NCBI GenBank assembly: GCA_040285825.1
Contig: JAUPSS010000003.1
Coordinates: 2,914,001 to 2,978,000 of the forward strand
Reading direction: 5' to 3'
Source of the DNA: Eukaryota sp. TZLM1-RC
Taxonomy: Eukaryota; Protista; Metamonada: BaSk clade
Length of the DNA stretch: 64,000 nt
Under the pieces are notes generated by a model. That model searched no databases. It was given only the letters and a program-made list of their open reading frames with translations, and was not told the DNA's origin. Position 1 is the stretch's first letter. Each line of letters opens with the position of its first letter. Positions 1-64,000 of the stretch are shown one piece after another. The position numbers and the translations under genes were made by a program.

Positions 1-915
1 TGCCGATAATGCCAACGGTAAAGGTTCTAAAAAGGCCCGACCGTTCATATTCCGATTGGCCAAATGCGGTTCCAAAGTTGAATACGAGAAACTGTTGCGT
101 GAAATGACGTTAGTGAGTCCAGCTGCTGCAAACTACATCCGTAATACGGCTGAACCACACCATTGGGTTGAATATCAATTTCCAGGGAACAGATGTGGTC
201 ATGTTACCAGCAACATAGTTGAATGTGTAAATGCGTGCATTGCAGAAGCTCGTCAGCTTCCAATTGTACATATGTTAGAATCGATTAGGTCAATGTTGGC
301 GAGATGGTTTATTACGAGAAGAACAGAAGCACGAAACTTATCATCAACTATTGTCTGCAGAGCAAATGATATTCTGGAACAGAGACTGTTACAATCTCGA
401 GATTTAAAAGCTGTGGAATTGGACCAAGCTAAATTTGAAGTGAGGGAGAACGGCACTGTATTTACTGTCAATGTGGATTCCAACGAATGCTCATGTGGAG
501 CTTTGGAAAAGAAGGGATTCCGTGTGTGCATTTACTCGTACTTCTTTCAGCAAAAGGAAGTAGAGGTGTTGAATTATGTTCTGAACTTCATTCAACACAG
601 AGATTTCTCAAAACTTACAGTGGAAGAATACTCTCAGTGGACGACATAAAACTTCATTCGGTTGTGAAGCAGACGCTAGAAGACAAGATCGAATCAGATA
701 TACAAACTCAACCTCCAATTCCTACACCGCGAGCAGGAAGACCAGGAGTCGTTAGGAAGAGGAGAAGTAATGAACCAAGAGGACCCAACAGCCGTAGCGA
801 GAAGTTTACTGATGCAGTTGAACCAGCGCCCAAACAACGACGCAAGTACACATGTAAAGTATGTGGTGTCGAAGGACATAACGCAAGAGGATGTCCCAAC
901 AAAGATAAAGAATAG
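1..915 (+). mobile_element. MULE/MuDR-type transposase, C-terminal part, one frameshift near 505
   Basis: ORF 56..649 has the MULE motif 'TSNIVECVNA..ARQLPI..MLESIR'. The SWIM finger is split across frames (ECSCG / KEGIPCVH). ORF 487..915 ends in the zinc knuckle CKVCGVEGHNARGC. Confidence 0.85.
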
Positions 916-2723
916 CTAATAAACAAGATTGTGTGGATATTGATGTTTTTGGAGTTTCTGTGTGGATTGTGAAGTCTTTTGATGAAAGTGTGTGGATTTT
1001 GCTCCATTTTGAAGAAAAATGTGGAAAATGAATTTATCCCTATCATTTAAAAAGCTTTTTAGTTCCTTCAACACATTCACAGTGTATCGTCTTCGTAATG
1101 ATGTTCCCAAAACGCTTTCATTCCAACATTCTCTGGTTCAACATCCCCTTTAAACACCCACAAACTTATCTTCAGTTATCATTGTTACTTCTTATATCCC
1201 TGCTAACGAGGTTAGGCCTCATCCATTAAACCCAGTTTGTTCCAAGTGTGCAATCAAACTGTGGAGGAAGAGTATGATGTATCAACCTTTTGCAAACGTC
1301 TGACCTTCAAATCACATAAGAAGACAAAATATTTTGCCTCTTCCACACTCACCCGGATATGCTCAAGAGCCGCAGAAGTTGACGAATCATCCTTGCGCAA
1401 AGTAGCAGATGTTGAAACGATTGATCATTTACCACGATAGATATTTCTGAATAATGTTTAAAAATATATTAATAGTGGAAACAGAATGTTTTTATTGGGG
1501 ACTCTACATAGTATAACATCATGAATCAAATACAATGTGCAGTATGAATAAAATAAAGAAACTTAAAAATGGTAACGTTGAAGTCTGATTCAATGTTATG
1601 TAACAGAAAGCTGAGATTGGGTTCATTTCGAATAAACCCAGAAAATTGTACATCTTCGCAATGGGTTTGGCAAGAGAAAACTAATCTCTGATGTACTGGG
1701 TCAAAAATCGTTGCTCGCGTGGTCTCTGAGTTAGAACTAATGATTAAGTGCATTATTCCAAACTTATTTCAAGAATTTTCATCCTTGATGAGATCGTCTA
1801 TATCTAATAGGAATTGTTGACTGGTGAAGTTCTGCAGTAAAAGAGGATTTGATAATTATGAAAGGGGTAACAGTTGATTTATCGAGAAGTGTGGTTCAAT
1901 TGAATGGAAATGGCTGCTAATTGATGACCAGCAATTTGATGACCTTACGGGATTCAACATATGATTAGCCGAGCATCTTAGTACAGAAATAAGACATGTT
2001 TCCTTCTGCTGGCGGAGATCTAAAATCATGCCATTAGCATTCCACAAGGCTAAATTTTCATAAATCAATGGCCTCATATTCCGGAATCAGCGCGAATTTT
2101 CTATTGCAGAAGATCAGATCTACAATTCAATTCATTGTACTGATGTGAATCTGAAAAAAGTATTTAAAATTTGTCCTCATCCATTCTTTGGTATCAATGA
2201 TGTTGATGAGAAAAAGAAATTAAGTAAGATGACAATTAGAGCTAATGGTACCGGGATTTAGTTACCTTTTCTGAGTTTAAAGAAAGGGCACCAAGGACTA
2301 GAAGCACCAAACCAGATATGAGCAAAAATTCGTCTGCCAAAAAGATCACTAAAAGTGTTAAACTTAAGGCTGCTGCAAGGAAGAAGAAACTTAGAAGGTC
2401 CGCAGAACCACCTTGCCTCGACACAGTTCTGTTCACAACATTTTAGCTCAATAGTTTTAGATGAATAAATGTTGTTGTTATTTCGTTTTTACATTTTACT
2501 TCATCCTCCACACTGCCTCTCACAACTATTCAAATGAAACAAATAAATAATAAAAGAATTTGAATGAAAAAGTTGCTGTATTGGGTAGAAATGGTGAAAA
2601 CACAATTTTGAGCAAAAATAAAAGCAGGCACAACATCAACAAAACTAGAATGAACTCTTTGAAAATACTGACTATAGCAATCGCTGCCTATCTCTACCAC
2701 TATGTGAGAGTTTACTCATCACG

Positions 2724-4160
2724 TCAACATGACGTCATTGAAGAATCAGAGTTCAAATAGGTTTCAACAGGGGAACAAGGGTCTTCTTGGTTGTCGGAAA
2801 TCTCATCAAGGTCAATTTCAAGTTCAACTTCACTATTTTCTGAATCATGTTTCTCTTCTTTTTCTCGTTTTTTCGGAAGTTTGTCAGCAGTGAAAAGATA
2901 CATAAGGCAGGCGAGGATCAACAAAAAAGTGGTGAAGACCCAAGGTAATTTTGGTTGAATATCAAACAATATCGTCATAAAAATTGGCGTAGTTCTACCC
3001 AAAGCACTGATTGACATCAATATGCCCATAATTTTTCCCTTATTGCTATTGTCTGCCCAAAATGAACATAACGCTGAAGAACATGACATAATTGCTGCTT
3101 TTGTCATTGAGAGTGGGATAAATAGAATAAACATGATAAAAACATTGAATGAAAAAAACTCTAGTAATGAAATGATAATAGCTATTAAACAAGAAACAAA
3201 GGTTGCAAAAGCTGCAGCCTTTGCTTCAGAATTAAACAATGCTACAAACTTCTTGATGAGCTTCCACTGAAAGATAACGATGGTGAGCCCACTAAATGCC
3301 ATCATAAAAGAGTAATGAAGTGTGGATCCATTCAGTACGTATAGTAATGTTAAAGGAACTATACTTTGCATATTAGAGATCATGATCCAATTGAAAAAAG
3401 TAGCCAGGAGAACAATCTTGAAAGCTCCCCAGTCTCTTTCGATTTCCTCAGAATCAGCTTGACTTTCTTCATCATTCTGAGCCCCTATTTTGGGAGGATT
3501 CTCAAACCAACCAATCGCAATAACTAATGCAAGGAACACAAAGCAAGCCCCTACCAAAGCTGCCGTTCTAAAGTCAAAGTAATGGTAAACAAAGCCTCCA
3601 ATTACGGGGCCTAAGCTCAAAGCAACTCCCTGTGAAGCACCAGCAAGCCCCATGTAAGATGACCTCTCTGCAGGCAAAGTTACATCGGCCAAGTAAGCCT
3701 GGCAGACAGATGTAAGAGAGGCAAATACCCCAGATAAGGCACGTACCATTGTTAAGTGAAGAACAGTTGTTGCAAATCCTGTCAGGATTAAGCACACGTT
3801 GAGTCCAATCAAGGAAAGAATTATTACAACACGACGACCTTTTTTGTCCGAAATCTTTCCTAAAATAGGGCTAAATATAAACTGAGTAACGGCCAATATT
3901 CCTAAAACTAGTCCGACATGGAAGGCACTATCGCTAAATTCACCAATATATGATGGGAAAAGAGGATTTACAATAGAAAAACCAAGAAAGGCTACAAATA
4001 GAGAAAGTAGAGTAATGAACATCCCCTTCTTCCGTATTTTTAGAAGCTCTGGGGACAGTTGTGGAGAGGAAGGACTGACATTGGCATAAACTTCACCAGT
4101 GGGGAGACATGTAGAGTCTGATCGACGACGGTCAAAGCTTGCGAGCTCACGGCTGTTCAT
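2724..4160 (-). CDS. MFS transporter, TetA/DHA1 (MFSD10-like)
   Basis: 478 aa, about 12 hydrophobic segments, motif A 'GKISDKKGRR' and 'QAYLADVT..ERS.YMG'. Confidence 0.9.
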   Translation of the reverse strand: MNSRELASFDRRRSDSTCLPTGEVYANVSPSSPQLSPELLKIRKKGMFITLLSLFVAFLGFSIVNPLFPSYIGEFSDSAFHVGLVLGILAVTQFIFSPILGKISDKKGRRVVIILSLIGLNVCLILTGFATTVLHLTMVRALSGVFASLTSVCQAYLADVTLPAERSSYMGLAGASQGVALSLGPVIGGFVYHYFDFRTAALVGACFVFLALVIAIGWFENPPKIGAQNDEESQADSEEIERDWGAFKIVLLATFFNWIMISNMQSIVPLTLLYVLNGSTLHYSFMMAFSGLTIVIFQWKLIKKFVALFNSEAKAAAFATFVSCLIAIIISLLEFFSFNVFIMFILFIPLSMTKAAIMSCSSALCSFWADNSNKGKIMGILMSISALGRTTPIFMTILFDIQPKLPWVFTTFLLILACLMYLFTADKLPKKREKEEKHDSENSEVELEIDLDEISDNQEDPCSPVETYLNSDSSMTSC

Positions 4161-4219
4161 GAACAGTGTTTATGGTAGAGAATGCAGGTTGACTGAGTGA
4201 AACTCAGACATTTTGATAA

Positions 4220-4519
4220 ATGCCTCTCCTATTAATCGAGTGTTGTCCAGAGTTCAAGGGGGTTTGTCAAGACCTCATTGCTCAACTACGAAGTCGATTT
4301 CCTGGTCGGATCTCTGTAAAATACAATGTTGATTATCTGGAAGATGATATTGATCCTCGCCCTTCTACCTTTGCTGTTATTTGGGAATTAACTAACGAAC
4401 TACTCTACCATTCTAATGAACGATGTGCATCATTTACAGAGATGGAAAATATTTTGAAACCTCTCATTGAGCCTCCAGAAAATCCCCTAAAACCAATGGC
4501 AGGAGGAGGGTGAGTTTAG
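4220..4519 (+). CDS. Small Rdx/SelW-like protein, predicted selenoprotein with penultimate Sec (...PMAGGG-U-V*)
   Basis: TGA at 4511-4513 is followed by GTT TAG and then a SECIS-like hairpin. 'LRSRFPGRISV...FAVIWE..ELLYHS' resembles the SelW/Rdx fold. A paralogue lies at 61492..61782. Confidence 0.75.
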
Positions 4520-4530
4520 GATGTTCCAAT

Positions 4531-4618
4531 GTAGGAAATGTGAACTCTGCTTTATGTGAAGTTGGGGTAGAAAACCTAAACGGCCTTCCCTGATTGATAA
4601 GCGTTCTCCATTTCCTAT
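4531..4618 (+). promoter_or_regulatory. SECIS element (GUGA core)
   Basis: Long helix I (TAGGAAATG..GAAC..GCTT / AAGC GTTC..CATTTCCTA), GTGA 4556-4559, AAAA 4571-4574, TGAT 4591-4594. Helix II is imperfect. Confidence 0.7.
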
Positions 4619-4663
4619 CTCCAAAGCATAAATTATGTAAATGTATAGTTTTATTCAATTGCT

Positions 4664-4972
4664 TTAGAAAACACCAGCACCTAATTGACGAATAATGTTG
4701 CCACTGTCACCAATCCAATTGTCAGTTTCGTCATCTTGTACTCTGAGGACGGGGACTGTATAGACACCACTTTGCTTATACAAGTAAACACGAAGTTCAT
4801 CAGATCTGCTCTGGGGAACATTGACGATATCATAATCAACGCCTTGTTCATCCAATGCAGTTCGCACTTTCGCACAAAAAGGACAAAATGGGAATTGGTA
4901 CAAGGTAATCTGCTTTGCAGAACAAGCTACAAACACTGAAAGAATTGAGACAATGAAGAGGAGAGAACGCAT
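4664..4972 (-). CDS. Glutaredoxin/GST-N-like protein with N-terminal signal peptide
   Basis: CPFC active site, TVP cis-Pro motif, IGDS motif and a hydrophobic leader MRSLLFIVSILSVFVACSA. Confidence 0.85.
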   Translation of the reverse strand: MRSLLFIVSILSVFVACSAKQITLYQFPFCPFCAKVRTALDEQGVDYDIVNVPQSRSDELRVYLYKQSGVYTVPVLRVQDDETDNWIGDSGNIIRQLGAGVF

Positions 4973-5211
4973 TTGTATTGGGCAAATTGTGGTTTTTTCT
5001 TAAATTCATAAAAGTTTCTATGGTTTTCATTTGAAATGTATACTTTCTTCAAGCATCATTCAAACTTATTCCAAGAACATTCATCCTTGGTGAGATCGTT
5101 CGCAAACGTTCTGGAATCCTCGAACAATTGGCCATCAATCTCAGTGAGAATCCCAGTATTGTTCTCCTCCAGAACAATAAACTGATTGGTTCCATAAGTT
5201 CCATTTCGACA

Positions 5212-5282
5212 GCGTTAGTAGTACAGTGGTAGTATGCCTGCCTTCCAAGCAGATGACCCGGGTTCGATTCCCGGCTGACGCA
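5212..5282 (+). tRNA. tRNA-Gly (anticodon TCC)
   Basis: Acceptor stem GCGTTAG/CTGACGC, D arm GTACAGTGGTAGTAT, anticodon loop CT-TCC-AA, T arm CCGGG-TTCGATT-CCCGG. Confidence 0.95.
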
Positions 5283-5399
5283 GATTCTCAATCATTTACA
5301 GTTTTTTGCTTATTTTTATGATAGATACATTTGAAAGTCGTAATTCAGCAGTAAATAATTGACTTAGTACATACCTCATAAAAATATAAAATTCATTTA

Positions 5400-6480
5400 A
5401 TTCAAGTTAATTAATAGTAAAACGAATAGCAATTCATTTGATATAAAACTCCGTAAGTTATTGAAAATGGAGTTAATGTAACAAAAAAGAGCTTTCAATA
5501 ACGAAAATTCAATCCTGTTCATCCAAATACAGAATTTAATATACGACCATTTTCTTTGAGAAGTTTTCCTAAATCAGCTGAACAGTTGAGACTTGTTTGC
5601 TAATGGAACCAAAAATTGAAATATCAATGGTGACAAATTTGATGTTGTTGCCTCTTGCTTCATTGAATCGTTATAAGAAGTGTTTCGAATTTTGATTTTT
5701 TGGAAAGCTCTCCAATTTTGAGATAGTGTTGAGTGTCAGAATTGGAACTCTTTTTCGGCGGAGATACGGTGGTACAATCGATAATTAGTTCAGTTCCATC
5801 ATATCAAGCACAATTAATATCACCTCGCTTTTGGCTCAAACCGAAATTTAATTGATCAAATACAGAAACGAACAGGAAGATGATCACAATTTAGCAGATG
5901 ATAGATACGATCACCAACAGCATTGTTGATGATCTGTGGGGGTTAGACATGCTATAGTGATGTAAAATGATATATTACGAATGCAAAAGGGTTACCTTCG
6001 ACTTAAGCACAAGAGCGCAATTCTAATAAACTGGTATAGACCATAAATTAATAAACTATATCACTATGATGAACTATATAAAGCTAACCAAGGCCAACAG
6101 TTGTTGATTATTGATCTTTTTTGAGTGAATTTACTGTAGGAAATAATGTGACCAAGGCAGCATAAGCACCACATTTACATTTGATATTTGACAAGCATTG
6201 AGGAGAAGATAGATTAAGTCTAGGTCGCATGACTATCAAAAATTGATGACCTGAAATCAGCAGTCCAAAAAGGCGAGAAACTTGTGTTATCAAAAAGGGC
6301 TATTTTGAAAAAATTCACACCGCACAAAGAAGACAAAAATAATTTCAAAGAAAAATAAACGGAGTTATTAGCCATGCTAACTTGGTTGTTCAGTGATTGT
6401 GCTTCTAAATAATTGATAATGTTCTTCTGTAGTTTGGAAACAGTTCTTGAAATGTTTCGTAAATCTTTGGTTTCAATCAA
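5400..6480 (-). mobile_element. Degraded RLE-type non-LTR retrotransposon, 3' part
   Basis: The minus strand at about 5830-5760 reads KRGDINCA*YDGTELIIDCTTVS (restriction-like endonuclease motif). CKC zinc-knuckle start near 6180. Limits are approximate. Confidence 0.6.
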
Positions 6481-6693
6481 GGTAAAGTCAAGTTTCTCAA
6501 GGTTGTTTTGTTTTGGGAAAGGGATTATTTAGATGTTGATTTATAAGTTGTTTAATAAATAACTTTTTATAAAAAAAGAGCTGGCAATGAAATTCCACAT
6601 TTTCCTTTTTGGGGAGGAAATGTGAATGTTAATGACAAATAAAAGTGGACATAGAATCCACCTAAAGAATTCCGAACTCTGCTACATTGTTTA

Positions 6694-7212
6694 ATGCCAC
6701 ACCTTTTACCTTGTGACTTCACCTTTTACTTTTCGAAGCGTACCAACCAGTCAGACAACTATGGGGAGCTTCTTAAGCAACTTACTACGGTTGACACAGT
6801 TGAAATGTTTCATGAAGTCTATCAGTACTTGAAGCGACCCTCTGACTTCACTATGGAATCCAATCTCTTCTTGTTCCGTTGCGCTAAAGACCGTCCTATA
6901 AAACCTGAGTGGGAAGATGAATACAATTCTGCGGGGGGACGGCTCATCTTTAGAGTAGGTAAGAACTATGGAGACTATTTATGGGAAACTTTGCTTTTTG
7001 AAACAGTCTCTGGTAATATCTTCGCCTATGCACCCAATGTTACTGGAATAGCCATCAGTTGTAGAACCCATGAAATTGTGCTGAGTATATGGTGCGCGAC
7101 TTCCGAGGATACCTATATAGATGCATTAAAAACTAACCTTCGTCAAGTTTTATCGTTACCAGAGGAGACATCTTTTAGGTATCAAAAGCATAATGTTAGC
7201 AAGCGGTTTTAG
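6694..7212 (+). CDS. Eukaryotic translation initiation factor 4E family
   Basis: 'TVEMF', 'LFLFR..IKPEWEDEYNSAGG', 'LWETLL', 'LSIW' and 'YQKH' eIF4E motifs. Confidence 0.92.
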   Translation: MPHLLPCDFTFYFSKRTNQSDNYGELLKQLTTVDTVEMFHEVYQYLKRPSDFTMESNLFLFRCAKDRPIKPEWEDEYNSAGGRLIFRVGKNYGDYLWETLLFETVSGNIFAYAPNVTGIAISCRTHEIVLSIWCATSEDTYIDALKTNLRQVLSLPEETSFRYQKHNVSKRF

Positions 7213-9810
7213 CCAATTTTAAAATAAAACTTTTTATTTTTTGTTTAGTAAGTTTTTACATTAATCATTCTCTCTTAATTTAACCGTTTTTTTCCTTCAC
7301 AAACGGGAGCCTTTAAGTGATGAAATCAGGATTTTCGTGATTGATTGAGCAAACAGATGAAGATTTTTCTTCCAGACGACACAGAAATTCAATAATCATT
7401 ACAAACAAAGAGGATCCCTTTTTACAACCAGAAATCTCCTTCACATCAATGCTTTCCTATCACACACTTGGCTTTAGCAGAAGTGTTTTAGAAATACCAA
7501 CTATCTGGTATCTGAGCAAATGAATTCTCACTAATTGGCACTTGGCAAAGTCGACTTCAAAACCATTTCCATTTTAAAACCAATTTTCGACATGGTTATC
7601 AGAGTGTCAGAAGCTGTGTTTTAGAAAACGTTGCATACTTGTTGCAGTAATTGAAGACATATATAAAGAAACTATTTCGCCTATAGGTATAGGACATCAA
7701 ATTTTGGAGTTTATTGAGTTTCAAGACTAACCAAATTAAAAATATGGACCCAGAATAGAAAAATGAACAGAAACAATGCTGTGAATAATTGAGTTGCGCA
7801 ATTGATGAATCATCAGGTTTAACAGAAATCAGTTTAGCTAACACAACTCATGAATAATCAGTATTTCACCAAACACAGCTTTTCAAATTAAAATGTCTCA
7901 AATGACAATATTGTTTGTCAAATGTTGTGACCACCCATAAAGTGGCTTTGATAAGTTATTTGGAAGACAACACTGGTACCTCATGATTGGGAAAGTAATC
8001 CACGAAATACGACTTGAGCAATAAATATGTCATTCGTTCAATTTTGTCAACATTGACCACCATTTTTTGAATCACTGTCTGAACATTTTGGTCAGGAATT
8101 AAATTTCTGATACCACCTTGATAATTTTCATTGAAGTCAACTTTAATAATTTTTTGGGTATCAGTTTTCAAAAAATAGTTAATAGTCTCGAAATTTAAAA
8201 GAGCATCTTTGAAACAATAATTAAGCAATGCATCGTTTCTGGAAGACCAGGCATTTACAATGGCTTCCAACAGTTGTAATTTCCAGGCTGAACTGGGTCT
8301 TTTCTTGCACTTTTCTCGCTCAATCAGTTCATGCTTACCGATTTTTTTCAGCAAACAGAAAGCAACATCAGATAGACTATTTCCAGCACCACATAAATAG
8401 AAATTGTTGTATTACTTATGAGTATCAAAAATTTTGAAATTTTCCACAGCTTCACCAAATGGATTCAAAATATCATTTGATGGTTTAGATACAATTTCTT
8501 TTTTGAATAAATCTTTGTCATAAATAGTAGCGACTTTTCAACGAGGGCAAATCAAACTGTTTGATGTTATGTCCAACCAAATAGTCTGGTTGTTAAATAT
8601 TCAGGCAATTATCAAAATTATAGATCATTGAAAGTTCATTGGCAAATCAAGGAACAAAAGTATCTGAACAATCATCAAATGCGGAAAAATACAGATTATA
8701 ATCAGTGGAAGCCACAAAAATATGTTTCTGTTTGTTAATTGATTGCCAAACATTTGAGTCAAACTCCGCAATGACCACGGAGATAAGTGTGATAGCATCT
8801 CTTTTAACAGAAATGTCAGGTGGCCTTGAGAAAATCTTTGTCTTTTGATTCTCTATCTCCTCAGTGCAACCTAATTGTGTTAATTCTTGTTCTAGACAAT
8901 CAATTTTGGCATCATTTGCTGATCTAAAATTAAGCTGTTTTACCTTTGGTAATATCAGTAGTTGATTTAAGTTTAGATGACACAAACGTTTATTAATAAT
9001 GAAGGAATAAATGATATTGAAAACTAATAATCGGTTCAGCAAAAAATGCAAAGTTTGCGGTTTTTTACAAAGATTATTACGAACTCTAATAGGTAATTTT
9101 ATCAAAATATGATAACAAAATATACATAAAATTAAGAATTAAAGATATCAGTTAATTGAATGAATTGGTATCACCAATAAACTGAATTTAATTTTGGTTT
9201 TATCAATCCTGCATTGATTTATAGTACAGGGTATTAGACTATCTTTACGAAGGTGCACAATTCAAAAGAAAGGTAGTATCTCCACCACTGATGAATATCA
9301 AAGAGTTACCGTCAAAAGAAGAGATTCCCTTAAATTACCAAAGAACTTCACTTGTTAAATACCAATTAATGTGGCAACATGTGAAAAAAAATCTTCAGAT
9401 GCTCGTCAGAAAAAAATGTTTCTGTTACAAAAATATTGACAAGACGAATTTGAAAAAAAGAAGAATCCAAATTCACAATTCAAAACTGCTTTTTTAAAAA
9501 TTGTACAAACAATCAAAAAGAAATAAAAATTGATTAAATAAAAATAAAATGGTAACATGATTATTTACAGATATTTATAAGGATCTTTGGAAAGCTTCAG
9601 TGTCTCTTGAAGATTTTTCTCAATTAGAAAACATTAGATTTTTTTTTCTCAATAAAAATTCCAGTTAACAAAAAATATTAGAAAACAACGATAAATTGGC
9701 ATCCACACCTGAACCATTGGTATTTGGTTTCGGTGATGGTATTGTTTTCCAAAATTGTATCTAATTCAATTTCCAAAAATTGATTAGTCAAACCTACGTT
9801 ATCATAACTG

Positions 9811-10796
9811 ATGTCTCCTATAATAGAACTCAACGTTGGAGGCATCTTTTTTGTCACATCTAAGGACACTCTCTGCCAGAGCCCCTACTTTGGGAAACAA
9901 ATAAGTTTAAAGGACAGCTTTTCTGAACCCCTTTTTCTAGATCGTGATCCAACCTATTTCCGCTACGTACTCAATTATCTCAGAGATGGTGACGTACCAC
10001 TACCAGGAGACGTCAAACGCCTTCACAACATCAAAAACGAGAGTAAGTTTTTAGAACTTCCCAACTTCACTGCTTCAATCCAGGAAAAGATTGACTCACT
10101 CGAACAGCCTCAAGTTTATCGTTACAGAGTTATTCAACTGGATGGGCTTTCTTCAGCTCATATACAAGGAACTCTCAACTCTTTAGCAGAAGATGGTTTT
10201 GTCTACGATCCCAATGGGACCTTTTCTACTTCCAAGGTTTGATTTACCTTTCAGTCTCACTTCAGGAAGCATGTCTTTTATTCAGATCAATCACTTCTAT
10301 ACCCAAACTCAAACCAGAACCTGTCCAGCAAGCAAGGAAAGTTCCTCACGGGGCTCCTTCTCAAGCCAAATCTTCATCAATTAAAACCACTCGAACCAAA
10401 CCATCACAGCATGAACCGCAAGTAACAACTCCTGAAAGGACAGCGTCCAAGGTTGATGCAATTTTACCTATTAAAGGCCAATCACGAGATCCAAGCGTCA
10501 CAACAGAGGTTTTGCTTGATAATAATGTCAAATCAAAGACGGATATATTCACTAGTGGAACTGTTTCTTATAATAGAAATGATAAGTCCAAGTGGAATCT
10601 CATTAAGAAGTATATCATTAATGCTACTCACCAACGAATCAAACTAGAGGGTGGTTGGATGACTCCAAGTACTGTCTACCTACCCACTCGGTATCAGCAG
10701 CCTTTGGTTCAATTGCCAACCAAGGAAAAGGACAAGGAAGGGAGGAGGAACAGGGCAGGTAAAGATGTAAGGAAGGCAAGGGCTCAATGTGTATAG
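9811..10796 (+). CDS. BTB/POZ (KCTD-type) domain protein; intron 10237..10265
   Basis: 'IELNVGG.FF.TS..TL' and 'FLDRDPTYFRYVLNYLRDG'. A 29-nt GT..AG intron joins ORFs 9811 and 10239 in frame (STSK|EACLLFR). Confidence 0.8.
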
Positions 10797-11629
10797 ATTT
10801 GTTTATTTTGTAGATTATAAAAATTTGAATATGTCGAGATTATTATTTATGCAATAAGTTGATGATTTAACTAACTAATTAGTTTTTCAGCGATCAGTAT
10901 CACCACGGTTCTGCGTGCAGTTGTTGATATCTGACTTGGTATTTTCTGTAAGCTATCCTGAGGAAAACCAAAGATATTCTAAATTACTTCTAAACTATTG
11001 TGATTAAATGTTTACCAATAAATATCTGACTCTAGAATAGGCAATAAAATGTTCAAAATGTAAAGCGAGAATAAACTGCTGGATAGATTTATCAGAAAAA
11101 ATATTGTTTACTTCTACAAAAGAACATTCATTCTCTTCTTATAATACACCACAGCTTGTTTCTTTCAATAGCTCTTTCCCATATTCTTACTGAAGAACAG
11201 ATTCTATCAAATCTTTGTTTTTGTGACCATGAAGAGAAGTCATCAAACACAAATTTTCTTGTTGAACATAATTGTGAAAATGTCAATTTACATCATCATT
11301 GTTCATAAAAAATAAAAAAAATAAAAAAAATAAAAAAATAAAAATAAAAATATAAAAATATATATAAAAAAATGAATTATAAAGCTCATTTTAAAAAGCT
11401 AAATGAAATGTACAATCCTCGTATAATATCTGACTTCAGCATTTTGAACTAACTGTGACATTTCACATATTATCAAATCGTCATAGAATGAGAAATGTTG
11501 AAGTGTGAAATCTGTGCTAGTGGAAGGATTCAATACTTCAATTTCATATTGAATAGAATTCAATCAGTCACAGTTCAATTCTCCCATGTCTGATGTATTT
11601 GTGGTTGATAGTTACAATAGTTACGCAAA

Positions 11630-12560
11630 TTTTAATAAGTCACTTACAACAGTGTCTGGAATATAGCTTGGCCAAAACTGAAAATCCCGCTTTCGAAAAC
11701 TTTTTAAAAGACATTCGTAATATTTGCACTGTTGCTTTAGTTACCCAAATTCCCTCTGTTTATGGACTTCTTTTGAACAATAATAAATAGCTTTTAAACA
11801 TGCGTTTTCGTTGTTTTCAATGGCCAAACAATTTACCTTTCATTTAACATGTAAATGTTGTAAACCCCTTTAGTTTACTGATTTTCTCAACTGTTTGCAT
11901 TTTATTACATTTTTGTATTTTAATTTTGAATTTATTACTTTCAAAAAACTAAACACAAAAACTAAAATTCTAAATCTTCATATCCCAATTCAGGCAACAA
12001 AAATTGACCGGAAGTTTTTCATATAAACGATCAAGAGATAATAAAGCAGAAGCCAATAACGATACAACACCTTTGAAAATTGAAAATACAATTCTGCTAC
12101 CAAAACGTTTTGTCAAAAAATTCTTCCTGTACGTTGCTTTACAATTTGAACAATATCATCCAAAAACGATAAAGCAAGTGGTTCAAGCGTACAATGTAAG
12201 GAAAAAGCAAATGGACAAAATCTCACACTCCTTATGTGTGTTCAGCATTCAAGGAAACCAACTTTGCTTTATATTTATCAATCTTAGAATTTTCGGCAAC
12301 AGAGATCGTATTATTGTGTTTTGATTCAGCTGATGGTATGAAAGAATTATTACACACATCAAATGATCTCACATCAGTAATGATAATGGTCCCTTCAAGA
12401 CCTTCAAGCATTAAATCAAGTCTGTTACGACCAAAAGAATTCAAGGTGTCCTCATCAACCAAACGAGAAAGTAATGGTTCCAAATAGGAGACAATATGGT
12501 GAAACTTAGACATACAATAGACCTGATCTCTAACTGCATCATGGACCTTTGATCGAAAAG
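11630..12560 (-). mobile_element. RLE non-LTR retrotransposon relic
   Basis: 'EPLLSRLVDE...GRNRLDL...IITDVRS', similar to the relic at 50668..51350. Limits are approximate. Confidence 0.65.
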
Positions 12561-12599
12561 TTTATTACATTTTGATGTAAATTAAATAATAATGTCGGG

Positions 12600-13210
12600 A
12601 CCAAACTCATGTAATGTGCAAATCATATAAAGTAGATTCCCTTTTGGATCCTTTGCTATCAAAATTAATTCTCACTGACCCCAATATTGATAGTGCGCGC
12701 TACAAGAGCATCTATAGGTCTGACAAGAGTTGATTTAGTTGTTCGCGGCTTAAATGGTAGTTCTACTATGTTAGATGCCATTTCCATAGACCCTTGTAAT
12801 TCTTCTAACGAACATTTCATTAATACATTCCCCCTATACCACCAATCAATCCGTACTTACTAGTGTTTGGAGTGGTCTGGATAGGCAATACACTCCCATC
12901 ACTGCCTCCTAAAGTCATGGGTCACATGTCAACAATCCTCTACTTACTGGCGAAAAATACAAAATTGTTAAATATGCGAAACCTGTTTCTTCTATCAAAA
13001 TTCTCATGCCTAATATAAGTTATAATATTGTTTTTTCCTTGCTTGATTCTCTAGGTAAGGCTTTTCTGGTCTTCCTTGAGTATTTTATTGTAGTTGTAAA
13101 GGAAGGACCGAAATAATTTTCAATCGTGTTTACCGGCAAAACTGGAATGTATTTTCTATTTTTGAGGAAATGGTGAAAATAAATTCTGGTTCACTTTCTT
13201 TGTAACTAAA
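12600..13210 (+). mobile_element. RLE non-LTR retrotransposon relic
   Basis: Nucleotide similarity to 48221..48920 (inverted): 'LTR.DLVV.G..GS.T.LDAISIDP'. Limits are approximate. Confidence 0.6.
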
Positions 13211-13839
13211 TTTTCTGAATCTTTAGTAATTCACTCTTTCGATGTAGGAGAGGCATACTTGAAAAAGGTGGAACTTTAGTTGGTATTTGATGATTTTTTA
13301 TTCGGTTTTTGATAAACCAATATAGACAAAATAAAAAAACGGTTTCTAGAATTTTAACAAGGGGAGTAAAAAACTCCACTTTAATCATCATTACTGTAAT
13401 CGCAATTTCATTAAGATGATTTCAACTATTGGTTCGAAATTAATTTGTGGGTAGTGTATTCACCATTTTCAAACAAAGCCTTTGTCTGATTGGATGATTT
13501 TGATACTATTTATATTATGAAAAAAAAATAATTGTCGTTCTAAAAAAGTTAGATAAAAAACCTGCGTCATCCAAAACGATATGGGGATGATGCCGGCAAA
13601 ATATTTGTAATGCGCATTAGAGTGGTTTCTCACAGACGGATCAATAATGGCAATTGGAACAGCAGGACAGGCAACTTTCCTAATTAGATCAATCATTTTT
13701 CTAATCAATCCCAATCAATCAGCAACAGATTTCGGAAACCCAGTCAAGAACTATCCATCAGCCCTACAAAAACTCTCAATTCCTCTAAAATTTCACCATA
13801 CAAGCTCTGATATCAATAGTATTTTTGATATAAATTTCA

Positions 13840-14024
13840 CGGTTAGCGAAAACCACATCAGGTCCCAGCGTTCTCCATTTCTAACACTGGATATATCAAT
13901 AAATGATATTAAAATGATTGCAACTATTGATTCGGCTGCGTTTTGTTCAGTTATTACTGCAGATTTAGCTGAACAATGTCATGTGTCAGATTTTAATGTT
14001 CTCCAAATAACAATCAATCTCTAG
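13840..14024 (+). mobile_element. Retroviral-type aspartic protease fragment (LTR retrotransposon relic)
   Basis: 'ISINDIKMIATIDSAAFCSVITADLA' matches the hydrophobic-D-S-(G/A)-A retropepsin motif. Confidence 0.6.
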
Positions 14025-14062
14025 GTGATTTCCGGGAATATCTATATGACATAGCAACGCCA

Positions 14063-14628
14063 ATGGCATGGGTACCGACACAGGAAAAAATCAACAATCA
14101 CGACTTCCGTCCGAGAACTGAACCAGACCAACTGCTGATAAATGGAGAACGCCGATTCCTGCACCGCAACAAGTTTGATTTTATTATAAGAAGGCAAAAA
14201 AGAATAATGGGATTTATTGAAAAAATTAAACTAATGGTTAATGGAAGAGAAACCATAATTTGTTTTGTCAGTGGAGGTGATGGGCCATCAAGACAAGCTG
14301 TGAAAACCCCAAACAAGCGCTTTTTGAAGGAGATTCAGAAACATTTTTCATATGTGAAGCCTAATGGAGATGAATTCTACACATCTGCCAAAACGAATTG
14401 CTGTAAGGTATTCAATCAAAAGGTGTATCACAATGATGGGAGAGTGAACAATGAAAAGTTTGTTTGCCCTCAATGTCAGACATTCTGGTCGAGGGACATC
14501 TCAGCCTCCAGAAACCAACTGGAGATTGCCATAAGTGAGCACTACTACAATGAAAGACCTGAGGCGTTCCGGAGACCCTGTAGATAAGTGCTTTTCCATG
14601 TATTGCGTACCTGTACGCGTATTGTGAT
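14063..14628 (+). mobile_element. Fanzor C-terminal fragment plus partial omegaRNA (same family as 57236..59228)
   Basis: RuvC-II 'GDEFYTSAKTNCC', CPQC and RuvC-III 'WSRDISASRN'. The downstream TCCATGTATTGC-hairpin-TGTGAT is shared with 59241..59268. Confidence 0.85.
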
Positions 14629-14818
14629 GTTGCTGCTGTAACTATCATTTGATCATGATATCATATAGTGATAGAACTAAAGTAAGCTTAACATCTAAAG
14701 ATTGCATGAATTGGTCAAACGCCAGAAATGTGTTTTGATAGAAATTCAAGTATTCCCTTCTCTCTTCACATCAGCTCAAATACAGTTACTATCACTCTGA
14801 TAGACGATATCTATAAGA

Positions 14819-17152
14819 ATGGCTAAACATAAATCCAAACCTTCGTTTGAGAGGGGCAACAGCTCTAAACGTAACCACAATGTCAGAAAGTCAGTTCTTG
14901 GTAAACAACTTCAAGCTCTCTCATCAGGTCATAAAGGAACCTTTATTGATAAACGTATTGGTGCTAAACTTACATCGGATCCTGAAGAAGCTGCTATGAT
15001 GCGATTCATTAAACAGAAGCAACTGAAAGCCATGCAATCCAAGGCAGAAGAAGATGATGATGAAGAAGAACAAATTCTTCTTACTCATAATGGCGAGCAG
15101 ATCAACTTTGATGCTCTCTCTGATGAAGAACCTGACCGGCTTAATCCTGACCTTGACTCTGATGATGACGTCATGGGACGTGGTGACACATCTGCAAGAC
15201 TTACTCATGCCTTACATTTCGGTGAGGGAGAAGCTGATGTTGATCATCCAGCAAGGAAGAAAAAGTCATCTGCCGAGATTTACGCGGAGGTTATTGCCAA
15301 ATCAAAAGCTTCTAAAGCTGAAAAACGTCAACAAAAAACCGAAAATGAAGAATTAATGTTGGATTTGGATGATAAATTCAATCAATTAAGACAATCAAAT
15401 TCAGTTATGGTTACTAATCCTAATCAATCAAGTGATGATGATGACGATGGTTACGCTGAGTTTGCCGCCCTTGCTGATAGATTTGGTAACGAAGCCAAGG
15501 TACAGGCGAGCGAACGAACAATAACAGAGGAGGAAAAAGCCAAGAGATTGTTCCAAAAGCTGCAGCAAATGGAAGAAGAAAGAAAGAAAGGGCAAGAGAT
15601 TATTGAAGAAGAGGTTAGTGATGAAACAAGCGAAGAAAGCGAAATATTCGATGAAAGTGACAGTGAAGGTCAAAAAACCAAGGATCAAAGTTCAGAAAGT
15701 GAAGATGATGACGTGATAGCTCAAACAGATGACGTGATAGCTCAAAAAAGTCACGTCAGCAAACAGACAATTCACCCGTCAAGACTTGCTCAGATGAAGA
15801 GAACAACTACCACTCCAAGTACTCATCCACCACCACCAACTCAACAAACTCAACCAACAGATGGTTTACCCTTGGAAATTCCTTTTGTTTTGGGTTTACC
15901 TTTAAGTGAAATTGAATTGAATGAATATTTATTAAAGGTTGAGCCGGAGCTCTATTCGGCCTTATTTGCAAGATTTTATTACTCATTGCACCCTTCTTTG
16001 GGACCGGAAGCAAAGGAAAAAGCTAAACAGTATTTATTGTTGCTGTTTAAGTTTGTTGTTTTTGTCATGAAGGACATTAGTGTGGATAATATTTACTCAA
16101 ATCTTTTCAAGATTAATTCCACTGTTTTTGTTATGGAAAGGTTAATTAATTTTTTCCCAAAAAGTACTGGTGTTATTGCAATGAAAAAATTGAAAATATT
16201 TTCTAATTTGATTTCTAATTCAAGTAATTCTGGTCCAAATTATTTTGTTTTCTTGTTTTTGAGTTGGATTTTAAATTTATTTCCACACGATCAAAAGTCA
16301 CATCCAGTGGTCAATTCTGCTTGTTTTGTGTTATCCAAATTAATCACAACTCTTACATCAAAACTCAATCAAATTGATTGTAATCAAGGTAATCAAGATG
16401 ACGTGTCACAGTTACTTTCAAAATCTATTTTTGTTCTTAACTTAGTTTCCGTTCTCTCCAAGGGACAGTCAAGGTATTTTCCTGAATCAATTTTATTAAG
16501 TAGAGAAGTCATATCTAACCTCGTAAAACTAAAATTACCACTACAAACTACTGGCGAATTATCTTTGTCTAGTCTTTTGAAGTCAAGCTTGATTGATATT
16601 GATTTGGTTGGTTGTGCTGCCTTTGATTGTGTTCAAAATTTAATTAAGTCTTTTTCTTTGGATTCATGCTTTCCAATGCTAGCTGAACCTTTTATTAAAG
16701 TTTTAGGATCTGCTAAAAGTGATCTTTGTTCTTCATTAATAGAATTTCTTGAATATTTAAAGTTAATTTCTGAGAAATCAATTCAATTAAGGTTACCTTT
16801 GAAGTTCCAAGCTCATAAACCAATTCCAATCAGACAATACAAGCCATCATTTTCGATTGATTTCGACCCTGAACTGAAAGGAAGTCTTGATGTCGATCAA
16901 AATAGAAGAGAAAGCAAGAGACTGGAGCATGTCTACAAAAATGAACACAGGGGTGCTGTTCGTGAAGTTCGTAAAGATTTCCAATATGTTGCTCAACAAA
17001 AGAAACTTACCAGAAAGCTGCAGAAGCAGAAGGCCGAGGAAGGGAGGAAAAGGTTGTTTTCTCAACTTGAACAGGAAGCAGCTGAGTATAATAAATTGGA
17101 CAAGGATATTGCCAAAGAAAGAGACAAGAAGAGGAAGAGAAGAGAACGATAA
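14819..17152 (+). CDS. NOP14: Nucleolar protein 14
   Basis: 'FIDKRIG', 'LTHNGE', 'KKSSAEIYAEVIAKSK', 'KPIPIRQYKP' and 'GAVREVRKD' NOP14 motifs. Confidence 0.92.
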   Translation: MAKHKSKPSFERGNSSKRNHNVRKSVLGKQLQALSSGHKGTFIDKRIGAKLTSDPEEAAMMRFIKQKQLKAMQSKAEEDDDEEEQILLTHNGEQINFDALSDEEPDRLNPDLDSDDDVMGRGDTSARLTHALHFGEGEADVDHPARKKKSSAEIYAEVIAKSKASKAEKRQQKTENEELMLDLDDKFNQLRQSNSVMVTNPNQSSDDDDDGYAEFAALADRFGNEAKVQASERTITEEEKAKRLFQKLQQMEEERKKGQEIIEEEVSDETSEESEIFDESDSEGQKTKDQSSESEDDDVIAQTDDVIAQKSHVSKQTIHPSRLAQMKRTTTTPSTHPPPPTQQTQPTDGLPLEIPFVLGLPLSEIELNEYLLKVEPELYSALFARFYYSLHPSLGPEAKEKAKQYLLLLFKFVVFVMKDISVDNIYSNLFKINSTVFVMERLINFFPKSTGVIAMKKLKIFSNLISNSSNSGPNYFVFLFLSWILNLFPHDQKSHPVVNSACFVLSKLITTLTSKLNQIDCNQGNQDDVSQLLSKSIFVLNLVSVLSKGQSRYFPESILLSREVISNLVKLKLPLQTTGELSLSSLLKSSLIDIDLVGCAAFDCVQNLIKSFSLDSCFPMLAEPFIKVLGSAKSDLCSSLIEFLEYLKLISEKSIQLRLPLKFQAHKPIPIRQYKPSFSIDFDPELKGSLDVDQNRRESKRLEHVYKNEHRGAVREVRKDFQYVAQQKKLTRKLQKQKAEEGRKRLFSQLEQEAAEYNKLDKDIAKERDKKRKRRER

Positions 17153-17527
17153 ATATCCAAGTTCTAGTCTTATTTTAGTCTTCATTTTAGTTTTATTTAA
17201 ATTATTTAAATAAAAGACAGATAATTGTTTGCGCAAATTTATAACATGTTTTTTCGGGAAGTAATCCTTACATATTGTTTTTTTAATCTTGACTTAAGGA
17301 AAATTCATCTATTTCAATGTAAAGATGGTCTTTCACCTTTGTGGTTAATAGGGAAAATTGTTTTTGTTTGGAATTAATAGAACGTAGTCTGATTATTTTG
17401 ATTAATTTATACATAAATTTGATCTGTTGTGTTAAACTGAGGTGGTTTAAATAATTAAAAAACTATTCAAATATTTATTCGAATCCAGCAATAACCTATC
17501 TGTACATCAAAATTGCGACAATTACCA

Positions 17528-18169
17528 TCAACCACAACATTTGCTTGATGATTGATTGGAATTCACCATTACCGTGTGTGTAGCCTCTTCATTAGCTGGT
17601 AACTTTGACGAAAGTTTAACCGCAACCTTGTAGAACAAATCACGAACATTAGTGCCATCCTTGGCAGAAACTTCAAACAAATCAATGTCCAATTCATCAG
17701 CCAGGCTCTTTGCTGAAGCGTGTGAAACTTGGCGATCTTGGGCCAAGTCTGTCTTGTTACCAACGAGGAATACCGTCACTTTTTCATCTGCATAGTCTTG
17801 TATTGTCTGTAACCACATTTTGCAATTAGAGAAGGATTCAGCCCGGGTGATATCATAAACAAGAATGATGCCAGAAGCACCGCGGATGTAGGCTCGGGTA
17901 ATACTGAGAAAACGTTCTTGACCTGCAGTATCCCAAAGTTGCCTTGAGTGAGTAGGGAGAGAATAACAAACATTGAACAAGTGCGGTTCTCATCAATGGG
18001 GATTTTAGTGGTGCGGAAGTCGAGTCCTTAGATGAAAATAAGTGTAGGACAAACCTATAGTTGACATAAAGGAAGGAAAGAATTGGTTGTCAACGTATCG
18101 AACTAAGATACTGGATTTGCCTACAGTTGTGTCTCCAATGAGAAGTACTTTGATCATATTGTCTGTCAT
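17528..18169 (-). CDS. Rab GTPase (Rab1/Rab8-like); introns 18027..18054 and 17943..17971
   Basis: GDTTVGKS, TIG|LDF, WDTAGQERF, GNKTD, EVSAK and a C-terminal CC. Two 28-29 nt GT..AG introns restore the frame. Confidence 0.92.
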
Positions 18170-18694
18170 AATGTTGGTGTTTCAAGAAAGGGAAGATGAA
18201 GAGGATGGTAATGAGGATTTTTGGAAGTTTTCGAATAATCAATTGAATCAATAGTTCTCTTACCTATTGAGTCATTTGGGTTAATTGTATATCTGTGACC
18301 ACTTGTTCGGTGAAAACACTACTGTTGTCAAAAATCAAATAGTGAATTTGTTATCTGGATCACGGTAGAATCTGGCTTTAGAACTACAATTTTGGCATGT
18401 TTATGGTGTCAAAAAGGCAAAGACATCAATAACATCAATAACGTTATATTAGGGGCAGTAGATTTGAACCATTGGTGCCACTATAACCACTGCCTGATCT
18501 ATATTCTTCAAAATTAAAAATCAATTAAGACAAAAAAGACGTCTTTTTTTTGAATGATGACAACAACATGTATTTGTCTTATTCTTATTTGTTTTATTCA
18601 TTTTATTCATTTATTTACTTATTTATTTATTTATTTACAGTAATTTCGCAATTATAAGTACCAGAATAGTATACACTTGTCATTTTTGCAAATG

Positions 18695-21600
18695 GGAAAT
18701 TCCCTTGAGTACACGATCAATCTTCGCGCGGAATAATTACAAAAACTATCTACTACACGAATACTCAGGCCTTCCATTACCACTCATTCTGGCTTCAATA
18801 ATTGCAAACATATTCAGACAAGCCAGTTTATTTCTATTGAAAAGCTTTGTTGAGCCTTTGTTACTGAATTTACAACTCTCACTGTTACAAGCTAATAAAC
18901 CATGACATGTAGTAACTAAATTCTTTGCTCTTTTATATAATCTGGGATTTGTTACTCTCAAAAACGTAGCAACCTTTTCAAAACAAACAGACCATTTAGC
19001 TGAAGTGAAAGCTTCATTAATCATCAATTCTTCAAATCCATTTCTTTTCAGAAGTTGAATCCATCCAATACCTCGAGTAGGTCTCTGATGTTTTAAGTTT
19101 TTAGAGCCGTTACAACTTGAGCTGAAATACGTGATAATGACAAGTTGCGTTCAAAACGGGACTGTAAATACAGCTTCAGGCCACATGTAGTGTGTACTCG
19201 TAACTGTTGAAATTTTGAAACAGTTTCTTCAAGTTTCAATACAACACTTGCATGTTGAACGATTGAATTGACGATTGCACGATGGTTTTTTCCGACGGCA
19301 AACTGAACTTGTCTTGTGGCAACAATACAAAAAGTTTGAGACATAGTATACAATCATGGACCCCATATTGAACCAACTTTTGTCTAAGTGAAGCAATGGC
19401 TGAACAATGAACAGGTAAAATGATCGTAAATTCCTGATGAAGTTTGATTTTCATTTCACTAATCATTTTATAAGCCAGATTGCCTAAAATATGACCATAT
19501 TGAATTTTGATGAATTTTTTGGCAAATATTAGTGTGTCTAAAAGATAAAAGCCTTTTTTCCTGATGACAACTTCTCTCCATCTTGGTGAATGTTGATTGA
19601 GTGCATCAAGTGTTAAATCACCTGGAACAGTGGAAAAAGGTAAATCAAAATAGTTTAATCTAGTTTTTAAAACCTGTAAATCAAACTACATTAAATTGTG
19701 ATTAAGAAAACAATGGGGTTGATGATTACCAATAATGTTTAAAAACCTACAAAGCAAGGTTTTTTCATCACAGAGAATATTTCTGCCTGAATACCCAATC
19801 AATGTCAGGTAATCTGGTAATTTGAGGACTCATTCTCAATATAAGTGAATATTTACTCACCAAAAAAAATTATGGCGATCAAACCTTCCAATTACAATTG
19901 AAATGAAAAAGTATATTCTTGATCTGAAATCCACTCATCCATTTGCTCATCAGTTTTTTTTTCAAAAGATTTGATCCCTCTTCTCTCATTTTATCACTAC
20001 TTTTATCAAATTTGATGAAATGGTTCTCATTGTTTCCTTAAAGTTCACTATCCTGATAGGTTTGTGGTCATTGGTTTGAATTGAATCAAAAGATCAGGCT
20101 TGAAGCCACTACGACTTGGTTCAATTTTTTTTAACCATACTCGGTTTCAATTGTTTCTTTGTCAAAATCTTCCTGTTCTCGATGTTCAACATTGTATTCT
20201 CAACACAAATTTCGTGGTTCAGTGATTTTTGTTGATTTTTCCGCTGACGTTTTGATATTTGGTGGTACCAAAAGTCTCTTGTCTAATAATTTTTAATGGA
20301 AGAGTGGATTTACAATTGTATCTTCGCTTTTTGGGACCAGGATTTGCTTCAACATCTCCATCCTTTGTTAAATCAACAGAAAATGGGTTTTTTGATAGAT
20401 GTTGGAAGCTACCTTTTCAAAACAAACAGACCATTTAGCTGAAGTGAAAGCTTCATTAATCATCAATTCTTCAAATCCATTTCTTTTCAGAAGTTGAATC
20501 CATCCAATACCTCGAGTAGGTCTCTGATGTTTTAAGTTTTTAGAGCCGTTACAACTTGAGCTGAAATACGTGATAATGACAAGTTGCGTTCAAAACGGGA
20601 CTGTAAATACAGCTTCAGGCCACATGTAGTGTGTACTCGTAACTGTTGAAATTTTGAAACAGTTTCTTCAAGTTTCAATACAACACTTGCATGTTGAACG
20701 ATTGAATTGACGATTGCACGATGGTTTTTTCCGACGGCAAACTGAACTTGTCTTGTGGCAACAATACAAAAAGTTTGAGACATAGTATACAATCATGGAC
20801 CCCATATTGAACCAACTTTTGTCTAAGTGAAGCAATGGCTGAACAATGAACAGGTAAAATGATCGTAAATTCCTGATGAAGTTTGATTTTCATTTCACTA
20901 ATCATTTTATAAGCCAGATTGCCTAAAATATGACCATATTGAATTTTGATGAATTTTTTGGCAAATATTAGTGTGTCTAAAAGATAAAAGCCTTTTTTCC
21001 TGATGACAACTTCTCTCCATCTTGGTGAATGTTGATTGAGTGCATCAAGTGTTAAATCACCTGGAACAGTGGAAAAAGGTAAATCAAAATAGTTTAATCT
21101 AGTTTTTAAAACCTGTAAATCAAACTACATTAAATTGTGATTAAGAAAACAATGGGGTTGATGATTACCAATAATGTTTAAAAACCTACAAAGCAAGGTT
21201 TTTTCATCACAGAGAATATTTCTGCCTGAATACCCAATCAATGTCAGGTAATCTGGTAATTTGAGGACTCATTCTCAATATAAGTGAATATTTACTCACC
21301 AAAAAAATTATGGCGATCAAACCTTCCAATTACAATTGAAATGAAAAAGTATATTCTTGATCTGAAATCCACTCATCCATTTGCTCATCAGTTTTTTTTT
21401 CAAAAGATTTGATCCCTCTTCTCTCATTTTATCACTACTTTTATCAAATTTGATGAAATGGTTCTCATTGTTTCCTTAAAGTTCACTATCCTGATAGGTT
21501 TGTGGTCATTGGTTTGAATTGAATCAAAAGATCAGGCTTGAAGCCACTACGACTTGGTTCAATTTTTTTTAACCATACTCGGTTTCAATTGTTTCTTTGT

Positions 21601-23443
21601 CAAAATCTTCCTGTTCTCGATGTTCAACATTGTATTCTCAACACAAATTTCGTGGTTCAGTGATTTTTGTTGATTTTTCCGCTGACGTTTTGATATTTGG
21701 TGGTACCAAAAGTCTCTTGTCTAATAATTTTTAATGGAAGAGTGGATTTACAATTGTATCTTCGCTTTTTGGGACCAGGATTTGCTTCAACATCTCCATC
21801 CTTTGTTAAATCAACAGAAAATGGGTTTTTTTGATAGATGTTGGAAGCTACCTTTTCAAAACAAACAGACCATTTAGCTGAAGTGAAAGCTTCATTAATC
21901 ATCAATTCTTCAAATCCATTTCTTTTCAGAAGTTGAATCCATCCAATACCTCGAGTAGGTCTCTGATGTTTTAAGTTTTTAGAGCCGTTACAACTTGAGC
22001 TGAAATACGTGATAATGACAAGTTGCGTTCAAAACGGGACTGTAAATACAGCTTCAGGCCACATGTAGTGTGTACTCGTAACTGTTGAAATTTTGAAACA
22101 GTTTCTTCAAGTTTCAATACAACACTTGCATGTTGAACGATTGAATTGACGATTGCACGATGGTTTTTTCCGACGGCAAACTGAACTTGTCTTGTGGCAA
22201 CAATACAAAAAGTTTGAGACATAGTATACAATCATGGACCCCATATTGAACCAACTTTTGTCTAAGTGAAGCAATGGCTGAACAATGAACAGGTAAAATG
22301 ATCGTAAATTCCTGATGAAGTTTGATTTTCATTTCACTAATCATTTTTATAAGCCAGATTGCCTAAAATATGACCATATTGAATTTTGATGAATTTTTTT
22401 GGCAAATATTAGTGTGTCTAAAAGATAAAAGCCATTTTTCCTGATGACAACTTCTCTCCATCTTGGTGAATGTTGATTGAGTGCATCAAGTGTTAAATCA
22501 CCTGGAACAGTGGAAAAAGGTAAATCAAAATAGTTTAATCTAGTTTTTAAAACCTGTAAATCAAACTACATTAAATTGTGATTAAGAAAACAATGGGGTT
22601 GATGATTACCAATAATGTTTAAAAACCTACAAAGCAAGGTTTTTTCATCACAGAGAATATTTCTGCCTGAATACCCAATCAATGTCAGGTAATCTGGTAA
22701 TTTGAGGACTCATTCTCAATATAAGTGAATATTTACTCACCCACAAAAATTATGGCGATCAAACCTTCCAATTACAATTGAAATGAAAAAGTATATTCTT
22801 GATCTGAAATCCACTCATCCATTTGCTCATCAGTTTTTTTTTTCAAAAGATTTGATCCCTCTTCTCTCATTTTATCACTACTTTTATCAAATTTGATGAA
22901 ATGGTTCTCATTGTTTCCTTAAAGTTCATTATCCTGATAGGTTTGTGGTCATTGGTTTGAATTGAATCAAAAGATCAGGCTTGAAGCCACTACGACTTGG
23001 TTCAATTTTTTTTAACCATACTCGGTTTCAATTGTTTCTTTGTCAAAATCTTCCTGTTCTCGATGTTCAACATTGTATTCTCAACACAAATTTCGTGGTT
23101 CAGTGATTTTTGTTGATTTTTCCGCTGACGTTTTGATATTTGGTGGTACCAAAAGTCTCTTGTCTAATAATTTTTAATGGAAGAGTGGATTTACAATTGT
23201 ATCTTCGCTTTTTGGGACCAGGATTTGCTTCAACATCTCCATCCTTTGTTAAATCAACAGAAAATGGGTTTTTTGATAGATGTTGGAAGCTACTGGATTA
23301 GAAACATAAATCATTAACATAAGCATCAAACTCAACATCGTCAAAATAACAACAATACAAAACCAAACACAAACAAGAAAACATCCCGTATCTAAAGTGA
23401 TTAAAACCATGGCTGATTCAACAGCACCCATATCATGACTCAC
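18695..23443 (-). mobile_element. Internally deleted, triplicated Fanzor element with a 2A-like motif in its 5' coding part
   Basis: The 3' end encodes 'EPTRGIGW..INEAFTSAK..CHGLLAC..FNRNKLACLNM..RPEY' and a conserved non-coding tail shared with 31389..31450. DVEANPGP occurs at 23237-23214, 21794-21771 and 20356-20333. Confidence 0.7.
18972..23293. repeat. Three near-identical tandem copies, period about 1439 bp
   Basis: Units start at 18972, 20411 and 21850. Identical ORFs recur at 1439-nt spacing, and differences are mostly homopolymer lengths. Confidence 0.95.
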
Positions 23444-23775
23444 ATGATGACTCAGAAAAGTGCAATACTCTACCCCACGGAAGGACCAGAACGACGACTC
23501 CGTTCCGAAACCGAGGCTCTGACCTTCCGTTTATTCCTGTTATGTAGGACGATTGTTCCCGACTGAGGAGTGCGGGACGAAGAATTAAGCTGTTCTGTGA
23601 AGAACATTTGAAGGAGGAGGTGGGAACTGAGTACGTTACCTCGTTATCCTTTTTCTAGCCTTGCTGCATGATGTTAGAAGAATGGGAAGAGTCAAGATAA
23701 TCTCGCTGGCTGACACGATATCTGACACGCTGATCACAATTTCAAATTGATTGCTAATTTCCACAATGGTTTCAA

Positions 23776-25473
23776 ATGCCTATCCAATGTATCTGTATTA
23801 GTGGCCATCAGCATCAGCTGGATTTACCCTCTTCCTGTTCTGGTATCGAGCTTTATTCTTTGGTAGGCCAGAACCTTTCATTACCGTCTTCCAAGTTCTA
23901 CATTGTGTCATCTCTCCCCTTAAAACCAGCTCAAAAAGCCACAACTACTTCTGACTTCCACAGTTTTCAGCAAATGACACGTGAAGCGTATGCTGAAGAA
24001 TCTGCCTACACCACCTTTCCCACCTTCATTCCCCCATCCAACGACGTAGTTACTCCGTCTACACTCTATGTTTTTTGCCAACTTCCTTCTCCTTCCTTTA
24101 CCTCTTCTCCACTTCCCATTCGGCCATCTCAACAATTTTCCCTTCCTCTCTCCCTCTCTGTTTCGACAGGACCTAAACAAACGCTTCTTTCCCTACTTTC
24201 TACTCTCTCCAAAATTCTAACTCACTGCAGTCTTCTCCATGAGTTCAACTCCACCCTCACCTCTTCTCCTGTCCCTTCCTATGCAAGGAGGACCATTACC
24301 TCTGTTTCTGCTTTTTTCAAAGTATTAAGAGTTGAATCTGGAGCTGTCTCTGCCCACGTTTCTACCCTAATTCCTCAATTTAAATCTCTAAAGGGTGATT
24401 TTCTTGAGTTTTACAACCAAGCAGCTACAGAATATTTAGTTTTGTGTGAATCAACTGTACCGACTCAATTACGTGGTAAGTATGAGTGTGCATTACTTTC
24501 TGAATTGGTTATTTCGCCAGAAGTTTGTTTGGGATTGTTTAATGAAAAATTTGATAAATATTTAAGTATAGTCAAATTAATTTTATCAAAATCAAAACAA
24601 ATTACTTCAAAATTGAGGCAATTCACGACTTATTTCGATTCTTGGTTAGGATCGCTTATTTACATTGCTTCCTTCAAGTCTATACCTCACATTCATTGCT
24701 TTGAGTCTGTCAATGCTCTTCATTGGGTTGGAAGCGAGTGTTCGGAAGCCAATGATGTGGACGGTCAAATACTTGCTGAGTATGGGTCAAAATTCAAGAC
24801 TTGCGTTGACTTTTTGACCCGGGATGACGTGTCATGGAGTCATGTTGCTTCTTATTTGGATGAATTTAAGAGTTCCAATACTATTTCCACTTTAATTCAT
24901 TTAGTAACTAGCACTTACCACAGAGCCCAGTTATTAACTGAGGCAATCAATCAATCAAACTTGATTGAAGTTTCCCATTTGCCTGGATTAGGAAAGTTGC
25001 CCCTACACGTTAGAAATCATTATGCAAAAGCTGATTCAATAACCAACATTGATCAACTTGAAGTCTTCATAAGTCAAGGAGAAGAAGTTCTTTATGACCT
25101 TTTCAGATTTGTTTATGACTGTTTAGAGTCAATCAATGATGACGTGACCGGAAGGTCGATTCCTAACTGGATTGGGTTTGTTTCTGACCTTTCGTTTTTA
25201 GTTTCTGATTGTAAAAAAGGAAGTCAACAAGCTTCTTGTGGTATTTCTGAGCTTACTTCCCTTTTGGCAAAGTTAAAGTCGGTTATTAACCTTCGCAAAG
25301 TCTTAGCCGCTGAAGTCAAAGAAATAGAAAGGAGGCGGAAAGCTGATCTTGAGTTAAAACTAGAAGAGGAAAGGGTCAAGAATGCGATCAATCAGAAAAT
25401 GATTGAGGAACAGATTGCACGAGAAGCTTTTGATAGCGAGTTAAAACAAAAAGTCAAAGATTTTGCTCCTTAG
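23776..25473 (+). CDS. Helical/coiled-coil protein, possibly Atg17/Atg11(FIP200)-like
   Basis: 565-aa ORF with a ubiquitin-like-looking N-terminus and a C-terminal 'EVKEIERRR' coiled coil. The family call is weak. Confidence 0.45.
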   Translation: MPIQCICISGHQHQLDLPSSCSGIELYSLVGQNLSLPSSKFYIVSSLPLKPAQKATTTSDFHSFQQMTREAYAEESAYTTFPTFIPPSNDVVTPSTLYVFCQLPSPSFTSSPLPIRPSQQFSLPLSLSVSTGPKQTLLSLLSTLSKILTHCSLLHEFNSTLTSSPVPSYARRTITSVSAFFKVLRVESGAVSAHVSTLIPQFKSLKGDFLEFYNQAATEYLVLCESTVPTQLRGKYECALLSELVISPEVCLGLFNEKFDKYLSIVKLILSKSKQITSKLRQFTTYFDSWLGSLIYIASFKSIPHIHCFESVNALHWVGSECSEANDVDGQILAEYGSKFKTCVDFLTRDDVSWSHVASYLDEFKSSNTISTLIHLVTSTYHRAQLLTEAINQSNLIEVSHLPGLGKLPLHVRNHYAKADSITNIDQLEVFISQGEEVLYDLFRFVYDCLESINDDVTGRSIPNWIGFVSDLSFLVSDCKKGSQQASCGISELTSLLAKLKSVINLRKVLAAEVKEIERRRKADLELKLEEERVKNAINQKMIEEQIAREAFDSELKQKVKDFAP

Positions 25474-25749
25474 AATGATTAAATTTCGTCGAATTTCGTG
25501 TTGTTTAGTTGTTTTTCCCTGGCTTTCTCTCTTTTTACATGTAAATATTCATTTTGAGTCTTATTAAAGTTTTATTAAAATGCGTAATTATGAGCCTTGT
25601 TAAGCATTATCTAAAGTTGTTATAATTTTATTAACATACGCATACATTTTTTGCTGCAAAAACACGGATCCCAAGCCCTCCTATACATTAAGCATTATAC
25701 ATTATACATTTACATAAGACATAAAACATAAGACACAAAAAAAATAGAT

Positions 25750-26189
25750 TAGATGGAAGCTTCATTTTATTGGATGTAATGTCTGTTGATCCTTGTAATG
25801 CCTCATATGAAAGGCTTGTTAATTCTGAAATTCATAATCCTCTTTCAAGTGCTGACAATTTCAAAATCAAAAAATACAATGAACCTTTGTTCAAATTGGC
25901 CAGTCTACAGCATGCAAAATACAATTTGTATCCATTTGTATTTTCCCTTTTTGGTTCACTTGCACCAACTGCTTTACGTTTTTTGGATGATTTTGAAATG
26001 ATTGTAAAGAGAAGAACTGGCAGAAATTTCAACAGATCGTTTTGGCAAAACAGAATTGTGTTTTCTATTTTTAAGGGGATGTTGAAGATGGTTTCTGATG
26101 CTTTGCTTTCTCTTGGATCTCACTATGAGAGAATTGCATCTAGTGTTTTTGTTCTGGGAGAGATGGATTTTTTAGATGTTGATTTATAG
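25750..26189 (+). mobile_element. RLE endonuclease 3' fragment of a non-LTR retrotransposon
   Basis: 'LDVMSVDP', 'KIKKY', 'PFVFSLFGSL' and 'WQNRIVFSIFKG', followed by an A/T-rich tail. Confidence 0.8.
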
Positions 26190-26517
26190 GTTTAGAATAA
26201 AATTAAAATTAAATAAAAAAACACGGATTATTTAATTTTTATCTTTTTTATCTTTATCTATATGTCTTTTAAATTATCAGAAACGAGCAGTGGCACATAT
26301 GGAACTGTTTAGTTAATAAATGTTTAGTTTTAATGCTTAATGGCTGTGGGCTTGACCTTCCTTTAGAAGAATTTGTTTGAAACCGTCAATGAGTGTGTGA
26401 ACAATGCATGAGAAGATCCATTAACTGAGACATGACCAAATGAGTGTGCTTGCATTGTGATAGACATAATTCAAAACCTGTAATATTTATATCTTATAAC
26501 GAAGCATTTTCATTACA

Positions 26518-29500
26518 ATGCAGCTTGAGACTGTGTTCCACAACACTCTATCAGCAGATCAGTCCACCCGCCAGAGTGCTGAATCCTACCTCAAGTCTGC
26601 TGTCACTTCTGAAGATTTCATCAGGTCATGCTTTGAACTCATAAGCTCTTCTTCTGTACTGTCTGAAACAAAACTTGCGGCTTCTTTATTCATCAAAAAC
26701 TACATTATTCGCTATTGGTCTTCCAATGAGCACATTTCCTCCTCTGTCCGTCATTACTATGTCCACAACGTTCTACACTCATGCCTCCTTCGCCTGACTG
26801 ACTATCAACCCCTTGATGTCCTCTCCCTCACCCTTACGCACATCTCCAAAGCTGATACTGATTCATTCCACGCCTTTCAATCTCAAATGTTATCCCTGCT
26901 TCCTCAACTCAACTCCTCCCCAAGCCTCCTCTTAGCTGGAACCCTCTGTTTCAGGAGATTAGCCAAGGCGTTTGAGTTTGCAAGAGAAGGCAAATCAAGC
27001 TTGATTAATTCTTTGTGTAGAGGTTATTTTCCTTTTTACTTGGATTTTTGCTTAAATAATTATGGCAAAAATGATCCTTTTGTGTTCAAAATTTGTAATT
27101 TGGTATTTAAATCTATTAATTCTTTGAATAAGATTTTTCTTCACGAATATTTCCTAGACCAATCTGTTTTGCTTCAATGGTGTGCAACCATGTCAGCGTT
27201 TGTCAGAATTCCTTTGACAAGTAGTAAGGATCAAAAAGAGCTCAGTGACACGTTGTCTCAGATTTTTAATTTTATTAAGAATGTTGTAGAAAGATATTTG
27301 ATTATTGAAAAAGTTAAAAAAACCGCAAATGCAACTACTCTTATTCACCTAGTTTTCAACGGAAACCAATCATTTATTGACCAGTTAGATTTATCAATCA
27401 AAAACTTGATTGGTCATGGCTGGTCCTCCTCAATTTTGACCTTCCTTGAACATTCCACACCTCATATTTTAAACTCGTCAATCACTGATGATTTGGTGAC
27501 CTCAGCATTGACCTGCATTGACTTTATGTTGAAATTCAAAGAAACTTGGGTGGTTGTGAAACCGTTATTCCCCAGTTTATTTAATTCTCTTTTATTTCCG
27601 TTGTTGCAATTCAGAAAATCAGATATTGAGCTTTTTCACGATGATCCACAGGAATTCTTAAGAAGTCAATCATATTCTTTTGACTCTGAAAGACTGCCAG
27701 CTCAGCAAGTGGGAGATGTATTAATTACTAGCATAAAGAAGAGAGCAAAAACTTCATTGCCAATAATAGGGGCTAAAGTCTTTGGTTTTCTTAATCAATC
27801 ACATGGTCAAAATCAATCAGAGATTGATGGAATTTTGGCCTTGGTCTCACTATTAGCTGGGAGAATTCAAAAAAAGTCAGTCGAATTGCCCAATCAAATG
27901 ACTGTTTCTGACCTTCTTTCTCGATTGGTCTTGCCTATTTTGGACCAATCAAATCATCATAGCGAGCCTGTCATATATCGAGCTCTTTTCGTCATTAAAC
28001 AGTTTTCTCCAAATATTTCAAATTTTGGACCGAATATTGAACCCCTTCTGTTCTCGATTGCTAATTATTTAACCTGTCAAAATTTCCCAATCAAGGTAGA
28101 GGCAACTTCTGTTTTCCAAAACTTTTTAAACTCCCAAGATTCAAGTTTTAAACCGCAAGTTGACGTGATGGTGAAGAAGTTCATTGACCAGTTTCTTTCC
28201 TCTTTGTTTGTAATTCTTGATGAATATGCCTCTCCTGACGTCACTGAGACAATATCTTTGATTATCTGCAACTATCCAGCTGAGTGCGAACCTTTAGCCT
28301 GTAAAATTGTAGAAAAACTGGTAGCTTCGTTTGAGTCAACTTTGGCAAATGCTGGCGTCACAATGAATGATTTGATTGATGATTTGATTGGTGACAGTAT
28401 GATTGAGAAAGTTTCCGATTCTTGTGAGTCTAGTCTTATGGAGATATTACGTGCTTTAATCAATCTTTTTGATTGTTTCGGACATAATTCTGATCTTTTC
28501 TCTACTATTTGTGATCCATTCTCTAAATTTTTAACCGTAATCCTGAAAGGACATTTTTTTGAATTATTCGATCTGGCCCTCTCCCTTTCCACTCACGTTT
28601 CAGCCAATGCTCCTGTTCCCTTCTCCCCGGTCGTCTGGAATCTGTTTGACTCAATCGTGAATTCATTTGACCTTTTTGCATTTGATTATCTTCCAAGCAT
28701 GGTTATCTCTATTGATAACTTTATGGTTCGAGATCCTTTTAATTTCTCTCAACGACCAAATTGCAAAAGTTCCATTGAATTGATTTACAAAAAATGTTTC
28801 TTAACTGAATATTTAATTGGCTGGGAAGAAAAATCTGCTTGTGTTAAAATAATACAATCATATTTGATCAACGTCTTGAAGTCTTTTCCTTTACAATTTC
28901 CAGGGTTTGTGGAGGTTATTGTTGATGACTTGCTTTCCATTACGAATACAAGAAGGGTAATTGAAAGAAGAAGGCATGACAAATTGATGAACTTTGAAGC
29001 AGATTTGATTGAATTGTCTCCCAGTTATGAACTGAATCTGATTGTCACAATTGCGCTTTTGATTAGTATTGATTGCAATCAAACCATGTCAGCACTTTCC
29101 TCTTTGGGAAACACACGTGATCGAATCACATCATCACTTTCCTCTTTGGGACAACTTTCAGAAACAGAAGTTCAAGTATTAAACTCAGTTTTTTCCAATT
29201 CCGAGGCTTACAACAAGAATCAATCAATTGCCACGTATGCAGTTGAATCAATAATGTTATCTTTTGCCTCTTTTAAATCTCATTTTTCTAGAATTGCAGT
29301 AATTAAATGTTTAGTTACTCTCTTATCCAGTAATATCTTGTCCAACCATTACCATCATTTCTTACAGACGTTGATTAATCTTTTAAAACACATCAAAACT
29401 TCAACTCAAACCTCTGACCCTAACCCTAACCCTAACCAAAATGAGCAATTGTTTGCCGAGTTGTATGATAGGGTGTGTGCTGATGATCTCACAGTCAACG

Positions 29501-29748
29501 ATGCTGGTGACGAAGTTGATGCCACTGAGAATGCCTTTGATTATGACCACATTCCTGGTGGTTTTGACACACTAATTGAAGAACTTGAGGATTGCGATGA
29601 AGATGATTTGACTGCCTTTGACAATGAAGATCCATTTGAGTTGGTACGAAATGGATTTACTGTGATGTCAGAAAGGGATGGTGAAGGGTTCAGCAAGTTT
29701 TTAGAATCTATCGGAGGTAGTGAAGCTTTAGAAGCTCTTTTGAATTAA
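26518..29748 (+). CDS. Importin-beta family, importin-7/8 (Nmd5/Sxm1)-like
   Basis: IBN_N 'TRQSAESYLK..AASLFIKNYI..YW', 'ELFHDDPQEFLR', HEAT-like repeats and an acidic tail. Confidence 0.88.
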   Translation: MQLETVFHNTLSADQSTRQSAESYLKSAVTSEDFIRSCFELISSSSVLSETKLAASLFIKNYIIRYWSSNEHISSSVRHYYVHNVLHSCLLRLTDYQPLDVLSLTLTHISKADTDSFHAFQSQMLSLLPQLNSSPSLLLAGTLCFRRLAKAFEFAREGKSSLINSLCRGYFPFYLDFCLNNYGKNDPFVFKICNLVFKSINSLNKIFLHEYFLDQSVLLQWCATMSAFVRIPLTSSKDQKELSDTLSQIFNFIKNVVERYLIIEKVKKTANATTLIHLVFNGNQSFIDQLDLSIKNLIGHGWSSSILTFLEHSTPHILNSSITDDLVTSALTCIDFMLKFKETWVVVKPLFPSLFNSLLFPLLQFRKSDIELFHDDPQEFLRSQSYSFDSERLPAQQVGDVLITSIKKRAKTSLPIIGAKVFGFLNQSHGQNQSEIDGILALVSLLAGRIQKKSVELPNQMTVSDLLSRLVLPILDQSNHHSEPVIYRALFVIKQFSPNISNFGPNIEPLLFSIANYLTCQNFPIKVEATSVFQNFLNSQDSSFKPQVDVMVKKFIDQFLSSLFVILDEYASPDVTETISLIICNYPAECEPLACKIVEKLVASFESTLANAGVTMNDLIDDLIGDSMIEKVSDSCESSLMEILRALINLFDCFGHNSDLFSTICDPFSKFLTVILKGHFFELFDLALSLSTHVSANAPVPFSPVVWNLFDSIVNSFDLFAFDYLPSMVISIDNFMVRDPFNFSQRPNCKSSIELIYKKCFLTEYLIGWEEKSACVKIIQSYLINVLKSFPLQFPGFVEVIVDDLLSITNTRRVIERRRHDKLMNFEADLIELSPSYELNLIVTIALLISIDCNQTMSALSSLGNTRDRITSSLSSLGQLSETEVQVLNSVFSNSEAYNKNQSIATYAVESIMLSFASFKSHFSRIAVIKCLVTLLSSNILSNHYHHFLQTLINLLKHIKTSTQTSDPNPNPNQNEQLFAELYDRVCADDLTVNDAGDEVDATENAFDYDHIPGGFDTLIEELEDCDEDDLTAFDNEDPFELVRNGFTVMSERDGEGFSKFLESIGGSEALEALLN

Positions 29749-30000
29749 ACATTACTTAGTTTTCATAAAAGAATTAGTATTTCAATTTTGCAAGATGTAG
29801 ATGCTATTTTACTAACTAAAATCCATTACAACTCAGAATTCAAACCAGAAATCATCATCTGTCCAGTCAATTCTTCTTGACTGATTTAAGTCATGAAGAT
29901 ATAGAATTTTAACATTGTCGTATAGCCTTTTAATGAAATAAATCATTTACAAAAACACAAAAAAAGAAATCATCAACAGAAAATAATTTATTGGATATAA

Positions 30001-31305
30001 CTACATTAAAGACATAAAATCATCTACAAAACTGAAAGAATTTGATTGTTTTTGATTAGAACTGTCAGAACAACTCAAAAGGTCAAAATCATCAATCAAA
30101 TTTGATTGTTTTTGATCACTCACTGGAGTTTCTGAATCCACTTCTTCTTGTTCATTTCCAGTTTCGAAAAAGAAACCCCCATCTTCTTTCTGCCCCGAGT
30201 CTTCAACGGTCAAACCTCCAAACAAATCATTCTGAGCTGATGACGTTTGAATAACTGGGCTAACAATAGCCAAAAAGCGAGCAACATTGGTCTTTATCTG
30301 CTTAATTTCTTTTCCTAAACGCTCAAATTGATCTCTTTTTGAACTATCCTCAAGAATTTCAGCGACTAATGGATAATAATCCGAGTTATTGGTCAACATT
30401 TCTAAAAGACCAAACACAAAAGCTCTTTTAAACCAGATAATATTTGAATCATGGACATAATGCTCAATTTGTGAAACCACTGCAAAAGAATCAAAAACAA
30501 AAGACTTTTTAAGAAACTTTGAAAATTCTTGACTGGACGGGATAAATCTCATCATCGACGCATTACTGGCGATTGTATCAATCAACCTCTCGATCGCCTT
30601 CCTTTCGTGATTAACTTCTTCCTCGACATCTTGTTCCTGGACAGTGACACGTGGAGTGTCGTCAAAGTCTTCAAAAGTCCTGGAAGATGACGTTTCTGTA
30701 TTTGACTCATCTTGATTTCGATTATAATTGACAGATTCCAACTTTCCTATTCTGGAAGGTGGCGCTTTCTCTGTTCGATCTCCAAAAGTGTTGATCAGGT
30801 TCCTTGCTTTGTCCCGGGCTTTATCCATGAACGATACATCCTGCTTTGGAGAAGGAGCCCTTGTTGACCCTATGCCAGCCGAAGTAACCGTTGGGGTAGT
30901 GGTGGAGGCAGGTGGAGGTTGGTGTTCGATCAGAATTGTCAAAACCTCTGAAGCGAGTTTCCGAACTTCAGTAAGACGAGAAGACTGTTCTGCTTTGAGT
31001 TGGATGATGTTACCAGCAGCTTCAGACATGGGGATGTTTTGTTTAATGATGAGGGAGAGTTGGCGGGAGCGAAACGCACGGGTTAGGGAAGCAGAACCAT
31101 TTGAGAGGAGGTATTTGATGGTTTGGAGCGCCTTGATCTTGACACTGAGAGACTTGTCTTTGATACGTTTGAGAAGGAGATTTTCTATTTGAAGACAATT
31201 ATTGGTAGATGTGTGGGAAAGCTTGGAAAGTTGAGCAAGGGTTGCTCCAGATGGAGGTGCAAAGTCATCAGCAGTGACTTCATTTATGAGAGAACGAACG
31301 CTCAT
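30001..31305 (-). CDS. Tepsin/ENTHD2-like AP-4 accessory protein
   Basis: ENTH-like 'LINEVTADDFAPPSG..LLKRIKDKSLSVKIKALQTIKYL', plus 'DLFGGL' and 'SFSFV' tail motifs. First ATG at 31305. Confidence 0.75.
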   Translation of the reverse strand: MSVRSLINEVTADDFAPPSGATLAQLSKLSHTSTNNCLQIENLLLKRIKDKSLSVKIKALQTIKYLLSNGSASLTRAFRSRQLSLIIKQNIPMSEAAGNIIQLKAEQSSRLTEVRKLASEVLTILIEHQPPPASTTTPTVTSAGIGSTRAPSPKQDVSFMDKARDKARNLINTFGDRTEKAPPSRIGKLESVNYNRNQDESNTETSSSRTFEDFDDTPRVTVQEQDVEEEVNHERKAIERLIDTIASNASMMRFIPSSQEFSKFLKKSFVFDSFAVVSQIEHYVHDSNIIWFKRAFVFGLLEMLTNNSDYYPLVAEILEDSSKRDQFERLGKEIKQIKTNVARFLAIVSPVIQTSSAQNDLFGGLTVEDSGQKEDGGFFFETGNEQEEVDSETPVSDQKQSNLIDDFDLLSCSDSSNQKQSNSFSFVDDFMSLM

Positions 31306-31388
31306 TCTTTCAGATGTTGTCAATGATAGAGAAATAAGTGTCGGTTAAACTGATGCAGAGAAGTTTTTCGGAACCGCTCAAAGTGGCA

Positions 31389-31830
31389 AATTCCCGCAAG
31401 TACACGATCAATCTTCGCGCGGAATAATCACAAAAACTATCCACTACACGAATACTGAGGCCTCTCATTACCACTCATTCTGGCTTCAATAATTGCAAAC
31501 ATATTCAGACAGACCAGTTTATTTCTATTGAAGGGCTTTGTTTGAGCCTTTGTGCCTGAATTTACAACTCCCACTATTACAAGCTAATAAACCATGACAT
31601 GTGGTAACAGGAGTCTTTGCTGCCTTATAGAATCTGGGATTTGTTACTCTCCAAAACGTAGCAACTTTTTCAAAACAAACAGGGCATTTAGCTGAAGTGA
31701 AAGCTTCATTAATCATCAATATTTCAAATTCATTTTTTTCAGAAATGGAATCGTAACTGTTGAAACTTTGAAGCAGTTTCTTTAAGTTTTAATATAGCAC
31801 ATGCATGTTTAACCATTGAACATTTCTATT
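31389..31830 (-). mobile_element. Short non-autonomous Fanzor derivative (same family as 18695..23443)
   Basis: 'INEAFTSAKCPVC..CHGLLAC' and a near-identical 3' tail. 31752..31820 matches 19199..19267. Confidence 0.85.
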
Positions 31831-31863
31831 AGGAAATTTCTTTTGTTGGTTTAGAATTCATTA

Positions 31864-33010
31864 GTGGTTATTATTTGTATTTTTGGAAATCCTTCTGAAT
31901 TCCAAGATATGACCCTTGCTGCTGCTGATCCAGGTAAATCTGGTCTACTCTATTTTTCTGCCAATTTAGCCACTCGAATGACTCATTCAAAAAATCCTGA
32001 GAGAGATAAATATGTTCATTTCAGGTACACTCAAAATCAACGAAGATTTAAGTCGAAAAGTTCCAAATTCAAAAGAATAAGAGACAGCATACGGAATGAC
32101 ACTCTTATCACAATAAGTAACTCTACTGGTAGAGTGATTGATCTATCCAATTATGAACCATCTGAAGAGCAACAACAAAGGATGGATTTAAACAGCAGTA
32201 TAATTAGTCAAATGACTGAAAGAACAATTAGTTTATTAAGAAAAAAAGTACCTCAAGAAATCAATATTCCCCACGAAATTGATTACTCATTCAATTTGAG
32301 AAATAATGATCACACGACTAAATCTGTAGCAGAATGAGAAGCAACTTTATCCCAATTCAATTCCAAAAGCTGCAGGTTTGATAGATTTATGGAGTATATT
32401 AAACAAAAGAATTTTGTGAATAGTATTGTTGGTCAAGTCTATCATCAAAAAATATTGAGGAAACGAAGATGGTCGGCTGAGATCAATCGCACAAGATCTG
32501 AGACAAGAATGATTCAGAGATTCAAATCAGTAATTGGTGATCCAGGTCAAGTAGTGATTGACATTGGAGACTGGGAACAACGAAAACACTTGAAATTCAA
32601 AGAACCAACCTAAGGAAAAGGTTTGAGAATTCTATTTAAAAAGGCTGATTATAAGGTCCTTTTGAATGATGAATTTCGAAACCAGTTACTGTTGATTCAA
32701 CTGTAAGAAAGAGGAGAAAACAGTTGAAACATTACAATGGTGCAGAAATCCTAGGCCATGGAAGAGGCATGAGATGTCTATTCGTCACGGGCTGAGCTTG
32801 TGTAAATCATGCGAAAGTTTGTGGAATAGAGATCGAAATGCTTCGCTGAATATGTTGGCAATGATGGAAGCACAAGTAAAGGGTGGAGATAGACCAGAAT
32901 ACCTACAGCGAGTCAAGGCTGATGAAGGTTCAAAGAAAAAGGTATAAGGAGGAAATCTTCCACTTCTCAAAAACTTAGTCCCTCTGTATCGGTGTAAAAA
33001 GGACTCATTT
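31864..33010 (+). pseudogene. Fanzor1-type nuclease pseudogene with 3' hairpins (candidate omegaRNA)
   Basis: RuvC-I 'AAADPGK', 'IGDW..KFKEPT*GKG', RuvC-II 'NDEFRTS', 'RHGLSLCKSC' and RuvC-III 'WNRDRNASLN'. Internal stops; final stop at 32945-32947. Confidence 0.88.
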
Positions 33011-33036
33011 CATTGTTATAGACATCATCTTTAAGA

Positions 33037-36000
33037 ATGGCACCACCTTCTGCCAGTGCAGCTTATGCATACGGTAGTACCATTACACGTTCTAATGGGA
33101 TGTCATACAACCCCAACACTTCCACTTTGGCAACAGTAGTTGCAGCAGCAATACAAGTCTTTCCAGCGTCTTCATCCAGCTATCTTATTACTCCTGCCAA
33201 CTGTGCTACTATCTCTTGTATATCAATTCACCCTACAGGCGATTTTATAGCCATTGGGGAAGCTGGAGGACTTTCACGGGTCCTTGTCACTCCTATATCA
33301 CCCTCTTCTCCAGAAGACTACCGTGTCATCTGCACCCATCAGGGAGAGGTAGCTACTGTGGCCTGGAACTCCTCTGGGACTCGTCTGCTCTCAATTGACT
33401 CCTCTCCTGATGGAAATTTCTCCATCCACTCTCACCCTTCATCTACAATCCTGGCTTCTGGTTCTACTGAAGCTGCCATCTATGACGTGGCTTGGCTCTC
33501 TGACAGCACGTTCGTCACTGCTGGACTTCGCCATATAAAGTTTTGGAAGCTAAGTGAAGAAGGAACATTGGAAGGAAGGTTGGGGATGTTGGGGGCTAAC
33601 AGAAGTTCTGCTTTTACCTGCATTAGGTACACGTCATCCGGTCAGAAAGACACGTGTTTTGCTGTGTCATCACGTGGGCATTTGTGTCAATTTGGGATTA
33701 ATTCTAGAATAATTGAGAAGTGGGTGGACACTAAGATTATTTCCCCTTCATCTCTTTCCATTTTGGGAAAGTTGATTGCAGTTGGGGGTCAGAACGGCGT
33801 GATTCGATTATTCAACAGTAGTTCATTAGGTTTTGTATCAACTTTACCCTTAATTAGGCCCATTATTGATAGTGATTCATTTAAATCAGAAGTTCCAAGC
33901 GTTTTTATGAAAAGTCAGGTATCTAATGACGTGCCTGATGTGCTGGCATTACGTATTGGTCAAGCTAAGTCAAACGAAGAAGGTCAATTTGAAATACACG
34001 TTGTCAACTCAGCAAGAGCTCAATATTCATGGAATTTTGATCTATCTACCAAACAAAGTCGGTTGATTTCCTGTGAAGTCTTGAATGGTCAAGGAATAGT
34101 TCCTAAAATTTCAAGCCTGTCCTTAGACGGTGATTTAGGCTATTGCTTCCTTTCGAATAACATGACAGTTTCAAATATTAGTCCATTGATCCCTTCTGAT
34201 CCTGACTCGGTTAATTCACCATCACCATATTCCAAATCAATCAAATCATTAATCAAATTAGAATCATCAACATCACAACACGTGTATCCTACTTCCTTTG
34301 CAATGGAGCAATCAATTGGATTGATTGGTTTCAGTAATGGTCGGTTGTCTTCTGTTGACCTCAATAATGGTGATGTCATCAAATCGTTTACTTTACATCA
34401 AGGAGTTGTTAACTGTGTCGAGATTGTTGATTTTCAATCAAATTTGATAGGTTTTTCTGCAGGAATTGATAGAAAAGTTTCCGTTTTTAGCGTTGCAACC
34501 GGTGATTTAATATCCTCTTTTTCTCTGCACTCTAGCTCAATCACGTCATTGGCCACGTCACCAATCAAAAATAATGAATCAATCAGTTACCTTTATTTAA
34601 TAACAGGTGGAAATGAAGGTTTAGTTGTGTTCAACAAACTTGAACTATCAATCAATCAATCAAATGTTGATTGTCAATCACTTTCCGTTTCCAAAGTCAA
34701 CCCTACAACTTCTTCAGTTCTCTCAATCGCCTATGGACCCCCATCCACCACAGCTTTCACTTGCTCTGATGATGGTTTTCTTGCTATTGGAACTCAAGAC
34801 AAGCGAATTGTTCTTTATGACGTACAATCAGCTAGAACCATTAGAACTTTCCGTCCAGCCGCTCTCTCCACCGCCCCCGAACCCTCAAAGCTGCTCATCG
34901 ATCCAACAGGGAATCTCCTCGCCTCAGCAGGGGGAGATAGGGTGGTTAGATTGGTTGATTTGAAGACTGGAGCTGTTCTCAGTCGGTGTTATGGTCACGC
35001 GAGCAACGTCACTTGTTTAGTTTTCGACCCAAAGTTGAAGTATTTTGTTTCAGTTGGTTTGGATGGGGTGCTGTTTGTGTGGAAGCTCAAAATGGAGGTC
35101 AAAAGCCCACGTCAGCAATCGGAACAATCAAGACCAGCTGTTCCAATCAATCTTTCAAGAAGGAAACTGCCTGTTTGGGCAAGGGCACGAGTTGATGGCG
35201 AGGAAAGTGAAAGTTCGCCGATTATTACTGATTTAGATGATAAAAAAGCGAACAAATGGAAACTTGATCTTGAACAATTTGGTCCAGTTGCTCTTCCAGA
35301 TGTGGCTTCATCAACACCGTTTCAACAAATACCAATAGCTCAAAATGAAGGTCAAAAAGTTACTGATGACGTGAATGATGACGTGAATGATGACGTGACT
35401 GATGAGAATGTTGAAGAAAGTCCTAAAGAGTCAGGGGAGGAAGCTCCTTCTACTCCAGCAGCCTCTTTTGATGAAGAATTGATGAAGACCAAGGAAAGGT
35501 TGTTGAGAATGGGAATACAATTTGCACCAAAAGATGAAAAAGTCAATAGTAGTCAAGAAAATACAGATAAAGAAGGTCAAAAAGAGGAGGAAGATCAAAA
35601 GCAGGAGGAAGGTCAAAAAGAAGGAGAAGAAATCAGTGACACGTGTCAGGATGATACTGACAGTGTTGACAAAGAAGATGTAGATCAATCAATTGATGAA
35701 CTTCGTCTAAGTACCCTTCATGATCATGATGTAGGTATTATAGAGGAATCAATTGACTTGGATCAGTCGATTGATCAGGTGACTGGTGACGTGTCAGTTG
35801 CCAGTTTAAAACGGGAAACCTCGACCCCCAACCTCGATGTCAAGGAGTTATTTACGACACCAATACCTTCGGATGACGAAGACCAATCTTCCCCTGTTGA
35901 AGATTCTCCTAAAACTAAACCAAATTCACCCTTTCAATCAGACACTATACCGTTAGAGACCTACAGAAAATCTTTACAATCATTCAAAAATACTTTTGAT

Positions 36001-36264
36001 CAACTACTCGAAAATTTCAATGAATTAGCTGAGTCCAAGTGTCTTTCAAACAACGAGTTAACCTTGGCTTCAGAGTTTGGTGACGTGTTTGCTCATATGC
36101 AGAATTCTTTGGTTGAAACACTGTCAAGACCTTCAGCATCAGCTGTCCTAGAGTCTTCTGGATGTCCGCTGCCTGTGAATATGGCTAGCAATTCAATGTC
36201 TAAAACATTGGAAAAGTATAGCGATTTGCTTGTCAATGCTGTTCTGAAAAAGTTGGAGAAGTAG
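33037..36264 (+). CDS. WD40-repeat protein, WDR62/MAPKBP1-like
   Basis: 'IAIGEAG', 'FVTAGLRHIKFW', 'IEKWVD', 'CYGH' and 'SVGLDGVLFVW'; acidic linker and C-terminal 'LEKYSDLLV'. Confidence 0.85.
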   Translation: MAPPSASAAYAYGSTITRSNGMSYNPNTSTLATVVAAAIQVFPASSSSYLITPANCATISCISIHPTGDFIAIGEAGGLSRVLVTPISPSSPEDYRVICTHQGEVATVAWNSSGTRLLSIDSSPDGNFSIHSHPSSTILASGSTEAAIYDVAWLSDSTFVTAGLRHIKFWKLSEEGTLEGRLGMLGANRSSAFTCIRYTSSGQKDTCFAVSSRGHLCQFGINSRIIEKWVDTKIISPSSLSILGKLIAVGGQNGVIRLFNSSSLGFVSTLPLIRPIIDSDSFKSEVPSVFMKSQVSNDVPDVLALRIGQAKSNEEGQFEIHVVNSARAQYSWNFDLSTKQSRLISCEVLNGQGIVPKISSLSLDGDLGYCFLSNNMTVSNISPLIPSDPDSVNSPSPYSKSIKSLIKLESSTSQHVYPTSFAMEQSIGLIGFSNGRLSSVDLNNGDVIKSFTLHQGVVNCVEIVDFQSNLIGFSAGIDRKVSVFSVATGDLISSFSLHSSSITSLATSPIKNNESISYLYLITGGNEGLVVFNKLELSINQSNVDCQSLSVSKVNPTTSSVLSIAYGPPSTTAFTCSDDGFLAIGTQDKRIVLYDVQSARTIRTFRPAALSTAPEPSKLLIDPTGNLLASAGGDRVVRLVDLKTGAVLSRCYGHASNVTCLVFDPKLKYFVSVGLDGVLFVWKLKMEVKSPRQQSEQSRPAVPINLSRRKLPVWARARVDGEESESSPIITDLDDKKANKWKLDLEQFGPVALPDVASSTPFQQIPIAQNEGQKVTDDVNDDVNDDVTDENVEESPKESGEEAPSTPAASFDEELMKTKERLLRMGIQFAPKDEKVNSSQENTDKEGQKEEEDQKQEEGQKEGEEISDTCQDDTDSVDKEDVDQSIDELRLSTLHDHDVGIIEESIDLDQSIDQVTGDVSVASLKRETSTPNLDVKELFTTPIPSDDEDQSSPVEDSPKTKPNSPFQSDTIPLETYRKSLQSFKNTFDQLLENFNELAESKCLSNNELTLASEFGDVFAHMQNSLVETLSRPSASAVLESSGCPLPVNMASNSMSKTLEKYSDLLVNAVLKKLEK

Positions 36265-36529
36265 TGTTAGTCTTGTATTTTCTGGTTTAGTTTGTAATTA
36301 TTCTCTTCATTGTACATTAAGGATAAATCTCTGTTTATGAATTTGCTATTTGTTAGTGCTTTTGAGTTCCATTTCAGAGATGTCTTTTCTCGTTCTTCTT
36401 ACCTCACGGATCTTTTCACTAATCCATTTTTGTTGTTTCATTATATTAGTGGTTTGGTAGTTACATTGAACACACTTTTGTACAGTCTTGATGAATTTTC
36501 TTATTACCCTGGAGATTCCCATGTATTAT

Positions 36530-37018
36530 TTGCTATATTTGAATATGGAAAACGACGTGCTGATGTTGTTGTGCCCTCGTTTGATGATGTCATGAATGTT
36601 TGTTGATGTCGTAACAGTGGATGTTTGCAAGAAAAATGCCTTGAAAAATGCTCAATCCGAAGTATCCCCCCTTGATGACTCCGAATTGTACAAACGGAAA
36701 AAGTATGCAAATCCTTTAAAAGAATTGAAATATGTTCGCCATGTAGATTACCAAATTTGCCCATTTGCTATATCATTATATGGTCGTCTTGGAAAAACTG
36801 CTATGAATTTTATTGATGATTTTGAAAATCTTGTGAAAAGAAGAATGAATAAGCGTTTTGATCGTCGCTTGTGGCTAAATCGTATTGTTTTTACTATTTT
36901 CAAATCAATTCCTAAAAAAATTTGGAAAGCTTTGATGTCTGTCAGTGCACATTACGAAGAAATTGCTGCTGTAAGGTTTGATGGTGTGGAAGCTTGTTTT
37001 GAAGATATTGACTTTTAG
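36530..37018 (+). mobile_element. RLE endonuclease 3' fragment
   Basis: 'RRADVVVP', 'VDVVTVD', 'KRKKY', 'PFAISLYGRLG' and 'WLNRIVF'. Confidence 0.8.
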
Positions 37019-37215
37019 ACTGTAGTTTAATAATAGATTAAAATTATTATTTGCTATTCCAAAATTATAAGAATGAAAAGAATACAGCAGGCTCTCAGTT
37101 CATAATTCCAAAATGAATTCAACCAGGAATTGACAGTGTGACACATCATCAATTGAGTCGGGAAGGGGAAACTTCTGATTCCAATAACCTAATTCGACTC
37201 ATACTTCACCTGAGC

Positions 37216-38737
37216 ATGACATACGATTACGATCTCATAGTAATAGGTGGTGGTAGTGGTGGCCTTGCTGCTGCTAGAGCTGCTGCTGGTTTCAAGAAAA
37301 AAGTCCTTTTGCTTGACTACGTTCACCCTTCACCAAAATCAACAACTTGGGGTATCGGTGGCACATGTGTTAATGTTGGCTGCATTCCCAAACGTCTGAT
37401 GCACGATGCTGCTGGAATTGCTGAAACCATCCGTGACTCAAATGCACATGGTTTTGAAAACACTTCAGATCCTACCGTCAACTGGACTACTCTCGTTAAT
37501 AACATTGATTCCTACATTCGCAGACTCAATCGAGCATACATCACCGAATTAAAGGTACAGTACTTTGCACAAGACTAACAACCAGTGGAATGACTACGTC
37601 GATTACCTTAATGCCGAAGGTTCTTTCCAGGGGCCCCATGAAGTACTAGTCAAGTATGCCGATCCAACCAAAGAAGCCGAAGTCTTTTCAGGAGAGCACA
37701 TTGTCATTGCTGTAGGTTCTCGTCCCTTCTATCCAGATATTCCTGGTGCTGAACTTGCCATAACCTCTGATGATATTTTTTGGTCAAAAACACCTCCCGG
37801 AAAAACATGTGTTATTGGAGCTAGTTACATTGCCCTAGAAAGTGCTGGTTTTCTCACTGGTCTTGGATTCGATGTCTCTGTTATGGTAAGAAGCATAATT
37901 CTTCGTGGCTTTGATCAACAGATTGCCGGAATGATTGGAGCTTATATGGAAAACCACGGTGTTAAATTCCTTAAGGGTATGTCACCTACAAAGCTGGAAG
38001 AAGTAGAAGATGGCAAGATCCGCGTTCACTATCAATCTGGTGAAGAGTCTCACTCTGAGATCTTTGATACTGTTATGTTTGCAACTGGAAGAACTCCGAA
38101 CACATGGAGACTCAACCTTCAGTCTGCCGGTGTACGTTTCCATAAAGGAAGTGGTAAGATTATGGTCAACAAGGAAACGACCAATGTCAAACACATTCAT
38201 GCTGTGGGAGATGTAGTTAAGGGAGGGCTTGAGTTGACCCCTGTGGCCATCCAAGCAGCCAAACTTTTGATCAATAGACTCTATGGTAATGAGACCAGGG
38301 GTTTTAATTACCGTATTGTGCCTACAACAGTGTTTACCCCTCTTGAATATGGTTCTTGTGGTATTTCTGAAGATGATGCTGTTGCTCAATATGGAGAGGA
38401 AGCCCTCAATATTTATCATCAAAACTTCCAGCCGTTAGAATGGTCTCTTCCTGGAAAGAGTTCCTCTGCTTGCTATGTATGTCTTTATTCATTCTCACCA
38501 TAGGCCAAACTCATATGTCTAAAGGAAGAAAACGACCGTGTAATTGGTTTCCATTATCTTGGTCCATCAGCTGCTGAGGTCACTCAAGGATACGCTGTTG
38601 CTATGAGAATGGGTGCAACGAAGCTTGACTTTGATTGGACTCCTGGTATTCATCCTTCTAATTCAGAGACATTTGTTGGCTTGTCCATTACCAAAAGTAG
38701 TGGGGAATCTGCCAAGAAGGGAAATTGCTGAGGTTAG
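37216..38737 (+). CDS. TXNRD: High-Mr thioredoxin reductase, selenoprotein (C-terminal GNC-U-G); introns 37555..37585 and 38477..38503
   Basis: GGGSGG, CVNVGC and GIHP..SE motifs. The spliced frame ends GGA AAT TGC TGA GGT TAG (TGA at 38729-38731), with a SECIS downstream. Confidence 0.95.
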
Positions 38738-38776
38738 TGCCTCTCTTTTTTGAGAGGCTTTAGTTTGTGTGGCACA

Positions 38777-38847
38777 AAACCAGGTCTAAGTGATGATTGC
38801 TTTCTCAATACTCTTGAAGTAGGAAAGTGATTTGATGAACTTGGTTT
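38777..38847 (+). promoter_or_regulatory. SECIS element, type II (GUGA core)
   Basis: Helix I AAACCAGG/CTTGGTTT, GTGA 38790-38793, 11-bp helix II GATTGCTTTCT/GGAAAGTGATT, AA 38807-38808, mini-stem TACT/AGTA, TGAT 38833-38836. Confidence 0.9.
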
Positions 38848-41326
38848 GGCTTCGCTTTTTTTATTGATAAAAGAATTGTTATTGTTTGTTCAATCAACTA
38901 TAACACAAAATTTCAACAATTACAGTCATCTGCGACCAGTCTTGTAGTCAATTGAGTAGACAGTATTTCAAGAATTCCTTAACTTTTTAATTTTAATTTC
39001 CAATTGTTTATTATTTGGTAGAAAGCCTGTTCAACTTGTTATTGGTGATCTTTATAATCCTTGAATTCTTCTCTTGATTTGTGCAGAATTTATAACGAAT
39101 TAAGAACAATGTTTTTGGCTAATTTACTTGACATTGTTTTTTTCTTAGAAAGCATATTTTTTGTAGCACCGAATAAGTTGGTCTTGATTTTCAGAATTTT
39201 TTTTATTTATTTATCGAATTCTCCAGTTTCCACAATAGTTGATGGTATTGAAATTCAAGCCAAATTATATTCAATTGATGCTATTCGTCATTTGGGTTCG
39301 TTTTTAGGAAATAATGATGAAATTACCAAAAAATTGTTTGAAAAGTTGAACTCAATTTCGGACAAAATTGACCGAATGATGAATTTAGATATAAAAAAAC
39401 ACATCAAATTTACCATTATAAGACTGTGTTTTAGTTCCAATTTTAATCATATATTTCGATCTACAAATCCTCTCGTCACTAGACCTTTGGCTCAGAAGTT
39501 TAATGAATCACGTGAAAAAGTTCTGTCACAATTACTGTGATGTAAAATGTTCCAAATTCCAGACCATGCTTACCTTAGTCCACATTATGGTGGTTTAGGG
39601 TGGACGAAGGCTTCTATTCTTACCTCGTGTGCTTTTGTTGGTGGATGCAGAAATGCAATCTTTGAGTTTTCCGAAAGATTTACAGATTGGGAAGATTTAT
39701 TGATGGCAACGCAAACTTCCACTGTTTTTGCATTAAATGAAGAAATTTCAAAAATTGATGCAGAAAAATGGGGTCGATGCTTTCCCCAATAATTCAATGG
39801 CAATATTCCAGAAAAGAATGTTTTAAATTTAAAATACACTCTTCGAACATTACAGAGACGATTGACTGGAATGTATGAAAATGATCTTTATAATAATATA
39901 TGCAGCTCGTCTGTTTTAAATCAAGATCTTCACTCATTGTTATTGGAAAAGGGTGTTTGTGAAAACAAGTCGTCAGATTCTTCACTTTTTGTAACCATTG
40001 TACCACGAAGATTTGGATTGTGTGCCACTAATGAAGCATTTGTAACAAACATGAAATTATATTTGAATATTCTCATTAATCAATTATTATCAAAAGAAAA
40101 ATGTATTTGTTCGAATTCACCTCAACTCACTTTGCGCCATGCTCTGAATTGTTCTAAATTGATAACTTATCGTACTTCATTACATGATGCTGTTAGAGAC
40201 ACTGTTTTCAATATGGCACAAACTGCAAGAATATCGTGTATCAAAGAGCCTCTGCTGATGGAAACACTTTCTCTGAATAATTTTGGTTCTGATGATAGAG
40301 ATGATGTATATTGTGATTGGATTGAGAACTCTGAAGCTATTGTTGACTTTGTCTCATGTAATGTTGCAAATGATACTTTGGTTCACAGAAGAAAACTTAA
40401 TCCTGTGAGTGCTCTTGATTTCAAAGCAAAAGAGAAACATAGAAAATATGATAAAGCTATTGAAGAGGCTAATGCTGATAGAAATACACAGTTAGTTTTT
40501 ATTGCTTTCCCATTTACGATAAACAGAAGACTATCAGTTGAAGCAGAAACTTTTTTGAATGACTTCCAAAAAAATGGTGCAAGAAAAAACAATGAAAAGA
40601 TTTGATATTGTTTTATGGCGTTCTCGGATACAATTTGCCATTATTAATAGATTACCTCGGTTCTTCAATCGAATAAGAGAAGCTTTAGCTAGACAGCAAG
40701 CAGATCAAGATTTTGTAGAGGAAATCCTGGTTCAATGATATTCGTCCCATCAGTTATGAATTAATTTATTTAAATGTGCATGTTCAATAAATATATTTAT
40801 TTAAACGTTTTTTATTATTAAATGAGCTAAATACTACGACAATTCAAAAATGCTTTATCCAACTACTCAATGCTGCTTTACACAAAATCGAGGATTTAGT
40901 GAAACCAATTCCACCCAAATCAGCAGAACAAAATAAATGACTTCAAATGAAAGATTCATTTACTTCTAATAAAGAAGAACAAAATTCGACCCGAAGTTTG
41001 TTGAAAGATTTGCAAAAAGCAAGAGATACCGAGGGGTTTGAGTGATTGAGTGATGCTTGAAGAAAGTAACATTTCAAATGAAAACGGACTTTCTGGTATT
41101 ACTATCGATCATGTAAAAGCCGCAATTATTTCTTCAGAGGATTGTCTTGGTTCATTAACCAAATTTTTCAACAAAATATTGACTGGTCAACTCAGATATC
41201 CAGAAGAATTAAGAAGTTCTCGTTTGACTGCACTTGTCAAAAATTCAAAAATGGATGTTCGACCTATTGCAGTCTCTGAGAGCTTACAAAATATTTTTCT
41301 GCGTCTTGCTTGAGCAGGTTCAATAA

Positions 41327-41467
41327 TGTTGTTGTTGAACTCATATTGAATTAGTAGGTTTCTTTGTATTTCGACTGATGACGTGATACTCATTTATGAA
41401 TCAGTTTTATTAATAAACTTAGATTTCTCTCTCTCCCCTTCGTGTGTTCATCTGCCTAACGGCATCA
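41327..41467 (+). mobile_element. Solo LTR (141 bp, TG...CA) with ATAA target-site duplication
   Basis: Matches 44084..44224 and 44775..44915. ATAA flanks both sides, and it interrupts the RT just before 'KKAKRILLPFQYG'. Confidence 0.88.
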
Positions 41468-44083
41468 ATAAGAAAGCAAAAAGGATTTTATTACCCTTTC
41501 AATATGGAATTAATACCACTGATGGAGTCTCTTCAGTGATATTTGCTACTGATCTATTATTTCGCCAAAATGAATCCAATGTTTGTATGTCATTGGATTT
41601 TAGTAATGGATTCAATTCACTCAGTCGTCGCAGTATCCATGGTGCTTTATTGCAATATATGCCTGAATTAATGCCGTATTTTCAATCAACATATAGCACA
41701 TATTCTAATTTACATTTTGGTAATTCCATTTTGAGTTCATCAAGTGGTGTAAAGCAAGGAGATCCGTTAGGACCTCTTTTGTTTTGTTTGGCCATTCATC
41801 CTATTTTAATGCAAATTCAAGAGATGTTTCCTTCGCTAAAAATGACTGCATATATGGATGATGTTGTGCTTATTGGTGATTTAAGTATTGTGAAACACAA
41901 AACTGTATGTTTTAAAGAATTATTTACCAAAATTTGTCTCCGACTTAATTTACTTAAATGTGTTTTGTTATCAAATTCTCCAGTTTTCACAATAGTTGAT
42001 GGTATTGAAATTCAAGCCAAATTATATTCAATTGATGCTATTCGTCATTTGGGTTCGTTTTTAGGAAATAATGATGAAATTACCAAAAATTGTTTGAAAA
42101 GTTGAACTCAATTTCCGACAAAATTGACCGAATGATGAATTTAGATATAAAAAAACACATCAAATTTACCATTATAAGACTGTGTTTTAGTTCCAATTTT
42201 AATCATATATTTCGATCTACAAATCCTCTCGTCACTAGACCTTTGGCTCAGAAGTTTAATGAATCACGTGAAAAAGTTCTGTCACAATTACTGTGATGTA
42301 AAATGTTCCAAATTCCAGACCATGCTTACCTTAGTCCACATTATGGTGGTTTAGGGTGGACGAAGGCTTCTATTCTTACCTCGTGTGCTTTTTGATGGTG
42401 GATGCAGAAATGCAATCTTTGAGTTTTCCGAAAGATTTACAGATTGGGAAGATTTATTGATGGCAACGCAAAGTTCCACTGTTTTTGCATTAAATGGAGA
42501 AATTTCAAAAATTGATGCAGAAAAATGGGGTCGATGCTTTCCCCAATCATTCAATGGCAATATTCCAGAAAAGAATGTTTTAAATTTGAAGTACACCCTT
42601 CGAACATTACAGAAACGACTGACTGGAATGTATGAAAATGATCTTTATAATAATATATGAAGCTCGGCTGTTTTAAATCAAGATCTTCACTCATTGTTAT
42701 TGGAAAAGGGTGTTTGTGAAAGTAAGTCGTCAGATTCTTCACTTTTTGTAACCATTGTACCACGAAGATTTGGATTGTGTGCCACTAATGAAGCATTTGT
42801 AACAAACATGAAATTATATTTGAATATTCTCATTAATCAATTATTATCAAAAGAAAAATGTATTTGTTCGAATTCACCTCAACTCACTTTGCACCATGCT
42901 CTGAATTGCTCTAAATTGATAACTTATCGTTCTTCATTACATGATGCTGTTAGATACACTGTTTTCAATATGGCACAAACTGCAAGAATATCGTGTATCA
43001 AAGAGCCTCTGCTGAAGGAAACACTGTCATTGAATAATTTTGGTTCTGATGATAGAGATGATGTATACTGTGATTGGATTGAGAACTCTGAAGCTATTGT
43101 TGACTTTGTCTCATGTAATGTTGCAAATGATACTTTGGTTCACAGAAGAAAACTTAATCCTGTGAGTGCTCTTGATTTCAAAGCAAAAGAGAAACATAGA
43201 AAATATGATAAAGCTATTGAAGAGGCTAATGCTGATAGAAATACACAGTTAGTTTTTATTGCTTTCCCATTTACGATAAACAGAAGACTATCAGTTGAAG
43301 CAGAAACTTTTTTGAATGACTTCCAAAAAAATGGTGCAAGAAAAAACAATGAAAAGATTTGATATTGTTTTATGGCGTTCTCGGATTCAATTTGCCATTA
43401 TTAATAGATTACCTCGGTTCTTCAATCGAATAAGAGAAGCTTTAGCTAGACAGCAAGCAGATCAAGATTTTGTAGAGGAAATCCTGGTTCAATGATATTC
43501 GTCCCATCAGTTATGAATTAATTTATTTAAATGTGCATGTTCAATAAATATATTTATTTAAACGTTTTTTATTATTAAATGAGCTAAATACTACGACAAT
43601 TCAAAAATGCTTTATCCAACTACTCAATGCTGCTTTACACAAAATCGAGGATTTAGTGAAACCAATTCCACCCAAATCAGCAGAACAAAATAAATGACTT
43701 CAAATGAAAGATTCATTTACTTCTAATAAAGAAGAACAAAATTCGACCCGAAGTTTGTTGAAAGATTTGCAAAAAGCAAGAGATACCGAGGGGTTTGAGT
43801 GATTGAGTGATGCTTGAAGAAAGTAACATTTCAAATGAAAACGGACTTTCTGGTATTACTATCGATCATGTAAAAGCCGCAATTATTTCTTCAGAGGATT
43901 GTCTTGGTTCATTAACCAAATTTTTCAACAAAATATTGACTGGTCAACTCAGATATCCAGAAGAATTAAGAAGTTCTCGTTTGACTGCACTTGTCAAAAA
44001 TTCAAAAATGGATGTTCGACCTATTGCAGTCTCTGAGAGCTTACAAAATATTTTTCTGCGTCTTGCTTGAGCAGGTTCAATAA

Positions 44084-44915
44084 TGTTGTTGTTGAACTCA
44101 TATTGAATTAGTAGGTTTCTTTGTATTTCGACTGATGACGTGATACTCATTTATGAATCAGTTTTATTAATAAACTTAGATTTCTCTCTCTCCCCTTCGT
44201 GTGTTCATCTGCCTAACGGCATCAATAATTATTGGCCCTTCTTATTTCAGATGACTGTTCCCTCTGTTAACCTGACGTCTCTTTCTTCCATGAAAGTTAA
44301 AAGTGTTCTTCTGTTCCTATAGGAGTGAAAGATTTATTCTTCGGTGACTCCTAAGAAAGAGCTTGTTCCAGCAAGACTCTTGGTCGATTCTTTTCTGTTA
44401 GAGTCCCTATCTCTCCAGAAATCCGACGTCTCATCCAGTGACGATGTTCTTCTCAGACATCTACAATCTGTCGTATCGTTCGTCACGTACGAAGATTTTA
44501 GTCTGGCTATGTCAGAACTGAAGCTTGATGTCCGTATTGGTGACGTCCGAGAACGCATGTCCTGTTACCTGCGACGTTTCCTCCAGGTAAAGAGTAGGGC
44601 TTCCGGACTGAAGTTGCCAGACATAGCTTTTCTGAACCGATTTGCCAGAGGAATTCTTCCCGTAGGTCTCCAACGTTCTCATACCAACGATGCACCGGAG
44701 AATTAAACAAACCCCATATCTTCCCTCTATTGAGCCAGTACTGTATTTGTCCTCAGAAAAGTGGGAAAAAGTAGTGTTGTTGTTGAACTCATATTGAATT
44801 AGTAGGTTTCTTTGTATTTCGACTGATGACGTGATACTCATTTATGAATCAGTTTTATTAATAAACTTAGATTTCTCTCTCTCCCCTTCGTGTGTTCATC
44901 TGCCTAACGGCATCA
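44084..44915 (+). mobile_element. Miniature non-autonomous LTR element (LTR - gag-like remnant - PPT - LTR)
   Basis: Two 141-bp LTRs. The internal frame 44251..44706 has two early stops. The purine tract AGAAAAGTGGGAAAAAGTAG precedes the 3' LTR; ATAA TSD. Confidence 0.85.
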
Positions 44916-47003
44916 ATAAGAAAGCAAAAAGGATTTTATTACCCTTTCAATATGGAATTAATACCACTGATGGAGTCTCTTCAGTGATATTTGCTACTGA
45001 TCTATTATTTCGCCAAAATGAATCCAATGTTTGTATGTCATTGGATTTTAGTAATGGATTCAATTCACTCAGTCGTCGCAGTATCCATGGTGCTTTATTG
45101 CAATATATGCCTGAATTAATGCCGTATTTTCAATCAACATATAGCACATATTCTAATTTACATTTTGGTAATTCCATTTTGAGTTCATCAAGTGGTGTAA
45201 AGCAAGGAGATCCGTTAGGACCTCTTTTGTTTTGTTTGGCCATTCATCCTATTTTAATGCAAATTCAAGAGATGTTTCCTTCGCTAAAAATGATTGCATA
45301 TATGGATGATGTTGTGCTTATTGGTGATTTAAGTATTGTGAAACACAAAACTGTATGTTTTAAAGAATTATTTACCAAAATTTGTCTCCGACTTAATTTA
45401 CTTAAATGTGTTTTGTTATCAAATTCTCCAGTTTTCACAATAGTTGATGGTATTGAAATTCAAGCCAAATTATATTCAATTGATGCTATTCGTCATTTGG
45501 GTTCGTTTTTAGGAAATAATGATGAAATTACCAAAAAATTGTTTGAAAAGTTGAACTCAATTTCCGACAAAATTGACCGAATGATGAATTTAGATATAAA
45601 AAAACACATCAAATTTACCATTATAAGACTGTGTTTTAGTTCCAATTTTAATCATATATTTCGATCTACAAATCCTCTCGTCACTAGACCTTTGGCTCAG
45701 AAGTTTAATGAATCACGTGAAAAAGTTCTGTCACAATTACTGTGATGTAAAATGTTCCAAATTCCAGACCATGCTTACCTTAGTCCACATTATGGTGGTT
45801 TAGGGTGGACGAAGGCTTCTATTCTTACCTCGTGTGCTTTTGATGGTGGATGCAGAAATGCAATCTTTGAGTTTTCCGAAAGATTTACAGATTGGGAAGA
45901 TTTATTGATGGCAACGCAAAGTTCCACTGTTTTTGCATTAAATGGAGAAATTTCAAAAATTGATGCAGAAAAATGGGGTCGATGCTTTCCCCAATCATTC
46001 AATGGCAATATTCCAGAAAAGAATGTTTTAAATTTGAAGTACACCCTTCGAACATTACAGAAACGACTGACTGGAATGTATGAAAATGATCTTTATAATA
46101 ATATATGAAGCTCGGCTGTTTTAAATCAAGATCTTCACTCATTGTTATTGGAAAAGGGTGTTTGTGAAAGTAAGTCATCAGACTCTTCACTTTTTGTAAC
46201 CATTGTACCACGAAGATTTGGATTGTGTGCCACTAATGAAGCATTTGTAACAAAAATGAGATTATATTTGAATATCCCCATTAATCAATTATTATCAAAA
46301 GAAAAATGTATTTGTTCGAATTCACCTCAACTCACTTTGCACCATGCTCTGAATTGCTCTAAATTGATAACTTATCGTTCTTCATTACATGATGCTGTTA
46401 GATACACTGTTTTCAGTATCTCACAAACTGCAAGAATATCGTGTATCAAAGAGCCTCTGCTGAAGGAAACACTTTCTCTGAATAATTTTGGTTCTGATGA
46501 TAGAGGTGATGTATACTGTGATTGGATTGATAACTCTGAAGCTATTGTTGACTTTGTGTCATGTAATGTTGCAAATGATACTTTGGTTCACAGAAGAAAA
46601 CTTAATCCTGTGACTGCTCTTGATTTTAAAGCAAAAGAGAGACATAGAAAAATTGAAGAGGCTAATGCCGATAGAAATACACAGCTGGTTTTTATTGCTT
46701 TCACATTTTCGATAAATGGAAGATTATCAGGTGAAGCAGAAACTTTTTTGAATGACTTCCAAAAAATGGTGCAAGAAAAAACAATGAAAAGATTTGATAT
46801 TTTTTATGGCGTTCACGGATTCAATTTGCCATTATTAATAGAGTACCTCGGTTTTTCAATCGAATAAGAGAAGCTTTAGCTAGACAGCAAGCAGATCAAG
46901 ATTTTGTAGAGGAAATCTTGGTTCAATCACAGTCGTCCCATTAGTTATGAGTTAATTTAATTAAGTGTGCAAATTCAATAAATATACCGTTGAGTATAAA
47001 AAA

Positions 47004-47864
47004 ATGAAAACCAGATTCTTAATTTCAGAAATGTTAGACATTCCACCCTTTGAAAAATCTTGGAGATGGCAATCGTTGTGTGGTGGCTGCATCAATGACG
47101 TCTATAGAGTACACACTCCTTGTGAAACTGTTGTTGTCAAGGTCAATGAGCAACATCAATATCCTGGAATGTTTGAAGCCGAGGCCAAAGGACTCAATCT
47201 ACTGTCATCATACCTGTCAGTTCCGAAGGTCATTCAGCATGGAGCAAGTGAAGGTAAATCGTATTTGGTCCTGCAAGATTTAGGTAGTGGTCGCTCAGAG
47301 CATGATGACACGGAATCATCGGTTTCTCTCGGCAGAGAGTTGGCCCATATGCATAAAACAGCTGTGGGTACCGTCTTTGGCCTTGATCACAATAACTACA
47401 TTGGTAGTCTTAAGCAAAATAATAGGGAACATGCGACATGGCCAACATTTTTTGAACAACAGCGTTTAAGGCCCCTTGTAGAACAGGCCATGTCTTTAGG
47501 AAGACTAACAAGTGAAGACGCTCGTCTGTTTGAACAGTTATATATCCGCCTACCTGACTTATTCCCAGAGGAACCACCCTGCTTGGTTCATGGAGACTTG
47601 TGGGGTGGGAATGTCCATGGTTGTTTCTTTATTGACCCTGCTGTGTACTATGGATGCCGTGAAATGGATATAGCAATGACACTACTCTTTGGAGGATTCA
47701 GCTCTTCTTTTTACAACGCATATGAATCTATACACCCTCTCACAAAAGGTTGGATGGAACGAGTTGATTTATGCAATATTTATCCAAACCTAGTACATCT
47801 AGTATTGTTTGGAACAGGTTACCGTTCCAGTATAAGAGCAGCTCTAAAGAAATATTGTCGATAA
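47004..47864 (+). CDS. Fructosamine kinase family protein
   Basis: 'GGCIN', 'MFEAEAKGL', 'FGLDHNNYIG', 'LVHGDLWGGN' and 'IDPAVYYG.REMDIAMT.LFGGF'. The start is the ATG at 47004 or 47031. Confidence 0.92.
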   Translation: MKTRFLISEMLDIPPFEKSWRWQSLCGGCINDVYRVHTPCETVVVKVNEQHQYPGMFEAEAKGLNLLSSYLSVPKVIQHGASEGKSYLVLQDLGSGRSEHDDTESSVSLGRELAHMHKTAVGTVFGLDHNNYIGSLKQNNREHATWPTFFEQQRLRPLVEQAMSLGRLTSEDARLFEQLYIRLPDLFPEEPPCLVHGDLWGGNVHGCFFIDPAVYYGCREMDIAMTLLFGGFSSSFYNAYESIHPLTKGWMERVDLCNIYPNLVHLVLFGTGYRSSIRAALKKYCR

Positions 47865-48220
47865 ATGTAGATTTCACATTATCTCAGACTTTTCTTTAAT
47901 CACTTTAGATTTTCGGCAACACATAGCTTGAACACCAGTGACTACATTACATTTGCTTCCACATAAAAAGAAGGGCTCTTTTAGTAGTGATTATATACAT
48001 GTTTTATAAAAACGTTTTATCTACAACATTATTTCTACCCCAATGTTAACAACTCTTTGTTCAAGATCTCAACCAAAAACACTGTTTGAATCAATTTAAT
48101 AAATGAAAGTTAAGAAATTGTCCATATCGAAAACTTACTACAATGAATACTATGACACCTTGTCTTTTTAAATCAAATGTAATTTATCTAATATGGAATA
48201 TGAAAACGTGAAATACACAA

Positions 48221-49100
48221 CTAAAACTCCACATCATCTAAATCTGCCTCACCTACATCAAAACAATTAATTACTAAAGATTCAGAAAATTTGCCAAATG
48301 AAGATAGTGAATCAGAAATTGGTTTCACCATTCCCTTAAAAATAGAAAATACAATCCTGTTTTGCCAGTAAACACGATTGAAAATTCTTTCAGTTCTTTC
48401 CTTTTCAAAAACAACAAAATCGTCAAGGAAAACAATAGCAGCCTTACCTAAAGATCCAAGCAAAGAAACAACAAAGAAACAAATTATATTGGGCATGAGA
48501 ATTTTCAGTGAAAGAGGACATTGGTTTCGCATATTTAGCAATTGTATATTTTTCGGCAGCAAGAAGAGGATTATTTACATCTGAGTTGATGAAATGATCG
48601 TTGGAAGAATTATAAGGGTCAATGGAAATGGCGTCTAAAATAGTAAAACTACCATTTCAGCCGATAACAACCAAATCACCTCTTGTCAGACCCATAGAAG
48701 CTCTGTTGTAGCGCGTACTATCAATATTGGGGTCATTAGGAATAATTTTCGATAGCAAAGGCTCCACAACGGTATCTACTCGATATGATTTACACATTAT
48801 ATAAATTTGGTCCCTGACATTATTATACACTTTACTTCTGAATGTAATGAAATGTTTACAGTTCAAAAGATGGGCAAACAAAAGAGATTCACGACATTTA
48901 CATGTTAAATGATTGGGCAAATTGTTTGGTCATAGAAAACAACGAAAACGCATGTTGAAAAGCCATTCATTTTCCTGAGGTTCAATTCAATGTATTTTAA
49001 AAGTCCATAAACAGAGGGAATTTGAGTTACTGAAGCAGCAGCAGCACTATAACGAATGTCCTTTAACAATTTCCGAAAGCGGGATTTTCAGTTTTGGCCT
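48221..49100 (-). mobile_element. RLE non-LTR retrotransposon relic
   Basis: 'CKC..HLLNC', 'NNVRDQ', 'EPLL', 'RGDLVV' and 'WQNRIVFSIFKG'. Confidence 0.8.
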
Positions 49101-49999
49101 AGCCACAATATTCCTCATAATTCAAGCTTTCACATAATTTAACCAGATGGTACTGACGCTTGTTCAGGAAAAAACGTTAATTTGGGAGTGATCAGTTGGG
49201 AATTTCTTGAACATTCTGAAGAAAACACTGAATCCAGATGATAACTTGTTGAAAGTACTTTCAGAACAGTAGAATTGATTATTGTAATTCAATTAGTAAT
49301 TTCGTGAATGGTTTCATGGTTTCATGATCACATCTGTGGTTACGTGGTGTTCGCTTTCCTATTTTGAATTTGATTTCAAAGCAATAAAACAAGAAAAAAG
49401 TACGAAATAGCAGAGTCTTGAATTGTTATTGTCAAATTTACATCGTGGTTGAATACTTTCCTTTCAAAGTTTCTTCAAGAGGAATAATTTTTAATAGCTG
49501 CGTTTCATTGATGGAAAGATTACTCATTCTAAAGTCTAAGATGAAAACCATTTGTAAAGAGCTAGCATTTCAAGCATTCAAATGTTCGTACCGCATCTGT
49601 TCTAACAGGGAATCTCGTATATGGTTGTCTGATGGAGTAGAGTGATAAAAAAACACCAGGGGTGGTGGTTTAAAATTGTTGCAAGCTCAGTATTTCGTTG
49701 ATTGTTGATAGCAAAAATTGTTTAATATTAACAAAACGTATTTTATATAATGTTTCTTAATAATCATAGCTGTTTCTTACAAGCAGTAAACAACTATATT
49801 TATTGGTTTTTTCCCGATTGGAAACTTCTTACATTGAATTTATATGAAAACAATAAGTATTCAAAAAAAATTTTCGGCTGAAACGCCTGTGTCATCACAG
49901 GCCCGGAAAAAATATTTAAAACAAATTGGACAATAAAGATAAATTCATTTTCATATCATATTTGTTTCTTCCAGTGTTGTTACTTTTCAACTCAGTTTA

Positions 50000-51350
50000 G
50001 ATATAGAATTCGACATTTTGAAGCATTTTTATGTTAAAAATTTGTTATTCAGGGAAATTCACTTACATTTCAAGAACATTTTCTCTAAGTAGTTCACGTG
50101 AATTTTGCCACTAGTTCAATTATTCAAGTGTATGAGAACAAAATTTTTGCCTCACTGTTTGATGTCAATCCTGATTTGATTCAAAGTCATGTGTTTTCAT
50201 CATCTAATTTTGGTGGTATTAATATCAATATATCTTTATTTTTTTTCGTCAAGCTGCTTTCTTCAGTGGAGGGAATAACTTTTTTGTTGAATTTGGTAAC
50301 CGTTGTTCGAATGAATGACCGTTGTTCATTTACTGAATCCTCCAAGAAATAATTATTTAAGAGACCTTGAAAATGCTCCTGATTGTTTGCCCCCTGACAT
50401 TTTTAATAACTGTTCTTCTAATAATGAACAGGAAACACCACCTAAACCGCTAAAAATTTTAAGGTGTTGTGTTAAAAAAATGCAAGAAAAATTAGCAATA
50501 CTTGTTGAAGACTTGGATTTTAATGTTGGTCTTGGCTCAGCCAAAATTGATGATCCTGCTTTCGCAAATGTATTGTTCGATACCCACAATAGTTCTTCAT
50601 GTGTTAAATTTCTCAAATTCCTCAAATTTATGGTCTACTTTTAGATGATACCACATTTTCTTGTACCGTGCGCCATCGTTGTTTTATATGGCCTGATAAC
50701 GTGTACTATTATTTGATTTGCAAAGGTGCGTCAAAAATTTCCCCAAATCAACTTTTTAATTGTAAAAACTTTAGTACTTTCCGATCAAAAGTTCATGATG
50801 CAGAAAGGGATCAACTTTACTTTTTGTCAAAGACACACAGAATTGTATCCTATTTAAATCCATTACCCTTCCGTTTGGTTGATGAAGATATTTTAAATTC
50901 TTTTGGTCGAAATAGAGGTGATTTAATGCTTTAAGTTTTTGTAGGGACGACCATCATCACTGAGGTGAGATCAACTGATTTGTGTAATAATTCTTCTATA
51001 CCGTTAGCTCAGTCAAAATACAAGAATCCTTTGTATGTTGCGGAAAAAACTAAAATTGATAAATTTAAAGCAAATTTGTCTTCCTTAAAATGAATTGCTT
51101 ACTCATTATGTACCTTGCCCATTTTCCCTACAAGGCTTTCCTGGACCAATTGCTTTATTTTTCTTGAATGATCTTGTTGAAATTGTGAAGCAACGTACAG
51201 AAAGAGAGTTTTTGACAAGACGTTTTTGCAGAACAAAATTGTCCCCTTATATGTTTTGCTTTGTTATCTCTTGGTCGGTTTTATGAATTGTAAACTTCCA
51301 TTCAATTGTTTTTGGCTGATTTTGGGTATGAAGATGAAGAAGTTCAAGTT
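50000..51350 (+). mobile_element. RLE non-LTR retrotransposon relic
   Basis: 'FGGI', 'QLFNC..FRSKVHDAERD' and 'GRNRGDL'; many frameshifts. Confidence 0.75.
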
Positions 51351-51389
51351 TGTTGTTTAGCTTTTCATTTTGTTATTTTTTTATTGATC

Positions 51390-51995
51390 TTGCACACTTA
51401 ACAAAATAAACTCATAACTGATGGGACGAATATCATTGAACCAAGATTCCCTCCACAAAAACTTGATCTGTTTGCTGTCTAGTTAAAGCTTCTCGTATTC
51501 GATTGAAAAACCGGGGTAATCTATTATTAATGGCAAATTGAATCCGTGAACGCCATAAAAAAATATCAAATCTTTTCATTGTTTTTTCTTGCACCATTTT
51601 TTGGAAGTCATTCAAAAAACTTTCTGCTTCATCTGATAATCTTTCATTTATCAAAAATGGGAAAGCTATAAAAACTAGCTGGTTATTTCTACCAGCATTA
51701 GCTTCTTCAATATCTTTATCACATTTTCTATGTTTTTCTTTCGCTTTTAAATCAAGAGCACTAACAGGATAGTTTTCTTCTGTGAACCAAAGTATCATTT
51801 GCAACATTACATGAGACAAAGTCTACAATAGCTTCAGAGTTATCAATCCAATCACAGTATGCATCATTTCTATCATCAGAACCAAAATTATTCAGAGAAA
51901 GTGTTTCCTTCAGCAGAGGCTCTTTGATACACGATATTCTTGCAGTTTGTGAGATACTGAAAACAGTGTCTCTAACAGCAACATGTAATGAAGAA
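51390..51995 (-). mobile_element. 3' fragment of the 39-47 kb RLE family, inverted
   Basis: 'ALDLKAKEKHRK..FIAFPF..KRFDIFLWRSRIQFAI' and the same 3' tail. Confidence 0.88.
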
Positions 51996-52790
51996 CGAAA
52001 CTTTTCATTGGAATATGTTTAAAATAATCAACAAGGCAGTTAGTTTCTTTGAGTGCAAGCATAGAATTCGGATAATGTGAAGTCATTGATTCAAAAAGGT
52101 CAACATTGAACGGATTCACATTACTATATCAATCCAAAAATTGTTTCGTTTTGTGCTCCAGTTGAAGTTTTGAATAACGTTCCAATTGAAGCTTCTGGTT
52201 CTTCACTGTTACTATTAATTTTGTTGGTCGTTGTGTTCCATGCATAACAATATGGAACAAAGATGTGTTGATGATGGTGTAAAAAATCAACAAATCAACC
52301 TGGAAGAACACCTATGGTGACGTAATGATCACGTCATGTTACCAAAAATAGAAATAACTGCCTATGACATTGCACTCAATCCAATTAAAGATTCCACTAT
52401 GGTAATGTAGAAAAGTTCTTTACTCTTAAACTTAACATTCTGGGCTTTCAGTCAAAATTATCTATATGTGTTATATTTTCATAGTAACTTTGACTGAATA
52501 CTTTTGAGTGCTTATCAGTTGTTGCTGTTGTTAAGGAGAAGCACAAAAAAGCATTTAGTAACATTGTTTTGTAAACAATATTTGATTATTATGACTATTT
52601 ATAATGTGTTTATTGTTTGGCTTATTAAAACAAAAATACGCTGAGATTTTTCAACTACCAAACCTGATGTGCACGTGTTGTACCTTGAGACCAACAAATG
52701 AACACAAAAGAAAGAATAATAGATTGAACTCGAAATAATTCTGACCGAGTCAGTAAGAACCGCTCAAAATCTTTTCTTCCAATCAGGATT

Positions 52791-54437
52791 ATGGCACCAT
52801 CAAAAACAGAACTGCCATTTCAAGGAGTGGATGACCCTCGTTGTAATGGCCTACGCAATTCGAGGTACATCGTTCTCATAGCTGGGTTCTTACTCCAAAT
52901 CAGTATGGGCACCGTCTATGGCTTTTCTATTTTTGCTGACCCAGTAGAGGAAATGTACGACCATTGGCGTGGATCTGTTGCAACTGGCTACTCACTTGCT
53001 GTTGCTGGCCTTGGTTTGCTTTGTCCTTTGTCTGGTATCCTTCTCACTCGTTATGGTCCACGACGTATTGGTATCTCTAGTGGAATTCTCTTTTTTATTG
53101 GTCATGTTTTGACTGGTCTATGCCTTGAGTTGGACTTTAAACTTGGCTTCTATATCTCTTTTGGTCTATTAGCTGGTTTTTCCTTTTCTCTTGGTTACGT
53201 CACTCCTGTCAGCAGTTGTGTGGCTTGGTTCCCTGACCTTAAAGGACTTGCCGGAGGAGTTGCTCTTTCTGGCTTTGGTTTGGGTTCTAGCTTCTCTGGC
53301 ATAGTCAACACGCGTATTATCGAAGCGGTAGGACCAGTCTACACTCTGGTTATCATGGGTATCTATGGAGGAATTGTCACCATAGTTTGTTCGTTCTTCA
53401 TCAAGAAACCACCTGTTGGCTACTATCCAAAGCGTGCTTCTGCTCAATTGAGACAAGCAATTTCATGTGAACAGTCCGTTACCCTTCCAGAAGCTCTGAA
53501 AACTTTCCTTTACTGGAGGGTTTACGTATCCATCATAGGAACCACCTTCATTGGTGTCTCTATCCTTTCTCTTTTATCTCCCATTTTGATGGACGTTTTT
53601 GATCTCACCAGAGTCCAGGCCGGTAGCTATCTTGCTTTCTTCTCTGTCATTAATATGCTTGGAAGATTACTTTATCCAATGGCCTCTGATGCACTTTCAG
53701 CTCTCAAACTCTCTAGGAAGTGGCTTTACGTCTGGTTGTTAGTCTCTCAACTCTTGGCTGCTTTACTTATGGGAGTAATTATGGGTAACCAAGTGTTACC
53801 ACTCTTCCTCGTTGCCGGATCATTCTTGATTTCTGGAATGAGTGGTTCTCTTGGTACTCTTCCTTCTGTTTTGTCCGAATTGTTTGGAGGTAAAGCCTTA
53901 GCCAGTCTCCATGGTTTTACTCTATCGGCATGGGCAATAAGTGGAATTGTGGGTAGCCAGATTTTGTCAATGGTCCGTGACGCAAATGTTGAAGCAGGTG
54001 TAGAATCAAATGAATATTACATGGAATTCTTTTATTACGCAGTTCCTATTCTGGTAATTGCTGCTATTTCAGCCTGTACACTCAGAAAATACAAGTTTAC
54101 CAACACCATCCTTCCCACGACTGACAAGGGAACTGAAGGAGTTGAACTCAAAAGTGTTGTGGATTCTACTGATGTAGTAGTTGAAGATAATAACCAAACA
54201 TCTACTGAAGATGTTCCTGACCCAGAGGGAGACAACGAGTCAATTGAAGAAGACAAGGAAGATGAAGATCATGAAGACGAAGAAGGTGATCCATCATTTG
54301 AAGTGGAAACAGAAATAAAGGAGGATGAAGAAAAACACCAATCATCAGTCGAGGAAGAGCATGAGGCAGAGGATGATGAGGATCCATCAATGGAAGAGGA
54401 TGAATCTCATGAAGAAAAGAAAGATGAAAATAGTTGA
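52791..54437 (+). CDS. MFS transporter, oxalate/formate antiporter (OFA) family, with acidic tail
   Basis: 'GTVYGFSIF', 'AWFPDLKGLAGG..GFGLG' and 'LFG......HG..LSAWAISGIVG'; D/E-rich C-terminus. Confidence 0.88.
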   Translation: MAPSKTELPFQGVDDPRCNGLRNSRYIVLIAGFLLQISMGTVYGFSIFADPVEEMYDHWRGSVATGYSLAVAGLGLLCPLSGILLTRYGPRRIGISSGILFFIGHVLTGLCLELDFKLGFYISFGLLAGFSFSLGYVTPVSSCVAWFPDLKGLAGGVALSGFGLGSSFSGIVNTRIIEAVGPVYTLVIMGIYGGIVTIVCSFFIKKPPVGYYPKRASAQLRQAISCEQSVTLPEALKTFLYWRVYVSIIGTTFIGVSILSLLSPILMDVFDLTRVQAGSYLAFFSVINMLGRLLYPMASDALSALKLSRKWLYVWLLVSQLLAALLMGVIMGNQVLPLFLVAGSFLISGMSGSLGTLPSVLSELFGGKALASLHGFTLSAWAISGIVGSQILSMVRDANVEAGVESNEYYMEFFYYAVPILVIAAISACTLRKYKFTNTILPTTDKGTEGVELKSVVDSTDVVVEDNNQTSTEDVPDPEGDNESIEEDKEDEDHEDEEGDPSFEVETEIKEDEEKHQSSVEEEHEAEDDEDPSMEEDESHEEKKDENS

Positions 54438-54542
54438 TGAGTTTTGGTTTTATTAATACTAGTTTTAATGAAAAAATAATTTAAATAATTTTAAAAAAAA
54501 TTAAATAATGGAAAAAAAGACTAATTAACACAATTAAATACA

Positions 54543-55481
54543 TCATTCAGTAAATATACTATTGAATTCTTCAACACTAATAAATGGTTGTTGAAATGAT
54601 ATTTGATTTTTAAAAACATTCAAAACTTCATATTGGCAACCAACAACAACAAAAGCTTCAATTGAACCAATAAAATGACAAGTTTTTGTATCAGAAATAT
54701 TACCAAGATAAACAAGATGAGCAGTAAATGATCTAGACTTCAAAATATTTAAAATTTTAACAGCTTGACTATAGTTGTTCTTATCATGGTCAGTGACAAC
54801 GCCTATATTTGAGATGGTTTGGAACTTTTCTATTTGTTTAAATCTTTTGGAAATTTCTCTGGTGAGTGAGCCTTTGAAAGGAACCACAACATCATTGTCG
54901 AAATAAAATATATTATTTAAACTAAAGTTACTATTGACTTTTGAAATCATTTGAGTTGTAAATTCCAAATCACCAAGAATTAAAACATCTATAAAACTAA
55001 AAGAATTTAGATCAGAATAATTAAAAGGACCAACAGAAAACCCTTTCACATCGTTAACAATGCAAGGATGACTACACTCTAAATTTCTGAGAAATGGTAA
55101 AACAACATGAGGTAACTCCAACGAGTGAAGATAGGGTAAGTAATGACAATATGAAGGGTGTAATATGACTAGAATAGGAGAGGAGTGTTGGGAAAGAAAA
55201 GATGAGAGATTGTAGGTATTGCATGGATCGGACAGATGAAGGAACAGTGGAAGAGGTGAATGAGATCCACAGAAAGTGTTGGTCAGAATGAGAGCGTCGG
55301 CATGAGGAGGAGAAGATACTACATCGGGACAACAATTCGGTGAAGATACTATTGTTAAACGTGGAACAACCTGCTTGAGCTGTCGTTGTAGTTTCAAAGC
55401 AGACGAGAGAGTGTTGCTATCGGACTGTATGGCAAGTGATTTAGGCGATATTCGAGTAAGCCAGTTAGTCAATGATTCCAT
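54543..55481 (-). CDS. Diphthamide synthesis DPH2/DPH1-like protein
   Basis: 'NCCPD', 'KRFKQIEK..NIGVV', 'IEAFVVVGC' and 'PFISVEEF'; divergent. Confidence 0.7.
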   Translation of the reverse strand: MESLTNWLTRISPKSLAIQSDSNTLSSALKLQRQLKQVVPRLTIVSSPNCCPDVVSSPPHADALILTNTFCGSHSPLPLFLHLSDPCNTYNLSSFLSQHSSPILVILHPSYCHYLPYLHSLELPHVVLPFLRNLECSHPCIVNDVKGFSVGPFNYSDLNSFSFIDVLILGDLEFTTQMISKVNSNFSLNNIFYFDNDVVVPFKGSLTREISKRFKQIEKFQTISNIGVVTDHDKNNYSQAVKILNILKSRSFTAHLVYLGNISDTKTCHFIGSIEAFVVVGCQYEVLNVFKNQISFQQPFISVEEFNSIFTE

Positions 55482-55533
55482 TTGGTGATTCGTGGAATAT
55501 TGATAGGGGCTTCCAATTCTTTCAAGATTTTGG

Positions 55534-55610
55534 AGAGGAAATCTTGGTTCAATGAATTTCGTCCCATTAGTTATGAGTTTATTTTGTTAAGTGTGCAATT
55601 TCAATAAATT
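55534..55610 (+). mobile_element. Very short 5'-truncated 3' tail of the 39-47 kb RLE family
   Basis: AGAGGAAATCTTGGTTCAAT..GTCCCATTAGTTATGAG..AAGTGTGCAA..AATAAA matches about 46908..46982. Confidence 0.8.
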
Positions 55611-57235
55611 TAATGCATGCTTAAACAATGATGATGAAAACACCAGATTGTTGTTTAGTAATATGAAAAATTGACCAAATAATGAAATGAGATGTACAGA
55701 AGTGAGTCCTGATCTAATTCTTGCTCACTTGTTCTCATCTTGACAATTTGGTAGTACTGGGTCAACAAAGCCTTCAATTGGGTGGTGGAACAAATTTTGT
55801 TTTTGAATTTCTGAATCGTTAATGAAAATTGTTTTTTGCTTGATCAATAATCTAGTTAAAGTTGCCCTGAAACAGTTAACGAGATTCCTGCAGTGAATAT
55901 GGTAAAATTTAGGGAATGGCGTAAAGAAGCTTCAACAACAACTTACAGTAACTGTAAAAGTATTGGATTGCAAAGCATGTTTTACCATGGCCAAACAAAA
56001 GAATCTTGCTTTTGCAAATTGTTTGCTGGATGTTCACGTAACATTGTCATTAAAAACCATTGATTTAATTGTAATCGTTTAAAAACTAATTGATCAAAAG
56101 ATCATGATGCAGTCTTTGCTCAACTTTACTTTAGGGCAAACAAAATTGAATCATAAAAAATTAAATTTTTAAACAATAATCTTGTTTTGGCAGGTCAATG
56201 TCAATCATTCTGTAATCAATGGAATCATGTACATACTCCTTGCTTACACATAGCTCTGATTCAGTCAACCCAAAGCTCATATGACGTCACCAGTAGGAAA
56301 GTTCGTAGGATTCCCTGAAACACACCACCAAGGAATTCAACATCAAATGTCAATGTATCAAGGAAAGTACTTTCCTGATCAGAATGTTCTGACAAGATAC
56401 ATGGTCGCAACACTAGAGTTTAGATACAGTTCTCGCAATGAGCGACTTGCACTATTGACTGTTACTAGTCCATCTAAGACATCAACAACGATGAAACAGC
56501 ACTGGTTTCGCTTGCTGCAATGTTCTTTTCAAGATTTCACTGCAATAGGGGTGGAAAAGCTGGCGACGGACACAACCTCATTGATGTATAAATTATCTGA
56601 TATTTCCTCCTCCAGAGTATCCTTCAGTTTATCACTTTCAAACGGTTTTATTGACGGTTTTTCTGTTGAAGAAAACACGGAAAATTGCGGACTAATACAA
56701 CTGAAGGAAGTGTCAATCATTCGGACACCAGAGGTATCTTTTTTATAAATAAAATAAAGTGGTGATAAGTAGTTGACATTTTCCTTGTGTGTTGATGGCA
56801 TAGAGACATCTATGGATTCAATATTGTTTATTTGAAATTGCCAGAATGTACTGCAACAAAGCTAATATAGACAGAGCCTAATACAAGAGCAGCATGATAT
56901 ATGTTTGAATTTGGGTGAAAATTGTACTGAAGAATTTCAAAATTGGTTTAGGAGTGAAACAGAAATTAGTTTTACCATTCCCTTAAAAACAATACAATTG
57001 AAAAATTTGGCAGCAGCTAGTAAAGGTAATAAAATTAAATCATCAAAACCAATAATCCTGTCCCAAAGTTGAAAAAACTGATCAATGGTTATGTAGTTAA
57101 CATTTGTACCTAGTTAACGCTAGGAACACCTTGCCGGCAAAAATGACGACACTGGGGAGGGTAGTGCTTTGAAATTTTAATAATTTTGAAAATAACCCAA
57201 ACTCAACAATCAATCATTTCTGATTGTCTGACACT

Positions 57236-59228
57236 ATGCCGTGTTCCGTCTGCCGGGCGGCCACCCACAACCGACGTACTTGTCCTCAGAGACAAGTGTC
57301 ATCACCAGATGATAATGGTTGGATTCCAGAAGCAGTGCACCACCCAAGTACTGGCTTAAATGAGGGCGAAAGGCCACTCCCAGTTCCAGTTCGCCCGCCA
57401 CCAGACCCTCTCCCGTCTGCCACAACCACGACTGTGCCTGTAAGCCTCCCAAGATTCTTTGCCTCTCGTGCTGCTCAAGCTATTGAGGCACAGCTTATTC
57501 ACTTACGAGATGTTGCTTTCTATGCCACCTTATTGGCAAGAAAGCTTCTATTAGAATATCCGCATCTGTCCTGCTGGCTCGCTCACCGTCAATTCTGGTC
57601 GCAGTGCTTCGACTGCGTCACCCACAGTCGACCTAAAATTAGGGAGCCTTTCAAGAGCACTAACCCTGATGTCTATGAGGCTCTTACGCATATGACATCA
57701 AGTGCTACCTGGCCGTGGCCTCCGTTAGTAGAGGGCCAAGAACATCCACCCTTTTGTCAGGCTGCTCTTTTTTAGCAATAGAGCTGTTCAACTCGAATCA
57801 GCTCACAGACAGCTGCTGACCGATGGCCCTGTGACCTGGAAACTGAATTTCTTCAGGTCTATGGGTAAGCAGATGGAGTGTCCTGCTCCATCAAAGTATG
57901 CCAGTTGTGTGGTTTCCAGTTCCACAATTTCTGCAAATTTAAGACAATGGTATGATGAATATCATTTTCATATTTCCGAAATTTGGAACCAAACAGTAAC
58001 ATCTAATGATTTGTATACGCGTGCCCTGAGGCGTGATGAATTGGATGTCACTGTTTATAATTGTTGGTTGATAAGCCATTGGGGATTGGCAATTTTACAT
58101 CGTCTAGAAAGTACATGCCCAAATGTATTTCGAAGACATGCCTTGTCCCCAATTGCCACCAAAGTTCCAGGATTTGTTCCTTTTAATCAACAAGCTCTGG
58201 AATATTTCAAAAAATTGAATCCTAACCAACAATTATTACGGAACCCTTTTAAGTTTTTTAACAAGAAAAAATTTAAAACTTTCTCAATTTCTAGCAATGG
58301 ACTCTCATTGCGCTTCACTTTTTCAAAGAAACCCAAAAAGACGTGCACCAGGCGAAAAAATTCTGAAATTCAAGCATTGGGTCAAAGTCGTCCTTATTTC
58401 AGAGAGTCCACTAGAAAACGAAATAAGAGAATAAATGGGCGAGCTAACCGACCGAGGAAAATTGCGAGACGGTCTCAAGATTGCTCGCAGGATCTTCCCA
58501 TCAGAGAAGACCTTTTTTTCGTGGCGGTTGATCCAAACCATTCAAATTTATGTGGTTGGACAACTGGACATTGTTCACAAGAGAATAGGGTAATTGTTGA
58601 ACAATCTGGAATTCTACTGAATCCGAAAGCAAAAGTAATTGATTTTCCCCAGCCACTCACTCAATCCTCTGTGAACACTTATTCCGTTGAGAGCTTCAAC
58701 AGGTATCTCATTGAAATAGCTTCACTGATAAGGAATGATGAGCAGGAAACAATTTCTTTGCTTTCCCAAACTTTGACCAATAGTACAGAGAGAATTTTGA
58801 GACGAAATAAGTTTGATTTTGTGATAAGAAGACAAAAAAGGTTCATTCATTTTATTAACAAAATTAAGAGACTAGCTAATAACAGGGAAACTATTATTTG
58901 GTTTGGTAATGGTGGTAATGGACCTTCTCGACAATCCACCAAAGCCCCAACTAAGAAGTTTCTCACAGAAGTAAAGAAATACTTTGCCAATGTGAAGGTT
59001 GGAGATGAATACATGACATCTGCCAAAACCAATTGTTGCAAGGTACATCACAGGAAGGTGTATCATGAAGGCACTCGAAGAATCAATAATGCTTACTTTG
59101 AATGTCCTAGATGTGATGAACGCTGGTCTAGAGACATTTCCGCTTCAAGAAATCAGCTAGAGATTGCGATTTCTGAACATTTTACTGGGATCAGACCAGA
59201 GACATTTAGAAGGGAGGTGAGAGAGTGA
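57236..59228 (+). mobile_element. Near-intact Fanzor nuclease (about 663 aa if one T is removed from the T6 run 57768-57773)
   Basis: N-terminal CX2CX4HX4C, RuvC-I 'VAVDPN', RuvC-II 'GDEYMTS', CC..CPRC and RuvC-III 'WSRDISASRN'. The second frame is open across the junction. Confidence 0.85.
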
Positions 59229-59298
59229 TAGTTGTTTGTATCCATGTATTGCCTTCGGGCGCTGTGATCCTGAAAAGGAAACCGTATAAGGGAATGGA
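59229..59298 (+). ncRNA. Candidate Fanzor omegaRNA scaffold (3' part)
   Basis: GCC-TTCG-GGC and CCT-GAAA-AGG tetraloop hairpins enclosed by TCCAT/ATGGA; the motif is shared with 14595..14628. Confidence 0.65.
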
Positions 59299-59378
59299 GG
59301 AATGCTACTTGATGTATGCATTTCCGATGAAATTCACAGATAGGTATTTCAATACGTAATTAATCTCATCATTTTAAG

Positions 59379-61262
59379 ATGTCCCGCAGACCTATGACAT
59401 CAGCTGGCAGAGCTTTAGCAGAAGCTAGAGCTTCTGTTGGTCGTGTACCTTCACTTGCTGCAGGAGGTTTTCGCCCTCTTCCACCTACTGAACGACCTGT
59501 TACACCAGCATCTGATTCCCAATTCCCAGGCGTTTACACCCCTCGTCCTGGTAGCAGTATAGGTCCCCGCCCTTCTTCAAAAGCAACATCCCGTCGCCTC
59601 GCTCCTCTCTCTGCATCCACTCCTTCTCAACCCAAATCCCAACCACCATCTCGTCTTGATTCCGCCAGCTCTACCACATCCAGTACTTCTGACACCAAAC
59701 TTTCTTACTCTGATAAACTCTCTATCCTTTTCTCCAATCTTTCTTCCTCGCTCACTCTTCCTCCTGACATAGAACCATCTGATGTCCAGTCATTTAGACC
59801 CCAATGGGAAGCCGCACAGAAAGCAGTTGAATCTATAAAGAAGTACTCTGGCTCTTCTAAAACCTCTCACCTCTTCTTCTCTCTTCATTTTTGCTCAGTG
59901 CTCAACACAGTCACCTTCAAACTACTCAACATCCTGGTGAACCTAAGCCATGACCAAGAATTAATAGAAGTTTGTTTACCTCTTTTGGAAACTTTGCTAG
60001 ATGACGATGAAGAAATTAGTGAGAAGAGGCTATCATTGATTAGGTTGTCAAGTTGTCTGACTGACATGTCTGATGTCGTTAGTTTTGATCTCTTTTCTCA
60101 AATGACTGAAAATTTAACCTCAATACTAAGAGCAATGTCAAATGATCCAGACGCTTGTTCGACTGAAATTAGAGATTATTCGGTTTATGGATGCTTGGGA
60201 GTGCTGATGAGAGTCTTTGTTAGTAGTAGAAAAGTAGTATACAACATATCGAGAATTGTTTCAAAACTCTCGCTGACGTCATCCGCTCAAAATGATATGT
60301 CGAATTCTCCCCAATTTTTGAGCTCAATACCTAAAATTTTACCGCAGTATGAGGGGGACAATGCTATTCTTGTTCGTTTTGCCTTTGCGCTTGGTAATTT
60401 GGCTGCTTCCTATGATGAACCAAGAGTATCTTTTGCATTGACTTGTTCTGGAATTCCTTTACTAATGTCCATATTAATAAAACGAACTCATCATTTATTA
60501 GAAACAATCAGCAACAGTTCCATTGATGACGTCATCACAGACGATGCTGATGTGATGGTTAAATTGATTAGATTGGTTGCCAATTTGTCCATCAATCCAG
60601 AAGTTGGAGCTTTTATTGCCTGCAAAGAAGAAATTCAAATGTTGGAATGGATTATTTGTTCAAATTTAGAATTAAATTCAGAACTATTACACAATACCAT
60701 AGCCTGTACTACTAATCTGAGCTATTATTCAACACAAAGGAATGTTTTACTAAACACCTGTGGGGTTGAGATTTCTCAAAAATTGATTGATATTTTGATT
60801 GATTCAAATGCTTCTCGTGATTTAAAGTTAGAATCAGCACGAGCTCTCGGAAACCTATCACGTGATTCAGAGGTCAGAAACCTGTTGACTGGTCATAATT
60901 GGAGCTCAAAAACAGGAGTTTCTGTCCTCACCTCATTTTTAGCTTCTGATTCTGATCTATCTGCTGCTTGTTGTGGAGTTTTGATGAACATTGCTGCTGA
61001 TCCTGATCATAGAACTTGTTTGGTAGTGTCAGGAACTATTCCTTTATTGATTGAAGTCGTGGAAAGTCAAGAGGAAGCTGCTGTGTCTGCTGCGTTAAAA
61101 ACTCTGTTCAATCACGCACTCCACAATCAAAATCCTTTTGATGATGGTCAAGTTTCCCTTTTGAAAGGGGTCTGTAAGGGATTGGTTGCCAGTAGTGATG
61201 ATGTTGACCTTTTGGATGTTGCGAATAGACTTGTTGAGTTTTTGAGTGTTCGTAGCGAATAG
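59379..61262 (+). CDS. Armadillo repeat protein, ARMC2-like
   Basis: 'VRFAFALGNL', 'KLIRLVANLSINPEVG', 'NLSYY', 'ARALGNLSR' and 'CGVLMN'; disordered RP-rich N-terminus. Confidence 0.8.
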   Translation: MSRRPMTSAGRALAEARASVGRVPSLAAGGFRPLPPTERPVTPASDSQFPGVYTPRPGSSIGPRPSSKATSRRLAPLSASTPSQPKSQPPSRLDSASSTTSSTSDTKLSYSDKLSILFSNLSSSLTLPPDIEPSDVQSFRPQWEAAQKAVESIKKYSGSSKTSHLFFSLHFCSVLNTVTFKLLNILVNLSHDQELIEVCLPLLETLLDDDEEISEKRLSLIRLSSCLTDMSDVVSFDLFSQMTENLTSILRAMSNDPDACSTEIRDYSVYGCLGVLMRVFVSSRKVVYNISRIVSKLSLTSSAQNDMSNSPQFLSSIPKILPQYEGDNAILVRFAFALGNLAASYDEPRVSFALTCSGIPLLMSILIKRTHHLLETISNSSIDDVITDDADVMVKLIRLVANLSINPEVGAFIACKEEIQMLEWIICSNLELNSELLHNTIACTTNLSYYSTQRNVLLNTCGVEISQKLIDILIDSNASRDLKLESARALGNLSRDSEVRNLLTGHNWSSKTGVSVLTSFLASDSDLSAACCGVLMNIAADPDHRTCLVVSGTIPLLIEVVESQEEAAVSAALKTLFNHALHNQNPFDDGQVSLLKGVCKGLVASSDDVDLLDVANRLVEFLSVRSE

Positions 61263-61400
61263 TTTGCTTTTTTTAAAAAGTTAAACAAATCTTTTTGTAC
61301 TTTAAAATTCCATGTTATAAGTTAATTATTGCTATTAAATTTTGATTATTAATCTTATTATTGCACAAACACATGACAAATTTAGAGTAGCATGTAACAA

Positions 61401-61474
61401 ACTAAATCTCCGCATCATCATAGAAAGATCCCAAAGGGTTTGTCTTAAATGAATCACATAGCTTGAGATTCAGT
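61401..61474 (-). promoter_or_regulatory. SECIS element, type II (GUGA core)
   Basis: Minus strand reads ACTGAATCTC-aagctat-GTGA-TTCATTTAAGAC-AAA-CCCTTTGGG-ATCTTTCTATGA-TGAT-gcg-GAGATTTAGT, with a 10-bp helix I. Confidence 0.85.
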
Positions 61475-61491
61475 AAGTATAAAAACTTCAC

Positions 61492-61782
61492 CTAGGCTCA
61501 GGCCTTACAACTCTTCGTAGGGTCTTTAGGAGGTTCAATGATCGGCTTTAATATAGACTCCATTTCCTCAACGGTTGCCACTCTGTTTGTCGATTCAAAG
61601 AGAAGCTCGTTAGTCATTTCCCATACTACAGAGAATACATCTGGTCTTGGTTCTATATCATCTTCTAGGTAATCAACATTGTACTTGACAGCAATTCTAC
61701 CGGGAAATCGACGTCTCAAAGAGGAAAGGAGGGACAAGCAGTCGTCCTTCAAATAGTTGCAAACTTCTATTAAGAGAAGCAT
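61492..61782 (-). CDS. Small Rdx/SelW-like protein, predicted selenoprotein with C-terminal CxxU (...SCKA-U-A*)
   Basis: TGA (61500-61498) GCC TAG followed by a SECIS. Paralogue of 4220..4519 (shared RFPGRI.VKYNVDYLEDDI.PRP). Confidence 0.8.
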
Positions 61783-61810
61783 TTAACTGATATGGTAATA
61801 AATCTTAATA

Positions 61811-63548
61811 CTAATACTCAACATTCTTTCCCACACTCACTGATCGTTGCAGTAGCATTGGTCTACAATTATCATGAATATGACAGTACGTAATCCTGTA
61901 CATGTTTAGAGCACTGTTAACATCCCTATCCCAATAGACGCCACATTCACTGTTTTGACAGTGTAGCAGTCCATGGCATGGGACTAGTTTTGACACCACC
62001 TTTTTTATATTCAAATTTTGTTGAAGATCTTGAATTTTGTTTTCAAGAATTTGAATAGAATCAGCATCATAATCCGGTTTTTTAACCACTCGCAAGTCAT
62101 TCTTTAACCTCTGCTTCTTACATTTGAATCTTTTATAGGCATTTGGATCTTTGACCTTTACATCACATTTGGTATTTCCTTCGCGATGATTTTCAACACA
62201 AGCAGCACATCTCTTACTGGTACGATATTCGGCTACTAATTATACTCTTATACCAGCTTTTCTCAGAATTCTTCTTAGCCCAACACCTCTGATTGTGCTG
62301 GCTTTACCTTTTCGGTTTGTCTTGGCGTCCCAATCACCAAGGCCAATTACAATATTGTGAGCCTCAGCTTTTAACTCTGCTTTTAATCGGTTAACCCAGG
62401 CAGCCTCACTCTTTTGTTTATTTATATATTTGTATAGAGTGTGGCGCCTGAACAAAGGGTCTTGATAAATGGGACAGAGCAATTGATCGTGGAGTAGTTT
62501 CATGTTAATATACTCCTTGAATTCCTGCAGACTCAAAGATTTTTGTGGAATTTTCTGATAATTTATTAGAAATTTCTTGTACTGACACTACGGTTTGCGT
62601 AGATGGTAAATTAAATTCTTCGTGAAATCGGGAAGAGATTTAGTGATTTCCTCTTCACCGTTGATTCTTTTCATAACTGCAGTTTTGAAAGAGTTTTCAC
62701 TGCTCTCAATCCTAAAAATGATCGAGTTCAAGTAGTTTGTTTCCGTTTCTCTGAACTTCTCTGTTTGAAGTCCAAAGTTTCGTCTACCATCAGTGTAAGA
62801 ATTAATAATTAGTTTGTCTCTTTTTTCATTCATTTTTTTTCTTTTTTCATTAAATGTTTTTTTGGGTTTTTTGTTTTTTTTTGTTTTTTTTTCATTTTTT
62901 TCCTTGTTTTCTTCACCACGCTTATCATTATTTTTGAATTTTTCACTTTTTTTCCTTTCTGCTTCAGTCATGGATTCCTTTGGGCTCAATATGACTGATC
63001 TCAGCAGAATATGATTGACTGATTTGGTAAGGAATCAAACTGATACCAGTTTGGTATCATATTCGTTAGGGTCTATTCCAGCAATGACTTTACCTTCTGA
63101 TGAATTCAGTTCATCTTCACAAAGATCATGAATCCTTTTGTTTGTCTCTGCATTTTTTCAAATCATTGCGCTTGTGTTGAACAGAAACTCCACAGCCATC
63201 TGTCAGAATACTTCCGTCAAAAACGTAACCATGAGTATTTTTGGCCATGGCATTATGCTGCATGTTGAGTACCCTTTTCCAAGTTGTGAGACTTTTTTCA
63301 TCAACGTCAATCGTTTGATCGTCACTTTCTGGAGTTTCATCAAACTCTGTGATGGGGAGTACGGTGGATTCATCAGACAGTTCTCTTGATTGATTAATAG
63401 TAATTTGCATACTTCTGGTTTCAACCCGCAAATATGCTGGAGAAAGGGATGTTCTGATAGAAAAAACTTTGTAAATGAATAAATGATTATGTTTTTTCCC
63501 TTCAGCAATTTCGATTAATTCCTCAGAAATACGACTGAGGTCCGCCAT
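61811..63548 (-). pseudogene. Degraded Fanzor1-type nuclease
   Basis: 'FDGSILTDG.GVSV', RuvC-I 'IAGIDPN' (about 63070-63090), 'GDW', RuvC-II 'AEYRTSKRCAAC', 'CHGLLHC..C' and RuvC-III 'WDRDVNSALN'. Several stops and frameshifts. Confidence 0.88.
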
Positions 63549-63619
63549 TAGTATAAAAGATCTTTTAAGATAATTTTCCCAATTTGCCCGTATATCTTAA
63601 AATTGTATAATATTTTGAT

Positions 63620-64000
63620 TTGTAAGAAAAAATTGAAAGATAACGAGGAACTTAATTCTGAAAAATTTGTTTTTGAATCTTCGTTAATAAATACTGAGCC
63701 TCAAAATTCAAACATATTTGCGGAAGATTTGAATTCTAATTCTTTGACCTTATCTAACGTTGATCATGATGCTCCAGTTCGTCTTCCTAACACTTGTATT
63801 TTTTGTTCAAAAGATCTAACTGAGTCAGTCAACGGTCGGCCAGTTTTATTTTGCAAATCATGTACTGGCAAGGATACTTTGAGACCCCCTGTGAAAGTTC
63901 CTGTTGACACCAGCCCCGCAAGTTCAATTCCTTTGTCTTTAGAACTGCGAAAATTTTCTTCTCAATTAAAGAAGACTAATAATTGGGCCATTACTGATTT
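63620..64000 (+). other. Open frame running off the window with CxxC...CxxC, possibly a retroelement N-terminus
   Basis: Reads 'TCIFCSKD...LFCKSC' with no stop before the window end. Confidence 0.3.

Follow-up and report, generated by a model that had tools for sequence, protein, structure and literature searches.

A putative selenoprotein family with a predicted Rdx-like fold and a C-terminal penultimate selenocysteine in skoliomonad metamonads

In thioredoxin-fold proteins the CxxC or CxxU site is located at the junction of beta1 and alpha1. SelK and SelS span the ER membrane once, by means of an N-terminal transmembrane helix, and in high-Mr thioredoxin reductase (TrxR) a penultimate selenocysteine (Sec) in the C-terminal GCUG arm works against an N-terminal redox centre. 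Small lineage-restricted selenoproteins are known from protists, namely Sel1-Sel4 of Plasmodium and SelTryp of kinetoplastids. The algal SymSEP is also a small selenoprotein of restricted distribution (PMC7539508). The Rdx family is defined by the motifs CxxU and TGxFE[IV], and SelK and SelS by a C-terminal segment rich in Gly, Pro, and positive charge, with Sec two or three residues from the end (PMC10650576). As for SECIS elements, GUGA_AA cores are a lineage-specific variant documented for green algae and sponges (PMC3473315).

Among metamonads, the surveyed literature reports selenoproteins in Spironucleus only, which uses Sec, including a SelW1 with Sec at the canonical position, and in which no canonical SECIS was found (PMC2874811, PMC6397501). 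Sec machinery is reported in Monocercomonoides (PMC6759080). The Skoliomonas genome paper (PMC11316075), whose Skoliomonas sp. GEMRC corresponds to 'Eukaryota sp. GEM-RC1' below, does not mention selenoproteins, and the literature search returned no description of skoliomonad selenoproteins or of the family considered here.

The gene studied here, copy A, belongs to a window of 64,000 nt (the whole stretch of DNA that was analysed; assembly GCA_040285825.1, contig JAUPSS010000003.1). Judging from its sequence, copy A is likely a real, previously unannotated, and intact selenoprotein gene in which the UGA at 4511-4513 encodes Sec.

Copy A, its relatives, and the shared gene ending

The coding features of copy A and its paralogue, in window coordinates, are as follows.

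4220-4510, + strand: coding part of copy A, 97 codons up to the TGA
4511-4513, + strand: in-frame TGA, the proposed Sec codon of copy A (residue 98, penultimate)
4514-4519, + strand: GTT (Val99) and TAG (4517-4519), the proposed true stop of copy A
61492-61782, − strand: paralogue copy B, 94 codons, TGA at 61500-61498, GCC, and TAG at 61494-61492

The original prediction gave copy A a TGA-codon-TAG ending and the residues Cys8, Cys9, and Cys16, all of which are present in the reading frame 4220-4510 and the TGA-GTT-TAG behind it. The protein would end with PMAGGG-U-V, and its annotation is a 97-aa protein ending at the TGA. The complete tail, EPPENPLKPMAGGG-U-V, is rich in Pro and Gly and only about 15 residues long.

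Upstream, an MFS-transporter gene (2724-4160, − strand) is divergent from copy A at a distance of 60 bp. It is ~50% identical to its GEM-RC1 orthologue (L003 10001-12177), and its next-best matches are bacterial Tet-type MFS transporters (27-30% identity). Downstream, a glutaredoxin-like gene (4664-4972, − strand; Pfam Glutaredoxin, E 1e-15) with a CPFC motif and an N-terminal signal-peptide-like segment is convergent with copy A. Since the stop codons of these 2 genes are only 144 nt apart and the copy A SECIS occupies most of this gap, their 3' UTRs probably overlap. The sole Rfam and ARAGORN match within the window is a tRNA-Gly (UCC) at 5212-5282 (+ strand).

According to tblastn against the window, copy A has one paralogue, copy B, matched at 61782-61501 (− strand) with 57 of 89 identical residues (64%, E 6e-33). 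It was expected 57 kb from copy A with the same type of ending and a diverged tail, and is found there with SCKA-TGA-GCC-TAG, i.e., the tail SCKA-U-A. All protein queries for copy A used the 97-aa piece preceding the TGA. When 1.84 billion representative proteins were searched exhaustively with HMMER and the A and B profile, a third member emerged (P0002, 95 aa, E 4e-24). It corresponds to GEMRC1_003663, annotated as a hypothetical protein in the sister genome GEM-RC1. The original prediction depended on homologues retaining the TGA; the gene of this protein ends with MSK-TGA-TGT-TAA and thus keeps the TGA-codon-stop ending, together with a homologous SECIS. Since A and B are 64% identical to each other and 41-46% identical to the GEM-RC1 protein, they are, by sequence identity, old in-paralogues with the single GEM-RC1 gene as their co-orthologue.

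Other searches extend the family no further. The three-sequence profile returned A, B, and P0002 only, the word-index protein search returned the window's own proteins and no further relative, and 2 metagenome scans, based on peptide patterns and on a custom codon pattern (checked to match all three known members), yielded zero relatives. Proteins P0003-P0005 from the exhaustive HMMER search were rejected as relatives, being long repetitive sequences that score via many weak repeats. Pfam and NCBIfam contain no match to copy A even at E 10, and the PDB sequence search gave no relevant match and no Rdx chain; weak caspase-7 rows (E 0.15 or worse) were dismissed as noise. No homologue with Cys aligned to the Sec was detected in the protein libraries or metagenomes searched. 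Synteny is also absent among the 3 loci: the GEM-RC1 gene has other neighbours, gene order around the MFS transporter is not kept between the 2 Skoliomonas genomes, and no family copy is located within 10 kb of the GEM-RC1 orthologue of this transporter. The claim of a new family agrees with the lack of relatives in very large protein libraries and metagenomes and of any profile match. The family appears to be undescribed and so far to occur only in skoliomonad metamonads, with 3 members in 2 sister genomes. It would add a selenoprotein family missed by annotation pipelines, because its genes are deposited as hypothetical proteins of 94-97 aa that stop at the TGA.

A TGA followed by one codon and a stop is found in all 3 members (tails GGG-U-V, CKA-U-A, and MSK-U-C), and the last residue differs among them (V, A, and C in A, B, and GEM-RC1, respectively). 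Across the pairs, dN varies from 0.32 (A vs B) to 0.57, with dS saturated and not computable for all of them. Low dN combined with saturated dS points to purifying selection acting on the protein, with no neutral similarity left, and since synonymous sites are saturated, the shared TGA and SECIS features would not be leftover ancestry.

A rather unlikely explanation is that the TGA is an ordinary stop, with the downstream stop and the hairpin being coincidental or playing some other part in the 3' UTR, for example in mRNA stability or in forming the 3' end. TGA is indeed a common normal stop in this genome (8 of 19 long ORFs), and hence the case for Sec rests on the extension and the SECIS rather than on the codon itself. 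Coincidence, however, would be needed three times in spite of saturated neutral sites, with the probability of a stop at the second codon past a stop being about 0.069 per lineage at this base composition.

The 3' UTR hairpins and the thioredoxin reductase control

The window contains a TrxR gene with its own SECIS, listed here together with the elements of copies A and B.

37138-38737, + strand: TrxR gene with the redox motif CVNVGC and the domains Pyr_redox_2 and Pyr_redox_dim
38477-38503, + strand: TrxR intron, 27 nt, GT..AG
38729-38737, + strand: TrxR gene ending, GNC-TGA-GGT-TAG
38777-38847, + strand: predicted TrxR SECIS, form-2, GUGA instead of AUGA, core 61 nt past the TGA
4531-4618, + strand: whole predicted SECIS of copy A, with a long helix I (4531-4552 with 4599-4618)
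4556-4560, + strand: 5' SECIS core G-UGA-A of copy A, preceded by AU (AUGUGA)
4561-4570 with 4585-4594, + strand: helix II of copy A, 9 of 10 standard pairs and one U.U
4571-4574 and 4575-4583, + strand: apical part of the copy A SECIS, unpaired AAAA followed by a mini-stem CC/GG with loop
4595-4598, + strand: 3' SECIS core UGAU of copy A, the second of two tandem UGAU
61394-61477, − strand: predicted SECIS of copy B, GUGA at 61457-61454 and UGAU at 61417-61414

The TrxR domains were matched exon by exon, with the exons not joined. In its hairpin (z −2.8), helix I is followed by an unpaired ..AGUGAU / UUGAUGA.. core, a helix II of 11 bp, then a CAA bulge, and finally a mini-stem. By these features the gene is a positive control, indicating that Sec decoding with a GUGA-type SECIS operates in this genome.

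Judging by its motifs, the element of copy A is a form-2, GUGA-type SECIS as well. In the unconstrained MFE fold of 4514-4620, exactly UAUGUGA and GAU stay unpaired between helices I and II. The SECIS-like hairpin of the original prediction is thereby recovered at 4531-4618 with the same end coordinate. Its helix II had been described as the weakest of the three, which holds only in part: copy A does have the weakest constrained energy among the window's 3 SECIS, but helix II forms 9 of its 10 pairs once the second UGAU is taken as the core, and its apparent weakness results from the use of the first one. The constrained energies are −14.9, −17.8, −17.6, and −22.3 kcal/mol for A, B, GEM-RC1, and TrxR, respectively. 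The elements of B and GEM-RC1 (the latter with its core at L001 3328-3372) follow the same plan as A, with C-AAA and mini-stems CCC/GGG or CUG/CAG.

The spacing between the UGA and the GUGA is 45 nt in A, 43 nt in B, and 42 nt in the GEM-RC1 gene. For a mammalian reporter, the minimum UGA-SECIS spacing is about 51 nt or more. The observed 42-45 nt are below this value, which counts against the Sec reading; if functional, such distances would be informative about the spacing limits that apply to Sec insertion in eukaryotes.

How specific these hairpins are was estimated with a constrained scan, in which the core is kept unpaired, the first pair of helix II is forced, an unpaired AA is placed at 10-14 nt, and a single hairpin and helix I are required. 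Among 57 candidate cores on both strands of the window, the elements of TrxR, B, and A rank 1, 3, and 8, respectively. Dinucleotide shuffles (n=30) contain, per 128 kb, 1.37 candidates that reach the score of A and 0.37 that reach the score of B. Five other candidates of the real window score as well as A's; they sit within coding sequence or repeats and served as the real-sequence background rate. For a SECIS-like candidate on the right strand at most 100 nt past a given TGA, the chance is then ~0.1% according to the shuffles and ~0.4% according to these five. A pairing descriptor that demands 9 or more of the 10 helix II pairs, applied to both strands, selects 3 sites, namely A, TrxR, and one other.

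As for the 5 candidates themselves, two identical ones (41042-41082 and 43799-43839, + strand, −17.2 kcal/mol) belong to a family of tandemly repeated elements at ~39.2-46.5 kb. They were dismissed as chance or as part of a repeated element, each overlapping an ORF start ~440 nt past a TGA-terminated ORF. Another is located in a Fanzor-like region (57502-57446, − strand), one is antisense to the TrxR 5' exon (37209-37148, − strand), and one lies within the TrxR coding sequence (38289-38347, + strand).

Unconstrained folding energies are not significant in comparison with shuffles (z from −1.8 to +0.8). Rfam reports no SECIS match either, whether applied to the whole window at the gathering threshold or to the two 3' UTRs with E values of up to 10. 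Its silence on A and B is uninformative, since the same search also misses the SECIS of the TrxR control at E 10. A covariance model trained on the TrxR SECIS alone (R1) was too sequence-specific and missed the elements of A, B, and GEM-RC1. A second model (R2) was built from the B and GEM-RC1 elements only and applied, unfiltered, to a total of 185 kb of strands. Its best non-training match is the hairpin of A (4548-4605, 14.7 bits) with an E of 0.67 for the whole search, which alone is not significant; the match falls in the predicted 150-nt stretch and has the register derived by hand.

Since a MAFFT alignment of the 4 SECIS misaligned TrxR and the 3' halves, two-sequence and model-based alignments were used instead. 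The three family elements, aligned by way of the model, are invariant only at AUGUGA, AAAC, and UGAU, with invariant columns making up 16 of 37 unpaired positions vs 2 of 24 paired ones. Pairing is kept in 88.9% of cells, a share that drops to 31-46% after the partners are shifted by 1-3 columns. The covariation check proposed along with the original prediction gave compensatory changes across the 3 members, with both partners changed in 11 of 12 helix II pairs and none of 500 shuffles reaching any of the four measures, although these counts are small (three sequences from two sister genomes, in an alignment fitted to the structure).

The ordinary-stop explanation agrees with the hairpin energies and the absence of Rfam matches, as well as with about five comparable candidates elsewhere in the window, none of which is at all likely to be a SECIS. 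On the other hand, the invariant AUGUGA/AAA/UGAU is the SECIS signature, it is found at a fixed 42-45 nt together with a covarying helix II, and the architecture equals that of the TrxR SECIS in the same window. The argument that retention of the UGA position and the SECIS in diverged copies reflects selection on Sec survived every test that was run, being supported by the third member, the saturated dS, the helix II covariation, and the detection of A's hairpin by the model of B and GEM-RC1.

A further possibility, which we regard as improbable, is that the family consists of selenoproteins but copy A is decaying or non-decoding, with only B and the GEM-RC1 gene making Sec protein. The energy of −14.9 kcal/mol against −17.8 (B) and −17.6 (GEM-RC1), the mere 14.7 bits with R2, and a tail that carries 2 inserted residues and lacks a Cys close to the Sec fit such a scenario. 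Yet the ORF of copy A is intact and has 31 of 31 family-invariant residues, its dN is 0.32 with saturated dS, all SECIS core motifs are intact with 9 of 10 helix II pairs when the correct UGAU is taken, and the TGA-codon-TAG frame is retained in spite of the tail indel. With copy A read as an intact selenoprotein gene, free-living anaerobic metamonads of the BaSk clade would be users of Sec with GUGA-type SECIS elements.

Predicted fold and placement of the selenocysteine

AlphaFold2 models of A and the GEM-RC1 protein, based on the three-sequence alignment, reach a mean pLDDT of 80.5 and 80.0, respectively. The predicted elements of copy A are beta1 (3-8), alpha1 (10-26), beta2 (32-37), beta3 (50-55), beta4 (60-66), and alpha2 (72-83), followed by the conserved linker EPPxxPxK (84-91) and a disordered, low-confidence tail. 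Both models have an identical beta-alpha-beta-beta-beta-alpha order. Foldseek matches thioredoxins and 2obk, weakly. According to an independent search of 48,161 representatives, 2fa8 and mouse SelW take ranks 1 and 2 for both models, and Rdx proteins align to the models over the full length, whereas thioredoxins do so only from about residue 20. The structure search thus supports an Rdx/SelW-like thioredoxin-type fold for copy A and agrees with the earlier suggestion that the copies share the same fold.

All 31 invariant residues of the family are present in A, including Cys9, FPG 27-29, PRP 46-48, EPP 84-86, P89, and K91. Cys9 lies between beta1 and alpha1 in the model, and from the nearly 1:1 register (model 1-85 to mouse SelW 2-86) we infer that it takes the position of the SelW Cys. 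The tail of copy A has a 2-residue insertion and lacks a Cys near the Sec.

Under the preferred reading, in which copy A encodes a selenoprotein, the ribosome would read the UGA at 4511-4513 as Sec, directed by the 3' UTR SECIS at 4531-4618, then add one Val and stop at the TAG, resulting in a 99-residue protein. The product would be a compact Rdx-type (SelW/SelT/SelH) domain with Cys9 only at the beta1/alpha1 site and the Sec at the tip of a 15-residue tail behind the conserved and presumably rigid Pro-rich linker EPPxxPxK. It would most likely be a soluble thiol/selenol oxidoreductase, in which the tail Sec would swing onto Cys9 of the same or a partner molecule and form a selenenylsulfide. 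In copy B (CxxU) and the GEM-RC1 copy (U-C), a local selenenylsulfide would also be possible. In A, where no Cys is near the Sec, no local selenenylsulfide could form, and the protein may instead rely on Cys9, on Cys8 or Cys16, or on a partner. A difference in chemistry between the lone Sec of A and the CxxU of B, as proposed, is plausible.

Copy A most likely belongs to a new selenoprotein family that combines an Rdx-like fold with a relocated, C-terminal penultimate Sec. We would give about even odds to a reading in which an Rdx/SelW-type domain moved its Sec, reducing CxxU to a single Cys and placing the Sec on a swinging arm behind a conserved polyproline-like linker, which would make a new selenoprotein architecture. 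In this reading the tail chemistry diversified within one genome to a lone Sec (A) and CxxU (B), and the sister species has U-C. The family would represent a natural experiment on catalytic Sec placement, with lone Sec, CxxU, and U-C on one conserved thioredoxin-like domain.

Comparison with known selenoproteins

In fold, the closest described proteins are those of the Rdx family (SelW, SelT, SelH, SelV, and bacterial SelW-related proteins; PF10262), whose thioredoxin-like beta-alpha-beta-beta-beta-alpha order the new family is predicted to share. Sequence similarity to them is undetectable, and the Sec is penultimate on a C-terminal tail. The defining Rdx motifs are absent, since F, L, or L is found where SelW has Sec: Cys9 alone is invariant, with these residues three positions on, so that neither CxxU nor CxxC is formed, and beta3 reads TFAVIWE, VFSVVWE, or VFCLVQE in place of TGxFE[IV].

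The tail of copy A resembles another group, with PMAGGG-U presumably being similar to the C-terminal end of human SelK. The SelK-like tail of the original prediction amounts to a local resemblance only, in a Pro/Gly-rich segment with a near-terminal Sec. The protein as a whole is not SelK, because it has a globular alpha/beta domain (residues 1-83 of the model) and no transmembrane helix, with no hydrophobic stretch of transmembrane length being present. That copy A is a divergent member of a named family, either SelK/SelS or a canonical Rdx protein such as SelW, is therefore highly improbable, even though its tail, rich in Pro and Gly and with a near-terminal Sec, is reminiscent of the SelK/SelS description (PMC10650576) and its fold best matches SelW-related proteins. 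Both options conflict with the features above (no transmembrane-length segment, no CxxU/CxxC, and no TGxFE[IV]), as well as with blank Pfam and NCBIfam results at E 10 and PDB sequence and exhaustive HMMER searches that contain no Rdx protein.

As for the small protist selenoproteins (Sel1-Sel4, SelTryp, and SymSEP), they are likewise short, taxonomically narrow, and known from UGA and SECIS alone, and some have a C-terminal Sec; none has a sequence relation to the metamonad (BaSk clade) family.

TrxR differs from copy A in its unrelated fold and size, and copy A has no flavin or NADPH domain. The TrxR arm is nevertheless similar in layout, carrying a penultimate Sec on a flexible C-terminal extension of a scaffold that keeps an N-terminal redox Cys, and the TrxR of the window (GNC-U-G-stop) uses the same type of SECIS as copy A. 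The 3 family members differ in the Cys next to the Sec, which is absent from A, forms CxxU in B, and directly follows the Sec (U-C) in the GEM-RC1 copy. Among the systems compared, the C-terminal arm of TrxR provides the best analogy for how the copy A protein may work.

Follow-up and report, generated by a model that had tools for sequence, protein, structure and literature searches.

Does the TGA at which a short minus-strand open reading frame (ORF) of the window, the whole 64-kb stretch of DNA analysed here, appears to end stop translation, or is it read as selenocysteine (Sec)? An earlier note had proposed the latter and had placed this gene, copy B in what follows, in a new selenoprotein family. 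On the sequence evidence, copy B is quite probably a functional eukaryotic selenoprotein gene with a penultimate Sec. Its family is present in two sister assemblies, and the encoded domain probably has a compact, thioredoxin-like fold nearest to that of Rdx/SelW. To our knowledge, new eukaryotic selenoprotein families are rare, most having been found before 2015.

The reading frame of copy B

The copy B ORF and its translation run on the minus strand from an ATG at 61782-61780 to Ala94 at 61503-61501, followed by TGA (61500-61498), GCC (61497-61495) and TAG (61494-61492). Read through the TGA, the protein has 96 residues and ends in ..S-C-K-A-U-A*, so that the codons and coordinates bear out the proposal of a TGA 'stop' followed by one codon and TAG, giving C-K-A-U-A*. 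The N-terminal stretch reads L-I-E-V-C-N-Y, with the single Cys that had been reported as IEVCNY. An in-frame TAA lies immediately 5' of the ATG, fixing the N-terminus; an upstream extension would therefore need an intron. The features of the coding region are as follows.

61492..61782, minus strand: proposed copy B coding sequence with Sec, comprising 94 codons, UGA (Sec95), GCC (Ala96) and TAG (ORF; upstream in-frame TAA)
61498..61500, minus strand: in-frame UGA, proposed as the penultimate Sec95 (the same TGA, one codon and stop occur in the homologues copy A and P0003)
61759..61761, minus strand: Cys8 codon, the sole Cys invariant in the three homologues, placed after the first predicted strand (three-sequence alignment)
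61507..61509, minus strand: Cys92 codon, the Cys of a C-K-A-U motif specific to copy B (missing from copy A and P0003)

The database entries of copy B and of its two homologues all end at the TGA (3/3), so annotation has truncated them, just as had been predicted for standard annotation. Copy B is very probably a selenoprotein gene cut short in this way. The protein searches described below used the sequence up to the TGA.

Homologues in the window and in a sister assembly

Searched by tblastn with the copy B ORF, the window yields a paralogue, copy A, at 4220-4510 with 62-64% identity.

4220..4519, plus strand: copy A, 97 codons followed by TGA (4511-4513), GTT and TAG, ending ..GGG-U-V* (tblastn; reading of the DNA)

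When a profile of the two copies was run exhaustively with HMMER against 1.84 billion representative proteins, it added a third member, KAL0248427.1 (P0003 hereafter), a 'hypothetical protein' of Eukaryota sp. GEM-RC1 (E 4e-24); three further matches were set aside as repeat proteins. The DNA of P0003 reads ..G-M-S-K, TGA, TGT, TAA, giving S-K-U-C*. It lies in assembly GCA_040285855.1 (contig JAUFOQ010000002.1), and the window in GCA_040285825.1 (JAUPSS010000003.1). The two accessions are close neighbours and the two contigs nearly equal in length (3,723,599 and 3,724,615). Even so, exact-sequence look-ups of four proteins (94, 95, 150 and 409 residues) found each in just one of the two assemblies, which suggests that these represent different genomes. 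Since each tested protein occurs in one assembly only, P0003 probably belongs to a related genome, as a homologue, and does not add a third copy to the genome of the window. The P0003 locus shares no synteny with copy A or copy B.

The earlier note had looked to tBLASTn of related genomes for a conserved penultimate TGA or Cys; copy A carries TGA, one codon and a stop, and P0003, recovered by HMMER, does likewise. Beyond these, a word-index protein search with copy B returns only itself, a three-sequence profile run against an index of 5.8 billion proteins returns the three members only, and two metagenome scans with N-terminal and C-terminal patterns yield no relatives. No homologue with Cys at the Sec position occurs in the databases searched, and all three members have TGA. 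As far as these searches reach, the family consists of three members in two assemblies, with no detectable sequence relatives beyond these. The claim that it matches no described family stands by sequence against Pfam, NCBIfam, PDB, HMMER and the large-index profile search.

A GUGA-type SECIS element downstream of the UGA

The copy B hairpin starts 17 nt 3' of the TAG, at 61474, and ends at 61401. Its overall anatomy is that of a type II SECIS with a GUGA core replacing AUGA: helix I, an (A/G)UGA..GA quartet, helix II and an unpaired AA 10-13 nt from the core are all present. The 5' loop is AAGCUAUG, ending in G, and the 3' loop is GCG.

61401..61474, minus strand: copy B SECIS, type II, GUGA core (anatomy, energy scan, shuffles, covariation with P0003)
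61474-61465 / 61410-61401, minus strand: helix I, 10 bp
61456-61453 / 61417-61414, minus strand: quartet, UGAU/UGAU
61452-61443 / 61428-61418, minus strand: helix II, 4+4 bp around a 2x3 internal loop
61442-61439, minus strand: CAAA bulge, its AAA starting 12 nt past the core
61438-61436 / 61432-61430, minus strand: mini-stem, 3 bp CCC/GGG, with a UUU loop

A SECIS had been expected to begin 'about 20 nt later' and had been called 'textbook' and 'clean'. The hairpin is where it was placed and has type II anatomy, but the adjectives go too far: the core is GUGA and not AUGA, helix II contains a loop, unconstrained folding of the 3' UTR or of the whole hairpin gives a z of only -0.9, and Rfam models report no SECIS at E<=10 in 58-64 kb of the window or in the three 3' UTRs. 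The Rfam blank is itself uninformative, because a thioredoxin reductase (TR) control and copy A were missed likewise.

A strict in-register SECIS pattern overlooked copy B and P0003 because of the internal loop or bulge, and was replaced by an energy scan, in which each [AG]UGA-N10-13-AA...GA candidate on both strands is scored by upper-stem and helix-I energy. Among the 453 candidates of the window, first place goes to the hairpin of the TR gene (-24.4), third place to copy B (-20.2) and fifth place to copy A (-17.6). Ranks 2 and 4 are antisense to coding sequence, and rank 2 is without helix II. At the P0003 locus (L001) the P0003 hairpin comes first at -18.5, the next candidate scoring -10.8. 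When the window was shuffled 40 times with its dinucleotides preserved, candidates appeared at a rate of 0.225 per 128 kb for scores <= -20 and of 0.6 for scores <= -17.5; the chance of such a hairpin starting in a given 100 nt of a given strand is thus ~2e-4 at the level of copy B (range ~2e-4 to 5e-4). The copy B hairpin is beyond chance.

The TR gene is the window's own positive control for Sec use. The quartet of its SECIS, UGAU/UGAU, is preceded by G. The corresponding features of TR and copy A are listed here.

38504..38737, plus strand: TR last exon, ending ..GNC, TGA (38729-38731), GGT, TAG, that is GNC-U-G* (match to PDB TGR/TrxR C-termini, E 8e-24)
38777..38847, plus strand: TR SECIS, GUGA, with helix I of 9 bp, helix II of 11 bp, a CAA bulge and a 4-bp mini-stem (energy scan, anatomy)
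4548..4603, plus strand: copy A SECIS core, with an outer helix extending to 4533-4617 (pattern, energy scan, covariance model)
4557-4560 / 4595-4598, plus strand: copy A SECIS quartet, UGAA/UGAU
plus strand: copy A SECIS helix II, 9/10 pairs, with AAAA at 4571-4574

The distance from the UGA to the SECIS core is 44 nt in copy B, 46 in copy A, 43 in P0003 and 62 in TR. The minimum spacing reported in mammals is 51-111 nt, and the 44 nt of copy B count against it in this respect. The three family genes and TR together define an organism-specific SECIS, in which the core is GUGA, the CAAA bulge comes at 12 nt and the Sec codon lies only 43-62 nt upstream, a pattern that can be used to re-annotate the rest of the genome. 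GUGA_AA elements occur in green algae and in the sponge Amphimedon, where they are organism-wide and not family-wide (PMC3473315). All four elements examined here are likewise GUGA; they differ from the green-algal and sponge elements in their host, an unclassified eukaryote, and in their very short spacing.

Conservation and selection

TGA, one codon and a stop are common to all three members (3/3), and so is an AUGUGA-N11-12-AAA...UGAU hairpin. The tails before the Sec cannot be aligned (SCKA-U-A in copy B, AGGG-U-V, preceded by PM, in copy A, GMSK-U-C in P0003). Pairwise comparison of the coding sequences gives a pS of 0.83-0.92, at saturation, and a pN of 0.26-0.40, so the ORFs are under purifying selection. 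Because synonymous sites are saturated, shared features other than amino acids are kept by selection and are not leftover identity. Three features are kept in this way: a TGA in place of TAA or TAG, exactly one more codon, and a hairpin at a fixed distance.

The hairpins of copy B and P0003 match part for part. When they are aligned, 88.6% of cells fall in standard pairs and five pairs have changed on both sides, against 34-53% pairing and 0-1 both-side changes in slid controls, a comparison mildly favoured by the structure having been derived from the same sequences. A covariance model of these two hairpins places that of copy A third among its matches in the window (12.9 bits, E 1.2), with the register as expected, and aligns that of TR correctly but weakly (8.2 bits, local search only). 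The match at rank 2 (30065-30135) is a false positive, located within an ORF of 440 residues. The model is too sequence-specific, and the TR hairpin resisted alignment to the other three by MAFFT.

The protein domain and its Sec-bearing tail

As read from the three sequences, the architecture is an N-terminal domain of ~80 residues, a Pro-rich linker and a short, variable tail with the penultimate Sec; residues 1-80 are predicted to be structured. Invariant in all three members are Cys8 (in L-I-E-V-C), F-P-G-R/K-I, D-P-R-P and the linker E-P-P-x-x-P-x-K, and Cys8 is the only invariant cysteine of the alignment. The CxxC/CxxU site of the Rdx type is reduced to its first Cys (C-N-Y-L, C-P-E-F and C-P-S-L), with Leu or Phe filling the usual position of the Sec or second Cys. 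Cysteines of the tail vary: copy B has Cys92 in its CxxU, P0003 a U-C pair and copy A none. The CxxU that the earlier note had taken as the mark of the family is found in copy B only, the homologues ending GGG-U-V and S-K-U-C, and since the copy A tail is without Cys, CxxU cannot define the family. Its constants, in the sequences at hand, are Cys8 and the penultimate Sec.

The ESM Atlas look-ups suggest that the domain is likely to have an Rdx/thioredoxin-like fold. In the ESM Atlas, the models of the two window copies have pLDDT values of 0.71 and 0.65. The three best named feature matches of copy A are all Rdx clusters (0.86-0.87, below the tool's line of 0.9, sharing 184-188 of 256 features), and its best structural match is a SelT/SelW/SelH cluster (TM 0.68/0.69, residues 1-87). 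Copy B matches Rdx clusters at 0.87, again under the 0.9 line, and thioredoxins at TM ~0.6. AlphaFold2 gives poor models (pLDDT 52.8 from the single sequence, 56.3 from the three-sequence alignment) whose topologies conflict, and Foldseek with the first, poor model returns nothing from the PDB at E<=0.001. Neither Pfam, Rdx (PF10262) included, nor NCBIfam has a family that matches any of the three members, even at E<=10. A profile search of the PDB gives chance-level matches only; matches to caspase-7 p10 (E 0.15-1.4) are weak and are taken as chance. Of the Rdx/SelW-like fold proposed earlier, and of the comparison with Rdx by structure prediction that was to examine it, what survives is the set of weak Atlas matches to Rdx and thioredoxin; the Pfam blank and the poor AlphaFold models speak against it.

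Relation to known selenoproteins

With the Rdx proteins (SelW, SelT, SelH, SelV, Rdx12 and MIEN1; PF10262) the family shares its small size, a predicted beginning of strand and helix in which a Cys directly follows the strand, and the top rank of Rdx clusters in the Atlas feature and structure look-ups, under the 0.9 line as these are. Its 'R-F-P-G-R-I' stretch before the second strand presumably also resembles Rdx. It differs from them in the absence of a Pfam match at E<=10, in having C-x-x-[L/F] at the usual site and a penultimate Sec on a Pro-rich tail, and in having no HMMER-level relatives among the 1.84 billion proteins. The Sec centre may reasonably be thought to have moved from the CxxU site to the tail. 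That the protein descends from an Rdx fold, with the catalytic Sec having left CxxU for a C-terminal swinging arm that pairs with the retained Cys8, is a tentative reading.

It is also possible, if somewhat doubtful, that copy B encodes a selenoprotein whose domain is not related to Rdx and whose Cys8 is not the Sec partner, the tail acting alone, as in SelK and SelS, or with its own Cys. This would fit the lack of any Pfam, NCBIfam or PDB sequence match to Rdx, the poor AlphaFold models with no fold match, the Cys within 1-3 residues of Sec in copy B and P0003, and a copy A tail, P-M-A-G-G-G-U-V, that looks SelK-like. Set against it are the position of Cys8, the sole invariant Cys, which is placed like the active Cys of Rdx and thioredoxin folds, the copy A tail without Cys, the Atlas look-ups of both paralogues, which point to Rdx or thioredoxin, and the lack of a transmembrane helix of the SelK/SelS kind.

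The resemblance to SelK and SelS lies in a Sec 1-3 residues from the C-terminus (penultimate in 3/3 members here) on a flexible, Gly/Pro-rich tail, and we take the P-M-A-G-G-G-U of copy A to be similar to the SelK tail. The family nevertheless differs from both in having, by inspection, no hydrophobic segment of the length of their N-terminal transmembrane helix, a predicted folded, thioredoxin-like domain in place of a long disordered region, and no sequence similarity. A Cys174-Sec188 selenenylsulfide is proposed for SelS in one account of that protein (PMC3628699), and the proposed pairing of the tail Sec with Cys8 would be similar.

The C-terminal arm of animal-type thioredoxin reductase (GCUG) is believed to move back and forth, meeting a buried Cys centre at one end and the substrate at the other. 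It too has a penultimate Sec, one residue and a stop, and the organism's own TR (GNC-U-G*) has the same SECIS type as the family. The family differs in being a 96-residue single domain without a flavin or NADPH domain, and in the variable Cys near its Sec (CxxU, none or UC). No described family with an Rdx-like domain and a C-terminal or penultimate Sec was found in the literature, a search that cannot be exhaustive. Most likely these genes form a new selenoprotein family of three members, possibly with a relocated Sec, and copy B works like a standard eukaryotic selenoprotein gene.

Proposed mechanism and significance

The predicted copy B mRNA has UGA as codon 95, then one codon and UAG, with a GUGA type II SECIS on its 3' side whose core lies 44 nt past the UGA. 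By its anatomy and by established selenoprotein biology, this SECIS would recruit SBP2, EFSec and Sec-tRNA, so that UGA95 is read as Sec. The product would be a protein of 96 residues ending in C-K-A-U-A. Its flexible tail may bring Sec95 to Cys8 to form a selenenylsulfide, so that the redox centre would be split, with the tail as its swinging arm; this pairing of Cys8 with Sec95 is speculative. In copy B, Cys92 could serve Sec95 as a second, local CxxU partner.

If the link to Rdx holds, the family shows that a redox centre based on Sec can be divided and transferred to a tail, a point of interest for the evolution of Sec positions, and the protein would be a very small system in which to study selenoenzymes with a swinging arm. 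If the proposed pairing with Cys8 is correct as well, it would reproduce the mobile-arm chemistry of thioredoxin reductase in one domain of 96 residues, and would exemplify the natural relocation of an active site in a selenoprotein.

Expression, termination and decoding

The family could be real and copy B decaying or silent, a TnpB/Fanzor-like element having replaced its promoter. A TnpB/Fanzor-like ORF on the same strand, recognised by a weak Cas12f1-like_TNB match (E 0.006), ends 28 nt 5' of the copy B ATG and leaves almost no room for a promoter. Yet no part of the gene is broken, be it ORF, UGA, second stop or SECIS; pN/pS in the comparison with copy A indicates constraint; and the genome is compact, the intergenic gaps around copy A and around P0003 measuring ~50-200 nt. 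A silent copy B is accordingly judged improbable.

Still harder to sustain is the reading of the TGA as an ordinary stop, with a 94-residue product ending SCKA and a hairpin that arose by chance or is a 3' UTR structure unrelated to Sec. TGA is indeed a common terminator, ending 15/34 long ORF segments in the window, and the Rfam blank and the z of -0.9 would agree with an ordinary stop. However, three synonymously saturated homologues keep the TGA, one codon, a stop and a hairpin with K-turn and AAA at the same distance, the same type of hairpin follows a bona fide TR gene of the window, and the shuffles put the chance of such a hairpin here at ~2e-4.

UGA is not a general sense codon here, because TGA ends so many long ORF segments of the window and two long ORFs, of 627 and 440 residues, have no TGA inside; together with the SECIS-type hairpin common to copy B and TR, this makes it most unlikely that UGA is read as Cys, or as both Cys and Sec as in Euplotes, to give a CxxC tail. 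Within the 64-kb window there is no tRNA-Sec, the only tRNA being tRNA-Gly (TCC) at 5212-5282 (plus strand).

Neighbouring features of the window

Several further observations concern the surroundings of these genes. A 27-nt GT..AG intron (38477-38503, plus strand) lies just 5' of the last TR exon, and a SUMO-like gene of GEM-RC1 (L003:4086-4382), with 99 codons and an 89-residue product, suggests an intron of similarly tiny size, so that these genomes may typically have very short introns. The TnpB/Fanzor-type candidate upstream of copy B spans 61811-62989 (minus strand), perhaps to ~63596, with three ORFs in one frame (62989-62591, 62536-62243 and 62095-61814); the last carries the weak Cas12f1-like TNB / zinc-ribbon match (E 0.006). 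These look like one gene split by tiny introns or stops. Weak protein-level kin of these ORFs lie at 32786-32911 (plus strand) and 18767-18934 (minus strand).

On the other side, convergent with copy B, a single-exon gene at 59379-61262 (plus strand) encodes an armadillo-repeat protein of 627 residues with weak ARMC5 and PUL matches. Its stop is 139 nt from the end of the copy B SECIS, so the 3' UTRs must be very short or overlapping. Copy A faces a convergent glutaredoxin gene (4664-4972, minus strand; Pfam Glutaredoxin, E 1.3e-15), the 3' end of which is ~50 nt from the end of the copy A SECIS; this may be a functional neighbour or a coincidence.

Two repeated regions also emerged. Between 39058 and 45743 (plus strand), pairs of ORFs recur with identical stop contexts (39058-39538 / 44798-45743 and 39793-40603 / 42661-43360), and equal-score covariance-model matches at 42478 and 45926 mark this region as a repeated element of a few kb. 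Three equal-score model matches at 20005, 21443 and 22886, within 20005-22949 (plus strand) and 1438 and 1443 nt apart, suggest a tandem repeat of ~1.44 kb.
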